Source: Octopus vulgaris
Lineage: Eukaryota
Direction: 5' to 3'
Length of the DNA: 64,000 nt
Assembly: GCA_951406725.2 (NCBI GenBank)
Contig: OX597816.1
Coordinates: 68,634,001-68,698,000, forward strand
Under the pieces are notes generated by a model. That model was not told the origin of the DNA. It worked only from the letters and a program-made list of their open reading frames with translations, and ran no database searches. Positions 1-64,000 of the stretch are shown here, one piece after another (position 1 is the stretch's first letter; each line of letters opens with the position of its first letter). Position numbers and translations under genes: made by a program.

Positions 1-128
1 ACTTCTAGATTCTTCTACATTCAGCCACTCTGACGTCACTCATTATAAAGAGACACTCATTATCGCCATGGGCTCCTTGAGAGCGGTCAGCTAAAAGTTT
101 TTTGTGCATTTTGATGTCGACATAAGTT

Positions 129-223
129 CCTTGATTTTCCTGATGAGAAATCTGCATAATGTACTCCTTATTCCTTCGGAATTAGGAATATGCAGCCTTC
201 GAAACATATGTCGAGAATAAAGG
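129..223 (+). ncRNA. Minimal type I hammerhead ribozyme (Penelope-type), intact core
   Basis: Stem I ccttgattttc/gagaataaagg; CTGATGA at 140-146; long stem II 147-200; GAAAC 201-205; palindromic stem III ACATATGT; GTC cleavage triplet 210-212. Confidence 0.8.
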
Positions 224-299
224 ATATTTGTTAACTAGTCGTTCAACTCAATTCTTTCATATACTTATAATTTTAAAATATATATGTATATATATATCA

Positions 300-447
300 T
301 TATTATTTACTCGGAGTTTTACGACGAACGGGAACGTGAAACAGGTTTTGTTGAATTTCTGCTGCTTTTAAATAAAGCATATTACTCTACCCCTGGTATT
401 TGAGTACTCTTTTTTCCCACCTTGTTTCACATATATGTGTTTACTCC

Positions 448-450
<3 letters not shown>
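300..450 (+). mobile_element. Penelope-like terminal repeat remnant between (TA)n tracts, with a degenerate hammerhead-like motif
   Basis: tacgacga-acg-ggaa-cgt-GAAAC-aggt at about 320-347; AATAAA downstream; TA-repeat flanks. Confidence 0.4.
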
Positions 451-498
<48 letters not shown>

Positions 499-1636
499 GT
501 GTATCTGAATATATATATGTGTGTGTGTATATATTTATATATGGGTATCTGTATATATATATGTGTGTGTGTGTGTATGTATATATGTACATACATATGT
601 GCATATCGATCTTTCTATCTCTCTCTCTCTCTTTCTCTTTCTCTTTCAATATTTATAAATTATAAAGAAAGACACCTCCTTTGTAAGAAGGAGAAGATAT
701 TCTATGGGTTACACTTCAGCGACCAGTATATATTGCGTCTGGACATGCCTAGACATATTAAGCATAAACATACAAATAATCATTGTGTGTGTATGTGCGT
801 GTATATATGTATTAATGTGTGTATATATATATCTGGATAAATATATATATAATTATATGCATACATGTATACATATATAACATATATACATATGTGTGTG
901 CGAATGAATGTATATTCGAAAACAATTATTGTTTTCTGATTATTCTTTAATACAATATTATGGACATATAGACATCATAACTTGAGACAAACCAATCAGA
1001 GAACGCGGTGCAAAATTTATTAGGTCTTCACGTGTCTGTTTCGTATTGATTATTTTTGCTCATGTTTGAAATGGAGGTGTTCTGTGTGGTACGTAGACGA
1101 GGAAAACTTAAACTAATTCTTAATGGTTTCCATACGTTAGTGACAAGACTGTCCACCACAAGGTCACATATTGCAATGTGACAAGTATTAGACATGTTAA
1201 AGTGGAATTTCTACAGACGGAAATGAAATTCAAAGCCAAAGATTTGACCAAAACCACGCAGCCGATCGAACAATCAGTGAAGCAGAAAAGGCTGTCATTA
1301 AAACGCTGTAAATAGCTGCTAACCTGATGAACAGAAACCAGGTGTCATCCAATGCATTTATTTATTTAGATAATCAATTTAACACTTTTTGGGCCATACC
1401 AAGCCCAAAATATTTCCCCAAATATTCGACCTGTTGTATGTTCAAACCGACCACATCTGATCTGTCATACCTATCGTACAATGTCATTCTATTATCGAAA
1501 TCTTGAAGTTATGAGACATAGCAAAGTTATTTAGAAAGAATTTAAATAAGTATCATGTTTCACACAGATATATGAATGCTAAAGTGTGAATCTACCGCAT
1601 AAAGCCAGTAAACCACGAGAAACTGAGATAAGGTAT

Positions 1637-2049
1637 CTCTTTTACTCTTTTACTCTTTTACTTGTTTCAGTCATTTGACTGTGGCCATTCGGGAGCACCT
1701 CCTTTAGTCGAGCTAATCGACCCCAGGACTTATTCTTTCTAAGCCTAGTACTTATTCTATCGGTCTCTTTTGTCGAATCGCTAAGTTTCGGGGACGGAAA
1801 CACACCGGCATCGTTTGTCAAGCGATGTTGGGAGGACAAACACAGACACACAAACACATACACATACACTCACACATACATATACATATATACGGCGGGC
1901 TTCTTTCGGTTTCCGTCTACAAAATCCACTCAAAGGCTTTGGTCGGCCTGAGGCTATAGTAGAAGACACTTGCCCAAGGTGCCACGCAGTGGGACTGAAC
2001 CCGGAACCATGTGGTTGGAAAGCAAGCTTCTTACTACACAGCCACTCCT
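1637..2049 (-). mobile_element. tRNA-derived CORE-like SINE with internal microsatellite (family A)
   Basis: Minus strand reads ggagtggctgtgt...gggttcagtcccactgcgtggcaccttgggcaagtgtctt with a (GTAAAAGA)n tail; at least 9 copies in the window. Confidence 0.85.
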
Positions 2050-2649
2050 AAAAACTATAATAAACGAAGAAACCAAAAAGTGAAATAATGAAAATGACTG
2101 ACGAAGTAAGATAAGGAAAAATATTAGAGATATAGAACTGTGAAGAGTTTCGTTTTTTTAAATCTTTTTGAAGCCTCCATGAATTTATTGCTGTTGGATC
2201 CTTAAAAATCCCTTTTAATGACAGTACCCCACTTTTTCTTTTATTTTGGACCGTTTTCAAAATGGTTTCCCAAAATTCCTTCCCTAAGAACTTGCTAGTA
2301 GTCTTCCTACAAAAAAAAAAATAGGTATCTAAAAACTGTTTCATGTCGTTGATCCAATGAAAGCCCGAAGATGATAAATATGACAATCTTGTCTTCAACT
2401 GATGTTGCACAGGTAGTTCAAAACCTTGCTGGGGCTGTGCGATCAACATGGAAACATCTGCCTGAAGCATTTAATAAACTGTCTTAAAATTAGCTACGAT
2501 GTGGATGATGCAAAAATGAGCGTTTACTATAACAAGTTTTGACTATACAGGTACGTGCACAAAATGACGCCACGCAAACTTAATCTCATTGAATCTTAGA
2601 AAAAATATATTTAACAAACAAGTTCCCATTCATTATCAATCCTCCATAA

Positions 2650-2812
2650 TTTCGGCTGTCATCACGTTCTGGGTTCAAATTCCACCGAGGTCGACTTTGC
2701 CTTTCATCCTTTCGGGGTCGATAGAATAAGTACCAGTGAAATACTGGGTTCAATGTGGTCGATTTACCCCTCTCCACAAAATTCAGGCCTTGTTCCTATA
2801 GTAGAAAGGAGT
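2650..2812 (+). mobile_element. MetaSINE-like tRNA SINE (family B), partial
   Basis: gttcaaattcc B-box followed by gcctttcatcctttcggggtcgata..aagtacc, resembling the Meta domain. Confidence 0.75.
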
Positions 2813-2955
2813 ATTAATCCTACATAAAGAAACTTGGGGACCTCATTTCCCGCAAAACAAATATAAATCTTGACGGCGAACTATCAGGAAATAGGGATTT
2901 TATGCCGGTGAAATTTTTGGTGAACCATGAACAATACATCACTACGCATTGACTA

Positions 2956-3161
2956 CAAAGGGGCACTGAAAAGCTCCTGGCTTTGGGTTTTAGAAAATAC
3001 AAGAGGATCAGTTAATTATGAATTTTTTTATTCAACATATTCCCCTCTGAGATTCATATAATCAGTGCAGCATACCTTCAGTTTTTCTAAGCCCTATAAA
3101 AGAATTGGGAAGTTTCGGCTTCCAGTCCCTTAAAGCCCAGAACTTTTCTGCCCCACCTCCG
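2956..3161. mobile_element. mariner-derived MITE
   Basis: Imperfect TIRs (caaaggggcactgaaaagctcctggcttt / aaagcccagaacttttctgccccacctccg), TA on both sides; internal minus-strand transposase C-terminal remnant RGEYVE*. Confidence 0.55.
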
Positions 3162-3254
3162 TAAACGACTAGAAAGCATTGGTAATTGGGCATCATGCTA
3201 TTAATGATCAAGTAATTAATTATAAACGATCAGTATCACCTAAATTATGAAGTC

Positions 3255-3298
<44 letters not shown>

Positions 3299-3431
3299 AT
3301 TTTTATAATTATACTCATAATTATAAAAAATGTTGTTTAAGTTTACCGATAATGGTTCTTTTTACATACCGAGCTACTTGGTAAAATTATTAATTATTAA
3401 TTAATTAATTAATTAATTAATTTTACCCTTT

Positions 3432-3474
<43 letters not shown>

Positions 3475-4689
3475 GCATACACACACGCGCATACACACAC
3501 ACACGCGCATGCACACGTTCACACACGCATGTAATGTGAAATTATTCCACACAATTTAGGAGCATTTCTGACAATTTCATTGGGATACCAAGATAATGGT
3601 AAATTTCCTTACAACAAGGAAGTTCGTGTTTGTACACGATGGAAATGGCTAATTTGAAATGAATCAGACCAGGTCGAATAACTGGTTTTGGGTGGGCGAT
3701 CAGCTTTTCCCATTCCATGAAATCCCTTGTGTTTTCTTCCAATATTTCTTGAATATCTTGCCGTCTTGTTATTATTATTGTTGTTAGGATAATCCTGTCA
3801 TTATTTTCTGACATGGCGTTCCGCGGATTAAATTCTCCAATGTTTCCTTTTAGGTGGCAGATGGCATTTTATAGAAGATTTGACCGATATTGTTCGCAGA
3901 TCAAGCGACGGCATGGAGGCCTCACCGCAATGAAATGAAGTGTAAGTCGTGAGAATGTGTGAACATTTCCGACTTCCAGTAAATTTCATAAAATTTTAAG
4001 GCTGAGAACAAGTAAACTAGTAGAGTAGTTCAAAATGTCGAATAGAATGCTTTGAGGTATTCAATCAGACTTTCTGCGTACTGATGCCGAACACTCACGC
4101 GGCCAAATTTCCTTCATCCTTTCAAGGTTGATAAATAAAATGCTAAAAGGAAGCTATAATACACTCTTTTGTGCAACACAAAAAATCGTACATAGACATA
4201 TCTTTAAAAATCTCTTCTGCGCATGCAGAATGCTTTCGGACCTCTAAAGTAAAAATCTACCGTATACATGTAATGTTACCCAAGTATATACAATGGCCTC
4301 TTTCACAAAATATTCTAATGTTCACAACAGCAAAGCATTTGATTTCATTCATTATTACTCATGTATAATCAATATATTCAGCAACCTGTCGAGAAACATT
4401 ATAAAATGTTGACTAGACAATTAAGTATCACGTCGACAAACGTATATAAAGTGCTATGTAGTATGATATCTGAAGTCTGAAATGTTGTACCAGAAGGATT
4501 CATTCCCTATCTCTTTCTGTTTAGATTATATCTGCACCATTTTCCTACGTCTCGTGGGCACAGTGCAGACACACAGTATTGTTATAAGGTTTGGCAATAT
4601 GTGGAAGGGTGAGATTACCATAGACATATAAGTATTCATGTCCTTCGGGATCGCAAATCAATACCAGAATTTTGTGGTGCGAAGGGGGC

Positions 4690-5700
4690 TGAGAGGAAGC
4701 TGTCACAAGCATTAGCACGCCGGGCGAAGTGCGTAACCGTATTTCGTCTGCCGCTACGTTCTGAATTCAAATTTTGCCGAGGTCGACTTTGCCTTTCATC
4801 CTTTAAGGGTCGATTAAATAAGTACCAGTTACGCACTGGGGGTCAATATAATCGACTTAATCCGTTTGTCTATCCTTGTTTGTCCTCGCTGTGTTTAGCC
4901 CCTTGTGGGTAGTAAAGAAATGAGTATTTCGTCTGTCTTTACGTTCTGAGTTCAAATTCTGCCGAGGTCGACTTTGCCTTTCATCTTTACAGGGTTGATA
5001 AATTAAGTACCAGTGAAAGACTGGGGCCGATGTAATCGACTTATACTCTCCCGCCAAAAATGTCTGCCATTGTGGCAAAATTTGAAACCATTATTCTTAT
5101 TCTTATAATTCTTAAGTCAGCGAGCTGGCAGGATCTTTACCTCGCTGGACGAAATGCATAGCGGTATTTCGTCTGTCGCTACGTTCTGAGTTCAAATTAC
5201 GCCGAGGTCAACTTTGCCTTTCATCCTTTCGGGGTCGATTAAATAAGTACCAGTTACGCACTGGGGTCGATATAATCGACTTAATTCGTTTGTCTGTCCT
5301 TGTGGGTAGTAAAGAAATAGGCATTTCGTCTGCCGTTAGGTTCTGAGTTCAAATTCCGCCGAGGTTGACTCTGCTTTCATCCTTTCGGGGTTGATAAGTT
5401 AAGTACCAGTTACGCACTGGGATCGATGTAATCAACTACACCCTTCTCCAGAATTTCAGGCCGTGTGTCTTTAGTAGAAAGGATTATTATTTGTTCTTAA
5501 GGCGACGAGCTGCCAGAGTCGTTAGCACGGCGGGCAAAATGCTTAACAGTATTTCGTCCATCATTACATTCTGAGTTCAAATTCCACCGAGGTTGACTTT
5601 GCTATTTAAACCTTCCGGTCTCGATGAAACACTGGGGTTGATGTAAACCGATTATCACCTTCACCCAGAATTGCAGATCTTGTGCCTATAGCAGAAAGGA
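4690..5700 (+). mobile_element. Tandem array of MetaSINE-like family B units
   Basis: About five repeats of gtatttcgtc...gttcaaattccgccgaggtcgactttgcctttcatcctttcggggtcgat. Confidence 0.85.
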
Positions 5701-6049
5701 TTGTTATTGTTATAAGCACTCTCCCAACAAGTATAACAACTTCTCCTTTCGACGGGCTTCAACAGTATTCTCAACAATATTATTCCGAGCCAAGTTTTGC
5801 TACGTTTCTAAATTAAATAAAAAAAAAAACAAAAAAAAAAAAACGCGCTGTGCATCTGTTACATTTTCTTCGATGTAAATATAACAGACGAACATAAACA
5901 CTAAACAACTTCAAGGTACTGATAAGTAATAACTGAAAGAAAAGGAATCAGTGCATTTAAGGAAATGAAATAAAGATTACCAGTCAGCTTAGAGCATAGA
6001 AGAATTGCAGCTTCACACATGCACAAACGCGTGAGTATATATATATATA

Positions 6050-6086
<37 letters not shown>

Positions 6087-6154
6087 TCATGCGTGTGTGC
6101 ATGTGTGAAGCTGCAATTATGGTTATATAGACATGTCTCTCTATATTTATGTAC

Positions 6155-6203
<49 letters not shown>

Positions 6204-6667
6204 CATACATACAAATAAACGCGCACGTACACCCACATATACACACACACATACATATATATATAATATAAGTGGGTGGGCGAAATTTAATTAACTTTAT
6301 TGCTGGTGGAACCTGAATTCAACGGCAAATAGATGTTTACGTTTGTAAACAAAACGAAACGTGCTAATACAAAGGCCGAAAATAATTGTGAAAATTCTTA
6401 AGAGATTATCAGAATATGAATGTATAGATTTTAAAATGCAACGGCCAGTTCCCCACTCGTAGTTTCTCAAGTATTAATATATTTTGTATGAAATCGTGCG
6501 TGTGCGTGTGTGTGGTTATTTATATTCACACATACATAAGCACGCACACACATACATACACACACGCGCGCGGCGCAAACATATATACATACACAATATA
6601 TATATTGATAATTATCTATATTCATCTCTAAGTATGTAATCGTCTATATATCTACCTTACCATATTT

Positions 6668-6788
<121 letters not shown>

Positions 6789-6918
6789 GCTCTCTCTGTC
6801 TGTCTATGTATCTATCGATCTATCTATATTTCTGTGTCAGTCTATACATGCATACATGCAAATATGCATTATGTACCCACACAGACACGCACACACGCAT
6901 ACACCCATTCTCACGCAC

Positions 6919-6965
<47 letters not shown>

Positions 6966-7053
6966 TAGAGTGGTGACATTTAAAGTGGTTAGGACTATAA
7001 ATAATTCTAGATAAATATTGTGTTAAAACACCCATTTGTGCAACAATCGGCGA

Positions 7054-7449
7054 CAGCTACACACGAGATTCCAACCAACATTCCGGGTTCAGTCCCACTG
7101 TGTGGAACCTTAGGCAAGTGCCTTTCTGCTATAGCCTCGGCCTTACCAAGGCCTTGTTAGTGAATTTGGTAGCCGGAAACTGAAAGAAGCCCGTCGTATA
7201 TATATATATGTGAGTGTATGTGTGTGTCTTTGTGTCTGTGTTTGTCACCCGACCATCGCTGGACAACCGATGCTGGTGTGTTTACGCCCCCGTAACATAG
7301 GGGTTTCAGCAAAAGAGATCGATAGGATAGGTACTAGGCTTACAAAGAATAAGTCCTGGTATTGACTTGTTCGAGTAAAAACTCTTTTAGGCGGTGCTCC
7401 ATCATGGTCGCAGTCAAATGCTTGAAACAAGTAAAAGAAATAAAAGAAT
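7054..7449 (+). mobile_element. SINE family A copy
   Basis: Same head, body and tail as 1637-2049. Confidence 0.8.
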
Positions 7450-7503
7450 ATATATATATACATATGCATACATACATACATACATACATGCATACATACA
7501 TAT

Positions 7504-7561
<58 letters not shown>

Positions 7562-8164
7562 CGTAAACACAGATCCCAGTGTCCAAGATAAATGCTTCGT
7601 ACTGAAGTTTAATCCGCAATGGCTGAAATGTTGCCTTGGGTTACATTTTACTCTTATTTTGAAGAACGTCCCAGATTATGCGACTTAGTTCTTATAGAAG
7701 CCGAATTCTATTATCAATAATGAATGTATATATAGTAGGCGCTGGCAAGGCTGAGTTTCCGGTTCAGTCAAACTGTGTTGCTCTTGGCAAGTTACTTCTG
7801 TAACAGCTCCGAGTAGACCAAAACCTTTCGAGGAGATTTAGTTGACGGGAACTGTATATGAATTTTTTTCACCAATCATTGCTTGATAACTGGTGTTGCT
7901 TTCCTTTTCGTACTTTCGCGTATCCTAGCGGTTCAACAAAGGTGGCTGATAACTTAGAGGTCAAACTTTACAAAAAGTAAAAATAATGGGATTTGATCGT
8001 CTAAACCCCTTCCAGCATGGCGGTTGTGCAAATCAGTGCAACACATATTTTAAACAGTCACATGAAGATATTATGGAAGGAAATATTCTCAGTGATGAAA
8101 CCTGGAAAAGTAAGAGATCGTGTATACTTTAAAATGAAAGAGTCTGAAATCAATTGCCACCATA

Positions 8165-9061
8165 CGAGGGTAATTCTAAAAGTAAGGTCTCCAAAGCACT
8201 AGGGACGCAGGGAAATTGTACGTGCAGCTATTAGCAACACTGGTGGGTTTGTTGTGCATGCGCCTGCCCCCTCCCCAGCACGCGCCTCGCTGCCACGCTC
8301 AGTCTTGGCTTGGCAGTCGTATCTGCTGGAGCTCCCGATTGACGCTACCAGCAAATGTGAAGTTCGCGCAGGTCTTCGGTTTTTGATTGCAAAAGGCATT
8401 AAACCGATTGAAATTCATCGCTAATTAACAGAAGTGTACGGCAAATCGTGCATGGTGTCAAAAACATCCGCTGGTGGTGTAGAGAGTTTGCAGCTTGTCG
8501 TACTGAAATTCATGATGAAGAAAGAAACGGGTGACCATCAATTTCCGACGAGACAGTCGCGAAGGATTGAGCAGATGCTGCATGAAAATCAACGCATCAT
8601 TCTGGATGATCTCCGCATTTTGGTTCCTGAGGTTTCCCGAAGCACCATTCATAGGTTTTTGCGCGAAAAGTTGCAATATCGTAAGGTGTGCACAAGATGG
8701 GTCCCACGAATGCTCACAGAAGACCATAAACGGCAACACACCTTATAGTCCAGACTTGTCACCCAGTGACTACCACCTGTTCCCTGAATGGAAAGAACAT
8801 TTGGCTGGAACGCGCTTCAGCAACGACAACGAGGTGAAATATGAAGTTCAACGCTTCCTCAACGACATGGCGGTGAGCTGGTATGAGAGAGGTACACAAA
8901 AACTGCCCCTGCACCTACAAAAATGCATCGACCGAAATAGCAATTATATAGACAAAAAAAGATGAACGTTCAGACTTTAAAATGATGTAAACATCATTGA
9001 CAATAAACGTATCTGTGATTTCTAAGTATTTTTGGAGACCTTAATTTTGGGAATACCTTCG
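8165..9061 (+). mobile_element. Internally deleted mariner transposon
   Basis: TIRs cgagggtaattctaaaagtaaggtctcc / ggagaccttaattttgggaataccttcg; TA at 8163-8164; remnants WVPRML and PYSPDLSPSDYHLF...KCIDRNSNYI. Confidence 0.9.
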
Positions 9062-9569
9062 GATTTTCCATTAGTATTCCCTGTTCAATTATCAATATGT
9101 ACATTAAAAAGGAAATTATTCTTAAAATGATTATTTCGAATGTTTACGTTCTGTTTTCTGTAAACGAAAATTAATTAGTAAAATATATAAAGAATTTTTA
9201 AATTTTAGAAGTCAGGATGCTCTTTATTTAAATGGAATAGTTGAGAAAAATGTTTTTTACGAATATTATTATAAGTGGATTCATTTTATGCGATTTCCAA
9301 TTTAACATCGCTTAGATGTGCTTGTACAGTGTCCTCTTGAAAATATTGGTCATATCTAAGGTGGCGAACAAAGCGCTTGGTAGCACTTCTGAGTTCGAAT
9401 TCCACCGAGCTCAGCTTTGCCTTTTATCCTTTCGGAATGGATAAAATAAATACCAGTTGAACACTGGGGGTGATGTAACCGACTTAGCTCCTTCATCAAA
9501 CTTGCTGGCCTTGTGCCAAAATTTGAGACTAATGTTTGTGTGTGTGTGTGGTTGTTTGTTTCTTCTCGA

Positions 9570-9835
9570 GCCACGCTTGGCTCAGAAGGGCCGGCTTCCT
9601 GGTTTTCTTGGCGTATAGGTTCCCCACATGGACGGGGCTTCGGTCAGCCGCAGGTGAGCTGCAAGATGCAGGAGGAAAGAGTGAGAGAAAGTTGTGGCGA
9701 AAGACTCAGCAGAAGTTCGCCATTACCTTCTGCCGGAGCTGCATGAAGCTTAGGTGTTTCGCTCATAAACACACATCGCTCGATCTGAGATTCGAACCCG
9801 CAATCCCTCGACCGCGAGTCCGCTGCTCTAACCAT
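9570..9835 (-). mobile_element. tRNA-derived OR-like SINE (family C variant)
   Basis: Minus head tggttagagcagcggactcgcggtcgagggattgcgggttcgaatc (A/B boxes); body similar to 53412-53713. Confidence 0.7.
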
Positions 9836-10262
9836 GTATCTCCACGTGTGTGTATATACTTATGATTAAATGAGATACATAAATGATATAACCATATCAA
9901 AGTAAATCACGCCACAATAATTAGACAATAAAGACCAATTCGTTCGGTAATCCATTATGACGACACTGAAGGCATCGATGAAATGAAATTCACTCTTGTT
10001 TGGAAATCAGCAAATTTAATAGCATCCAAAATATCCAAAAACGAATGAGTGTATGCGTGTGTTGATGTATAGACGATGTGAGATAAGCTCCAGCATAATT
10101 TTATATTTATTATTTCAAAACGTAAGGCTGCTAGCTAGCAGAATCTTCAGCACACCGGGTGAAATGCTTAGCAGCATTTCATCTGTCTCCATGCTCTGAG
10201 TTCAAATTCCTGCCGAGGTGCACTTTGCTTGTCATCTTTTCAGGGTGGATAGAATAGTACCA

Positions 10263-10695
10263 TAGGCGCAGGAGTGGCTGTGTGGTAAATAGTTTGCTTA
10301 CCAACCACATGGTTCCGGGTTGATTCCCACTGCGTGGCCCATTGGGCAGGTGTCCTCTACTATAGCCTTGGGCCGACCAAAGCCTTGTGAGTGGATTTGG
10401 TAGACGGAAACTGAAAGAATCCCGTAGTATATATATATATGTATGTGTGTGTGTGTGTGTGTGTGTGCGTGCGTGTATGTGTTTGTGTTTGCATTTGTCT
10501 CCCAACATTGCTTGACAACAGATGCTGGTGTGTTTACTTATCCGTAATCGGCGGTTCGGCAAAAGAGAATGATAGAATAAGTACTAGGCTTACAAAGCAG
10601 AAGTCCTGGAATCGATTTGTTCGACTAAAGGTGGTGCTCCAGCATGGCAGCAGTCAAATGACTGAAACAAGTAAAAGAATAAAAGAATAAAAGAA
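10263..10695 (+). mobile_element. SINE family A copy nested in a family B SINE
   Basis: Family B sequence stops at ...gaatagtacca (10262) and resumes at taccagttgaacactgggg (about 10696). Confidence 0.8.
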
Positions 10696-10911
10696 TACCA
10701 GTTGAACACTGGGGCAATGTTAACGACCCACCCCAAAATTGCTGGCCTTGTGTCAAAACATCAATCAATACTTTAAAATTATCTTCTGCTTTCGAACTTG
10801 GTAATTGCAAATGGAAAATAAATTAAATAAATGAATTTGGTCTTGATTTAAAGTATGGGGTTAGTGTTTGGAATTAGATTTAGGATTTACGGCTAGGTTA
10901 CCATTTAGAGT

Positions 10912-11013
10912 CCGAAATGATGTGTTAACAACAAACAAGATCAGGACAAATATCCGACAAATATAAATAATGTAAATAATGTACATAATTCCTCGACTCT
11001 TAAATACAGAACT
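10912..11013 (+). mobile_element. 5'-truncated tail of the tRNA-head/hammerhead element (see 15103-15391)
   Basis: ccgaaatgatgtgttaacaacaaacaagatcaggacaaatatcc...cttaaatacagaact matches the reverse complement of 15103-15195. Confidence 0.7.
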
Positions 11014-11189
11014 GTAGTGAAATGATGTTGTTGCATTCATTTTGTGTATAAATAAAATATGAAAATTATGATAATACTGGATTACAAGGTACATATATTC
11101 ACACACACGCGCACGGACACACACATACATTTATATAAAGGAACTCTTCAACTCGAAGCAGATAGAGCTATAAATAAAAGCGTATAAAC

Positions 11190-11572
11190 ATTATTTTCTG
11201 CTCTAGGCACATAACCCGAAAGTTTTGGGAAAGGAAGCTAGTCGACTAGATCGAACCCAGTATGCGACTGGTACTTAATTGATCGAACCCAAAAGATAAA
11301 AGGCAAAGTGGACCTCGGCGGAATTTGAACTCAAAACATGAAAACAGACGAAACATCTATTTCTTTACTGCCCACAAGGGGCCACACACAGAGGGGACAA
11401 ACAAGGACAGACAAATGGATTAATTCGATTATATCGACGCCAGTACGTAACTGGTACTTATTTAATCAACCCCGAAAGGATGAAAGGCAAAGTCGACCTC
11501 AGCGGAATTTGTACTCAGAACGTACCGGCATTTCGTCCGGCGTGCTAGCATTTCTGCCAGTTCGCCACCATA
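11190..11572 (-). mobile_element. MetaSINE-like family B dimer
   Basis: Two Meta-domain units on the minus strand. Confidence 0.8.
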
Positions 11573-11820
11573 AGAGCATATAAATAGTGTAAAAAATGGC
11601 ATCAACTATATATATATATATATACACAGACATAAGCTCACACACATATGTATACATGCATATGTACATACACACGTGTGCACGGATTAGTGTGTGTATG
11701 TGCAGGTTTCTATATATAGTTGATAAAGGAATGTTTTTATGTAGAAGCAATTTAACCAAATATTAGTCTCAGTAAAAGCATTGAACGAACGTACAAATGG
11801 ATAAATTTATATATATATAT

Positions 11821-11854
<34 letters not shown>

Positions 11855-11885
11855 TCATCTTTGTATGTATAAAACATACATTTGT

Positions 11886-12186
11886 ATTTACGGAGATGTA
11901 CTTGCATAGCAAGTGATTTGATCTGAGATCGTGTGCTGAAACGAAAACAATTGCAGCGTGGAAGGTGTTTGTAAGCCATTTAAGAAACACAAAAAGCCTT
12001 TCGATTCACTTCAACATTTAAGTTTAATTTGTCAAAATATTTTCGTCGCTTTAAGACCGCGACCTGTTCACTGACACGGATTTTTGTCAGTGAACAGGTC
12101 GTGGTCTTAAAGCGACGAAAATATTTTGACAAATTAAACTTAAATGTTGAAGTGAATCGAACGGCTTTTTTGTGTTTCTTAAATGG
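11886..12186. mobile_element. Penelope-like terminal repeat forming a foldback with 100-bp arms, each arm carrying a hammerhead-like motif
   Basis: 11976-12076 is the near-perfect reverse complement of 12085-12186 (8-nt loop); a further copy lies at 26060-26250. Confidence 0.7.
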
Positions 12187-13254
12187 TTATACATTTGTAT
12201 ATATTATGTAAATCTCAGCGTCATTTGAGGACAATGAAATGAATTTCGATATTAAAAAATAAAGTTCATTACCTATGATCAAAATTATATGATATTGTAA
12301 ATAAGCGTTTTCACTGTACACTATCGTCATATAGAATAAAGGGAAGAAGGTTCACGTGACAGACCCTATATGTTAGCCAGTCTTTTCTCGTGTCATAGTT
12401 AACGGATTTATACAGAGGCGCAAATCTTAGTTTAGCATTCCCCCTTCGCTAATGCAGATGGCTTGTGAATATTGCTATTTTTTTCCAATCAAACTAGCTC
12501 CCCGTTGAGATTTCTATTGTAAAATATATTTTGGTAATCTGAAATGGGAATCAAATTCTTTGCTGTTGTTTTTAAATTAATCCCCCACAAGGAATTATAT
12601 CTTCTAGTTCCCAGGATAATCTTAGTTATTCTGAATTTTCAAATCATTATATTCCAAATGTGTAATTCTAACGTCTCTCTATCTATATATATATGTATAT
12701 TTGTAGCATACAGGAGTTTCCCTTGAGGTGTTTCCACTGAGTTGCTGATATAAACAATTGTTTCCACTGTAGGCACAGGGCCTGAAATTTTATAGGAGGA
12801 GTTATTCAATTATATAGACCCCCAGTTCTCTGCAGGTACTTATTGTACCGCAAAACATTTTATCTAGAGTGCTAATAATTCTGTCAGTTGCAGCTTTATT
12901 TCCTGATATGAAATAAAGAGTGTTATTTACTTCAACCATATTTCTGTATATACTGACCATCTCAAAATCTAACCAGGTAACGTAATTATGCTTCGTTGAC
13001 GAGGACAACAAGATGCAGTCATGCATTCTTTCCAACTGTATCCGTTACATAATCCACTCCTAATCGAGTTTATTTTCTAAAAATTTGGATTAGGAGATAT
13101 GAGCAGATATTGTTTGTATGGACATTTTGAACTTTGAATTTGCAAACTTATTCTCAATTAATCAAATTTTCTTTGGAGTTCATGGTTTAAAATATTTGAG
13201 AATGTACCGTATATATATATATATTGAGCCAGCAGAATGCTGTCATTGGTATTA

Positions 13255-13655
13255 ACTTATTCTTGAGGTAGCGTCGAAGCATTGTGGGTATGAATTTCAA
13301 AACTATTATGGAATTTGATGTCAGAGTTAGTGAAGAAGTCACATTTGGATTTTCAACAGCAAAAATGCTAGCATAGTATTCAGCAGTAAGCTCAGTACAA
13401 TCCTTGGGTGTCCTCAGTGATCCGATCTTTGTGGGGATTGTAAAAAGGGCAAACTGGAGAATGAGGTCTGCTTCAAACGTACATATTTCCAGAACGCTTT
13501 GCTATCAGAATTGGTTGCTCTACGTTGTTCAAACTCAAGCACTGCCTTTCCTGTCATTTGTTTGAGTTGGTTGGATGATCTATTGCGTCTTCTTTTCTCA
13601 TCTGTTCTTTGCTGTCTGTATTATTTATGTTCAGTATCACAACGATCTTTCCTGG
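13255..13655 (-). pseudogene. Decayed LINE ORF2 fragment (CR1/L2/Jockey-like EN-RT linker)
   Basis: Minus translation SKAFWKYVRLKQ...ELTAEYYASIFAVENPN resembles the K.FW.YV...AE.L..YF.SVF motif. Confidence 0.5.
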
Positions 13656-13710
13656 CAAGTCGAACTACAATATATATATATATATATATATATAGATCAA
13701 TAAATGGTGG

Positions 13711-13771
<61 letters not shown>

Positions 13772-13774
<3 letters not shown>

Positions 13775-13975
13775 ATCCAAACATGAAAACACAAAGAGAA
13801 AGCACAACAACGCGAGGACGTGGAACAAGTATAGTGTCATTGGACGCTCAGGAAAGGAAAGAAAGGAGGATTTAACGCTTCGAGCGGAGCTCTTCGTCAG
13901 AAACATAGGGAAAGGAAAGATCCAAGGAAGGGAAGACGGAGGAAAAAAATCGCCAATGGTACACACGCTGTCACA
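13772..13975 (-). mobile_element. Penelope-like repeat with a degenerate minimal hammerhead (13870-13904)
   Basis: gttt-CTGACGA-agagc-tcc-gctc-GAAGC-GTT-aaat; lies next to (TA)n; relative at 53757-53975. Confidence 0.6.
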
Positions 13976-14049
13976 TTTTGTATTAGGATATATATAAGAA
14001 TTGATAAAAAAAAACAAGGCTGTGTAGATATTAGAACATTTATAGATAG

Positions 14050-14101
14050 GTCTTACAGCTGTTTCCAGGATATTTATTAATTATATTCCTTCATCGTAGA
14101 C
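14050..14101 (-). ncRNA. Degenerate minimal hammerhead (Penelope-type)
   Basis: gtct-aCGATGA-aggaatat..atatcct-g-GAAAC-AGCT-GTA-agac; palindromic ACAGCTGT; core positions 3-4 mutated. Confidence 0.55.
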
Positions 14102-14392
14102 GGTGTAAGAGAATGGTTAAGCAATAGTTAGTTTAGATAGGATACAAAATAGGGAGTGAGGTCGAGAAAGAAATAGATGTAAGATATTTTGGGATATTGA
14201 AGTTCTAGATCCATTTTTTAGGCAGAATGGTATATATGTAAGATTCCAATACTTTATGAGTGAGATCCAGCGGTATTGAAATACCCCTTATTCGCAAAAT
14301 TACTGAACCTGGAATTTAACTATGGTCTATCTATAGCACTTATTCAGCATTACCTGACACCGTTGGGTCTCAATGACACCATTACCTCTTAT

Positions 14393-14479
<87 letters not shown>

Positions 14480-14684
14480 CAAAAGGAGCAAATGTACTTC
14501 CAAAGCCATAGTCTCCTGGGTTCTGCGGCGCATTTATTCAACGAACAGACCCCTTGTCAATCTCAGAACTAAATACATTGTCTGCTAAATGGACTAATAG
14601 AGCAAGGTAAAATGACCTTTTGCTCAGGAATACCATGCGTATCACGGGTCAGAAATCGAAACCACAATTTCACGATCAATATTG

Positions 14685-14748
<64 letters not shown>

Positions 14749-15102
14749 CAATATGTGTATGTGTGAATGCATCCATGTAAGTATAAGGAGTATTCTCCCC
14801 CGAGAAATCAATTTTCACACTGGCTTAGTTCCAGAGCGTCGCCTGGTTAAAGATCAAACAAGTACGTGACCTACAATTCCATTATTTTATAGGTTGCGTA
14901 CTTTAGAATCGTTTGCTTTAATGCCGCAAGAAAGAAGACAGAATTGGTAAAATAATGCATCCATACCATTTCACATTGAATGAAAATTTCTTTTACGAAG
15001 TATGGAGGCTAGATTTATAATGTTATTTATCTGTTAGTAAAAGTCTGGTCCGATGATCAGGAAAAAAATGGAATGCAACTAACATAACATGGAATATAAT
15101 TT

Positions 15103-15391
15103 AGTTCTATATTTAAGAGATGCAGAATGATGTACATTATTTACATTCGACGGATATTTATCCTCATCATGTTTGTTGTTAACACAACGTTTCGGCTGAT
15201 ATACCCTCCAGCCACCTTCAGGTATCTTGAGGAAATTTCGAACCTGGGTTCTCATTCCTAAGGTATTTTTCGATGTTATTATTAATATTATTATTATTAT
15301 TGTTATTGTTCAGGTCACTGCTTGGAATCGAACTTGGAATCATGGTGTTAGTAGCCTGCGCTCGTAACCACTACGCCATATGCCCGTGGGT
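15103..15391 (-). mobile_element. tRNA-headed SINE-like element carrying a hammerhead motif
   Basis: A-box TGGCGTAGTGG, B-box GTTCGATTCC, (TAA)n linker, hammerhead-like motif at 15181-15226; flanked by a 14/16 direct repeat (15087-15102 / 15392-15407). Confidence 0.7.
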
Positions 15392-16156
15392 ACATAGAAT
15401 ATATTTTTTTCAGATAGGTTTTGGTTAAATTTTAAAGAATTCTTCGCTTTAGGAGTTGGCCATTTTGGAAAAGAAATCCCGTCAAGAAACTGTAAGTATA
15501 ATTATATAATTTTTATCTCAGTTCGTTTCATTTTCTAGAGGAAACACTTGAACTTGGTATCACGTAGCTTAAAGCTAAAGAAGCACGCACAAATACACAC
15601 ACTTACACACACACATACAGCATACGCATCATACACACACACATACGCGCACAACACAGGCGTACGCATACGTTCATGCTTTTCGTAAAGTGTTCATAAC
15701 GCACTGCTAGTTTATTTTAGTTTTTATTAATACGCTTAAGGTTTATCTAATTAAGGCCGTTTAAATTTCAAAGTCAAATGTTTGTATGTAAATAGTTAAT
15801 AAAGTTTAAGATAAATAATATATAGAGGCAAAGATGATTTGAATTTTTTCTGTTGCTTGTCAGTTTTCTATTTTGGTAAATTGTGTTCCAATTGTTTTCA
15901 AAACTGTAGTGATGTTCTTTTATGCAAATTATGGAAATGAAATTAATTTTTGCCATAGATTAGTAAGTAATAGTTTATAGCTTTTAAACTTTGAAAACTG
16001 TAGATAATTATGTGCCTGTTTCCATAGTAACAAGCCAAGCTTGTAATCTGCTCCAGAAGAGGATCCAACGAGTCTTTGTCTGTCAGTTACATGGCTGGAA
16101 GTTGGCACCCTTCCTCTTAGGACTGTACTTTCCCACTTTAACCATGGGTCAAGGAA

Positions 16157-16310
16157 TTGACTTTAATCCGGTTGTGCGTTGAAGAAATGGGGATAAACCA
16201 CTGCGCAACTGTTCGTAAAATATGTACGGAGGACCTGCTCCATAACCTGAATCAGATACGCGGTCTTGGGAAGATTGCTGAAATAGACGAAGCAGTCTGC
16301 TCAGGCGAGG
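16157..16310 (+). pseudogene. Merlin (IS1595/ISXO2-like) DDE transposase fragment
   Basis: RKICTEDLLHNLNQIRGLGKIAEIDEA resembles the IGG.G..VEIDES motif. Confidence 0.6.
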
Positions 16311-17328
16311 TAGTAAACGACTCAGTGGCACTCACCGTTCTATGGTTGACTCATATCTCTGCGAATTTATGTGGCACAGAAGATGTGAAAATTGTAATTT
16401 TGAGTATATCTCAAACTTTCGTTCTTGATTATCCCTACAAAAATTCTCCCTACAAAAATTGTATTAATTGAGCCGAAAAATTACTACAGTAGTATAATGT
16501 AGTTTTTTTTTTTTGTAACCTTTCGCTAAATCAAAAATTAATTGAGGAATTTTCCTTTTAGATTGTTTAAAAGCCAGTTTCACCGTTTCACACGACTTTA
16601 TTCATTTAGAACTTATCAAAATTTCAAAACTTCTTACATCTTTCGTCGTCGTCGATTTTGTTATAGGCAAGTGTCACGGAGAAAATGCCAGCTTCCAAAC
16701 CTTGTTTTCTGATTGGCTAAAAACTACCAATTTTAAACCTGAGTAACATTTTTCTAAAATTTTTCTGGAACACGTGAATTACAAAATCATATTCAGAACG
16801 TAAAAGTACATTAATTAACCAATTTGAACATTTTCACTTAATTTTAAAATATCAAAAACTGTGACAGCAACGGAAAAAGATCTGAGGAATTTTCAAAGAA
16901 TTGATATTGCGATCTAAGTGAAACGAAATATTTGTAATAGTATTACACAAAACACAAGAAAGATAAGACTGAATTCCAAAATAGTTAAAAATTTAAGCGA
17001 AATATGCAATGGGATTAGACTGTTATTTAATAAAAAGTATCCTTTAAAAATGTTCTCATATTTTAAACGCGTTTTCTACAAAGTCGAATGTCTCCAAAAC
17101 GAGAATAATCATTTTGTGGTTTCACCAATCACCTGGTAAGAAGATCAAAAAAAGAAAGGCGTCTTTAAGTAATAAAAAAAATCTATTAGTAATGCACTTT
17201 TGGCGTTGTTTTCATTCCATATTTTGGTAATTATCATTTTTTTCTTGTTCTTCATTATAAACCCATCTTTCTGTTTCGTATAGTATTTCATATTTCTATT
17301 GTTCTTAATGATTTTCAACTCTGTGGCC

Positions 17329-17389
<61 letters not shown>

Positions 17390-17391
<2 letters not shown>

Positions 17392-17537
17392 GATATTCAC
17401 TAGTACAACACTAAATACGAAACCAAATATATGGCACACTAGGCATAACAACAATACGAACTTCCAACCTGTTGTCTCTTGAGGTCTCTGGGTGAGACTT
17501 GGAGCCAACTTGTACAAATATAAAGCAAAAGTCAAAC

Positions 17538-17540
<3 letters not shown>
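17390..17540 (+). mobile_element. 3' end of a probable R4/Dong-type LINE within (TAA)n
   Basis: 150-bp unique segment ending aagcaaaagtcaaaca(taa)n, with (TAA)n on both sides; family call is from recall. Confidence 0.45.
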
Positions 17541-17592
<52 letters not shown>

Positions 17593-17599
17593 TATGATT

Positions 17600-18450
17600 C
17601 TTAAGGCGGCGAGCTGCCAGAATCGTTAGCACGCCGGGCGAAATGCTTAGTAATATATCGCCTGCCGCTACGTTCTGATTTCAAATTCATCATTTCGGAA
17701 CTGATTAATTAAGTACCAGGGAAACACTAAGGTCGATGTAATCGACTACTTCCTTCCCCGCAAATTTCAGGCCTTGTGCTTATAACAGAAATAATGATAA
17801 TTATTAAGTTAGTGAGCTGGCAAACTCGTTATTGTGCTGGGAAAAATGCTTAGGGCATTTCGTCCGGTTTTACGTTTTGAATTAAAATTCTGTCGAGGTC
17901 AATTATGCCTTTTATTCTTTCGGTGTTGATAAATTAAGTACCAGTGAAACACTGGAGTCGATATAATCGACTTTCCCCCTCTCCCAAAATGTCAGGCCTC
18001 GTGCCTTTTGTAGAAAGAACTGTTATTATTATTATCATTATCGGGGAGTTGGCAGAAACTTTAACATGTCAGAGAAAGATGCTTAACGGCATTTCGTCCG
18101 TCTTTGCGTTGTGAGTTCAAATTTCGCACAGTTCTACTTTAACTTTCATCATTTCGGGGCCGTTAAATTAAGTACCTGGCGTCCATGGAATCAACTTAAA
18201 CCCTCTCCAAAATTGCTGGTCTTGTGCCCAAATTTGAAATCATTATTATTATTATTGGCGACATGACAGGATGATTAACATGCCAGAGAAAATGCTTTCG
18301 TCTGCTTTTAGCTTTTTAAGTACAAATCTGTCGAGTTGAAGCATGTCTTTCCTTCTTTCTGCATTGATAAAATAATTACCAGTTGAGCACTGAAGTCGAT
18401 GCAATAGTCTTCCCACTTCTCCAAAGTTTCAGTCCTTGTGTCTATAGAAA
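17600..18450 (+). mobile_element. Diverged tandem array of family B SINE units
   Basis: Four successive ggcgagctggcagaa...Meta-domain units separated by (TTA)n. Confidence 0.75.
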
Positions 18451-18464
18451 GCTTTATTGTTCTT

Positions 18465-18862
18465 TTTTACTCTAGGCACAAGGCTCGAAATTTTGTGGGG
18501 AGGGGGCCAGTAGATTAGATTGAATCCAGTACGCAACTGGTACTTAAGTTATCGACCTCGAAAGGATGAAAGGCAAAGTCGAAATCGACGGAATTTGGAC
18601 TCGGAACATAACGACAGATGAAATACCTATTTCTTTAGTACCTACAAGGGGCTACACACAGAGGGGACAAACAAGGACAGACAAACGGATTAAGTCGATT
18701 ATATCGACCCCAATGCGTAACTAGTACTTATTTGATCGACCCCGAACTGATGAAAGGCAAAGTCGACTTCGGCGGAATTTGAACTCAGAACATAACGGCA
18801 GACGAAATATCTCTAAGCATTTTGCCCGACGTGCTAACGTTTCTGCCAGCTAGCCGCCTTAG
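18465..18862 (-). mobile_element. Family B SINE dimer
   Basis: Two units on the minus strand, head at about 18860. Confidence 0.8.
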
Positions 18863-20919
18863 AAAATGTTATTATTACGATTATTATTATTACTGCATCT
18901 AACATTAACAGGACATCATCTCCTGCTATAGTTCTATCATGCATTAATCTAAAAGAATATTTTTCGTAAATTGGATGAAATTTTTTCTACTTTAATTTGT
19001 TTGCAATTAATTCAAGAAAGGTGAGTGCTAACTTTCTTAATTTTTTCTTTGCCGCTTATCAAGCGAGAGAAACAGATATTTTAAACCGCTTTTTTTTTTG
19101 TCAAGTCGAAACACACCTCATCTCCCAATAAGCAAACGACCAAGCTGCTGCAAAAATTCTAAACTGAAAAAAAAAAAGAAACTGAACGAAAATATTATTG
19201 AAGAAGATACTACCATTCTTTGGAAGGAAAAAGAAATAAAACAGAAGAAAAATAACTCTAGTTTTTTGTTTTTAATTCTAGTTTAAACATTAGTGAAGTT
19301 AGCAAAACTGACAACTCACCTAACATTATTGCACACATGAAAACGCTTTCCTTGTTAACTAAAGAAAATAGCGAGCAAGCTATTAGTTATCCATTTGCTT
19401 GCAAAAACTGACAAGGTTTAAATGTAAACTAATTGGCAGAGAAGGTACCTAATTGGTAAAATTTTATTATAAAATTAACTGGCTAATTGGCAGAAGTGTT
19501 AGAGCATCTAACACTGTACCGCTCAATGTTCGTTTCAAATCTTTGTACTCTTGAGTCACATCTTATCGGGGTTGAGTTTGCTTCTTCTGTTATTTCGAAG
19601 TCAAAATACATGATATCAAGCCAGAGCGGCGGTATTTTGTCATTGTTTGGCTGCATATAAGTTGTCGTATTTGTTTCTTTTCTTTGCTTCCTTAGGTCAT
19701 ATCTCATTATGGGTATCTTGGGAACATTTGGCGTGTTTAATTGTTGCTACTATTTAGCCCAAGGCTCCACTTTGGGGATACTTACCCTTTTTATTTCACC
19801 AGTCTCGGAAGTACTATAATTCTGTAAACTGTTATGTGGTTAACCTTCTCTCTTGACTAAAATAAGCAGAAAATAATATATATTCCACATCTTCCGGTCA
19901 TTATATTCAAAAGAATGAAAATCGCAAAAGAACGGAATCTACAATGAATCGTTTACTCAGCCCACGAAGCAAAAAGTATTGTCCCTGTTGTCGAGAATGC
20001 TGTCTCATCCATATACTGGGGCAAGATCCACGGAATAATTATTTTATTTTTAAACTGAGAGCAAGGGGAAGTGGCTGACCACATTAAGCATTTATTTATA
20101 CGCTGTCATAGATATAACGAACGACCCTTACTTTCCCCTCGTCACCATTTTTGCCTTTCAATATGGATAGATACTAAATTTGGATGTAACAAGAATGACA
20201 TAGAGGATGGATATAGAAGGCCTAATGACTCACGAAAATCACTGAACCTTAGCAAAGTGTTGTAAAAGAAAAGGCGATGAAATAAGCGCTTGAATTGCTA
20301 CACGTATAGAAACATAAAGAAAAAAAATGGTTAGGATTTTCTTTAATTGACGAAGATCAGAAGCAGGAGGAAAGCGAAAAACAATAAAACTCAAAAACTG
20401 CCATTGCTGTCATAGTACTACCGGTCGGAGCTTCGGAATCACTAGAGTAGAACAACCCATGATCAGTGTCAGACCGAGATAATATTTCCTCTAACCGTCG
20501 CCACCGGCGACTAGGGAATTACTATGCAAGGTACAATAATATTTCTCTTGTAAAACAATTCATTATGCTCTGATTTCAGTATCCACTTACAATTAAAGCA
20601 TAATGTGTAGTGTACTGGGGAATAAAAATTCCCTTTAGTACTCAAGTGCAAACCTTAATCTTCCGAGTTCAAATAAAAGCGATGATTGGATCGTCCCAGC
20701 TTCAAGTCTCGAAAGATTGTCATCAAATCTTCCAGCTCTCTAGGAGGCTCCGTGAAGGTTCAAAGTCACTGTATTCCTTACTCCCAGCTAAAAGATAAAA
20801 GAAGATAATCCCTAGCGATTAACCGCAATAAATTACACCCTCCTCCTCTTCTTTTCTTCTTTCTTTTCTTCTTCTTCTTCTACTTTTTTTTTCTTCTTCT
20901 GCTTTTTTTTCTTCTTCTT

Positions 20920-21320
20920 GCCTTTGCACAGCTTCTAACGCTGGATATGTACTACAGTGTCAGCTGTTCCCTACCAGTGAACTAAGGTAACACCTCTTAT
21001 TTTTCGAGCGCCTTCCCGAGTATTCAAGCGGTTCCAAGCAGTGCTGTTTTCTGCAAGTGCTCCACCCTTATTGCAGCCCCTATTTGTTCCACGTACATCT
21101 CGAGATTTTTACTCACAGCTCCCAAGGCTCCGACAATTATTGGTACTACTGCTACCTTTTTCATCGACTACAACTGCTTAACTTCTCAAGCTAATCTGCC
21201 GTATCTCCCGACTTATCTTTCTTCCTTATCGCATACCTTGTTGTCAGATGACCATGCTATATCTATGATCCAGCATAGTCTGTTTTCTTTCTCAATTAAG
21301 ACTATGTCCGGCTTCCTATG
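20920..21320 (-). pseudogene. R4/Dong-type LINE 3' fragment: restriction-like endonuclease domain plus 3'UTR, next to a (GAA)n tract
   Basis: 20997-21320 translates HRKPDIVLIEKENRLCWIIDIA...DKEER...VVPIIVGALG...LQKTALLGTA with several stops; (CTT)n at 20845-20919. Confidence 0.85.
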
Positions 21321-22061
21321 TCCAGTTTAGCTGCATTTCGTCCACCGAGATCGACTTTGCCTTTTATCTTTTAGGAATCGATAAAATAGATATCAGTTGA
21401 GCACTTAACCTGCTGGTCTTGTGTTAAAATTTGACCTTTGTTGTTATTATTATCATTATTAATATTATTATTATCGGCGGTGTGCTGAAAGAATCGTTAG
21501 CACGCCGGACAAAATGCTTAGTGGCATTTCTCCGCCCTTATGTTCTGAGTTCATATTCCGCCGAGGATGACTTTATCTTTCATCATTTCGGGTTCTATGA
21601 AATAAAATACTAGTTAAGGACTTGGTTCGAAGTAATCGACTAGTCCCCGCTACGCAGATTCCAGGCCCTGTGCCTATTCTATAAAGGATTATTATTATTA
21701 TTATTTACAATACAACAGTAGCTTAACTGAAACGCCAGTGTGTCAGATTAAATACTTAATCGTATTTAGGTATGCCCGTTTACATTCAAGATCAAGGGCC
21801 GGCAATATGGAGGCAATGGGTGAATTTTTACGTTGTAGAGATATCTGGTAGAAACAGCACTCAAATTACCATCAAAATAACACAAACAGTCTTTGGAAAA
21901 GAAATTGTTATAAAGGGTGATGATAAGCCATGATTTTTCCCTTCTGAACTGACTTTAATTATAGGTCTGCTTCGCCTTCCATACTTTCGAGGTGGACAAA
22001 ATAAATACAAGTACTGAGATTGACTCACCCACTCTCCATGAATGTACCAACCTTGTGCAGT

Positions 22062-22233
22062 AGACATAGGAGTGGCTGTGTGGTAAGTAGCTTGTTTACG
22101 AACTACATGGTTCCAGGTTCAGTCCTACTGCGTGGCACCTTGGGCAAGTGTCTTCTACTATAGCGTCGGGCCGACCAAAGCCTTGTAAGGGGATTTGGTT
22201 GACGAAGACTGAAAGAAACCCGTCATATATATG

Positions 22234-22283
<50 letters not shown>

Positions 22284-22301
22284 TATATATATTATATATA
22301 T

Positions 22302-22371
<70 letters not shown>

Positions 22372-22570
22372 GTGCGTATGTTTGTGTGTTTGTGTTTGTC
22401 ACCTCAACATCGCTTGACAACCGATGCTGGTGTGATTACTTCCCCGTAACTTAGCGGTTCGGCAAAAAAGACCGATAGAATAAGTTCTAGCCTTAGATCG
22501 ATTTGCTCGATTAAAAAAGGCGGTGCTCCAGCATAGCCACAGTCAAATGACTAAAACCAGTAAAAGAGTA
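22062..22570 (+). mobile_element. SINE family A copy with an expanded (TA)n centre
   Basis: Head, CORE-like segment, microsatellite of about 150 bp, tail. Confidence 0.85.
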
Positions 22571-23234
22571 ATATTCGTTACAATTAATGAGTTCAAATTC
22601 CGCTGATATCGACATAGCCTCAGAATCGATAAAGTAAGTGCCATGTGAGCAGTGTGGTCAATATAATCGACTGATCCCCTCCCCGTAAAATTACTGGCCT
22701 AATGTCAAAATCTGAATTCAAATTTCGCCAAGGTCGACTTTCACTTGCATTTGTCAGAATCGATAAAAGAAGTGCTAGTTGAGTACTACGGTTGGCAGCC
22801 TTACCCACTCCCACTAAAATTGCTGGCCTCGTGTCAAAATTTGAGACCATTACTCACAGCAACAATAGCAATACGAAATAGCCTTTATACGAAAACTAAT
22901 TCACCAACAGAGATTTTTTTCTTCCCTGTCAGGTGAGTAATAAATTTCAGTAGACATAAACCTTCATTTCACAAGAATTGTTCCAGCCTAGAATGGATAT
23001 CAGTATGTTGATCATGATTTATATAAATAATTTACCAAGCAGTAATATGAAAGTATTGAACTGTGACACTAGAATGCTAAAGTTATAATAGCTTGCGGTT
23101 ATTGTAACAAATGTAAACAACGAACAATCAGTAACGAAATAAATATAGAAATATATATATAAATGAATTATTATCACCTAAAATATTGTTTAATTTTTCA
23201 CACAGAAGTAAACTGTGATAAAATGATATGTTGC

Positions 23235-23320
<86 letters not shown>

Positions 23321-23326
23321 TGTTTC

Positions 23327-23369
<43 letters not shown>

Positions 23370-23419
23370 TATTCATCATATATATTGTATGATTGTGATA
23401 TATATATAATAAATAAATG

Positions 23420-23648
23420 CGCCCTTTTTAAAGCCTAGCCAGGCTCACGGGCCCGGTTTCCCTGTTTCTATGGCGTATGTGTTCTCCAGCTGGACGGGAC
23501 GCCAGTCCATCGCAGCGTTACTCATTTTTGCCAACGTGAAATGAAGTGCTTTGCTCAAGAACACAACGCGTTGCCCGGTCCAGGAATCGAAGCCATAACC
23601 TTACAATCATGATGCTCACACCCTAACCACTAAGCCACGCGCCTCCAC
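23420..23648 (-). mobile_element. tRNA-derived CORE SINE (family C, OR2-like)
   Basis: gtggaggcgcgtggcttagtggttaggg...gcgttgtgttcttgagcaaagcacttc...gatggactggcgtcccgtccag. Confidence 0.8.
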
Positions 23649-24769
23649 GACATATATGTATATATATATGTGTGTGTATATATATACTGTGGTCGAATAG
23701 CTGATCGTTACAGTATCTGATAGAAACATTTAGTCTAGTCATCATCGAGCTAGGTTCAAATCCAGCCATTTTATCCCTTTAGGTTGATATATATTTCTCC
23801 ATTGTTTACATTCTGGATGTTCTACTGGATGAAATGTGGGCAGGGCAGGATGGATGGGAGACTGAAGCTGGTGGCAATTATATAGTTTTGTATGCCGTTG
23901 TCAAAGTTCACATGCTGTTGTGTTCGTACGTTGTATGCCGTTGTGAAAATAGTTTCCGGCGCTTAGGTTAAACTCCCCTGGGAAAGCGCATACAGTTTTC
24001 TTCATTCTTACACCAGTGCAATGTTGACACAGGGAAGATCGATAGATAATATTAGACTGACAGATAATCAGTTGTGATTCCATGCGTGAAAAGTAGCCAG
24101 AGAAAGAAAAGTGGATGAGAAGAGGAAACGGAATTTGCGAATTTGCATTTGAAAATGGAAAACAGATAAGTGTAAAAGAATATGAGAATGTTGCATCGCA
24201 GTTTGAAATGATTGTAAGTGGAAGAGTAAAATTTAGATATATTCTCACTGCGTGACACAAGTTCCGATTGAATTATTTATGTTTAGGCATTTAGGCAAAG
24301 CAGATTTAAGATTTCCTGGAATATTACAAAATGTCAGATCTCAGAAATACTAGTGGTGGTATGAGTTGATAAAACAGGTATCTATTGGTAAAGGGTAAAG
24401 TGTTTTTAATTCCTATGCTTCGAGGAAGAAGAAAATCTTAGTCCTTAGTCCACGAGACATTAGACACACAGGAGAAATGCAGGAAATGACTGAATTAATT
24501 TCTTTTTATATATATTTGATGAAACCCTGCAGAAATACTGTGTTTTTGGAAATGATCTCAGTATCCACATATTACATTTCGTTCAAAGAATCAACTTTAA
24601 GTGCGGGGAATTGAAATGGCATCATTTTGTAAAGTGAAAGAGATAATTGCATATGGCTTACGTCGCGATCCATTTATGTTGTTGCGAAAATAATGGTGTC
24701 AAAGTGGATCCTTATCAGACCCCACATAAACTGTGATCAAATGTCTCTGCTATATATAACCTCATACAG

Positions 24770-24955
24770 TTGTATCCGAACCAGTGCTACATCTTAAGAA
24801 TGCATCTCCATCCATGTGTGACGAATTTGGAGCGCGAGAGTTCACCCAACACTTTGGAAGTTTTTTTCTCTTTCGCGACCTCAAAGCTCTGCAAAGTCGT
24901 GTTCCTTTCACCTTCTATTTTTCTCTCGTGCATACACATTGGCAACAGCTAATTC
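24770..24955 (-). pseudogene. Possible LINE APE endonuclease remnant
   Basis: Minus translation LAVANVYA...VLGE resembles the .NVYAP...GDFN motifs. Confidence 0.3.
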
Positions 24956-25299
24956 AATGATAATTTTTTGTCATTCTATACTGTGACGACGTTCTTATAG
25001 AAAGAAAGAGCGAATAAACAGTTTAAAAGAAAACGTTTGTCCAAAATTTTGAAACTCTTGTGTCATTGACTTGCGAATTTAAACATTACACCAATAAATA
25101 CATTTTTTGCCGATGAAGAAAACCACTAGCCTTCCTACGTTTTTATACGTTCACACACATACACACACATATACACACTTACCAACAGACACACCTACAA
25201 ACACACACACCCACACATATATCATACACACAACGTAATTCTATTCTATTCTGCAATGTCATTTCATGAATGACGTCCTGGAAAACTGAGGACCCCACC

Positions 25300-26040
25300 A
25301 CAAAATATTTGCCAAATTACACTGCCACGAACCAGATTACAGAAAATCCATAATTCTTTGATTTTTTTAGTCCTTACCTCTGCAATCGTTATCAGATGCT
25401 TTCCTTCTGGCACCTCTAAAATGTGTTGCAATCGTCCTTTGCATTTTGACACACTGGAATAGATTATCGGATGTCTGAACTGCGCCATACTTCGTTTGCA
25501 TATAATTTCAGTCACGTAACTTCTAAGCGAGAGTTCTCCATTCTAAATACATGGCCAAACCATTTGAATAAGTGTTGATGGAGAACTGTTAAGAGATCAG
25601 TAATATTTGTAACAAACAAGCTACTGATCTCAACAAATACATTAGAGTTTGTGGTAACGGCAGGCCATTAAAACTTCATTATTGAACTGACATATTTTCC
25701 GTCAAAAGTGTCCAGTCCTTGTTCTCTACTGACAGATAACAACCAGATTTCTGATTACTAAACACGTATTCCACTCATACTTGCAAACTATTCAGGCAAT
25801 TTAATTTTTGAATAAATATTCGTTCCCGTATCATGTAGATTTTCACAAGTAGTTCTTGTCTGCAAAATTCTATTTTAATTTCTTCTTTGTTGGAGAACTT
25901 TGAACCGAAATATATAAAGAGAGATTTCACGTAGATCAACGAGACATTGAACAAAATCTGAGATGAGGGCATGTTCAACACTGAATGTTTCTGAGGTGTA
26001 CAATTAAACTAAAATATTCAGCTTCAAGCGTCGGGCTTTT
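25300..26040 (-). pseudogene. RTE-clade LINE ORF2 C-terminal remnant
   Basis: FIYFGSKFSNKEEIKIE and HLFKWFGHVFRMENSRL (RTE L.W.GHV.RM motif). Confidence 0.7.
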
Positions 26041-26059
26041 GATGAAGGTCTGCAGCACG

Positions 26060-26250
26060 GAATTTTGTCAGGGAACAGTTCGCGGTCTCAAAGCGACGAA
26101 AATATTTTGACAAATTTAAATGTTGAAGTGAATCTAACGGATTTTGTGTGTTTCTTAAATGGTTTCTAAACACCTTCCACGCTGCAGTTGTTTTCGTTCC
26201 AGCACACGATCTCAGATCAGGTCACTTGCCAAGCAAGTACATCTCCGTAA
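26060..26250 (+). mobile_element. Second copy of the 11886-12076 Penelope-like repeat
   Basis: High similarity to the reverse complement of 11886-12076; hammerhead-like core mutated (GGGAACA). Confidence 0.7.
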
Positions 26251-26724
26251 TGCAGAAATATTGTATTTTTGGAATTGATCTCGGTATCCACAGTTTCTAT
26301 ATCAAAGAAGCAACTTTGAGTAGGCGGGAGGATTGAGATGGAATTATTTTCAAAAGCGAAGGAAATAACTGTGACTTATGATGTGACCCATTATGTTATT
26401 GAACAAACAATGGTCTCAAAGTGGATCCTTTCCAGAAATCACATCGGTGTTCCAGCACTTAAAAATTACCTTCGTAATTTATAATGATTTTGAAGTTAAG
26501 TAATGGATGTAGTAGGTATCAACACATTGGCTGAGAAGTATTTTCATGACACTTTCATGGAATCTAATTAAAATTCCTGTTATGTCAAGAACACAAACAA
26601 CAGGAAAATTGAGTAATCACTTGATGGCACCACAGTATATATGATCGATACGGCTTCTTCTTTGGAGAAATAAAATTTGATAATCATGAATGGTAAATTA
26701 AAGGATTTTAAAAAATATTTTCTA

Positions 26725-27000
26725 GTTAGTTTTTTTTATGTACATCGGAAGGGTCATTTTGCCAATTATAGACACATGCACAGGTTAATTTTCACTTCAT
26801 TTTTTCGTTAATCGGTTAGCAAATAACAATCTCACTAATCGATTGTTTGCTTAATTATTCGGTTAATCAATAAATCAATCAGTCGATTAGTTAGTTGGTC
26901 AGATTGCTTACCAATTAACGAATGATAAAGAAGTGAAAATGAACCAGTGCACGTGCTTATTATTAGCACAATGAGACTCTCTGAATACAGCAAAACTTAT
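26725..27000. mobile_element. Old foldback/MITE
   Basis: Imperfect inverted arms of about 100 bp (cacatgcacaggttaattttcacttc / gaagtgaaaatgaaccagtgcacgtg). Confidence 0.55.
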
Positions 27001-27527
27001 TTAAATACACGAGTTCCTATTAAAAATCTTGCCAAAAATAAAATAGAAAAACAAAATCGTTCCAAAACACGTATATAAAATGTATTTAAATCGTAACATT
27101 TCAAAGTATACTTAAAACGTACTCCAGAATTTGGTGAAAAATTATATTAACGAAACGAGATAACACAGTAGCTGTTATGCAAGGTGTGAGAAATATTTCA
27201 TGTGAATGGACACACGTAAAACCTTCTCCAAGCATTAGGTGAGATATATTCCTTCCTTTCCTAGGAGTCAATCAATTAGAATTCCGAGTCAGTTGCTGCA
27301 AGTAGTTCCAGGGGAATCTTGCCAGGCTCACATGATTTATATATTCCTACTTTATCTGTAGCATTAGATATTTCTGAAAGTGATGCAGACTCAATTAAGG
27401 GAGGCCATGCAACATCACTAGCTGGTTCACCTTTGCTGGTAAGGTGGCGCTAGATTGAAACAGCGTTCAAAATAAATTTTACATAGAAAACGTGAATTAT
27501 TGAAAATGAGCTCAGAGGTGAAGCATT

Positions 27528-27593
<66 letters not shown>

Positions 27594-27968
27594 GCATACA
27601 TTCTCGCACTGATACACACATATACATACACGCAGGGACATAGCCACACATAACCATAAACGTACACACACACACAAATATATAAAGAGAGAGAGAGACC
27701 GAGACAGGTAGTTATACGCACTAGAGATGTACCTCTCTTTCTCTCAGTGGAAAGCATATTCGTGCATTCAAAAGTGACCACAAACACTCACTTATATACA
27801 AGCATATCCATTCCACGTATAGGTACGCATCAACTCGCATGCATGCATTCACGAATCTTCAGAAGCGTTTTCATTCAAACATAGAACCTATGTCAACACT
27901 TTAAATAACTACCTTGAATCCTAAGTAAAAGGAATTCAAATAAGCCTGCATGAAAGCTCATACATATA

Positions 27969-28410
27969 ACCACTCATCCATCCATCCATCCATCCATCCA
28001 TCCATCCTTCCATCCATCCATCCATTCCATCCATCCATCCTTCCATCCATCCATCCATCCATCCATCCTTCCATCCATCCATCCATCCATCCATCCACCC
28101 CATCAATCCACCCCATCCATCCATCCACCCCATCCATCTACCCTATCCATCCATTCATACATCCATCCATCCATCCACCCCATCCATTAATCCATCCATC
28201 CACCCATCCATCCATCCGTCCATCATCTATCCATCTATCCATCCATTCATCCATCCATCCATCCCCATCCATCCATCCATCCATCCGTCCACCCCATCCA
28301 TCTGTCCACCCATCCATCCATCCATCCATCCATCCACCCATCCATTCATCCATCCATCCATCCCTCCATCCATCCATCCATTTGACCAACCAGCCAACCA
28401 GCCAACCAAC
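27969..28410. repeat. Degenerate (CCAT)n satellite grading into (CCAA/CCAG)n
   Basis: Tetranucleotide array of about 440 bp. Confidence 0.95.
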
Positions 28411-28439
28411 TACTCATCTATGCACACATGGTGGCTTTT

Positions 28440-28648
28440 TCTTTTACTTTTACTTGTTTCAGTCATTTGACTGCGGCCATGCTGGAGCACCGCCTTTAGT
28501 CGAGCAAATCGACCCCAGGACTTATTCCTTGTAAGCCTAGTACTTATTCTATCGGTGTATTTTGCCGAACCGCTAAGTTACGGGGAAGTAAACACAGCAG
28601 CATCAATGTTGTGGGGGACAAACACAGACACACAAACATGCACACACA

Positions 28649-28717
<69 letters not shown>

Positions 28718-28878
28718 TAAATAAGACGGGCTTCTGTCAGTTTCTGTCTACCAAATCCACTCAGATGGCTTTGGTGGGCCCAAGGCTATAGTAGAAGACA
28801 CTTGCCCACGGTGTCACGCAGTGGGACTGAACCCGGAACTATGTGGTTGGTACGCAAGCTACTTACCACACAGCCACT
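28440..28878 (-). mobile_element. SINE family A copy
   Basis: Similar to the other copies; (CA)n centre. Confidence 0.85.
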
Positions 28879-29527
28879 TTTCTCTTTTTGAACGAGTTTG
28901 ATCATTACCTATGATTAGCGATAAAATATAAATCGAAAAATTATCAACAATGTCTTTGCAAAGCTCAGATCGTGAACAATGTCTTTCATAACAGTACAAC
29001 CTGCTCCATGGTCTGGTCGTCGGCGACTGAACTGGAATTCCCCACTTGGCTTTCCTGGTGAGGGGTTTGCTATATACCCAAGAGGACTAAAAACAACACC
29101 TGTTTAAAAGACAGGGGAATCTAGTGCAGGCTCAACGACTATGTAACAATAATTGCAAGGGCTTTCAGAAATTCGCTTTTGTTAAACCACGTCCCTAGAT
29201 CCCGCTTCAAACGCTGTCGGCAGTAACTTGATCAACAAATCCTCTACGATTGTTGATAATCAACGGCAAGATGAGCTGCTACGGATCGCACTATCCTAAA
29301 GCGTTTATGCGTGTGACCGAAGCCCACATGTGAAATTGTATTCCCACCGAAACTCCGAACATTGCCGGAGGCAGCTTAATCCACTTCGAGTGAATGCCGC
29401 CGCGAGAACAAGTCAGTGAATATCACAATTACCGATGAGTTCATCGCCATCAATTCACCTTGAAAGTTCACCGTGGGGAAATTTTAACGAGAACATACAG
29501 TCATAGTATATCACCATTAATAGTTAG

Positions 29528-29912
29528 ACTTTTACTCTTTTACTTGTTTCAGTCATTTGACTGTGGCCATGCTGGAGCACCGTCTTTAGTCGAGCAAATC
29601 GACCCCAGGACTTATTCCTTGTAAGCCTAGTACTTATCCTATCGGTGTCTTTTGCCGAACCGCTAAGATACGTGGACGTAAACACACAAGCATCGGTTGC
29701 CAAGCGATGTTGGGGGGGGGGGACAAACACAGACACACAAACGTATACACACTCACACACACACACACACACATATATATACGACGGGCTTCTTTCAGTT
29801 TCCGTCTACCAAATCCACTCACAAGGCTTTGGTCGGCCCGAGTGCCACGCAGTGGGACTGAACTCGGAACGATTTAGTTCGTAAGCAAGCTACTTACCAC
29901 TCAGCCTCTCCT
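29528..29912 (-). mobile_element. SINE family A copy
   Basis: Similar to the other copies; small deletion in the CORE-like part. Confidence 0.85.
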
Positions 29913-30449
29913 TTTATTGAAACCCGCACCTGCCAAAAACCTGGTGAATTGTTGGCGGTGAACTTATCATGATGAGCATTTAGGCCAGATTTCCTGTATG
30001 AGAATATTTCCTTCCTCCTCATATCTGTTTCGTAAGCTTTGTAGAGGATCATGTACACCATTTTCCCTTCTGACTAAAACGATTCAAGTTTTGTTATCAG
30101 AGTTTATATTAGAATAACCTACTCCAAGGGACAAACTATGAAGTATGATGAATTGTGTCTCACTCCCAGCTGTATTGCAAAGCGCAGGAAACTGACAATG
30201 GAAATTTAACAATAGCCTGGGTAAATGTCTTCGCACTATTCAAATAAAATCTTTACACTTACTGCTTATTTTCCAGTCTGGTTACTAGCAACAATCCTCA
30301 CAAGGTCATTCTGGTTGTGCTTTGATTTAGTTGTTCACAATTCATTTATATAAATATTTGGACACTACCAAATACATACGCCCAGGATATAAACAAGCGT
30401 ATTGGTGTGCATAATTCCTACGTATAGATAGGCGCACAAACAAGCATTT

Positions 30450-30508
<59 letters not shown>

Positions 30509-30539
30509 CAGAGAGAGAGAGGTAAATAGATAATTTAAT

Positions 30540-31123
30540 TAATCTTTTATTTATTTCTTTTATTGAAGAGCATCCATACAGGGGCACCACCTTGAACGGT
30601 TTAACCGAGCAAATCAACCGCAGTACTTTCATTTAAGCCTGGTACTTATTCTCTTGATATCTTTTGCCCGACTGCTACATATCGTCGCGTAAACAAGCCA
30701 ACACCGGTTGACAAACGGTGCTAGTTGGGACAAACACATATATACTCTTTTTAATCTTTTACTTGTTTCAGTCATTTGACTGTGGCCATCCTGGAGCAAA
30801 TAGACCCCAGGACTTAGTCTTTGTAAGCCTAGTATTTATTCTATCGGCGTCTTTTGCCGAAGCGTTAAGTTGCGGGGACGTAAACACACCAGCATCGGTT
30901 GTCAAGCGATGGAGTGGTTGACAAACACACACACACACACACGCACATATACATATATACTACGGGCTTCTTCCAGTTTCCCTCAGCCAAACCCACTCAC
31001 AAGGATTTGGTCGGCCCGAGGCTAAAGTAGAAGACACTTGCCCAAGGTGCCACGCAGTGGGACTGAACCCGGAACCATGTGGTTGGTAAGCAAGCTACTT
31101 ACCACACAGCCACTCCTACGCCT
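30540..31123 (-). mobile_element. SINE family A copy plus an older partial copy
   Basis: Full copy 30745-31123; diverged tail 30540-30735. Confidence 0.8.
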
Positions 31124-31379
31124 GTATATGTATATACATACATATTTTTATATTTTTACTTGTTTCAGCCACTAGACTGCAGCTGCGGTGAGGTACAGCA
31201 GCCATGAAGGGTTTTAATCAAACGAATAAACACTAGTACTTATTTTAAGGTTGATACTTTTGCTGAACCGGTAATCTATCAGGACGAAAACAAACTAACA
31301 CCGTTTGTCAAGCGGTGGTAGCGGACAAACACAATCTAAAAGACATCTACAATTAGATACACACACACCCACACTCATG

Positions 31380-32197
31380 AAGTGTGCGGTGAATAAACTG
31401 TTGTCAAAATTATGCAAAAAGGAAAATAACATTCACGTCCCATTTCAACAGATATATCAACCAAAATTACATAAAAATATCTTGAGATATTAAAGAGAAA
31501 ATTATTCCATAAAATCGCTATTTGCTTCAACCATAACCTACAGACGACTTTCGAATCTTCTACAAATCTTCTGGACGGTGCTCTTGTTTAAGTTGATGAA
31601 TGCTGCCATAATCCTTACCTTCAGTTAATCTTTGGTGTTACAAGTAGTTTTGTTGGTCTCTCGCTCATCTCCGCCCCACACATAATGAAGAGGTTGCAGT
31701 CTGTGGAGTTAGGTGGCCAGATGTTAGGGGTAGTGTGGTCGCAGAAATTGTTGGACAGCCATCTCTGAGTCCTGTTGCCAGGCATAGGATCTTCCAGCAG
31801 CTACCCTCTTGACCCAGGGTAGCACTACCTCCTCGAAGCACTTGACATAGACCTCCATGTTGAGACTGAGGCTGTGTGAGAAGATGGATGGAGGCATAAC
31901 GTCATCATCACTAGTGGTCAATCCAAACACCATGATGTTGACTGGATGTTTAATTTTTATCCATCTCGGTACATGTTCTTAGATTGCACTATCCTCGGAT
32001 TGGCACCAGAACACTCTGAAATGTTGGTATTATGCCGTTTCCAAATTTCAGGTAGAGTGAATTGCGTCATGGTGTTGTTTTGCTCACAAGACGCTCCCCA
32101 AATAACTATACTGTGTAGTCGATAAAATCAAAAACAAGACGCATGCACAAAACTAAATGTCTATAAATGGTGGGCGACAATTTACCCATCGCACCAT
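31380..32197 (-). mobile_element. Deleted Tc1/mariner element of the maT (DD37D) type
   Basis: TIR-like ends gtgcggtgaataaactgt / acaatttacccatcgcac; VVLPWVKRVAAGRSYAWQQDS; same family as 54878-56075. Confidence 0.8.
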
Positions 32198-32617
32198 ATA
32201 TCCATATATATATATATATATATATATATGCGGCGGGCGTCTTTCAGTTTCCTTCTATTGAACCCACTGATAATGTTTTGCTCTATCGGAGTCTATAGTA
32301 GAGGACACATGCCCAAGGTACAACGTAGTGGAATTGAGCCCGGAACCAACGGTGCAGAAAGAAGACGTCCGACCACATAGATAGTATACAAAAAGTAAGT
32401 CTCTCTCTTTATATTTCCAGGCTTTTGAACATTTTTTCGACCAATATATCCCTCTTTATTTGTTCTCTACTTATTATTTATTTACCCATTCTCTTTCTAG
32501 TATTCGCCTTTGATGTCGAATCTACTAACGGTTAAAAAAAAATACTTAACAACGTTCTGTTTATCATTTATGCATTCATCAAAATTTTTATAATGTCTTG
32601 TTGTTGAGATAGGCTAT

Positions 32618-32710
32618 CTTTCTTTCCTGATGAGAAGATTGCATTTTACACCGTTTATTCCTTTGGAATAAAACCAATGTTGCCTTCGAAACATATGTCG
32701 AAAGTAAAAG
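32618..32710 (+). ncRNA. Minimal type I hammerhead ribozyme, same family as 129-223
   Basis: ctttc-CTGATGA(32627-32633)-stem II-GAAAC(32688-32692)-ATAT-GTC-gaaag. Confidence 0.75.
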
Positions 32711-32782
32711 AATTTGAATAGCATCTGCGTTCAACTCCATTTATTTACTTATATATATATATATAATATTTTTATATACATA

Positions 32783-33640
32783 GGTGGTCTGATCAATGAG
32801 TATCCGAACTGTTGCCATGGTAACAACAATAAAGCTTGCAGAGCGAAGCCGTGTGGCACAAATTGACCTTCGCCTCTGCTGTGGATGTACACTAAGTTTT
32901 CATGTACTAGCTCACATCCTCTGTTTACAGCAGTGTTTGGAAGGAACGTGTGTAGCGTGTGATCGTCGCATTGAGCAAGACAAAAAATTGTCATGGTGAT
33001 ACCTGCTCAGAGGCATACACAAAGTTGTAGAAAGTATATAGAGAGGAGTCTATAAATAGCACGCAAGTGAACCAGTGTTTTAGACGTTTCCAAGTGGCCG
33101 AAAACAGTCGATAGTGACGAATGTTCTAGGATACCTGCAACCAGCATAACTGAGAAAAACATCGCAGAGAAGAGGAATCGTCGAATTATCAGAGGATGGG
33201 CAAATTAATTACGGTTTAGTTTAGTACATTATCACTGAAGATTAGGGTATGAGACACGTGTCTGCCAAGTTTGTGCCAAAACAGCTTCCAGCTGACCAAA
33301 AACACACTTGGGTTTCATTTGCACAAGATCTCCCTGATTGTGTAGAGAAAGAGGAAAAGTTTTTGGAAATTTTGCGTTGACCTCTCTGCAAGAATTGTCA
33401 AGCTTTTGGCAAAATGTGATGCAGATTCTCTGCTTAAATTTCTCCGTCATGGTCAATGCGACGATCACACCTTACGTTACTTCCAAGCATTGCTGTAAAT
33501 AGTGGAGGTGACCTAGAATATTAAAACTTAATGCACATGTACAACAGTGTTCAAGGTTAATCTGTGCCAAGAGGATTCACTCTGCATGCTTTAGTTTCGT
33601 TACTATGACAACAGTCCAGATACTTTTTGATCAGACCCCG
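32783..33640. mobile_element. Non-autonomous mariner built from two inverted 5' ends
   Basis: Inverted arms of about 200 bp; transposase N-terminal remnants on both strands (MTEKFKQRICITFCQKL on minus; GDTCSEAYTKL...AKFVPKQL on plus); TA flanks. Confidence 0.75.
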
Positions 33641-33905
33641 TATGTTTGTGTGTGTATATATATATATAACTTTAAATTACGATGAACGTAAACAAACAAA
33701 CGAAGTTTGCTTTAGAACCGTTGAGATGTCTTAGAAAGTTAAAGAAGTGAGTTTTCTCAAATGTAGGGTAATGCTAATAATATAGCCTGAACAGGATAAG
33801 CTACCCCTATTTTGCAGAAAAAAGTGTTGGTGGCTGGCTATAAGACTCGAACTCACACCTCCGTGATTGCGGCCGCCAACACTTTTTTCTGCAAAATAGG
33901 AGTAA

Positions 33906-33939
<34 letters not shown>

Positions 33940-36443
33940 GTTTAATTAATGTCGGAATAGTTGGCGGGGTGTACTGCAACATGTGTATATGGTTGATCTC
34001 AGATGACTGTATGCATGTGTTTAACAATTAACACATAAAAGGCTTCAACAATCACTGTAGGAATGCTATGTAAAAAAAATTATTTCGTTGTGCTTTACTT
34101 CCAGGCAGACTCTGATCACGCAGCCTTCTGATCGAAATAGCTGCAATCGTATTATACTCAGGTTTTTTTTTTCGGACAACATTATCCAATCTTTCCAAAG
34201 ATAGTAACGTCAGCTTTCTCTGTTGTTCGTATCGAAACGAAAAATGAGGTGGTAGAGCGCTCATTGTCTGGATGTCTAACTTGTTGGTTAAACAGGTTAA
34301 TGATAACATTTCGCTCGTCGTCATCCTGTGATTCTCATATCGTTTGTTTATGAAGAGGGCCTCGAAGAAAATCTGTGATTATTTGAGGTCTTCTTCGTGT
34401 CGTACACTTTGCAAGACATTTGGATACAATTTGAGGAATGTTTTAACTACTTTTGCTAGCAGGTGAAGCGATCACCGAGAGGTTGCTTCGTTCATTCAAT
34501 GACTATGTTTTTTGTTATCTCAAAATGTTAAATGGGTTTGGAAAATTGTAATAAAACAAAACTGACAAATACTGAAAAATGTGTTTAGCTATGAAAATAT
34601 TTTTAGCTGTTTTATTGACTGGAAGGATAGTGTGTGTTTAAAATAAATGGTAACCCTCCCACCTTTAAACACTCATTTTTAAAAATACATATTTTAATCC
34701 TGACACTTTGAAAGAAGCAAATATCTTTTTATTCCGATAGCTGCATGTATCCGACTTAAAAAAAACAATGAAGAAGATAATGAACCATATTCTGTTTAAG
34801 AAGTAAAGATAGAAAAAAATAACGGGAACAAGAGTTGAAGGTAATGTTTTAGCATCTCTTAGAGAAGACAAAATTTAACATGCTTTTCTTCTTTTATTTT
34901 GCCAAATTAAATTAAATTGAACATTCTCGAAGTTTACACCATTATCTCTGATCGATATTTTCATAATGACACAACATTAATTTCATTTCGAGGACCCATT
35001 TGTTAGGAAACCATTTCTCTGTAAATTCCCGACGAAGGGGATTTCTGTTAGCATTTCGTTGACACATCGCACCAGCATGGCATTTTTCTAAGAGGTCTCA
35101 TATTATGTCAATGCCTGTTTCTCATGATGCTGATGAGAATAAGAAGAATATAAAGGAAATCACAAAAAAAGCTTAAGAAAAAGAGCGAAAACGCCGAATA
35201 TTTTTTCCATGTAATTTAATTTGTCAACAGGAATAATGTTTCTGCGGATGAATAAAAAACATAACCCTGAACAGAAAGAAGAATTTTAGAAATTACGAGA
35301 AGTGCATAAACACAAATATTAAAATGTCATGGAAGGCGAGGAGAAAAAGTAAGAAAAAGAGTAAATATAACGAAAATGTATTCAAACCATATATAAATTG
35401 AATTTAAAAGTAATATCACTTTTTGAATAGTTCGTCGTAGAAAGTGCAGTTCGTCGTATGTGCCTTAGTCAGAATGTGTATTTGAGTGTGTGTGTGTGTG
35501 TGTGGGGGGATAACCTCTCCCGCTAATATGTATATACAGTATTTGGGCCGCAATATGAGAATAGAGAGTTCACTGTATGTGCCTTAAGAGTAATGAAAAT
35601 CATCTTAAATAAATATACATGACAGTGCTTGCTTACTAATTAGCGTAAAAATACAGAATTCATTAGATTATTAATGATTTGGGGATATCAGACCCGCGAA
35701 AAACCAGTCAGGTTTCTGTTTACATATTTAATTAGTAGCAAAAAACTAGAAATGTGTTTAAGAAGTAATAATGGTTTCAAATTGTGGCACAAGGAAACCA
35801 AGGAAACCAGTATTTTGAGGGGAGGTGGGAGTTGTTTACATTGACCCCAGTTCTTGGCGGACAAGATGCTGGCAAGCATTTTGATCGGCGTGCTAATGAG
35901 TTTGTAAGATAACCGTCTTGGTTTAGGGGGAAAAAACCCTTTGGTACTATCGAAGTACCACTAAAAGATATTGAAACAGCACAAATGCTCTCAGTTAAAT
36001 TTTAGAAACGGAGGACGTTGTATTAATTCCAATATATATGGGATTGAGGACGTCAAAGATACGTATACTAAGGGCCCCGTCTCAAATCGACCCTATGTGG
36101 TTGATGGCGACAGTCCTGGCAAAAAAGGAAGATAATATAACTCTCCTTCAATCTACCGTCACAGAAAAGACTTATTGGACAGGTCAAACGGTTCAACTCC
36201 TAATACAAGCAGAATAGTTAATTTTAGAACAGTTACTGGAGAAAATAGAAATTGGGGAGGAATTCCTTAAAGTATTCGCTGAGGGGCGTAAGCCCCGATG
36301 TTTCCCGTGTGGCTAGCAGGGCCATATAATTGGAGTGGATAGTATACTTTTGGGGTAGTTGTTGCTTAACAGATCGTTATTGAGCTTGATCATTTCTTCG
36401 TGGTATGCATCACAATCAGATGATAGTAACTGAAGTTTATGTA

Positions 36444-36992
36444 CAGGGGTTGGACAAAATAATGGAAACACCTTAAAATTTCAAACAAATTGAATTCTAC
36501 GAGGTATGGACTCGTGCAGAGTTTTGAATTGTTTTCAAAGGAATTTTGTCCATTCTTCAGCTCAAACAATCTCCAGTTCTTTTAGTGATGATGGTGGCGG
36601 ATATGAACTTCTTCCTTCTGCAAGTTTTGGTGTTCTTCCGCAGTTTTGTTTCGACGAAGAGGTTTTTCCCTCTTTCTCAAAGGCTGTCATACTTTCGAGA
36701 CAGTACTTCTTGATACACCAAGCATTTCGGCTGTTTTCGTTACGCTAGCGCCTGCCATACAAGCACCAACAATTTGACCTCTTTGAAAGTCCGACAGATC
36801 TGTCATTTTTATGAAGTTTTATTTCCTTCTGATGATACCTGAAAAGAAACCGCAATTTTAGCAAGACATATTAAGCAACACCAACAATAAATAAAAAATA
36901 AATAAAGATAAACACATTTTGACGGTTTTGTAGATACTTCAATATGATGATGCAACATTACTAGGTGTTTCCATTATTTTGTCCAACCCATG
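36444..36992 (-). mobile_element. Internally deleted Tc1 transposon
   Basis: 30-bp TIRs caggggttggacaaaataatggaaacacct; minus-strand MTDLSDFQRGQIVGACMAGASVTKTAEMLGVSRSTVSK (ATG at 36806) joined to C-terminal EEWTK..HESIPRRIQ. Confidence 0.9.
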
Positions 36993-37285
36993 AATATACA
37001 TATTCCTTTAATCGTTCTTATTCTAGCGCCTCCGCCATTCTGGAGCCCTCTTACGATTTCTTTTTTCACAACGTCTCAATTGCTAAATTATCGAAGCGGT
37101 GACTCATCTAATTAATAAACAGGCTTGGTGTCTTTCGCTATTTATTGGGATAACTTATATTATGCAGCTGTTACATATTTCAGAAAGACAAGTAATGAAC
37201 TGTTTACACGGCTGTACACAGATCCCACAGTTAAGGCCTCACTAGAAATCATTATTTTTTGTGATTTTAAAGTTAAACTTCTCTT

Positions 37286-37353
<68 letters not shown>

Positions 37354-37744
37354 CTAGAACAAATACATCAATTTTTCTATGCCGCAATTTAACATATCTA
37401 CATATTCGCAGCATTGAGATGTTATATTATCTAGTAGATTACGTTCTTATACCATCCAGATCTGAACCAGTCATTATTCGCAGCCGAAAATGTCTTTGTA
37501 ATGTACCGTGCGTTCGCTAATTGCGTTATGTGCTCTTGAAGACACGTAGATGACCTGTCAGTACTGCGCGTCCACTAATTGTTTTGGGTGCCTCTGTAGA
37601 CACAAATAAACGAAGATGCTTTCTGAGACAACTGTGCGTTTAATGAACCATACACGATGAAGGTTATTTTATTTATCGATCAAGAAAGTAGCTTTAACCC
37701 CAGCGAAATTTGTGCTCATAGCATAGAGAGCAATAACAAATATC

Positions 37745-37978
37745 TATTTCTTTACTACCCACAAGGGGCTAAACAGAGAGGGGACAAACAAGGACAGACA
37801 AACGGATTAAGTCGATTATATCGACCCCGGTGCGTAACTGGTACTTATTTAATCGACCACGAAAGGATGAAAGGCAAAGTCGACCTCGGCAGAATTTGAA
37901 CTCAGAACGTAGCGGCAGACAAAATACCGCAAAGCATTTCGCCCGGCGTGCTAACGTTTCTGCCAGCTCTCCGCCTTA
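37745..37978 (-). mobile_element. Family B SINE monomer
   Basis: Near-consensus copy; flanking repeat caataaca(a/c)atatc. Confidence 0.85.
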
Positions 37979-38640
37979 AACAATAACACATATCGTAAGG
38001 TATCTCATCCAACGCTGTTACCACGCTGCCAATCGACTACCTAGCTTAGAGCTATACAATAAATATTGTTTTATAAAACGAGTTTAACATTGATTTATAG
38101 TTTATTTTTTCCCCGAGTATATAGAGACATTTTTGTAAACAAAGAAATGGAATTTTTCTTGTAGAAATATGTATTTTTTTTTATCATTGAAATATGTTTT
38201 CATATTTTATTTTACTTAAAATGAATAATTTTGGTAATATTTATATTTGTAGCTATTTTGAGTGATCAATATTTGCACAGCATGGCTATAATGATCCATA
38301 AAACCACATACGTCATCCAACATGAATAATACAACTTCAAATTTTTGTGCCGTCAGTCCTTACCTTCAATCGTTCGTAAATCTGCTCAGGGTTTGGGGAA
38401 TATCTTTTACAAACATTTCTCTTTACTATAGCCAGGAGGCCTGAAATTAGGGAAAAGGCTTGACGATTATATCCACCCCAGTGCTCAACTGTTACTTATT
38501 TTTATCGGCCTTAAGTCGATGTCGGCGGAATTTTAACTCAGAAATGGAGACAGAAGGAATGATACGAAGCCTTTTCTTCGGAGTGTTAACAATTTTACCC
38601 GCTCACCACCCTCTCTGGTAGAAAAGTATTAGACGTCTAT

Positions 38641-39056
38641 AAGGTGGCAAGCTAGCAGAAACGTTAGCACGCCGGGCGAAATGCGTAGCCGTATTTCGTC
38701 TGCCGTTACGCTCTGAGTTCAAATTCCGCCGAAGTTGACTGTGTCTTTCATCTTTCCGGGCTCGATTAAATAAGTACCAGTTACGCACTGGGGTCCTTAT
38801 AATCGACTTAATCCGTTTGTCTGTCCTTGTTTGTCTTCTCTGTGTGTAGCTCCTTGTGGGTAATAAAGAAAGAGGTCTTTCGTCTGCCGCTACGTTCTGA
38901 GTTCAATTTCCGCCGAAAAGGCTTTGCCTTTCATCCTTTCGGGGTCGATTAAATAAGTACCAGTTACGCACTGGGGTCGATGTAATCGACTTAATCCGTT
39001 TGTCTGTCCTTGTTTGTCCTCTCTGTGCTTAGCCCCTTGTGGGCAATAAAGAAATA
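38641..39056 (+). mobile_element. Family B SINE dimer with a 21-bp TSD
   Basis: agaaaagtattagacgtctat at 38620-38640 and 39057-39077. Confidence 0.9.
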
Positions 39057-39542
39057 AGAAAAGTATTAGACGTCTATTGGCCATAAACACACCAATACAG
39101 TCGTTTAACATTGGTTATAATGTCTTGTGGTGTTTGTTCTAGTTTTCTGCGCACTGATTCCAAATCCTATTATACACAGATCAGCTTGACCTCTTATATC
39201 TACAGGTACTGGTGACTAAAGTACTAACTAATGACCTAGCTGTTATGGTGTTGAATTAGCGATCGCAACATCGCGGTTTCGATTCCCGGACCGTGAATCT
39301 TGAGCAAAATACTTCATTTCACATTGCGCCAGTGCACTCACCTGTAGATGAGTAACCCTGCAACTTAATGGCGTCTCGGTCAGGACGAGCGTTGTGGTCT
39401 TCGTCACTTACACGCAATAGAAAATGGGTAACGGGCTCTATGAATTCTAGGAGTTGTCTCAATGATGCCCAAGGCATAATGTTGATGATGGCGATGATGA
39501 TGAATTGCAAGGGTCAATTAATATTTCATTCTTTTCTCTCAG

Positions 39543-39628
39543 AATTGACTAACGCGCACTTTGAGGGCGCCGTGGCAGACGACGAGTGTCTACGACGTCA
39601 GAAAGACAAAGAGGCCCTACTGACATAA
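39543..39628 (+). CDS. Possible terminal coding exon of an unidentified host gene (phase 1)
   Basis: Polypyrimidine tract tttcattcttttctctcAG, then a GC-richer open frame (E)LTNAHFEGAVADDECLRRQKDKEALLT*, followed by about 1 kb of repeat-poor UTR-like sequence; no homolog recognised. Confidence 0.35.
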
Positions 39629-41394
39629 TTAAGTATTTTCAGACATTTCGGAAGAGGAAACCAAATTGCACAAAAAAAAAAAAACGAACAAGTAGATGTT
39701 GCAGCACCAGTTTGTTCAGACATAACCAATATTGGAATTTATTTTTGTTCTTTGATAACAATTCTTTGTTTCCCTAACAATATATATTGACTATTTTATT
39801 TTATTTACTTGTGTCATTAGTTAGGTTTGTGACAAGTTTAATCATATTAACACAAAAATCCATAAAAGAAGAGAAATATGCAAACATCTATTTCCATACT
39901 TTGAAGTAAAACGTCGATCTTGTATAGCTTAGAAGGGAAAGTGCTTCAGGCAAGCATTAAACAAGTATAAACACATAAGACAGCTTCACTCACTTGCTCA
40001 GACCATGAGAGAAAGATCAATACATTTGATTATTCAGGAATTGTGAATAATCAAAGAGGCATTATTATAGAAAATTTTCCCGTTACACGTGCACGATGTT
40101 TTCCACCCAGAACCCAACAGAAATGAATGAAGACCAAACCGAAATGCACATGTACACATACACACGTACACAAATTAGTGAGATTGCAGTAGAAATTTCT
40201 GTTATAGAGAAGCATACCACTTGAGGAAAGATTGATTAGAGTAACTGTCGGTAGAAATCCTACAAAATCGATGTTATCAGTGAGCGATCAAATTACTCCA
40301 ATATTTTTGGAAGTAGCAGCTCGACAACAAAGAACCAACTGAGATGAAGAGATGAGATAAGGAGACACTCTAATTGAATACCCTTTTCTCAAATAGCAAC
40401 GACAGAATACAGCAAAACATCGGACATATTGAAAGAATCAGGAACGACAAAGTGAATGATAAATTCCTAAATTGCAGCACCTTCTACCACTTTTTGATAC
40501 AATTTCTAAAATTTTAATAGTGACCGGAATATTTTAATGATGAGAAATCATTTGGTCAGTTTCTTATATAAGTGTGTAGGTACATCTGCTTTATACTTAG
40601 CACATAAATGAAATGAATATACGCATATTTAATTAATGCGAACACGTAAAGCAAATCTAAAGTCATGCGGTAATAACTAATTTATCTTTTACTTGCTTCA
40701 CTCTTTGAGCTGGGCCCATGCTGGGATACCGTTTTGAAGGATATAGGCCAACGAATCGTCTTCGATACTAAAATTCTTTAAAGTATAATACTTATTCTAG
40801 CGGTCTGTTTTGCTAAACAACTGAATTAAAGGGGCGTAAACAAACCGACAGCGGTTATCAAATGATGGTAGTCGTGGTGGGGAGTAAATATTATCATCAA
40901 GATAGACAACACACACAACCACATATTTACAAATGCTCGATGGGTTTTTACACTGTTTCCGTCTACCATATTTATTCGCAAGGCGTTGGTCGCCCCCACG
41001 GCTATAGAAGGCAATTGCTCAAGTTATTGTGCAGAGGGACCGAACTCGATGTGACATGGTTTGCAACGCTATCTTCTTAGCCACACAATCATGCGTGCAC
41101 CTACTTTCAGCAAGCACCTTTACCACAAGAAGAAAAATGCTCAACATAAAAAATTTGGCCTACACTCACAGCTAAAAGTTTAAAGGAACATTGCCTTGGA
41201 AGAAATCTGAGGGTTACATGCTATTTCAGGAACTGTAAACTCTATTTGGTGGTTTGGAACAATCTATTGCAAAGGAATTAGAGGCCATGACCGAAATTCT
41301 ACACTGCCTCAATACTACACGTAGTTAAGATTAAGAAAAATAGCACAGAGAATTATTTACTTATATCATTATGCCATACTCTAAGGGGGGTAGG

Positions 41395-41980
41395 GGTGAG
41401 TTGGCAGAAACGTTAGCATGCCGGGCGAAATGCGTAGCCGCATTTCGTCTGCCGTTACGTTCTGAGTTCAAATTCCGCCGAGGTCGACTTTGTCTTTCAT
41501 CCTTTCGGGGTCGATAAATTAAGTACCAGTTACGCACTGGGGTCGATATAATCGACTTAATCCGTTTGTCTATATTTGTTTGTCCCCTCTATGTTTAGCC
41601 CTTTGTGGGCAATAAAGAAATAAGAAACGTTAACACGCTAGGCAAAATGCTTAGCGGTATTTCATCCGTCTTTACGTTCTCAGCTCAAATGTCGCCCTGG
41701 TCGACTTTGCCCTTGAGTCTTTTAAGGCAGCGAGCTGGCAGAAACGTTAGCACGCCGGGCGAGATGTCCTTGTTTGTCCTCTCTGTGTTTAGCCCATGGT
41801 GGGTAGTAAAGAAATAGGTATTTCGCCTGTCTTTACCTTCTGAATTTCGGGGTCGATAAATTGAGTACCATTTGCGTACTGGGGTCGATAAATTGAGTAC
41901 CAGTTGCGTACTGGGTCGATCTAATCGACTGGCCCTTCGCCACCAAATTTCAGGCCTTGCGCCTATAGTAGAATGAATTA
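41395..41980 (+). mobile_element. Rearranged cluster of family B SINE units
   Basis: Multiple heads and Meta-domain pieces. Confidence 0.8.
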
Positions 41981-43059
41981 TACCATAGTGTTTATAGAGT
42001 CATTAGATGTGTTTCTCTAGAACATCTGAATAACAAAACAAAAAAAGCAACGGAAAGCAAGCTTAAGAAAAAAACGATGGATTCTACAATTGTAGAAAAC
42101 AAATTCTTATTAAAATAAAAAAAGATACGTCTTAAAATAGCGAAGCCTTAGCAATTAAAAGTAGGAAATGTATGACTTGACTGTAAAGATATTTGAATTA
42201 TATTAGAATTACATTTGAGCGGTGGTATGAAAACACTAATGAAAATGTGTTCAAACACATGTGTGAATTAATAACAGTTGAATCGACTTTAATAGTCTGT
42301 TATATAGCTTTTCAAGTTATTAAAAATATCATGCTAAGTTGACAACTTCTCTGTTCTAATATACCTTTTTCCAGCACTGAATAACTTGTCAATCAGGTAG
42401 CGAAAAATCTAATACTTCTAAATCAGCTGAAGTTATTTGACTCAATGGAGTACACAAGTCTTGTATGGCAAATAGCTGTATTTTGGTGAATGTGTATTGC
42501 ACCAAGAATGAATATAACTATCAGCAGCATTCTCGCCAGACGGATAGTTTATTATGTCTCATCGTACCCGAGTCTTGACAGAGTAAATTTATGATTGAAA
42601 ATGTTGCGATCGCCACCATTTAGTTTTAATTTTTGTGTGTGTATCTTGGATTTCATTATCGAATATATCATTTCTGTTGTTAGGTGGTGAGTTTTTGATT
42701 TGATGGTTTGGTATAGATTTAGCAGATCGGTTAGCCTCTTAGAGGCCAATCTTTCTTTACTGGCTCGTAAGCAATGTGTTCATATCTAGTACTTAATCGA
42801 GATAAGAGTATTACTCATTGACATCGACAGCCTATCACATTTCCCTGAACAATATGACAACGACGGCGAGCTAGCACGCCGGGAGAAATGCTTAGCGATA
42901 TTTCGTCTGTCTTGATGTTCTGAATTCAAATTCCGCCGAGGTCGACTTTGCCTCTTATCCTTTCGGGGTCAATAAATTAAGTACCAGTTGCGTTTCTCTG
43001 TAAGGTGGTTAGGTTTGATTTGATGATTTGGCATAGTTTTCGCAGATCGGTTCACCTTT

Positions 43060-43585
43060 TAGAGGCCATTCTTTCCACCGCACAATACCTCCTTCCTTGG
43101 CCTACGAAAGCTGCCGCCTACATCAGGGCTCCCAAACAGTCCTCCATGTCCTCCGACAGGACTTCAATTCCACTGGCGGTGACCGTCCGCGTGCGGCACA
43201 CCACCGTGCCATCACTCCCACCCTTGACCGTTTCTTATAGAAGCACCATCTTTATTGCATCTCCCTCCCTTCGCACAAACTGTTTACCTCATATTACCTC
43301 TTCCGTATTCATTGACATCCGTTTCGCTTCCAACGGCGCAGCTGCTCCAACTGCAGCGGCCCCTGCACAGCCGTCCATAATGAAAAATCAACACTTCGGC
43401 CTCACAGTGAGAAAACAGCAAAAAACAATTATGCGCGAGTCGCTCAACAATAATTTCCCAAAATCAATTTCAACAACAGACAGTCTCAAAATGAAAGCGC
43501 TCAACCTGCAACAAAAATCCAAAATCGTGGTCAAAAATGATGAAACTCAAACAGACAAGTTGCTACTCGGCGACAGCAACATCCC
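43060..43585 (-). pseudogene. Probable L1/Tx1-like LINE 5'UTR and ORF1 fragment
   Basis: Minus DGTVVCRTRTV...EDCLGAL..AFVGQGRRYCAVE resembles LARRRQFATVEVRF at about 46350. Confidence 0.4.
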
Positions 43586-43639
43586 CTCAACGATTAGGCA
43601 GAGATGATTTTTAAAATGAGAATATCTGAAATAAACTGG

Positions 43640-43896
43640 ACTGTTCTCACAAATCAGAATACTAAAAATGAACCCGACCGCTCTCAAAGATTAATTAAAA
43701 AAAAAACAGGAAAAATAACACAGAATCCTTGCCCGATACCGGATCTATCTCACAATCTCATCAGTTTGTGCCAGATACGAGGCCTAACATTTCTGAAAGT
43801 TTCATCCAAATCCACCCAGCGGTTCTTGAGATATCTTGTCCACGGTCAAACAAGCAAACAAACGCGACTGAAAACAATAGCGAAGGCGGAGGTATT
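43640..43896 (+). mobile_element. Helentron-associated (HINE/DINE-1-like) non-autonomous element, partial
   Basis: aaagtttcatccaaatcc, (CAAA)n, and 3' gaaaacaata...ggcggaggta end before TT. Confidence 0.55.
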
Positions 43897-45641
43897 AAAT
43901 CGGAAATCGTCGCTTCTACTATTTTATATATATATTTTTTGTTCTCCAATTATTTTTTCTCACAAATAGGTCCAGGCACGTAGATATACACAAACACACA
44001 CGCATGCATAAAAATTCATACACATGCACTTACACATTTATTTTTATTTCTTTCCTTCAATCTTACATTTTTTTGTATATTTTATTATGAGATCGTAATT
44101 TCTTATTGCATCACTGGTTATCAAACCCATCCGACTTTAGTATATTCCACTGCAAATCAAACGAGAATAGGGAATGTGAGATATTGGTTATTTAAAGCTA
44201 ATAAATTATGGTGATAGCCTTTTTTATATCACCCACAAGACAATACAAACCATATATTCTCAAGTGAATCGTCAGTGAAATGCCAAGGAATATACTTTAC
44301 AGACTAAAACCTATTTTACTTCGAATCATTTCTGGTCGTAATTTCGCTTTCTATATTACTTTAACTGCAGATTTTAGAATTTCCGAATTGCTAAATTTTC
44401 TATTATGTCACAGAAGATCAGAATTATGTGAGCAGTCAGTAGTCATTTTGGTTCCCAACGACCTTGTTAGAAGGAAATACGTTCTTAATATTTTTCTCTT
44501 CTTTTCACTGTCGTTGTTGCTATGATAACTTTTGAACATATAACGGTTGCAATTGAAGCACAATCATATAAGTATTGAGAATATCTTACTATATAAATGT
44601 TACTACAATATCTATGACTATTAGCATTTATGTCAATTTACTATAGATTATATTGGTGCAGGCATAGCTGTGTGGTATGTAGCTTTTTCGCAATTATACT
44701 GCAGAACATCTTGAGCCAGGCTGACCAAAAGACTTGTGAGTGGAGTTCGGAGACTGGAAACTAAAAATGTATGTTATATATGTGTGTGTATGTGTTTGTG
44801 TGGCCACTGCCTGACAACCGGCGTTAGTTCATGTAACTTAATGGTTCGGCAAACAAAACCGGCAAGATAAGTACCAGAGTTAAAAATAAATACTGTTTGA
44901 TTAAACCTCTTAAAGGTAGTGCTCCACCATTGCCGCAGTCCAGTGTATATAAAAATTACACATAAGTTAAAAAAGCTTGTTTCGCAATCACAAGATTCTG
45001 GTCTCAATCACATTGCTGATATTTTGGGAAAGTATCTCTTACTATATCCCGAACTATAGTATCTTTTACTAATTTCATTTACGAGGCTCAAGCCTCGTAA
45101 ATCAAATTAAGAAGATTGAAACTATGTGGTAATCCGTCTCATTCATTATGCTAGTATGTTATGATGCTCAGCCTTGTCGCATACTATGTTCCACTAATTC
45201 TACTACAGAACTGCCATAGGATGACGTAAGTCGGTGAAATACGCAAGCGCTTCTGCTGTAATTCATTGAGCATGTACTTTAGTCTATCGAATAACTGAAC
45301 ACTTATTATTGAAACGGTAGGCAATTTATTATTCTTGTATGGCTCCAGTTCAGCTGTGATGCAACAGATCGGTGAACAAATACGTTCACCCATTCCTTTT
45401 TCGTCTCATTCTTCATAACAATCCGCCGACAATCTCGTTATTCTATGGCCTTAGCACCACAAGCGTACGTGTAGGGAATTCGTGGTTTAATAAATAATTA
45501 ATTATCAAGGCCCTTGTTCGGCTCTGATCGAAAGTATTCCACCCATTCCTCTCCTGTATTTTTGTATAGCTTTGCCTGCTATTTCTTGCTTATCCGGCTA
45601 CTGTGTAGTTACTTATTCATTGTTTTGCACATGGCCTTATG

Positions 45642-45688
<47 letters not shown>

Positions 45689-45689
<1 letters not shown>

Positions 45690-47760
45690 CAGGTTGTGCA
45701 AAAAGTAAACGACGTTTTCAACCATGAAGAATATTTGTACTGGATTATTGTACAGGTTTGAATATTTTAAAAACATTTTTTTCAAAAATTGTTTGATAAT
45801 ACACACATAGACTTGCCGAAACGCATCAATAAATTTGATATTTTTTCACCGTTGTTACAATCATCTGTGACTGAGTTGATCGTGAATTTTGTTAGTGTGA
45901 AAGGTTAGTCAAAGTTGTATTTGTTATTAATTGTGTCTTAAGACAATTGTTCTTGCTGCCTTACGACAGTTTTGCTAACGTTGCCCCCTCGTTTGTAGAG
46001 AGAAGTGCTGTTAAAACAGAGAGAATTAGCTATTCAGATTTATCGTCGTCTGAGGAGGCGCTGGTGAGATGTCTAGACGAAATAGATAGAGAGACGGAAA
46101 GCGGGAGTTTCGTAGAGGCGGTGAGACGGTAGTCTGAAGATGTGTGTTTGGAAGGAATTGAAAAATTCCAAGAAATGATGAACAGGGAGACGAACAATGT
46201 CAAAGTATCCCCTCCCAGGGAAACTACCGAAAGGACAGCTAAAAGGAAGGTCTTGTATAGAAAATAGAACGTAAGACTGCATCGGGTATAGGTGGCTACG
46301 AGAGCTGAAGTGGAAAGGGCTCAGCAGCCCATTTAGAAAGAGGTGGATCACCTAGCTAGAAGGAGACAGTTCGCAACGGTGGAAGTGCGTTTTGCGTTCA
46401 ACGCTGTGGCCAGGCAGCATGGCGTTGCTCAAGACGGAAGAGGTGGTCCTTCTACTCATTTATCTGGGAAGACGTGCTTTTCGGGTAAGGATAGATGAGA
46501 CCCTCCCGAGGTGGATGTTGCGATTATCTTTCGGGCTTGTAGTACTGCTGATGTCTTTGTGGTCGGTGGAGAACACTCCGCTCTTATGTGGTCTTTCTGG
46601 CCACATTATAACATCGGGGCTTCCTTCCCTCCACTAACTTTTAATATCACCTCCTCGCCCACTGTTATGGTGTCGACCATACTTTCAAGGTCCTCCGGGT
46701 CAGCCTGGATGATTATCCCCAGGGTCTGCTCTTGCCAATTCTTCGGCAAGTTACTTGGAGGACCTCTATATGAAGAGTTGAACAAGTAGAAGGAAAATGT
46801 CCTGTGAGTGGTCAGCTCGAAAATGGTTTAAACGATTTCGCAGTGGAGATCTGAGTCTTGAAGATCATTAGCGTAGTGGACGCCTATCTGCCATCGATGA
46901 CAGTCAGAGACTGTCATTGAGAAAGATCTGCGTAAACCCACTTGAGAAGTGGTAAAATAACTTCAAGTTAGCCAGAAAACTACCTGCAGCCATTTGAATG
47001 TGATTGGAAAATCAAAAAAGCTCAACAAATGTGTACCTCACGATTTGAATGAAAATTAGAAAATGCGAAGACATGAAATTTGCTCCTCACTTCTTTTTCG
47101 TAATCAGACCTTTCCATTTCTCGACCGTATTGTAACTTGCGATGGTAACTGGATTATGTACAATAATAAAAAAACGTTCTTCGCATTGGTTGAGCCAAAA
47201 TGAAGCACCGAAAACTTTTCCTAAACCCGAGATTTTCCAAAAGAAGGTTATGGTAACTGTGTGTGGGTGTTCTGTTGGACTCATCCAATATAACGTGTTA
47301 AAACCCATAAAAACCATTCCTGCAGAAACATATGGCCATACAATTGCCAAAATGAACGAAAAACTGTTACCCACCCCCGTACCAGACTGGTCGACAGAAG
47401 AGGGCCAGTCATTCCTCATGACAATGCTCGACCACATGTTTCACTACTGACGCTCAAGCAATTGAGGAAACTTGCCTACGAAGTTCTTCCTCACCCTGTT
47501 TATTTCCCAGACTTTTCTCCTCCCGACTATTATTTTTTCAAGCACTTTGAGAGTTTTCTACGAGAAAAGGAGTTAGAAAACCAAACCGATGCTGAAAGTG
47601 CGTTCAGAGAGATCATCAGCTACCGAATTCCGGATTTTTATGTTACCAGAATAAACAAACTTGTAACTCGTTGGCAAAAATGTTTTGATTGCAATGGTAT
47701 TTACTTTGATGAATAAAATTCCTCATTGTTGAAATATATTGTGATGAATTTCATAGCCGC
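45689..47760 (+). mobile_element. mariner DD34D transposon pseudogene, interrupted by a LINE ORF1 insertion
   Basis: TIR-like start tcaggttgtgcaaaaagtaa; WFKRFRSGDLSLED, IVTCDGNW, HDNARPH...YFPDFSPPDY (34-residue D-D spacing), RWQKCFDCNGIYFD at 46800-47716. Confidence 0.9.
45940..46790. mobile_element. LINE ORF1 (gag-like, CCHC knuckle) fragment with an internal inversion
   Basis: Plus strand EVDHLARRRQFATVEVRF...YLGRRAFRVRI; minus strand GRKPRCY.CGQKDHIRAEC at 46573-46620 (1-nt frameshift). Confidence 0.65.
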
Positions 47761-48477
47761 AGTTTAATGACTGGAATCAGTAAAAGATAAAAGATTCTTC
47801 GTGACACCTGGAAAAAATACTCGATATTCAATTTCTTGATGAAAAATACTGTTTAAAGCCTACCAACTTATCAAATATTTATACATTCCTAGAGGATTTC
47901 GCAGAGACGATTTTTCTAATCTTGAACAATAGCAGTCACAAGAATACATTGTCAAATTCAGAAAAATATCTTTACAATCTATTTAAAGAAATCAAATGAA
48001 AATTTACGGTTGAATCTACACATAGAAACCAAATGTAAATACATCAAGAAATAAGTAAATATGTCTTCTTGAACGTCAATAATGTCAACTGTGTTGGTGG
48101 CATATTTAACCTCAGCAATTCCCAGTTCTCGTTCAACGAATTACTTCTCTACATACACTCACATTCCAACACCGCCACAATGTGTTAAACAGGTTAAAAA
48201 CATATCTCTTTTCAACTTTCTCGCTATTCTTTCTGCAAATCAACTTTCAAAAATACTTAATAATAAGACAACATTACACTGCAAAAAGTAAATTTTCTGG
48301 AACTATACAATAGCCAACACATTATATATCATAACAACACAAAGGCAGAAACAAAACATTATCTCGTTCTAACGAGACTAAGAATCTTGACACATTCCTA
48401 GTGAAATGCATTTCGTTACAGCCCTTTGTCGAAGAAAGGTTGATATGTTAGGAGGAGGGTACTATAGTAATTATAAA

Positions 48478-48695
48478 TCGAGCTGGCAGAACCGTTAGCA
48501 CGCCGGGCGAAATGCGTAGCCGAATTTCGTCTGCCGTTACGTTCTGAGTTCAAATTCCGCCGAGGTCGACTTTGCCATTCATCCTTTCGGGGTCAGTTAA
48601 ATTAAGTACCAGTTACGCACTGGTGTCAGTGTAATCGACTTAATTCGTTTGTCCTTGTTTGTCCCCTCTATGTTTAGCCCCTTGTGGGTAATATT
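48478..48695 (+). mobile_element. Family B SINE monomer
   Basis: Near-consensus copy. Confidence 0.85.
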
Positions 48696-49023
48696 ACTGA
48701 ACCCCAGTACTGAGAATATTGAGCATTGAGTACAGTAACGCTTACTAAAATAAAACAAACACCCTATTCATATACATATATGTGGCAGTTCAGGAAGTGA
48801 TTTTGTCGCAAGCAACAGAACTCTACCACTGAGGTAGTTGGCCCCTGCAACAGGACAATGCATCATTCTATACATATTTGTCGAAAGTTCATAATTCACC
48901 GTGTCGAAATGAATTAGAAACTTAAACATTGACAGAATAAAGAAACTCTTGTAAATGTATTGGGTAACTTATCCCCAGTATGTACATCGGCACACACAAT
49001 TCATGCATACATATATAGAGAGA

Positions 49024-49270
49024 GGTGGAGGCGCGTGGCTTAGTGGTTAGGGTGTTGAACTCATGATCGTAAGGTTGTGGTTTCGATTCCTGGACCGGGC
49101 GATGCGTTGTGTTCTTGAGCAAAACACTTAATTTTCACGTTGCTCCAGTCCACTCAGCTGGCAAAAATGAGTATTTCTGCGACGGACCGGCGTCCCGTCC
49201 AGGTGGGGAATTTCAAAGCCACTGAAACCGGGAAACCGGCCCTTATGAGCCTGACATGGCTCGAGAAGGA
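49024..49270 (+). mobile_element. Family C CORE SINE
   Basis: A-box tggcttagtgg, B-box gtttcgattcc, CORE-like gtgttcttgagcaaaacactt. Confidence 0.85.
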
Positions 49271-49409
49271 GCGAATAGAGAGAGAGACGCACATATATAT
49301 ATATGTAGGTGAGCATACCAGAAGATACACATTGAACAACACTAAAACACAATCACAATTAAAATCACGTGAACAGTCTCGTATCTCGCTCTTTTATTTA
49401 TACTTGATA

Positions 49410-49830
49410 TATATTTCTTTATTGCTCACGGGGGGCTAAACATAGAGGGGAGAAACAAGGACAGAAAGAGGGATTAAGTCGATTACATCGACCCCAGTGC
49501 GTAACTGGTACTTATTTAATCGACCCCGAAAGAATGATAGTCAAAGTCGACTTCGGCGGAATTTGAACTCAGAACGTAACGGCAGGCGAAATACCTATTT
49601 CTTTATTACCCACAAGGGGCTAAACACAGAGAGGACAAACAAGGACAGACATAGGTATTAAGTCGATTACATCGACCCCAGTGCGTAACTGGTACTTAAT
49701 TTATCGACCCCGAAAGGATGAGAGGCAAAGTCGACCTCGGCGGAATTTGAACTCACAACGTAACGCAGACGAAATACCGCTAGGCATTTTGTCCGACGTG
49801 CTAACGCTTCTGCCAGCTCGCCGCCCTTAT
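49410..49830 (-). mobile_element. Family B SINE dimer
   Basis: Two units; flanking repeat tacttgatatat. Confidence 0.85.
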
Positions 49831-50746
49831 TTCTACTTGATATATTTAGAAGAACAGGTTGTATCTTTCCGCGGAGATTTAATACAAAGGAGGTAATAAT
49901 TTCTTGAAAATAATTAGTGAGATTAAAAGTTTAAATTAGCAATTAAAGAATAAGAAAATAAAGGTTGAAAATACAAATATTTAATACTTTTTGGCTCCTC
50001 CCTTATTAGAAAGTTAGTAATATTTCAGTGGTAATTACGAAGAATACTCTTTCGTTCTTTTTAGAAAATCACCACTATAACATATCTAGAAGCCTTGATA
50101 TAATAAATATGCTAGAGACCTCTTCTCAAATTATTAACCCTTCAGATAAACACATGAAATGCAAGAATGAAATCGAACTCGAACATATTTAATTCTCCGG
50201 AAGAATATATTCTAAATAATAAAGAAAGCGTTTCCTACTTATGCCATAAAGTATATTTTCTGCAAACCGTTTTTAATGTCATAGTCTTAAAATAAGCTAT
50301 GCATATTGCCAGGTCGAAAAAAAAAAAAAGCAAAAAAGAAAAAGAAAAAACCCCAAACATATATTTTCAATCAGATCTGCTTTTTGCAGTAAAAACTTGT
50401 CGGTTACTATCGTCAAGCTGCTGTGCACAAGAATCACAAATTTGTAAAGCATTGGAATCTGAGAAACAACCAATTTTAGATCTACATGACAAAAGAATAC
50501 ATAAAGCATTCTGTCTTACTTTTTCACCTTCTAACTAAATTCTAGTTAACTTCACAATGGTGGGCTTTGCATTGTTCATTGTTCATAGATTTATATATCT
50601 ATTCATACAACATCCACTGCTTCATATATAAATATATATATATGTGTGCATGTGTGTGTGTGTGTGTTTGTATATATATGTGTATATATAAGTGCATATA
50701 TATATGTGTATATGTTTACATGTATTTATATATAGGCGTGTATATA

Positions 50747-50780
<34 letters not shown>

Positions 50781-50784
<4 letters not shown>

Positions 50785-51203
50785 TGCAGGAGTGGCTGTG
50801 TGGTTAGTAGATTTCTTACCAACCACATGGTTACATGTTCAGTCCCACTGCGTGGCACCATGGGCAAATGTCTTCGACTATAGCCTCGGGCCGACCAAAG
50901 CCTTGTGAGTGGATTTGGTAAACGGAAACTGAAAGAAGCCCGTGATATATATATATATGTATGTATGTGTGCGTGTGTGCGTGTGTGTATGTATGTGTGT
51001 GTATATGTTTCTGTGTGTCACCCTCATCATCGCTTGACAACCGATGCTGGTGTGTTTACATCTCCGTAACTTAGCGGTTCGGCAAAAGTGTCCGATAGAA
51101 TTAGTACTAGGCTTACAAAGAATAAGTCCTGGGGTCGATTTGCACGACTAAAGGCAGTGCTCCAGCATGGCCGCAATCAACATGACTGAAATAAGTAAAA
51201 GAA
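50781..51203 (+). mobile_element. SINE family A copy
   Basis: Full head to tail. Confidence 0.85.
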
Positions 51204-51499
51204 TATATGCACACACAAACACACACATACACGTTTCCATATACCTGCACACACACATACGATCATACATAGACGTATGGATATATATACATACACACTC
51301 TTCGACATTCTTAGTCTATTAATTCTATGTTTAACACTGATTTTAATAATATACTTTCTCCTAAAAATATTTGATTGTTAAATTCTGAACCAGTTTACAT
51401 TAGGCTGAAGGACGAGGCAGCATTTAAATCCCACAAGCTCCCTAAAGCGTCACATGGCACATCTGCAAAAACACAGGTGTGATTTACGAGGCAATACCC

Positions 51500-51502
51500 A
51501 TG

Positions 51503-51534
<32 letters not shown>

Positions 51535-51979
51535 TGTATGTATGTATGTATGTATGTATGTATGTATGTATGTGTTTGTATGTATGTATGTATGTTTGTT
51601 TTATGTATGTATGTATGTTAGTTTGTATGTATGTATGTATGTATGTTTGTTTTATGTATGTATGTTAGTTTGTATGTTAGTTTGTTTGTATGTATGTATG
51701 TATGTATGTTTGTTTGTATGTATGTATGTATGTATGTGTGTTTGTATGTATATATATATGTATGTATGTTTGTTTGTATGTATGTATGTATGTATGTATG
51801 TTTGTTTTATGTATGTATGTTTGTTTGTAAGTATGTATGTATGTTTGTTTGTAAGTATGTATGTATGTTTGTTTATATATATGTATGTTTGTTTGTGTGT
51901 ATGTATGTATGTATGTTTGTTTGTATGTATGTATGTTTGTATGTATATATGTATGCATGTTTGTGTGTATGTATGTATG

Positions 51980-52010
<31 letters not shown>

Positions 52011-52020
52011 GTATGTATGT
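51500..52020. repeat. Compound (TATG)n/(TTTG)n satellite
   Basis: About 520 bp with recurring variant units. Confidence 0.95.
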
Positions 52021-52197
52021 GAGGAGGTATATGTACATATGTAAGTTAAGGAAACGCAGTAAAGACTTCTCTGGAAATTGTGACTAACCAATACAATTGC
52101 GGTTTGACACAATTGCCAAGGAATGAAGAACTCCGCCTCTGCGTGTTTCTCTGTGTGTATATGCCTGTGTGTTTGTGTGTGTGAGCATGTGTGTGTT

Positions 52198-52251
<54 letters not shown>

Positions 52252-52588
52252 TGCGTGCGCTTGTTGTGAGTGCTGAGTATGTGTGTGTACGTCACTGAGT
52301 GTTTGTATATGCGTACATATTGGTGTGTGTGTAAGTATGTGTGTATGTATTGGTGTGTGTGTGATATCTGTGCAAAATTTCTCTGATGATTAAGTGTATC
52401 ACACGTTTTTATTTTATCAGTCTTTTATTGTAAAGTGTTAGAATTTAACTCAATATAAATGAGAAACAATGGAATAGAAAGTAAAGGAACATGGTATTCT
52501 ATATACGGATGTTGCATACATACATACATACATATATACATACATACATACATATATACATACATACATACATACATATATATCTATG

Positions 52589-52647
<59 letters not shown>

Positions 52648-52662
52648 CTCCCTCTCTTTCTC

Positions 52663-52708
<46 letters not shown>

Positions 52709-53411
52709 ATCATGCATAGATACGTATATCCTATATGCATAGTACATATACACTTAATTTCATACATGTAAACTTATATATCACTGCACCATAGAGAGAA
52801 GAGAAAATAGAAATTACTCAGAAATACATTCTGATAATTTAACTTTACCGATATATAACAAAAAATAAATTGAAGAATTAGTATATGAAAATAATGAGTT
52901 AATCCTGATCTAAAGTATCTGATTCATGAGTTCTGTCTATAAATATAATGAAGCTTATAACTTATCTTCGTGGAAAACCTCCGAAGAAATTAGGCAACTG
53001 CCAACTTACATTTAACTTCACATAATGGCAAAGAAAAATTATTAGTATAAGACTGGGAAAGGTAATTAATTTTCCGGCATTGTGTTCTATCTTTAAGATG
53101 TAGCTTCGTGACAGTAAATTTAAATTTGAACTGTGATGTTACGTAAGGTATACTTTTGAATAGAGATTTGATTTAAGCCTCACCTTCTTGTTAAAAATTA
53201 AGAAAAATACAAGGCGAGGCCATAATTTCTTTTTGTATTCAATCGCGTTCAGAATTTCGCCTATTTTGATTATTTTCCAAATTTTAATGGGGCCTCATCA
53301 GATATGTATATATATAGATAGCGTGCGTGACAGAGCACGAGTGTTTGTAATAGAGAATGTGTTTTACATAAGTATATACATACATGCATGCATACATATA
53401 CATACATACAT

Positions 53412-53710
53412 ATCACCGTGACCGATCAGGATATCAGATGTTGCTACACATCGCTGGTCACAATGCGGCTCACATTGTTTTAGCCTTCAAATGACACCAA
53501 CCCGCTGGCTAAGTGAGCAGGCCAACAGAAGAAAGAGTGAGAGAAAGTTGTAGCGAAAGAGCACAGCAGGGATCGCTAACACCCCTGCCAGAGTCTCATG
53601 GAGCTTTAGGTGTTTTCGCTCACTAAACATTCACAACGCCCGGTCTGGGAATCGAAACCGCAATCCTACAACCGCGAGTCCGGTGCCCTAACCACTGGGC
53701 CATTGCGCCT

Positions 53711-53713
<3 letters not shown>
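53412..53713 (-). mobile_element. tRNA-derived OR-like SINE
   Basis: Minus head ggaggcgcaatggcccagtggttagggc...gtttcgattccc. Confidence 0.8.
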
Positions 53714-53756
<43 letters not shown>

Positions 53757-53757
<1 letters not shown>

Positions 53758-53975
53758 GTCAATTCAAATAAACAAAGAATTCAAATGAACGGATAAAAGA
53801 CGAAAAAAAAGAGAAAAACAACGAACGTTACGACGTGCACAACAGGTATATTAGATTGACGCTGGGTGAAATGAGGGAGTTTAACGTCCCGAGCATAGCT
53901 TTTCGTCGGAAAGGAGAGAAAGAAAAGTCCAAAGAAGGAAGAGAGAAAATCATCAACTGGCCACGTGTAGTTACA
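53757..53975 (-). mobile_element. Penelope-like repeat with a decayed hammerhead (53879-53912)
   Basis: CCGACGA-aaagc-tat-gctc-GGGAC-GTT-aaac; related to 13772-13975. Confidence 0.45.
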
Positions 53976-54047
53976 TAACATATATACATAATCATTTTAC
54001 ATTGCTGTTAAGGTAAGATAAAAAAAAAGAGAAAGTAATTTATCTAC

Positions 54048-54300
54048 TGTGGAGGCGCGTGGTTTAGTGGTTAGGGTATCAGCATCATCATCGTAAGATT
54101 GTGATTTCGATTCCTGGACCGGGCAACGCGTTGTTTTCTTGAGCAAATTACTTCATTTCACGTTGCTCCAGTCCACTCAGCTGGCAAAAATGAGTAACAC
54201 TATGATGGACTGGCGTCCCGCCCAGCTGAGGAACATATACGCCATTGAAACCGAGAAACCGGGCTCATGAGCCTGGTTAGGCTTTAAAAGGGCGCATTTA
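54048..54300 (+). mobile_element. Family C CORE SINE
   Basis: Near-identical in structure to 23420-23648. Confidence 0.85.
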
Positions 54301-54560
54301 TATTTTATTTTAATTCATCTAGTGAGGGATGAATATCAATTAATGTACATGGTATAAAAATATCAGCAGCTGCTAGTTTCTTGCTTTGGAGACGCGGGCC
54401 AGGCAGGTTTATTATAACACGTCTAATCTACGTGATCTGAGCATACGGTCTATTCACTTTATACATATATACATACATACATACGTACATATGTATGTTT
54501 TAGCCTTCAAATGACACCAATCATACGTACGTATGTGTGTATGTATGTATGTATGTATGT

Positions 54561-54735
54561 CCGATTAGTTCTATGTCGGACATAGGCTATTATTACCGCT
54601 AAAGGTTTTAGTTGCCAATTCTGTACAAGACATTGTGGATCTTTAGCTGGGCTAAAAAGTCACATTCGATCACAGCACCAGTAACAGTTAAACTTCGTGT
54701 AATGACCATACTCGATAACGAAGGGGCAGCCATAA
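54561..54735 (+). mobile_element. RTE-like LINE 3' end with a C-terminal C2H2 finger, embedded in (ATGT)n
   Basis: 54604-54684 translates GFSCQFCTRHCGSLAGLKSHIRSQHQ*; 3'UTR ctcgataacgaag stem-loop; (ATGT)n on both sides. Confidence 0.7.
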
Positions 54736-54877
54736 TGTATGTATGTATGTATGTATGTATGTATGTATGTATGTATGTATGTATGTATGTATGTATGTAT
54801 GTATGTATGTATGTATGTATGTACGTACGTACGTATGTATGTATGTATGTATGTATGTATGTATGTATGTATGTATA

Positions 54878-56074
54878 CAGGGTGCGGTGAATAAATTATG
54901 GTCTAAATTACACAAAGCAAAAACAAATGAAAATAATACCAACATTTTAACAGATATATTTACCAAAATTACATAAATTGACTTCGCCACTGACTTCAAC
55001 CACGGTCTCCAGACTACTTCGGAATCCCTTACAACTCTTCTAGACGGTGTCCATTTTTAAGTTGGTGAATGCTGCCATAATCCTTGCCTTCAGTTTATCT
55101 TTGGTGCCACAAGGAGTTTTGTTGGTCACTCGCTCAACTACACCTCACACATAATAATCAAGGTGGTTGCAGTCTAGGGAGTTTGATAGACAGATGTTTG
55201 GGGTGATGTGGTCGCAGAAATTGTCTGACAGCCATGACTGGGTTCCACTACTTATGTGGCATGGTGTAGAGTCCTGTTGCCAGATATAGGGCCTTCCCAC
55301 TGCTACCCTCTTAACCTTGGGCAGTACTGCCTCCTCCAAACACTTGGTATAGGCCTTCGTGTTGAGTTTGTGACCGTGTGGGAAGGCATAGCTTGTGATC
55401 AGTCAAAACACGATGTTGACTGGATGTTTAATTTTTATCACTCTTGGTACATGTTTTGGGGACACAGTAAGCCAATAGTTGTTCTGTGTGTTCACCATCT
55501 GATACTGGCAAAAACTTTTCTCGTCTAAGAAAAACCAAAATTTGATGGGTGCATGAGTTTGTTGAAAAGTCTCGTAGCGAGGTCTTTCCTTTTGTCCTTG
55601 ATGGCTTGGGATAAAAATTGGCCCTTTCTTATCGTGTATGAGGAATAATGAATGTCTTCCTGTACTATCTACCTCATAAGAAGCTGAGACACTCCCATGC
55701 CCCTGTCGATGGGGTGATAAATTTTCAGGGATCGTTGTCAATAATGGCTTGGATCTCACCAACAAATTCAGGAGTTCTTTTCTTATCAGAACGATCAGAG
55801 TGTTTTCCGAGGTGCCTTAACTTTGTAATCAACATTAGGCTCATCCAACTCTGCCTGAATCCTCTACACTGTCTTCAGATTGACATCGAAATATTCTGAA
55901 TGAAATGTTCGTGTTGGAACTTCCGGTGCGAATGCCAAGCAGTACAGCATGTCGTTTCCAAATTTCCAGCAGAGTGAATTGCATCATATTGCATTTTTTC
56001 GTCACATACGGTACCCAACTGACTCTACTATACTGTGTTGTCAACAAAATGAAAAAAGAAACAAACAGTGTCCA

Positions 56075-56075
<1 letters not shown>
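54878..56075 (-). mobile_element. maT (DD37D) transposon pseudogene
   Basis: TA-cagggtgcggtgaataaatt TIR; FFLDEKSF and WQQDSTPCH...SLDCNHLDY with 37 residues between the Asp residues. Confidence 0.85.
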
Positions 56076-56170
<95 letters not shown>

Positions 56171-56209
56171 TAGATAGATACATATACAAATATATATATA
56201 TATATAAAT

Positions 56210-56730
56210 ACAAAATGGGACAAGAACGCAAAACATCCAGATAGTTAAGTGATAAAAAAATGGGACAACAAATCATTCAGATAGACGACACCAAGAAAAC
56301 AAGGGCGGGTCATTTAGAGTTTTCTTTCCTGAATCGAGTTCCAGATTATCGTTGCAATTTCGGCTGGTTATACTTGAGATTGCTCCAATCTGGCCAGCCC
56401 CCCCCCCAAAAAAAAAAACAAAGCTAAGAGCATTTAGATCCCTCGGAAGAAAGCAGCGAATGTATATGAAAAAAGGATGGGAAAAAAAAAACAGAGAATG
56501 TTACACAAATACAAATAACAGAAAATACTAACAGGTGTCTTTCGACTAAGGACGAATTAATTTAAGCTGGCGTGTATGGAGGTAAAGCCTTGCGGCAGGG
56601 ACACAAGATTTCGCAGGCGCAGGTAGGAATACAGATGTTGCACGGACGACAGCCGAACCAAGAGAGAAAGGTCAGGCTTGGCCGAACACAGGTTACGTGA
56701 TGAGAGAAGAGAAAGCGGTAGAGGCAGAGG
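56210..56730 (-). mobile_element. Probable Penelope-like 3' repeat between (TA)n tracts
   Basis: Internal short tandem duplication (aaaatgggacaa..cagatag) and a ggctgg..ccagcc-GAAA hairpin; TA-repeat flanks; family call tentative. Confidence 0.35.
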
Positions 56731-56744
56731 GATATATATATATA

Positions 56745-57085
56745 TAAAGGGTAAAGACCCCCTTCGGTCATGAATGACCATGGGATTGCACCTAGAAAGT
56801 TACCCTCCTAGACACAAGTCCGGGCAAGGTTGTTTATGGAAGACCAGCAGTCGCCCATGCATACCAGCCTCCCCTCTCCACGCCACCAGTGTTATCCAAG
56901 GGAAAGACAAAGGTCGATACAGCTTGGCACCAGTGACGTCGCAACTCATTTCTACAGCTGAGTGAACTGGAGCAACGTGAAATAAAGTGCCTTGCTCAAG
57001 AACACAACACGCAGCCCGGTCCGGGATTCGAGCTCACAACCTCACGATCGTAAGCTCGACGCTCTAACCACTGAGCCATGAGCCT
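56745..57085 (-). mobile_element. Family C-type tRNA/CORE SINE with a different 3' tail
   Basis: Minus head ggctcatggctcagtggttagagcgtcgagcttacgatc...ctcgaatcccggaccggg, CORE-like gtgttcttgagcaaggcact. Confidence 0.75.
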
Positions 57086-57199
57086 TATATATATATATGT
57101 ATTTATATGTATGTATGTATGTATATATATATATATGTACATAGCTACATTTATCTGTCTGTCTATCTATCTATCTGTCTATATATATATATATATATA

Positions 57200-57395
57200 G
57201 TCGCCATGATAGATCGGTAGCCACTGCACACATTTTTCTCTCTTTGTTTCTTTCTGTGTTCCTTTCTGTGGAAGAGCGTAGGCTCGAAACGTAAAAGACT
57301 TTTTCAATTCCCGAGCGTGATACTAATACATCTCTTTGTTTTCTACACCACCTGTCTTCGTCTTTTGTGTTTTTTTTTTCGTGAATTCTCCCCCA
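57200..57395 (+). mobile_element. Penelope-like repeat in (TA)n with a hammerhead-like motif (57262-57297)
   Basis: cttt-CTGTGGA-agagc-gtag-gctc-GAAAC-GTA-aaag. Confidence 0.6.
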
Positions 57396-57396
57396 C

Positions 57397-57447
<51 letters not shown>

Positions 57448-57915
57448 ATTTTGTCTAGGCATAACGATAGTAATAATCAGATGTTAGAACTCAATATATT
57501 TATACTTCAGAGTAAAATGCCAGGAGGGTAAAGAACGTATTATCAATTAATGGATGACACAAGAACTCGAGTTATGCAATTGCCGTCACTAGCTTCCAGC
57601 GGTTTCTTCCACAAGAAGCACTGCATTCGGAGTGGAGTTCTTGTGAAACATATTATAGCTTCCTCGGAGCCATTAAAATGTAGCATATGCTTATTTCGGA
57701 AAACAATTACATAAACTTAAATTCGTTGCACAAGGTCTCAGCTCTGAGCGAAATGCTTCCTAAAGCAGAATCAGCGGTAAATTATGTAAGCTAATGTAAA
57801 TTGTACCGCAATTTCTGCCTGTTTGTCATTTGTGAATTGATATGTGTGTGTGTGTGTGTGTGTGTGAGTCTGTATATATATATTTATTTATGCATACATA
57901 CATTAAATGCTTTTA

Positions 57916-57973
<58 letters not shown>

Positions 57974-57977
<4 letters not shown>

Positions 57978-58134
57978 CGTAGGAGTGGCTGTGTGGTAAG
58001 TAGCTTACCTACGAACCATATTGTTCCGGGTTCAGTCCCACTGCGTAGCACCTTCGGCAAGTGTCTTCTACTATAGCCTCGGGCCGACCAAAGCCTTGTG
58101 AGTGGATTAGACAGAAACTGAAAGAAGCCCGTTG

Positions 58135-58196
<62 letters not shown>

Positions 58197-58421
58197 TCTG
58201 TGTGTATATGTTTGTTTGTCTGTGTTTGTCCCCCCCAACATCGCTTGACAACCGATGCTAGTGTTTTTACGTCCCCGTAACTTAGCGGTTCCGCTAAAGA
58301 GCCCGATAGAATAAGTACTAGGCTTACAAAGCATAAGTCCTGGGGTCGATTTGCTCGACTAAAGGTGGTGCTCCAGCACGGCCACAGTCAAATGATTGAA
58401 ACAAGTAAAAGAGTAAAAGAA
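57974..58421 (+). mobile_element. SINE family A copy
   Basis: Full head to tail. Confidence 0.85.
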
Positions 58422-58699
58422 TATATATATATGTGTGTGTGTATATATATGAACAATTTTCAACGGGTGTAGCTTGCACTGCACTACACCCCACTTGTTG
58501 GCTGAAGTAGACTTTTAACCGTTTGACATGAAAATTGATAAAACAAGGAACTTCCAAGGCCTCAGGTTTTATTTTGGAGATTTCTTCTTCTAGATAGAAT
58601 ACCAACCAAGGTTAAAAATCTTCTACCTTGAAATAAGCTATCCCCTTCTAGACACCAAACCGACACCCAAATATTTGGGAACCTATGGAAAAGGAACCC

Positions 58700-58975
58700 C
58701 CACCAACTGTAGTGCCTATATGACGGTGCGCAACTGTCAATGCAATGCATGCCAGAAGGCCAGCAAATCTAACGGAAGCATCAAAAGACATTCCAAGATT
58801 CGGAGAGATCAGAACTTACCTGCTGCACTTGGTGGTCCAAGTCGGAAATGCTATCTATGTGGGTGCGTTTTCAAAATATTGTCTGGTTTGAAAAACCGCA
58901 TGGGATACCATGATGGTTGTAAGGTGTAGGTACAGGCGGTGGTCAGACTCTGTATAAGGAGTAGAAAACCACCAC
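58700..58975 (+). pseudogene. RTE-like LINE 3' end with two degenerate C2H2 fingers
   Basis: CNACQKASKSNGSIKRHSKI and CYLCGCVFKILSGLKNRMGYH, then a short UTR and (CA)n. Confidence 0.6.
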
Positions 58976-59029
58976 ACACACACATACACACACACACATA
59001 TATATATATATAAATAGCAGTCTGCATCC

Positions 59030-59330
59030 AAAAGGATGAAAGGTAAACTCGACCTCGGCGGAATTTGAACTCAGAACATAACGGCAGACGAAATACATAT
59101 TTCTTTACGACCCACAAGAGGCTAAACACAGAGAGGACAAACAATGACAAACAAACGGATTAAGTCGATTACATCGACCCCAATGCGTAACTGGTACTTA
59201 GTTTATCGACCCTGAAAGGATGAAAGGCAAAGTCGACCTCGGTGGAATTTGAACTCAGAACGTAACAGCAGACGAAATACGTCTACGCATTTCGCCCGGC
59301 GTGCTAACGTCTCTGCCAGCTCGCCGCCTT
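59030..59330 (-). mobile_element. Family B SINE, 1.5 units
   Basis: Near-consensus. Confidence 0.85.
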
Positions 59331-60116
59331 CTGTGCAGCTTAAACTAACAGCATCAGACTCCGTAATGATAAGTAAAAACAAATTCTGTCTAATATCTGC
59401 ATAGGAAGAATACTGGGTCCGATATGGTTTTATTTTTCTTCTTTCATCTTAAGAGTTCTTTAGTAACAGAATAACCTTCCTTAGAGCGCGAAATAAGGAG
59501 AGATAGAAAAGGAAGGAGAGAGAGGGGGTAGAGTGCGAGAGAGGGTGGGAGGGAGAAAGACAGAAAGACAGAAAGAAAGAGATAGAGAGAGAGAAAGAAA
59601 ATAACAAAGAAAGAAAGAAAGGAAAAAGAAAGAGACCAGTAACTTTATCCATTTCTAATCTATGTTATCCATAACTCAGATAAACTTAACAGTTGTCTCT
59701 TGAATACAATACCATTGATCAAGCTAAACTAGGTTACATTCGAAGCAATGAAGCTCGTATGATGTGCAGGTTTCTGTTTTCAGCTGTTGTGGTTTAATCC
59801 CGGTTAAATATGTAATATATCCTTTTCAAAAGCAACATATTCTTACAGCTAAGTAACTATGAATAGACAGTTTGTCTGAGTCACCGAATTTCTTCTAATT
59901 TTGTTTGACATGTCTAAACCCAACGGAAATTTCATTGCTGATACCTGTTGCTTGCTATGATCTGATATTGTAGACGATAAAAATGTTTCTTACTCTAATT
60001 CTGTTTTGTTCCTGATCTGTCTAAGCATTTTTTTATTATGAATAAATGTTTCGTTTTATATGTTTCCCCTATAGTGCCAATCTCTCGCATATGTATGACA
60101 TGGAAAATATACGTAC

Positions 60117-60425
60117 ACATACACCTTCGACTCGACTTAACACCACAAGGAATACGGAAATAATAAATAAATAAAAAAAAATTTAAAAATCGATTTTCGG
60201 ACGCTGGTCAGCTCCGCGTACGATAACTATAGCAGGATCTGGCAACGCAGGTCTCCCTCAGACCCAGCCATTCACTGCCCGCCACTGTCTCTCACTCAGC
60301 TGCTTACAAGTATCAGTTGCGCCTGAATGAAAATAATGTTAAAAATATAAATCCGACATACGACCAGATCGACTTACGACCAGTCAGTCGGAACGGGACT
60401 CCGTCGTAAGTCGAGAAGGTGTATA
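60117..60425. mobile_element. pogo/Tigger-like MITE
   Basis: Ends catacaccttc..ctcgactta / gtcgtaagtcgagaaggtgtata; subterminal cgacttacgac repeats. Confidence 0.45.
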
Positions 60426-60540
60426 CATACATACATACATACATACATACATACATACATACATACATACATGCATACATACATACATATTTACATACAT
60501 ATGTAAACAAACAGACACGCTCAATCTCTCCCACTTTCAA

Positions 60541-60587
<47 letters not shown>

Positions 60588-60813
60588 TTTTTAGGAGAGG
60601 CAGTTACAACTGTCCTGCGTTATTGTATTTGTATTATATCCTTACTATACATCAAATAAGCCGACCTGTCAAATGTTGTTTTTCCATATTGCAGACGACG
60701 GGTATGACAGCATGACAGTACTGTGAACACACCCTATTAAACACCGCTTGTCACCACTGACTAGTTTATAAAATGCAAGTCTTGGGGCGAATCCAGTTTT
60801 GGTGATCGTTATG

Positions 60814-61001
60814 TGTTATGTTGCGCTTTCGGATGCCTTCTACTCAACTCGACTCCACTCTACTCTGACCTAGTCTACTCTCACCGCTACTCAACTGTTC
60901 TCTTCCCTCTGGTCCTACTCCTTTCTCGACGTCTAGGCTTCTCCCTCTATATCAACGTATTGGGCTAGTCTACTTCATCGTCTGCGGGCGTCCACACAAC
61001 A
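60814..61001. mobile_element. Solo LTR (188 bp)
   Basis: TGTT...AACA termini with a 5-bp TSD TTATG (60809-60813, 61002-61006). Confidence 0.6.
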
Positions 61002-61029
61002 TTATGCAATAACTCTTTTTGTGTTAAAC

Positions 61030-62108
61030 TAGACAAACACGTAGCAGAAGCTTATGGAATTTTCCAGGCTGTTTATAGATTAATTTTATGAAGCAAGTCT
61101 CTGTTTTACACTGGCAGACGTATAGTAAGAACCAGGAAGTTCATACTGATTCCCTTTTTCGACAGGAAGGGCATCAACTACCTCGGCTGGGCTTCATCTG
61201 CTTGGACTGTCAACGAAGAGTACTTTGCGGTGGAATTGAGGCCGATCAGGAAGTGATTTCATCGCAAAACAACAGAGCTCTACCACTCGAATCGGTGGCA
61301 CAGGCACCGTGACATTACACTAGTCTACAATACCTATTTCTTTACTACCCACAAGGAGCTAAACACAGAGAGGACAAACAAGGACAGACAAACGGATTAA
61401 GTCGATTATATCGACCCCAGTATGTAACTGGTACTTATTTTATCGACCCAGAAAGGATGAAAGGTAAAGTCGACTTCGGCGGAATTTGAACTCAGAACGT
61501 AGCGGCAGACGAAATACCTATTTCTTTACTAACCACAAAGGGCTAAACACAGAGGTGACAAACAAGGACAAACAAACGAATTAAGTCGATTATATCGACC
61601 CCAGTGCGTAACTGGTACTTATTTTATCGACCCAGAAAGGATGAAAGGTAAAGTCGACCTCGGCTGAATTTGAACTCAAAACGTAGCAGCAGACGAAATA
61701 CCGCTAAACATTTCGCCCGGCGTGCTAACGTTTCTGCCAGCTCGCCACTTTACTAGTCTACAATACCATCCAGGCAGCCAACCACTTGATACAGATGGGA
61801 TTCAAAACTGTCCTTCACCTTCGTTACTGCTGAGACCTTGACCTATATGGCTTTTGATTGCTGCCCAAGCTGAGAGAAATTCTCAGGATCTGTTGTCGTT
61901 CTGGAAACATTGAAAAAATGAAAGGTGGTGGCAAGGGTCCGGCAACCTTCTCTTTGGGAGATTTTCATGGGGCTTTAAAGAAGTTTTGTGGGACGCTACA
62001 AGTACTTTCAAATCAGTAGATCCTACTTTCAATGAAATTAGGGTATTGTACTTCTTTAATATTTTAATGGCACCCCTAAAAATGTCTCAACACTTCTGGA
62101 ATGCATCA
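61030..62108 (+). mobile_element. Highly decayed mariner remnant split by a family B SINE dimer (61335-61751)
   Basis: mariner-like coding remnants on both sides of the SINE; SINE TSD actagtctacaatacc at 61319-61334 and 61752-61767. Confidence 0.6.
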
Positions 62109-62112
62109 CGTG

Positions 62113-62147
<35 letters not shown>

Positions 62148-62189
62148 GTGTGTGTGTGTGTGTGTGTGTGCGTCTGTGTGTGTGTATCT

Positions 62190-62390
62190 CTTCAGTCTTT
62201 TTCATCATGTTAAACAGTTAATACCGACATATTCTTTCTCTCACTGTTGTTTTTCGTTGTCTCTCTAAACCTTTCTGTAGACGAACGCAGGTCCGAAACG
62301 TCAAGCAATTTCCCAGTCTTCCCGAGCGTCAAACTAAAACCCCTGCTTGTTGTTTCCTCACCTGTCCCTTTTTTCTGTAAATTTGAACCA
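62190..62390 (+). mobile_element. Penelope-like repeat with a hammerhead-like motif (62272-62305)
   Basis: ttt-CTGTAGA-cgaac-gcag-gtcc-GAAAC-GTC-aag; related to 57200-57395. Confidence 0.5.
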
Positions 62391-62479
62391 TGTCTCAATG
62401 TGTGTGTGTGCGTATGTATGTATGGAAATTTTTCGGTAACTTCGTAATACTAGGACATATATATATGCATGTTTATGTA

Positions 62480-62511
<32 letters not shown>

Positions 62512-63401
62512 GATGTGTGCATGTATATATATGTATATAGTCTATAAATCTTGCACACAGCAAGCACTAAAATGGAAAAATAGAGAAATAATATAACAAT
62601 TCGAGAATTCAACTTAAACAGCGTAACATATAAATAGGAAAAGACTTCAAAAAGTTTTATTATTTAAAAATAATGACTTACTCTTAATTCAAAGCATATG
62701 ATTCATGTCTTCTGTCTGTTGAAATAATGAAATTTGTTACTTAATTTCACATAAAATCTTCCAGAAACTGATAACTGTATAGATATAAAGTTCGGGTTAT
62801 AAACATTCTTAACTATAAAATGTCTTTATATTTTTCTCTATAAAAGAATAACACAATGATTTTTAACAGAATGAAACAAGTGTTAGACAATATATGATTT
62901 ATAGATAATTTTATGGAACTAGCTCTGTCATAATATTGCTATGAGTTTAACGACGTGGATATATGATATACAATACACAGGAAATATACAGATCGTAACA
63001 AGTCGAAGACGAGAGATCTCTCAAATCATTCCCTAAACTTTTCTCATATCATCCCCTATCAATTTCACGAAGCGAAGTATACTTACAGACACAATCACAT
63101 ACATTCATGCACATATACATACATACATGCATACATACAGGCTTTGAATTCTATGGGGAAATCTATGGAAGTAAATTTAGTATATACGCACGCATAGAAA
63201 CACACAAAAGCACACAGAGATACATTCACACATGCACCCACAAACACATACGCACATTGACACTCAAACACACACGCACACGGAAACACAAACACACACT
63301 CATACACACACAATCACATATTGCTTTAAAAGTTTTATAGAGAACTACCTACTTCTGAAGTCATTACTATAACGCATTTTAAGCACATCTTTATGTATGT
63401 T

Positions 63402-63433
<32 letters not shown>

Positions 63434-63457
63434 TGTATGTATGTATGTATGTTAATG

Positions 63458-63525
63458 GATCACAGCACCAATAACAGTTAAGCTTCGCGCAATGGCTATA
63501 CTCGATAACGAGGGGGCAGCCATCA
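63458..63525 (+). mobile_element. Short 3' end of the same RTE-like family as 54561-54735, again within (ATGT)n
   Basis: gatcacagcaccaataacagttaagcttcgcgcaatggctatactcgataacgagggggcagccatca. Confidence 0.75.
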
Positions 63526-63536
63526 TGTATGTATGC

Positions 63537-63857
63537 AAAGGAAGAAGAGAAAGAAGAAGAGAAAAGAAAGAAGAAGAGAAAAGAAAGAAGAAGAGAAAAG
63601 AAAGAAGAGAAAGTAGAAGAGAAAGAAGAAGCAGAAGAAGAAGAGAAAGAAGAAGGAAAGGAAGGAAAAGAAGAAAAAGAAGACAAAGAAGAAAATGAAG
63701 AAAAGAAAGAAGAAGAAAAGAAGAGAAACAAGAAACGGAAGAAGACGGAAAAGAAGAGAAAGAAGAAGGGAAAAAAGAAGAAAAGGAAGGAGAAGAAGGA
63801 AAAGAACACAAAGAAGAGAAAGAAGAAGAAAAGGAAGCAGAGAAACAAGAAAGGGAA
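63537..63857. repeat. Polypurine (GAA/AAAG-rich) low-complexity tract
   Basis: About 320 bp, nearly all A/G. Confidence 0.9.
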
Positions 63858-64000
63858 TGTATGTATGTATGTATGTATACATGCCCCACTATTATATATC
63901 TCACTATTATAAGACCTACTACCTTAGACCCCACCATTATCCCCTGAATGTTTACTGATGATTTTGGTGTTTTTCCTATCACTAACACAGGTGAGTAGAA

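What the first reader, a model, noticed from the sequence alone, without database searches (positions are those of the whole stretch)
11976..12186. 210-bp foldback whose two arms each encode a G3:C8 core-variant hammerhead
Seen: arms of about 100 bp with an 8-nt loop. Each arm reads tgtca-GTGAACA-g-gtcgc(or gtcgt)..gcgac-GAAA-ATAT-TT-tgaca, i.e. stem I, core, stem II, and palindromic stem III AATATT. Known: the canonical core CUGANGA needs a C3:G8 pair, and GUGAACA is the compensatory G3:C8 swap, which standard motif searches miss. Inverted terminal repeats also occur in Penelope insertions. A third copy (26063-26115) shows it is a family. Inference: a Penelope lineage using a covariant ribozyme core, here arranged so either strand yields a ribozyme or a long dsRNA hairpin (siRNA or ADAR substrate).
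Basis: partly seen in the sequence, partly recalled or inferred. Interest (0 to 1): 0.75.

Follow-up and report, generated by a model that had tools for sequence, protein, structure and literature searches.

The report
Swapped-core hammerhead in Penelope foldback
This hairpin is a routine head-to-head insertion of the end-piece of a Penelope-type jumping gene with thousands of copies in this animal genome, and each arm carries a hammerhead self-cutting-RNA motif whose two paired core letters have traded places, a natural variant that likely still folds but has not been shown to cut.

Summary
The foldback and both motifs are real. The unit is larger than reported: 11888-12188, flanked by a 12-bp target-site duplication. 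Both arms are the 5' end of the transcript of a Penelope-like retrotransposon (PLE): pseudo-LTR, hammerhead and the start of the RT/GIY-YIG ORF. Full-length parents were found (L129, L304). The 22-nt core pattern has 6,593 matches genome-wide. The foldback is ordinary: 42 of 79 sampled loci have an inverted arm, and 18 of 79 have a whole hammerhead in both arms. G3:C8 is real covariation: 8 of 8 motifs in this PLE clade keep a Watson-Crick 3:8 pair (4 C:G, 3 U:A, 1 G:C), and a sister family differs by four compensatory pairs. Activity is unproven: the site is UUU, and G3:G8 sublineages also spread. A 'either strand gives a ribozyme' device is unlikely here: there is no promoter, no same-strand partner, and read-through buries the motif in a -182 kcal/mol hairpin. 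Arm asymmetry (32 of 33 pairs) suggests twin priming. The scan noted this family before in this genome (e1-8670522, e1-8672697) and G3:C8 motifs in other genomes.

The parts
11876..11887 (+). Left target-site duplication (12 bp)
   Evidence: Identical to 12189-12200, and found only at these two places in the window. Direct repeats of 11-14 bp flank 11 of 42 other inverted loci.
11888..12076 (-). Long arm: element positions 20-209 of the 209-nt reference copy (L011), i.e. pLTR 3' part, hammerhead, ORF start and 'tail'
   Evidence: 97% identical to the reference; ends at the family's outer 3' end.
11888..11979 (-). First ~30 codons of the PLE ORF (MAYKHLPRCNCFRFSTRSQIK...). The part from about 11888 to 11946 is the 'tail' between the two preferred 3' ends.
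   Evidence: The same ATG opens the RT/GIY-YIG ORF in L196, L197 and L304.
12030..12076 (-). Left hammerhead motif, G3:C8 core (N3 12071, N8 12066, U17 12035), 5-bp stem I
12075..12076 (.). 2-nt microhomology at the head-to-head junction; 8-nt hairpin loop at 12077-12084
   Evidence: The arms overlap at these two bases.
12075..12188 (+). Short arm: element positions 10 to about 121, ending just after the ORF's ATG (12183-12185)
   Evidence: 98% identical to the reference.
12083..12133 (+). Right hammerhead motif: stem I 7 bp, G3 12090, C8 12095, extra G at 9.1 (12097), stem II 5 bp, GAAA 12117-12120, palindromic AATATT, U17 12126
12189..12200 (+). Right target-site duplication (12 bp)
26051..26250 (+). 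Separate, older solo copy of the same family with a decayed core (GGGAACA) and a stem II mismatch
   Evidence: 89% identical to the reference; no descriptor hit.

Best explanation
The locus is one promoterless insertion of two head-to-head pieces of a Penelope-like retrotransposon's pseudo-LTR, each carrying a minimal type I hammerhead with a natural G3:C8 core that is likely a weak, dimer- or protein-assisted ribozyme in the parent element, and the foldback likely arose as a by-product of twin-primed integration. Shown: the parent is a pLTR-ORF-pLTR element with one RT + GIY-YIG ORF whose ATG lies 57 nt after the cleavage site; short copies start at one 5' point and end at two fixed points inside the ORF; inverted pairs nearly always use one end point on each arm. 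Inferred: the enzyme nicks both target strands about 12 bp apart in AT-rich DNA; each nick primes reverse transcription at a different internal site of an uncleaved, capped transcript; the two cDNAs run towards the cap and are joined by microhomology. Inferred: the 3:8 swap is tolerated because the pair is kept and the clade already has U17 rather than C17, so G3 is not trapped by a G3:C17 pair. Cleavage is probably not needed for each copying event. At this locus a read-through transcript would form a long hairpin, not an active ribozyme.
For: PARENT: L129 has the tail, then ORF pieces of 392 + 615 aa, then a 3' UTR and the G3:C8 motif. L304 has two G3:C8 pLTRs 4,261 bp apart around the ORF, and L305 has a 1,025-aa open frame. 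The ATG in the window's arms is the ORF start. The protein has 286 homologs at E<=1e-3 and matches the RT core of a Pfam-positive (RVT_1 + GIY-YIG) PLE at E=8e-9. FAMILY: 6,593 exact pattern matches, control 0. Of 122 arm ends, 44 fall at positions 143-154 and 65 at 201-209; (TA)n follows 65 of 111 ends; 42 of 79 loci have an inverted arm. Of the 33 pairs with both ends classifiable, 32 have one short and one long arm, 1 has two long, 0 have two short. Short arms start at position <=8 in 23 of 32; long-arm starts scatter from 2 to 151. 25 of 39 distinct short copies have a G just before the start, where the long copies have C or T, and position -2 has no consensus. No GAG|GT donor lies in 995 nt upstream. 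COVARIATION: the sister family (57% aa, L224) has C3:G8 at the same place, with double changes also at 2.3:1.3, 10.4:11.4 and 15.2:16.2. 6 of 10 metagenome relatives with 3' sequence have a motif (3 C:G, 3 U:A). U17 is present in 7 of 8. LITERATURE: min-HHR features, U3:A8, and opposite-strand pairs (PMC4209133); C3G/G8C partly rescues a PLE hammerhead, RT starts at two internal sites, both strands are nicked and extended, and uncleaved RNA is the main template (PMC11167929); G3-C8 works better without C17 (PMC3884650, 'data not shown'); inverted 5' copies and a one-sided tail are typical of PLEs (PMC8557442).
Against: No cleavage data. The triplet is UUU, which I recall as a slow NUH site (recalled, no call). 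The monomer's minimum-energy fold extends stem I with a G3.U17 wobble, and the co-fold of two copies did not give the active dimer fold. Within the family there is no covariation: 0 C3:G8 among the 100 of 358 non-C8 and the 100 of 182 non-G3 matches listed. G8 is 42 of those 100 non-C8 matches (about 150 copies, against about 16 for the same mutation class at position 3). These form several small clades (7 of 8 rows, support 0.90; 6 of 7 rows, support 0.84), so unpaired cores were copied too. The sister family has A9 changed to C and L268 has C9 as well, so core constraints are loose in this clade. 4 of 10 relatives show no motif. The descriptor was loosened after I had seen L271 and L273, and L224 was reached by 6 of 200 shuffles. 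Pfam gave 0 families for the two L129 ORF pieces. The window's short arm ends at about 121, not at the usual 143-154. The sequence before the 5' start also looks like a 3' splice site, so the cap reading is not unique.
Confidence: 0.75

Rival explanations
1. The motif is a hammerhead descendant that keeps the fold but no longer cuts at a useful rate; it is kept as a protein-binding or translation element just upstream of the ATG.
For: UUU site and a possible G3.U17 wobble. G3:G8 sublineages spread, and are enriched in older subfamilies (20 old: 7 young, against 23: 44 for C8, p=0.0006). C9 in the sister family. Most short copies contain the whole uncut motif from the 5' start. Hammerhead mutants do not change insertion in vitro (PMC11167929).
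Against: The 3:8 pair is a tertiary contact of the active conformation (PMC3884650), and it is kept in 8 of 8 motifs in three different letter combinations, which a dead fold would not need. The youngest, longest copies (L303-L305) all carry G3:C8.
Confidence: 0.3
2. The foldback forms by snap-back: the first cDNA folds on itself at a 2-nt microhomology and primes the second arm.
For: There is a 2-nt microhomology at the centre, and the left arm starts inside the sequence of the right arm.
Against: Snap-back does not explain why the two arms end at two different fixed sites in 32 of 33 pairs. Nor does it explain non-overlapping pairs such as L014 (1-153 and 148-205), L024 (1-146 and 153-209) and L166, which look like classic twin-priming products.
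Confidence: 0.15
3. One reading: the foldback is a selected device giving a ribozyme from either strand, or a regulatory dsRNA for siRNA or ADAR.
For: Both arms do hold a whole motif, and a read-through RNA would form a very stable hairpin, so passive editing or siRNA production is possible if the site is transcribed.
Against: 18 of 79 random loci have the same two-motif layout. Both arms start downstream of the family's 5' start and lack the upstream pLTR. There is one sense motif per strand, so no dimer partner in cis. No host exon was evident nearby (ORFs of 120 aa or more only).
Confidence: 0.07
4. The element is a MITE or other DNA transposon and the hammerhead likeness is chance.
For: The short reference copy has a 6-bp terminal inverted match.
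Against: The element continues into an RT/GIY-YIG ORF on both sides in long copies. It has 11-14-bp TSDs and two staggered 3' ends. Homologous motifs covary across the clade.
Confidence: 0.01

Closest known systems
Minimal type I hammerheads (min-HHR) in the pLTRs of metazoan Penelope-like elements (Cervera and de la Pena 2014, PMC4209133; read: main text parts 1-2 of 4 and a term search of supplement 2; supplement 1 not searchable, figures not held)
   Same: Position in the pLTR, extra nucleotide between 9 and 10.1, G10.1:C11.1, palindromic 15.2-16.2 / loop 3, thousands of solo copies, and pairs on opposite strands close together.
   Different: The core pair is G3:C8. The only natural swap named in the text I saw is U3:A8 (Schistosoma Cercyon).
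Natural U3:A8 hammerhead core variants (Perreault et al. 2011, PMC3088659; passages read)
   Same: Compensatory change of the 3:8 tertiary pair.
   Different: G:C instead of U:A. 'C3G', 'G8C' and 'C3-G8' do not occur in that main text.
PAc (Poseidon, Anolis) PLE and its engineered C3G/G8C hammerhead (Frangieh et al. 2024, PMC11167929; parts 1-2 of 4 read)
   Same: Hammerhead near the ORF start, two internal RT start sites that define the tail, AT-rich targets, uncleaved template; the double swap partly restores cleavage.
   Different: There the swap is an engineered mutant, here it is the family's natural state. Here the ATG lies 57 nt after the cut site and the tail is about 57 nt. PAc showed no strand difference in start site in vitro, whereas these genomic pairs use different sites on the two arms.
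EN+ PLEs with a CX2-5CxxC linker (Neptune / Nematis) and their tandem or inverted insertions (Craig et al. 2021, PMC8557442; passages read)
   Same: C-terminal GIY-YIG, linker motif (CQSNCAVC), (TA)n bias, inverted 5' copy, one-sided tail.
   Different: The parent has about 70 extra residues between RT motifs A and B relative to a 781-aa PLE of the same genome. The clade was not placed by phylogeny.
Non-LTR retrozymes (Li, Clavereau and Pollet 2026, bioRxiv 10.64898/2026.07.22.740005; part 1 of 5 read)
   Same: PLE pLTR-derived short units with a type I hammerhead. A 9-copy 172-bp array of this family exists at G000:C22 (L005).
   Different: This locus is an inverted pair, not a tandem array.

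Membership tests
EN+ Penelope-like element | Single ORF with RT followed by a C-terminal GIY-YIG endonuclease | tested here: met
   L129, L304 and L305 ORFs with YVDD and a GIY-YIG-like C-terminus; RT-core match to a Pfam-positive PLE at E=8e-9. Pfam itself gave 0 hits on the L129 pieces.
EN+ Penelope-like element | Direct pseudo-LTRs with a hammerhead flanking the ORF | tested here: met
   L304: two copies 4,261 bp apart.
EN+ Penelope-like element | Optional 3' tail and inverted 5'-truncated copy | tested here: met
   Two end classes, 44 and 65 of 122 arm ends; 42 of 79 loci inverted.
EN+ Penelope-like element | AT-rich / microsatellite targets, TSD where visible | tested here: met
   (TA)n after 65 of 111 ends; 11-14-bp direct repeats at 11 of 42 inverted loci; 12 bp here.
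Neptune / Nematis clades | CX2-5CxxC linker before the endonuclease | tested here: met
   CQSNCAVC in L129; definition from PMC8557442.
Neptune / Nematis clades | Placement in the RT phylogeny with reference elements | not tested
Canonical hammerhead ribozyme | Core CUGANGA with C3:G8 | tested here: not met
   GUGAACA in both arms. G3 in all but 182 and C8 in all but 358 of about 6,593 matches (the patterns differ slightly).
PLE min-HHR (type I) | Watson-Crick pair between positions 3 and 8 | tested here: met
   G:C here; C:G or U:A in 7 relatives.
PLE min-HHR (type I) | Nucleotide 9.1, G10.1:C11.1, GAAA, palindromic stem III, H17, stems I and II | tested here: met
   All present; compensatory changes against L224.
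PLE min-HHR (type I) | Site-specific self-cleavage, as a dimer or protein-assisted | not testable with these tools
   Needs an assay; no raw RNA reads were available.
Non-LTR retrozyme | Tandem head-to-tail units, each with a hammerhead | tested here: not met
   Head-to-head pair at this locus; a tandem array exists elsewhere.
MITE / TIR DNA transposon | Fixed TIRs at both ends, short TSD, no RT parent | tested here: not met
   Staggered ends, 12-bp TSD and an RT parent.

The most novel reading that the evidence does not exclude
A whole PLE clade treats the hammerhead's 3:8 tertiary pair as freely exchangeable (C:G, U:A and G:C all in use) on a U17 background, and this G3:C8 lineage is an active natural ribozyme that standard searches miss. 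Its thousands of foldback insertions record that the two internal RT start sites are used on opposite target strands in one event. That would explain the long-unexplained inverted, one-tailed structure of Penelope insertions as twin priming.
Probability: 0.35. Interest if true: 0.65.

Novelty: new variant of a known kind. Interest (0 to 1): 0.42.

Why it matters
A natural G3:C8 hammerhead would complete the set of natural swaps at the 3:8 pair, which I found in print only as an engineered partial-rescue mutant. It means CUGANGA-based searches undercount ribozymes by thousands of copies in one genome. The three core types in related elements give a ready test of whether PLE hammerheads are kept for cleavage at all, which is an open question. 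The arm asymmetry gives a testable model for how PLE inverted insertions form. The individual foldback itself is ordinary.

Tried and rejected
Rfam scan: no hammerhead in the 150 of 170 rows shown.

Apparent 3' extension shared by the third copy: only 4 genome matches, no shared downstream sequence, not the ORF.

L002 upstream frames: no Pfam hit; dropped. The GIY-YIG upstream of L059 belongs to another PLE family, joined at a breakpoint. The Pfam GIY-YIG genome search found other PLE families, not the parent: 0 of 30 loci held the motif, and 1 of 30 held a partial arm. The PDB sequence search gave nothing useful (best E 0.92).

Expression: no RNA holder listed. The one run guessed to be RNA covered only the repeat, not the unique flank. 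A second lay on the right flank gave no records, so the empty site, editing, siRNA and cleavage ends were not tested. Contigs of three runs of unknown type show both 3' end points and many inverted joints, but one may be the source sample, so I do not count them as independent support.

Thermodynamic co-folding did not produce the active dimer; such models ignore tertiary contacts. Within-family covariation at 3:8 was not found. 'U17 co-evolved with G3' was rejected, since U17 is clade-wide. 'G3:G8 is the ancestral intermediate' is not established: G8 copies are enriched in older subfamilies, but two more divergent copies (L205/L310, L213) have C8 and the tree is unrooted.

Papers not held: Lunse et al. 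2017, Przybilski and Hammann 2007, Nelson and Uhlenbeck 2008. The findings search by sequence returned nothing.

Full report
OBSERVATION. The sequence at 11976-12186 is a foldback with arms 97% identical over 102 bp and an 8-nt loop; it folds at -161 kcal/mol. On the right arm G3 is at 12090, C8 at 12095, G12 at 12117 and U17 at 12126; on the left arm N3 is at 12071 and U17 at 12035. The two arms are the best-scoring motifs on either strand of the window (23 and 21, next 18). Rfam showed no hammerhead in the 150 of 170 rows listed. The true unit is 11888-12188, bounded by a 12-bp direct repeat found only at 11876-11887 and 12189-12200. The third copy (26051-26250, 89% identical) has a decayed core.

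FAMILY. The host is a 2.8-Gb animal genome (G000), probably an octopus: a related protein carries that source label and matches G000 at 100%. A 22-nt pattern with free letters at core positions 3, 7 and 8 has 6,593 exact matches, control 0. I sampled in position order from the 100 listed matches: 90 stretches fetched, 3 dropped as the same locus twice and 8 as apparent duplicates of one locus, leaving 79. Before the last 7 were dropped, 49 of 86 had an inverted arm. Of the 79, 42 have a head-to-head inverted arm and 18 have a whole motif in both arms. Of 122 arm ends, 44 fall at element positions 143-154, 65 at 201-209 and 13 elsewhere. (TA)n follows 65 of 111 ends. Direct repeats of 11-14 bp flank 11 of 42 inverted loci. 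Mean identity to the reference copy is 92%. The sample was chosen by part of the core, so it cannot test core conservation.

PARENT. Some copies extend upstream. Following that sequence led to a 3' UTR and an ORF with RT and GIY-YIG-like motifs. L129 has tail, ORF pieces of 392 and 615 aa, UTR and the G3:C8 motif. In L196, L197 and L304 the ATG inside the window's arms opens that ORF, 57 nt after U17. L304 has two G3:C8 pLTRs 4,261 bp apart, and L305 has a 1,025-aa open frame cut at its 5' end by an inversion. None of the 9 stretches or the 8 family stretches held a fully intact ORF from the ATG. Pfam gave no hit on the L129 pieces, but hit RVT_1 and GIY-YIG on another PLE of the genome, whose RT core aligns with L129 at E=8e-9. 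The L129 piece has 286 homologs. So the window's arms are the 5' end of the PLE transcript plus the first codons, the architecture described for the anole PLE, where RT starts at two internal sites that define the tail (PMC11167929).

IS G3:C8 REAL COVARIATION? Inside the family, no. Non-G at 3 occurs in 182 matches and non-C at 8 in 358, and none of the 100 listed from each is C3:G8. Across families, yes. The sister family (57% aa identity, intact 1,312-aa frames) has C3:G8 at the same place before a homologous N-terminus, with double-sided changes also at 2.3:1.3, 10.4:11.4 and 15.2:16.2; its position 9 is C. Of 15 metagenome relatives, 10 had 3' sequence to scan and 6 of these have a motif: three C:G and three U:A. 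The other 5 gave no hit when scanned whole. Shuffles reached the observed score in 0 of 200 (L268, L270, L273, L274, L197), 1 of 200 (L271, L276) and 6 of 200 (L224). With any letters allowed at 3 and 8, all 8 best motifs pair them; the permutation p is 0.004, or 0.007 with the related L270 and L271 merged. I loosened the descriptor after seeing L271 and L273. U17 is present in 7 of 8. A distant 781-aa PLE family of the same genome has U3:A8.

DOES IT CUT? Not shown. For: the 3:8 pair belongs to the active conformation (PMC3884650); the double swap partly rescues activity in general (PMC8495972) and in a PLE hammerhead (PMC11167929); G3-C8 is reported to work better without C17 (PMC3884650, data not shown). 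Against: the site is UUU; a G3.U17 wobble extends stem I in the predicted monomer; and G8 makes up 42 of the 100 listed non-C8 matches, about 150 copies against about 16 for G3-to-C. The G8 copies fall into several small clades and are enriched in older subfamilies (p=0.0006). Unpaired cores were therefore copied, in line with cleavage not being needed for insertion in vitro. I put weak real activity in the parent at roughly 0.55.

HOW THE FOLDBACK FORMS (inferred). In 32 of the 33 pairs with both ends classifiable, one arm ends at the inner site and the other at the outer site; 9 further pairs have one irregular end, as the window's does. Inner-site arms reach position <=8 in 23 of 32, while outer-site arms start anywhere from 2 to 151. 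Some pairs do not overlap at all (L014, L024, L166). This fits two target nicks priming at the two internal sites, followed by a microhomology join (2 nt here). 25 of 39 distinct short copies have a G just before the common start, where long copies have C or T. I read this as the copied cap of an uncleaved transcript. The same stretch resembles a 3' splice site, but no matching donor lies in 995 nt upstream. The pattern of inverted copy and one-sided tail is already described for PLEs, with the mechanism left open (PMC8557442). One search for Penelope + twin priming + inverted + tail returned a single unrelated review, seen as a listing only.

Both arms lack the upstream pLTR, each strand has one sense motif, and the whole insertion folds at -182 (+) or -172 (-) kcal/mol, against -11 for the hammerhead fold alone. 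Read-through would give dsRNA, not a free ribozyme. Passive editing or siRNA is possible but untested; no ORF of 120 aa or more marks a host exon nearby.

NOVELTY. Min-HHRs in PLE pLTRs, opposite-strand pairs and U3:A8 are in print (PMC4209133; PMC3088659). A natural G3:C8 was not found in searches, nor in the passages read. However, Lunse et al. 2017 (PLE hammerhead variants), Przybilski and Hammann 2007 and Nelson and Uhlenbeck 2008 were not held, figures are not held, Cervera's supplement 1 could not be searched, and Perreault's supplements were not opened; any of these could contain it. An octopus repeat paper has no mention of hammerheads or ribozymes (PMC13282606, term search). The scan's earlier notes describe the same family elsewhere in this genome and G3:C8 motifs in other genomes. 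I recorded my reading before seeing them and do not count them as evidence.

VERDICT. A real feature and a new variant of a known kind. The foldback is ordinary PLE biology. The swapped core is well supported as covariation and unproven as a catalyst. Interest 0.42.

Noticed in passing
window 15178-15229 (-): A second, unrelated hammerhead-like motif with C3:G8 but G at position 9, a palindromic stem III and U17 (score 18); probably another PLE family's pLTR.
   Followed up: no
L224:4638-4687 and L224:193 onwards (also L219-L248): Young sister PLE family with intact 1,312-aa frames and an Asn-rich insert. Its hammerhead has C3:G8 but C9, and its copies end at two sites in the ORF start that match those of this family.
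   Followed up: partly
L069, L071, L073, L075, L076, L083, L094 (3' UTR); ORF in L133:3245-5587: An abundant 781-aa RT + GIY-YIG PLE family with a U3:A8 hammerhead core and an upstream separate ORF.
   Followed up: partly
L273:4965-5017: Metagenome relative whose hammerhead has U15.1:A16.1 instead of A15.1:U16.1, with a palindromic stem III.
   Followed up: no
L129:1869-3713 (-), residues about 75-169: About 70 extra residues between RT motifs A and B compared with the 781-aa PLE; sister and homologous proteins have a similar stretch. It resembles an insertion-in-fingers domain, which PMC8557442 describes as absent from canonical C-terminal-EN PLEs.
   Followed up: no
L005 (G000:C22:15527938-15531046): Nine-copy tandem array of about 172-bp units of this family, each with a G3:C8 motif; retrozyme-like, and able to supply dimer partners in cis.
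   Followed up: no
L031, L064, L202, L208, L252, L253, L260, L261, L264, L283-L302: G3:G8 sublineages, about 150 copies, enriched in older subfamilies.
   Followed up: partly
L310:1182-1328 (-): Divergent (83%) family copy with a longer stem I that has a double change relative to the main family, and C at core position 4.
   Followed up: no
window 8519-8965 (+) and 47294-47716 (+): Frames that look like Tc1/mariner transposase remnants (motif recalled, not tested).
   Followed up: no
window, e.g. 11315-11530, 38640-38917, 41395-41622, 61475-61752: A 200-300-bp SINE-like family with more than a dozen copies in both orientations, a far larger potential source of dsRNA than the foldback.
   Followed up: no
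L132 (reverse of the oriented stretch, 1,343-aa frame): Long open pol-like frame of an LTR-retrotransposon type next to a PLE copy (type recalled, not tested).
   Followed up: no
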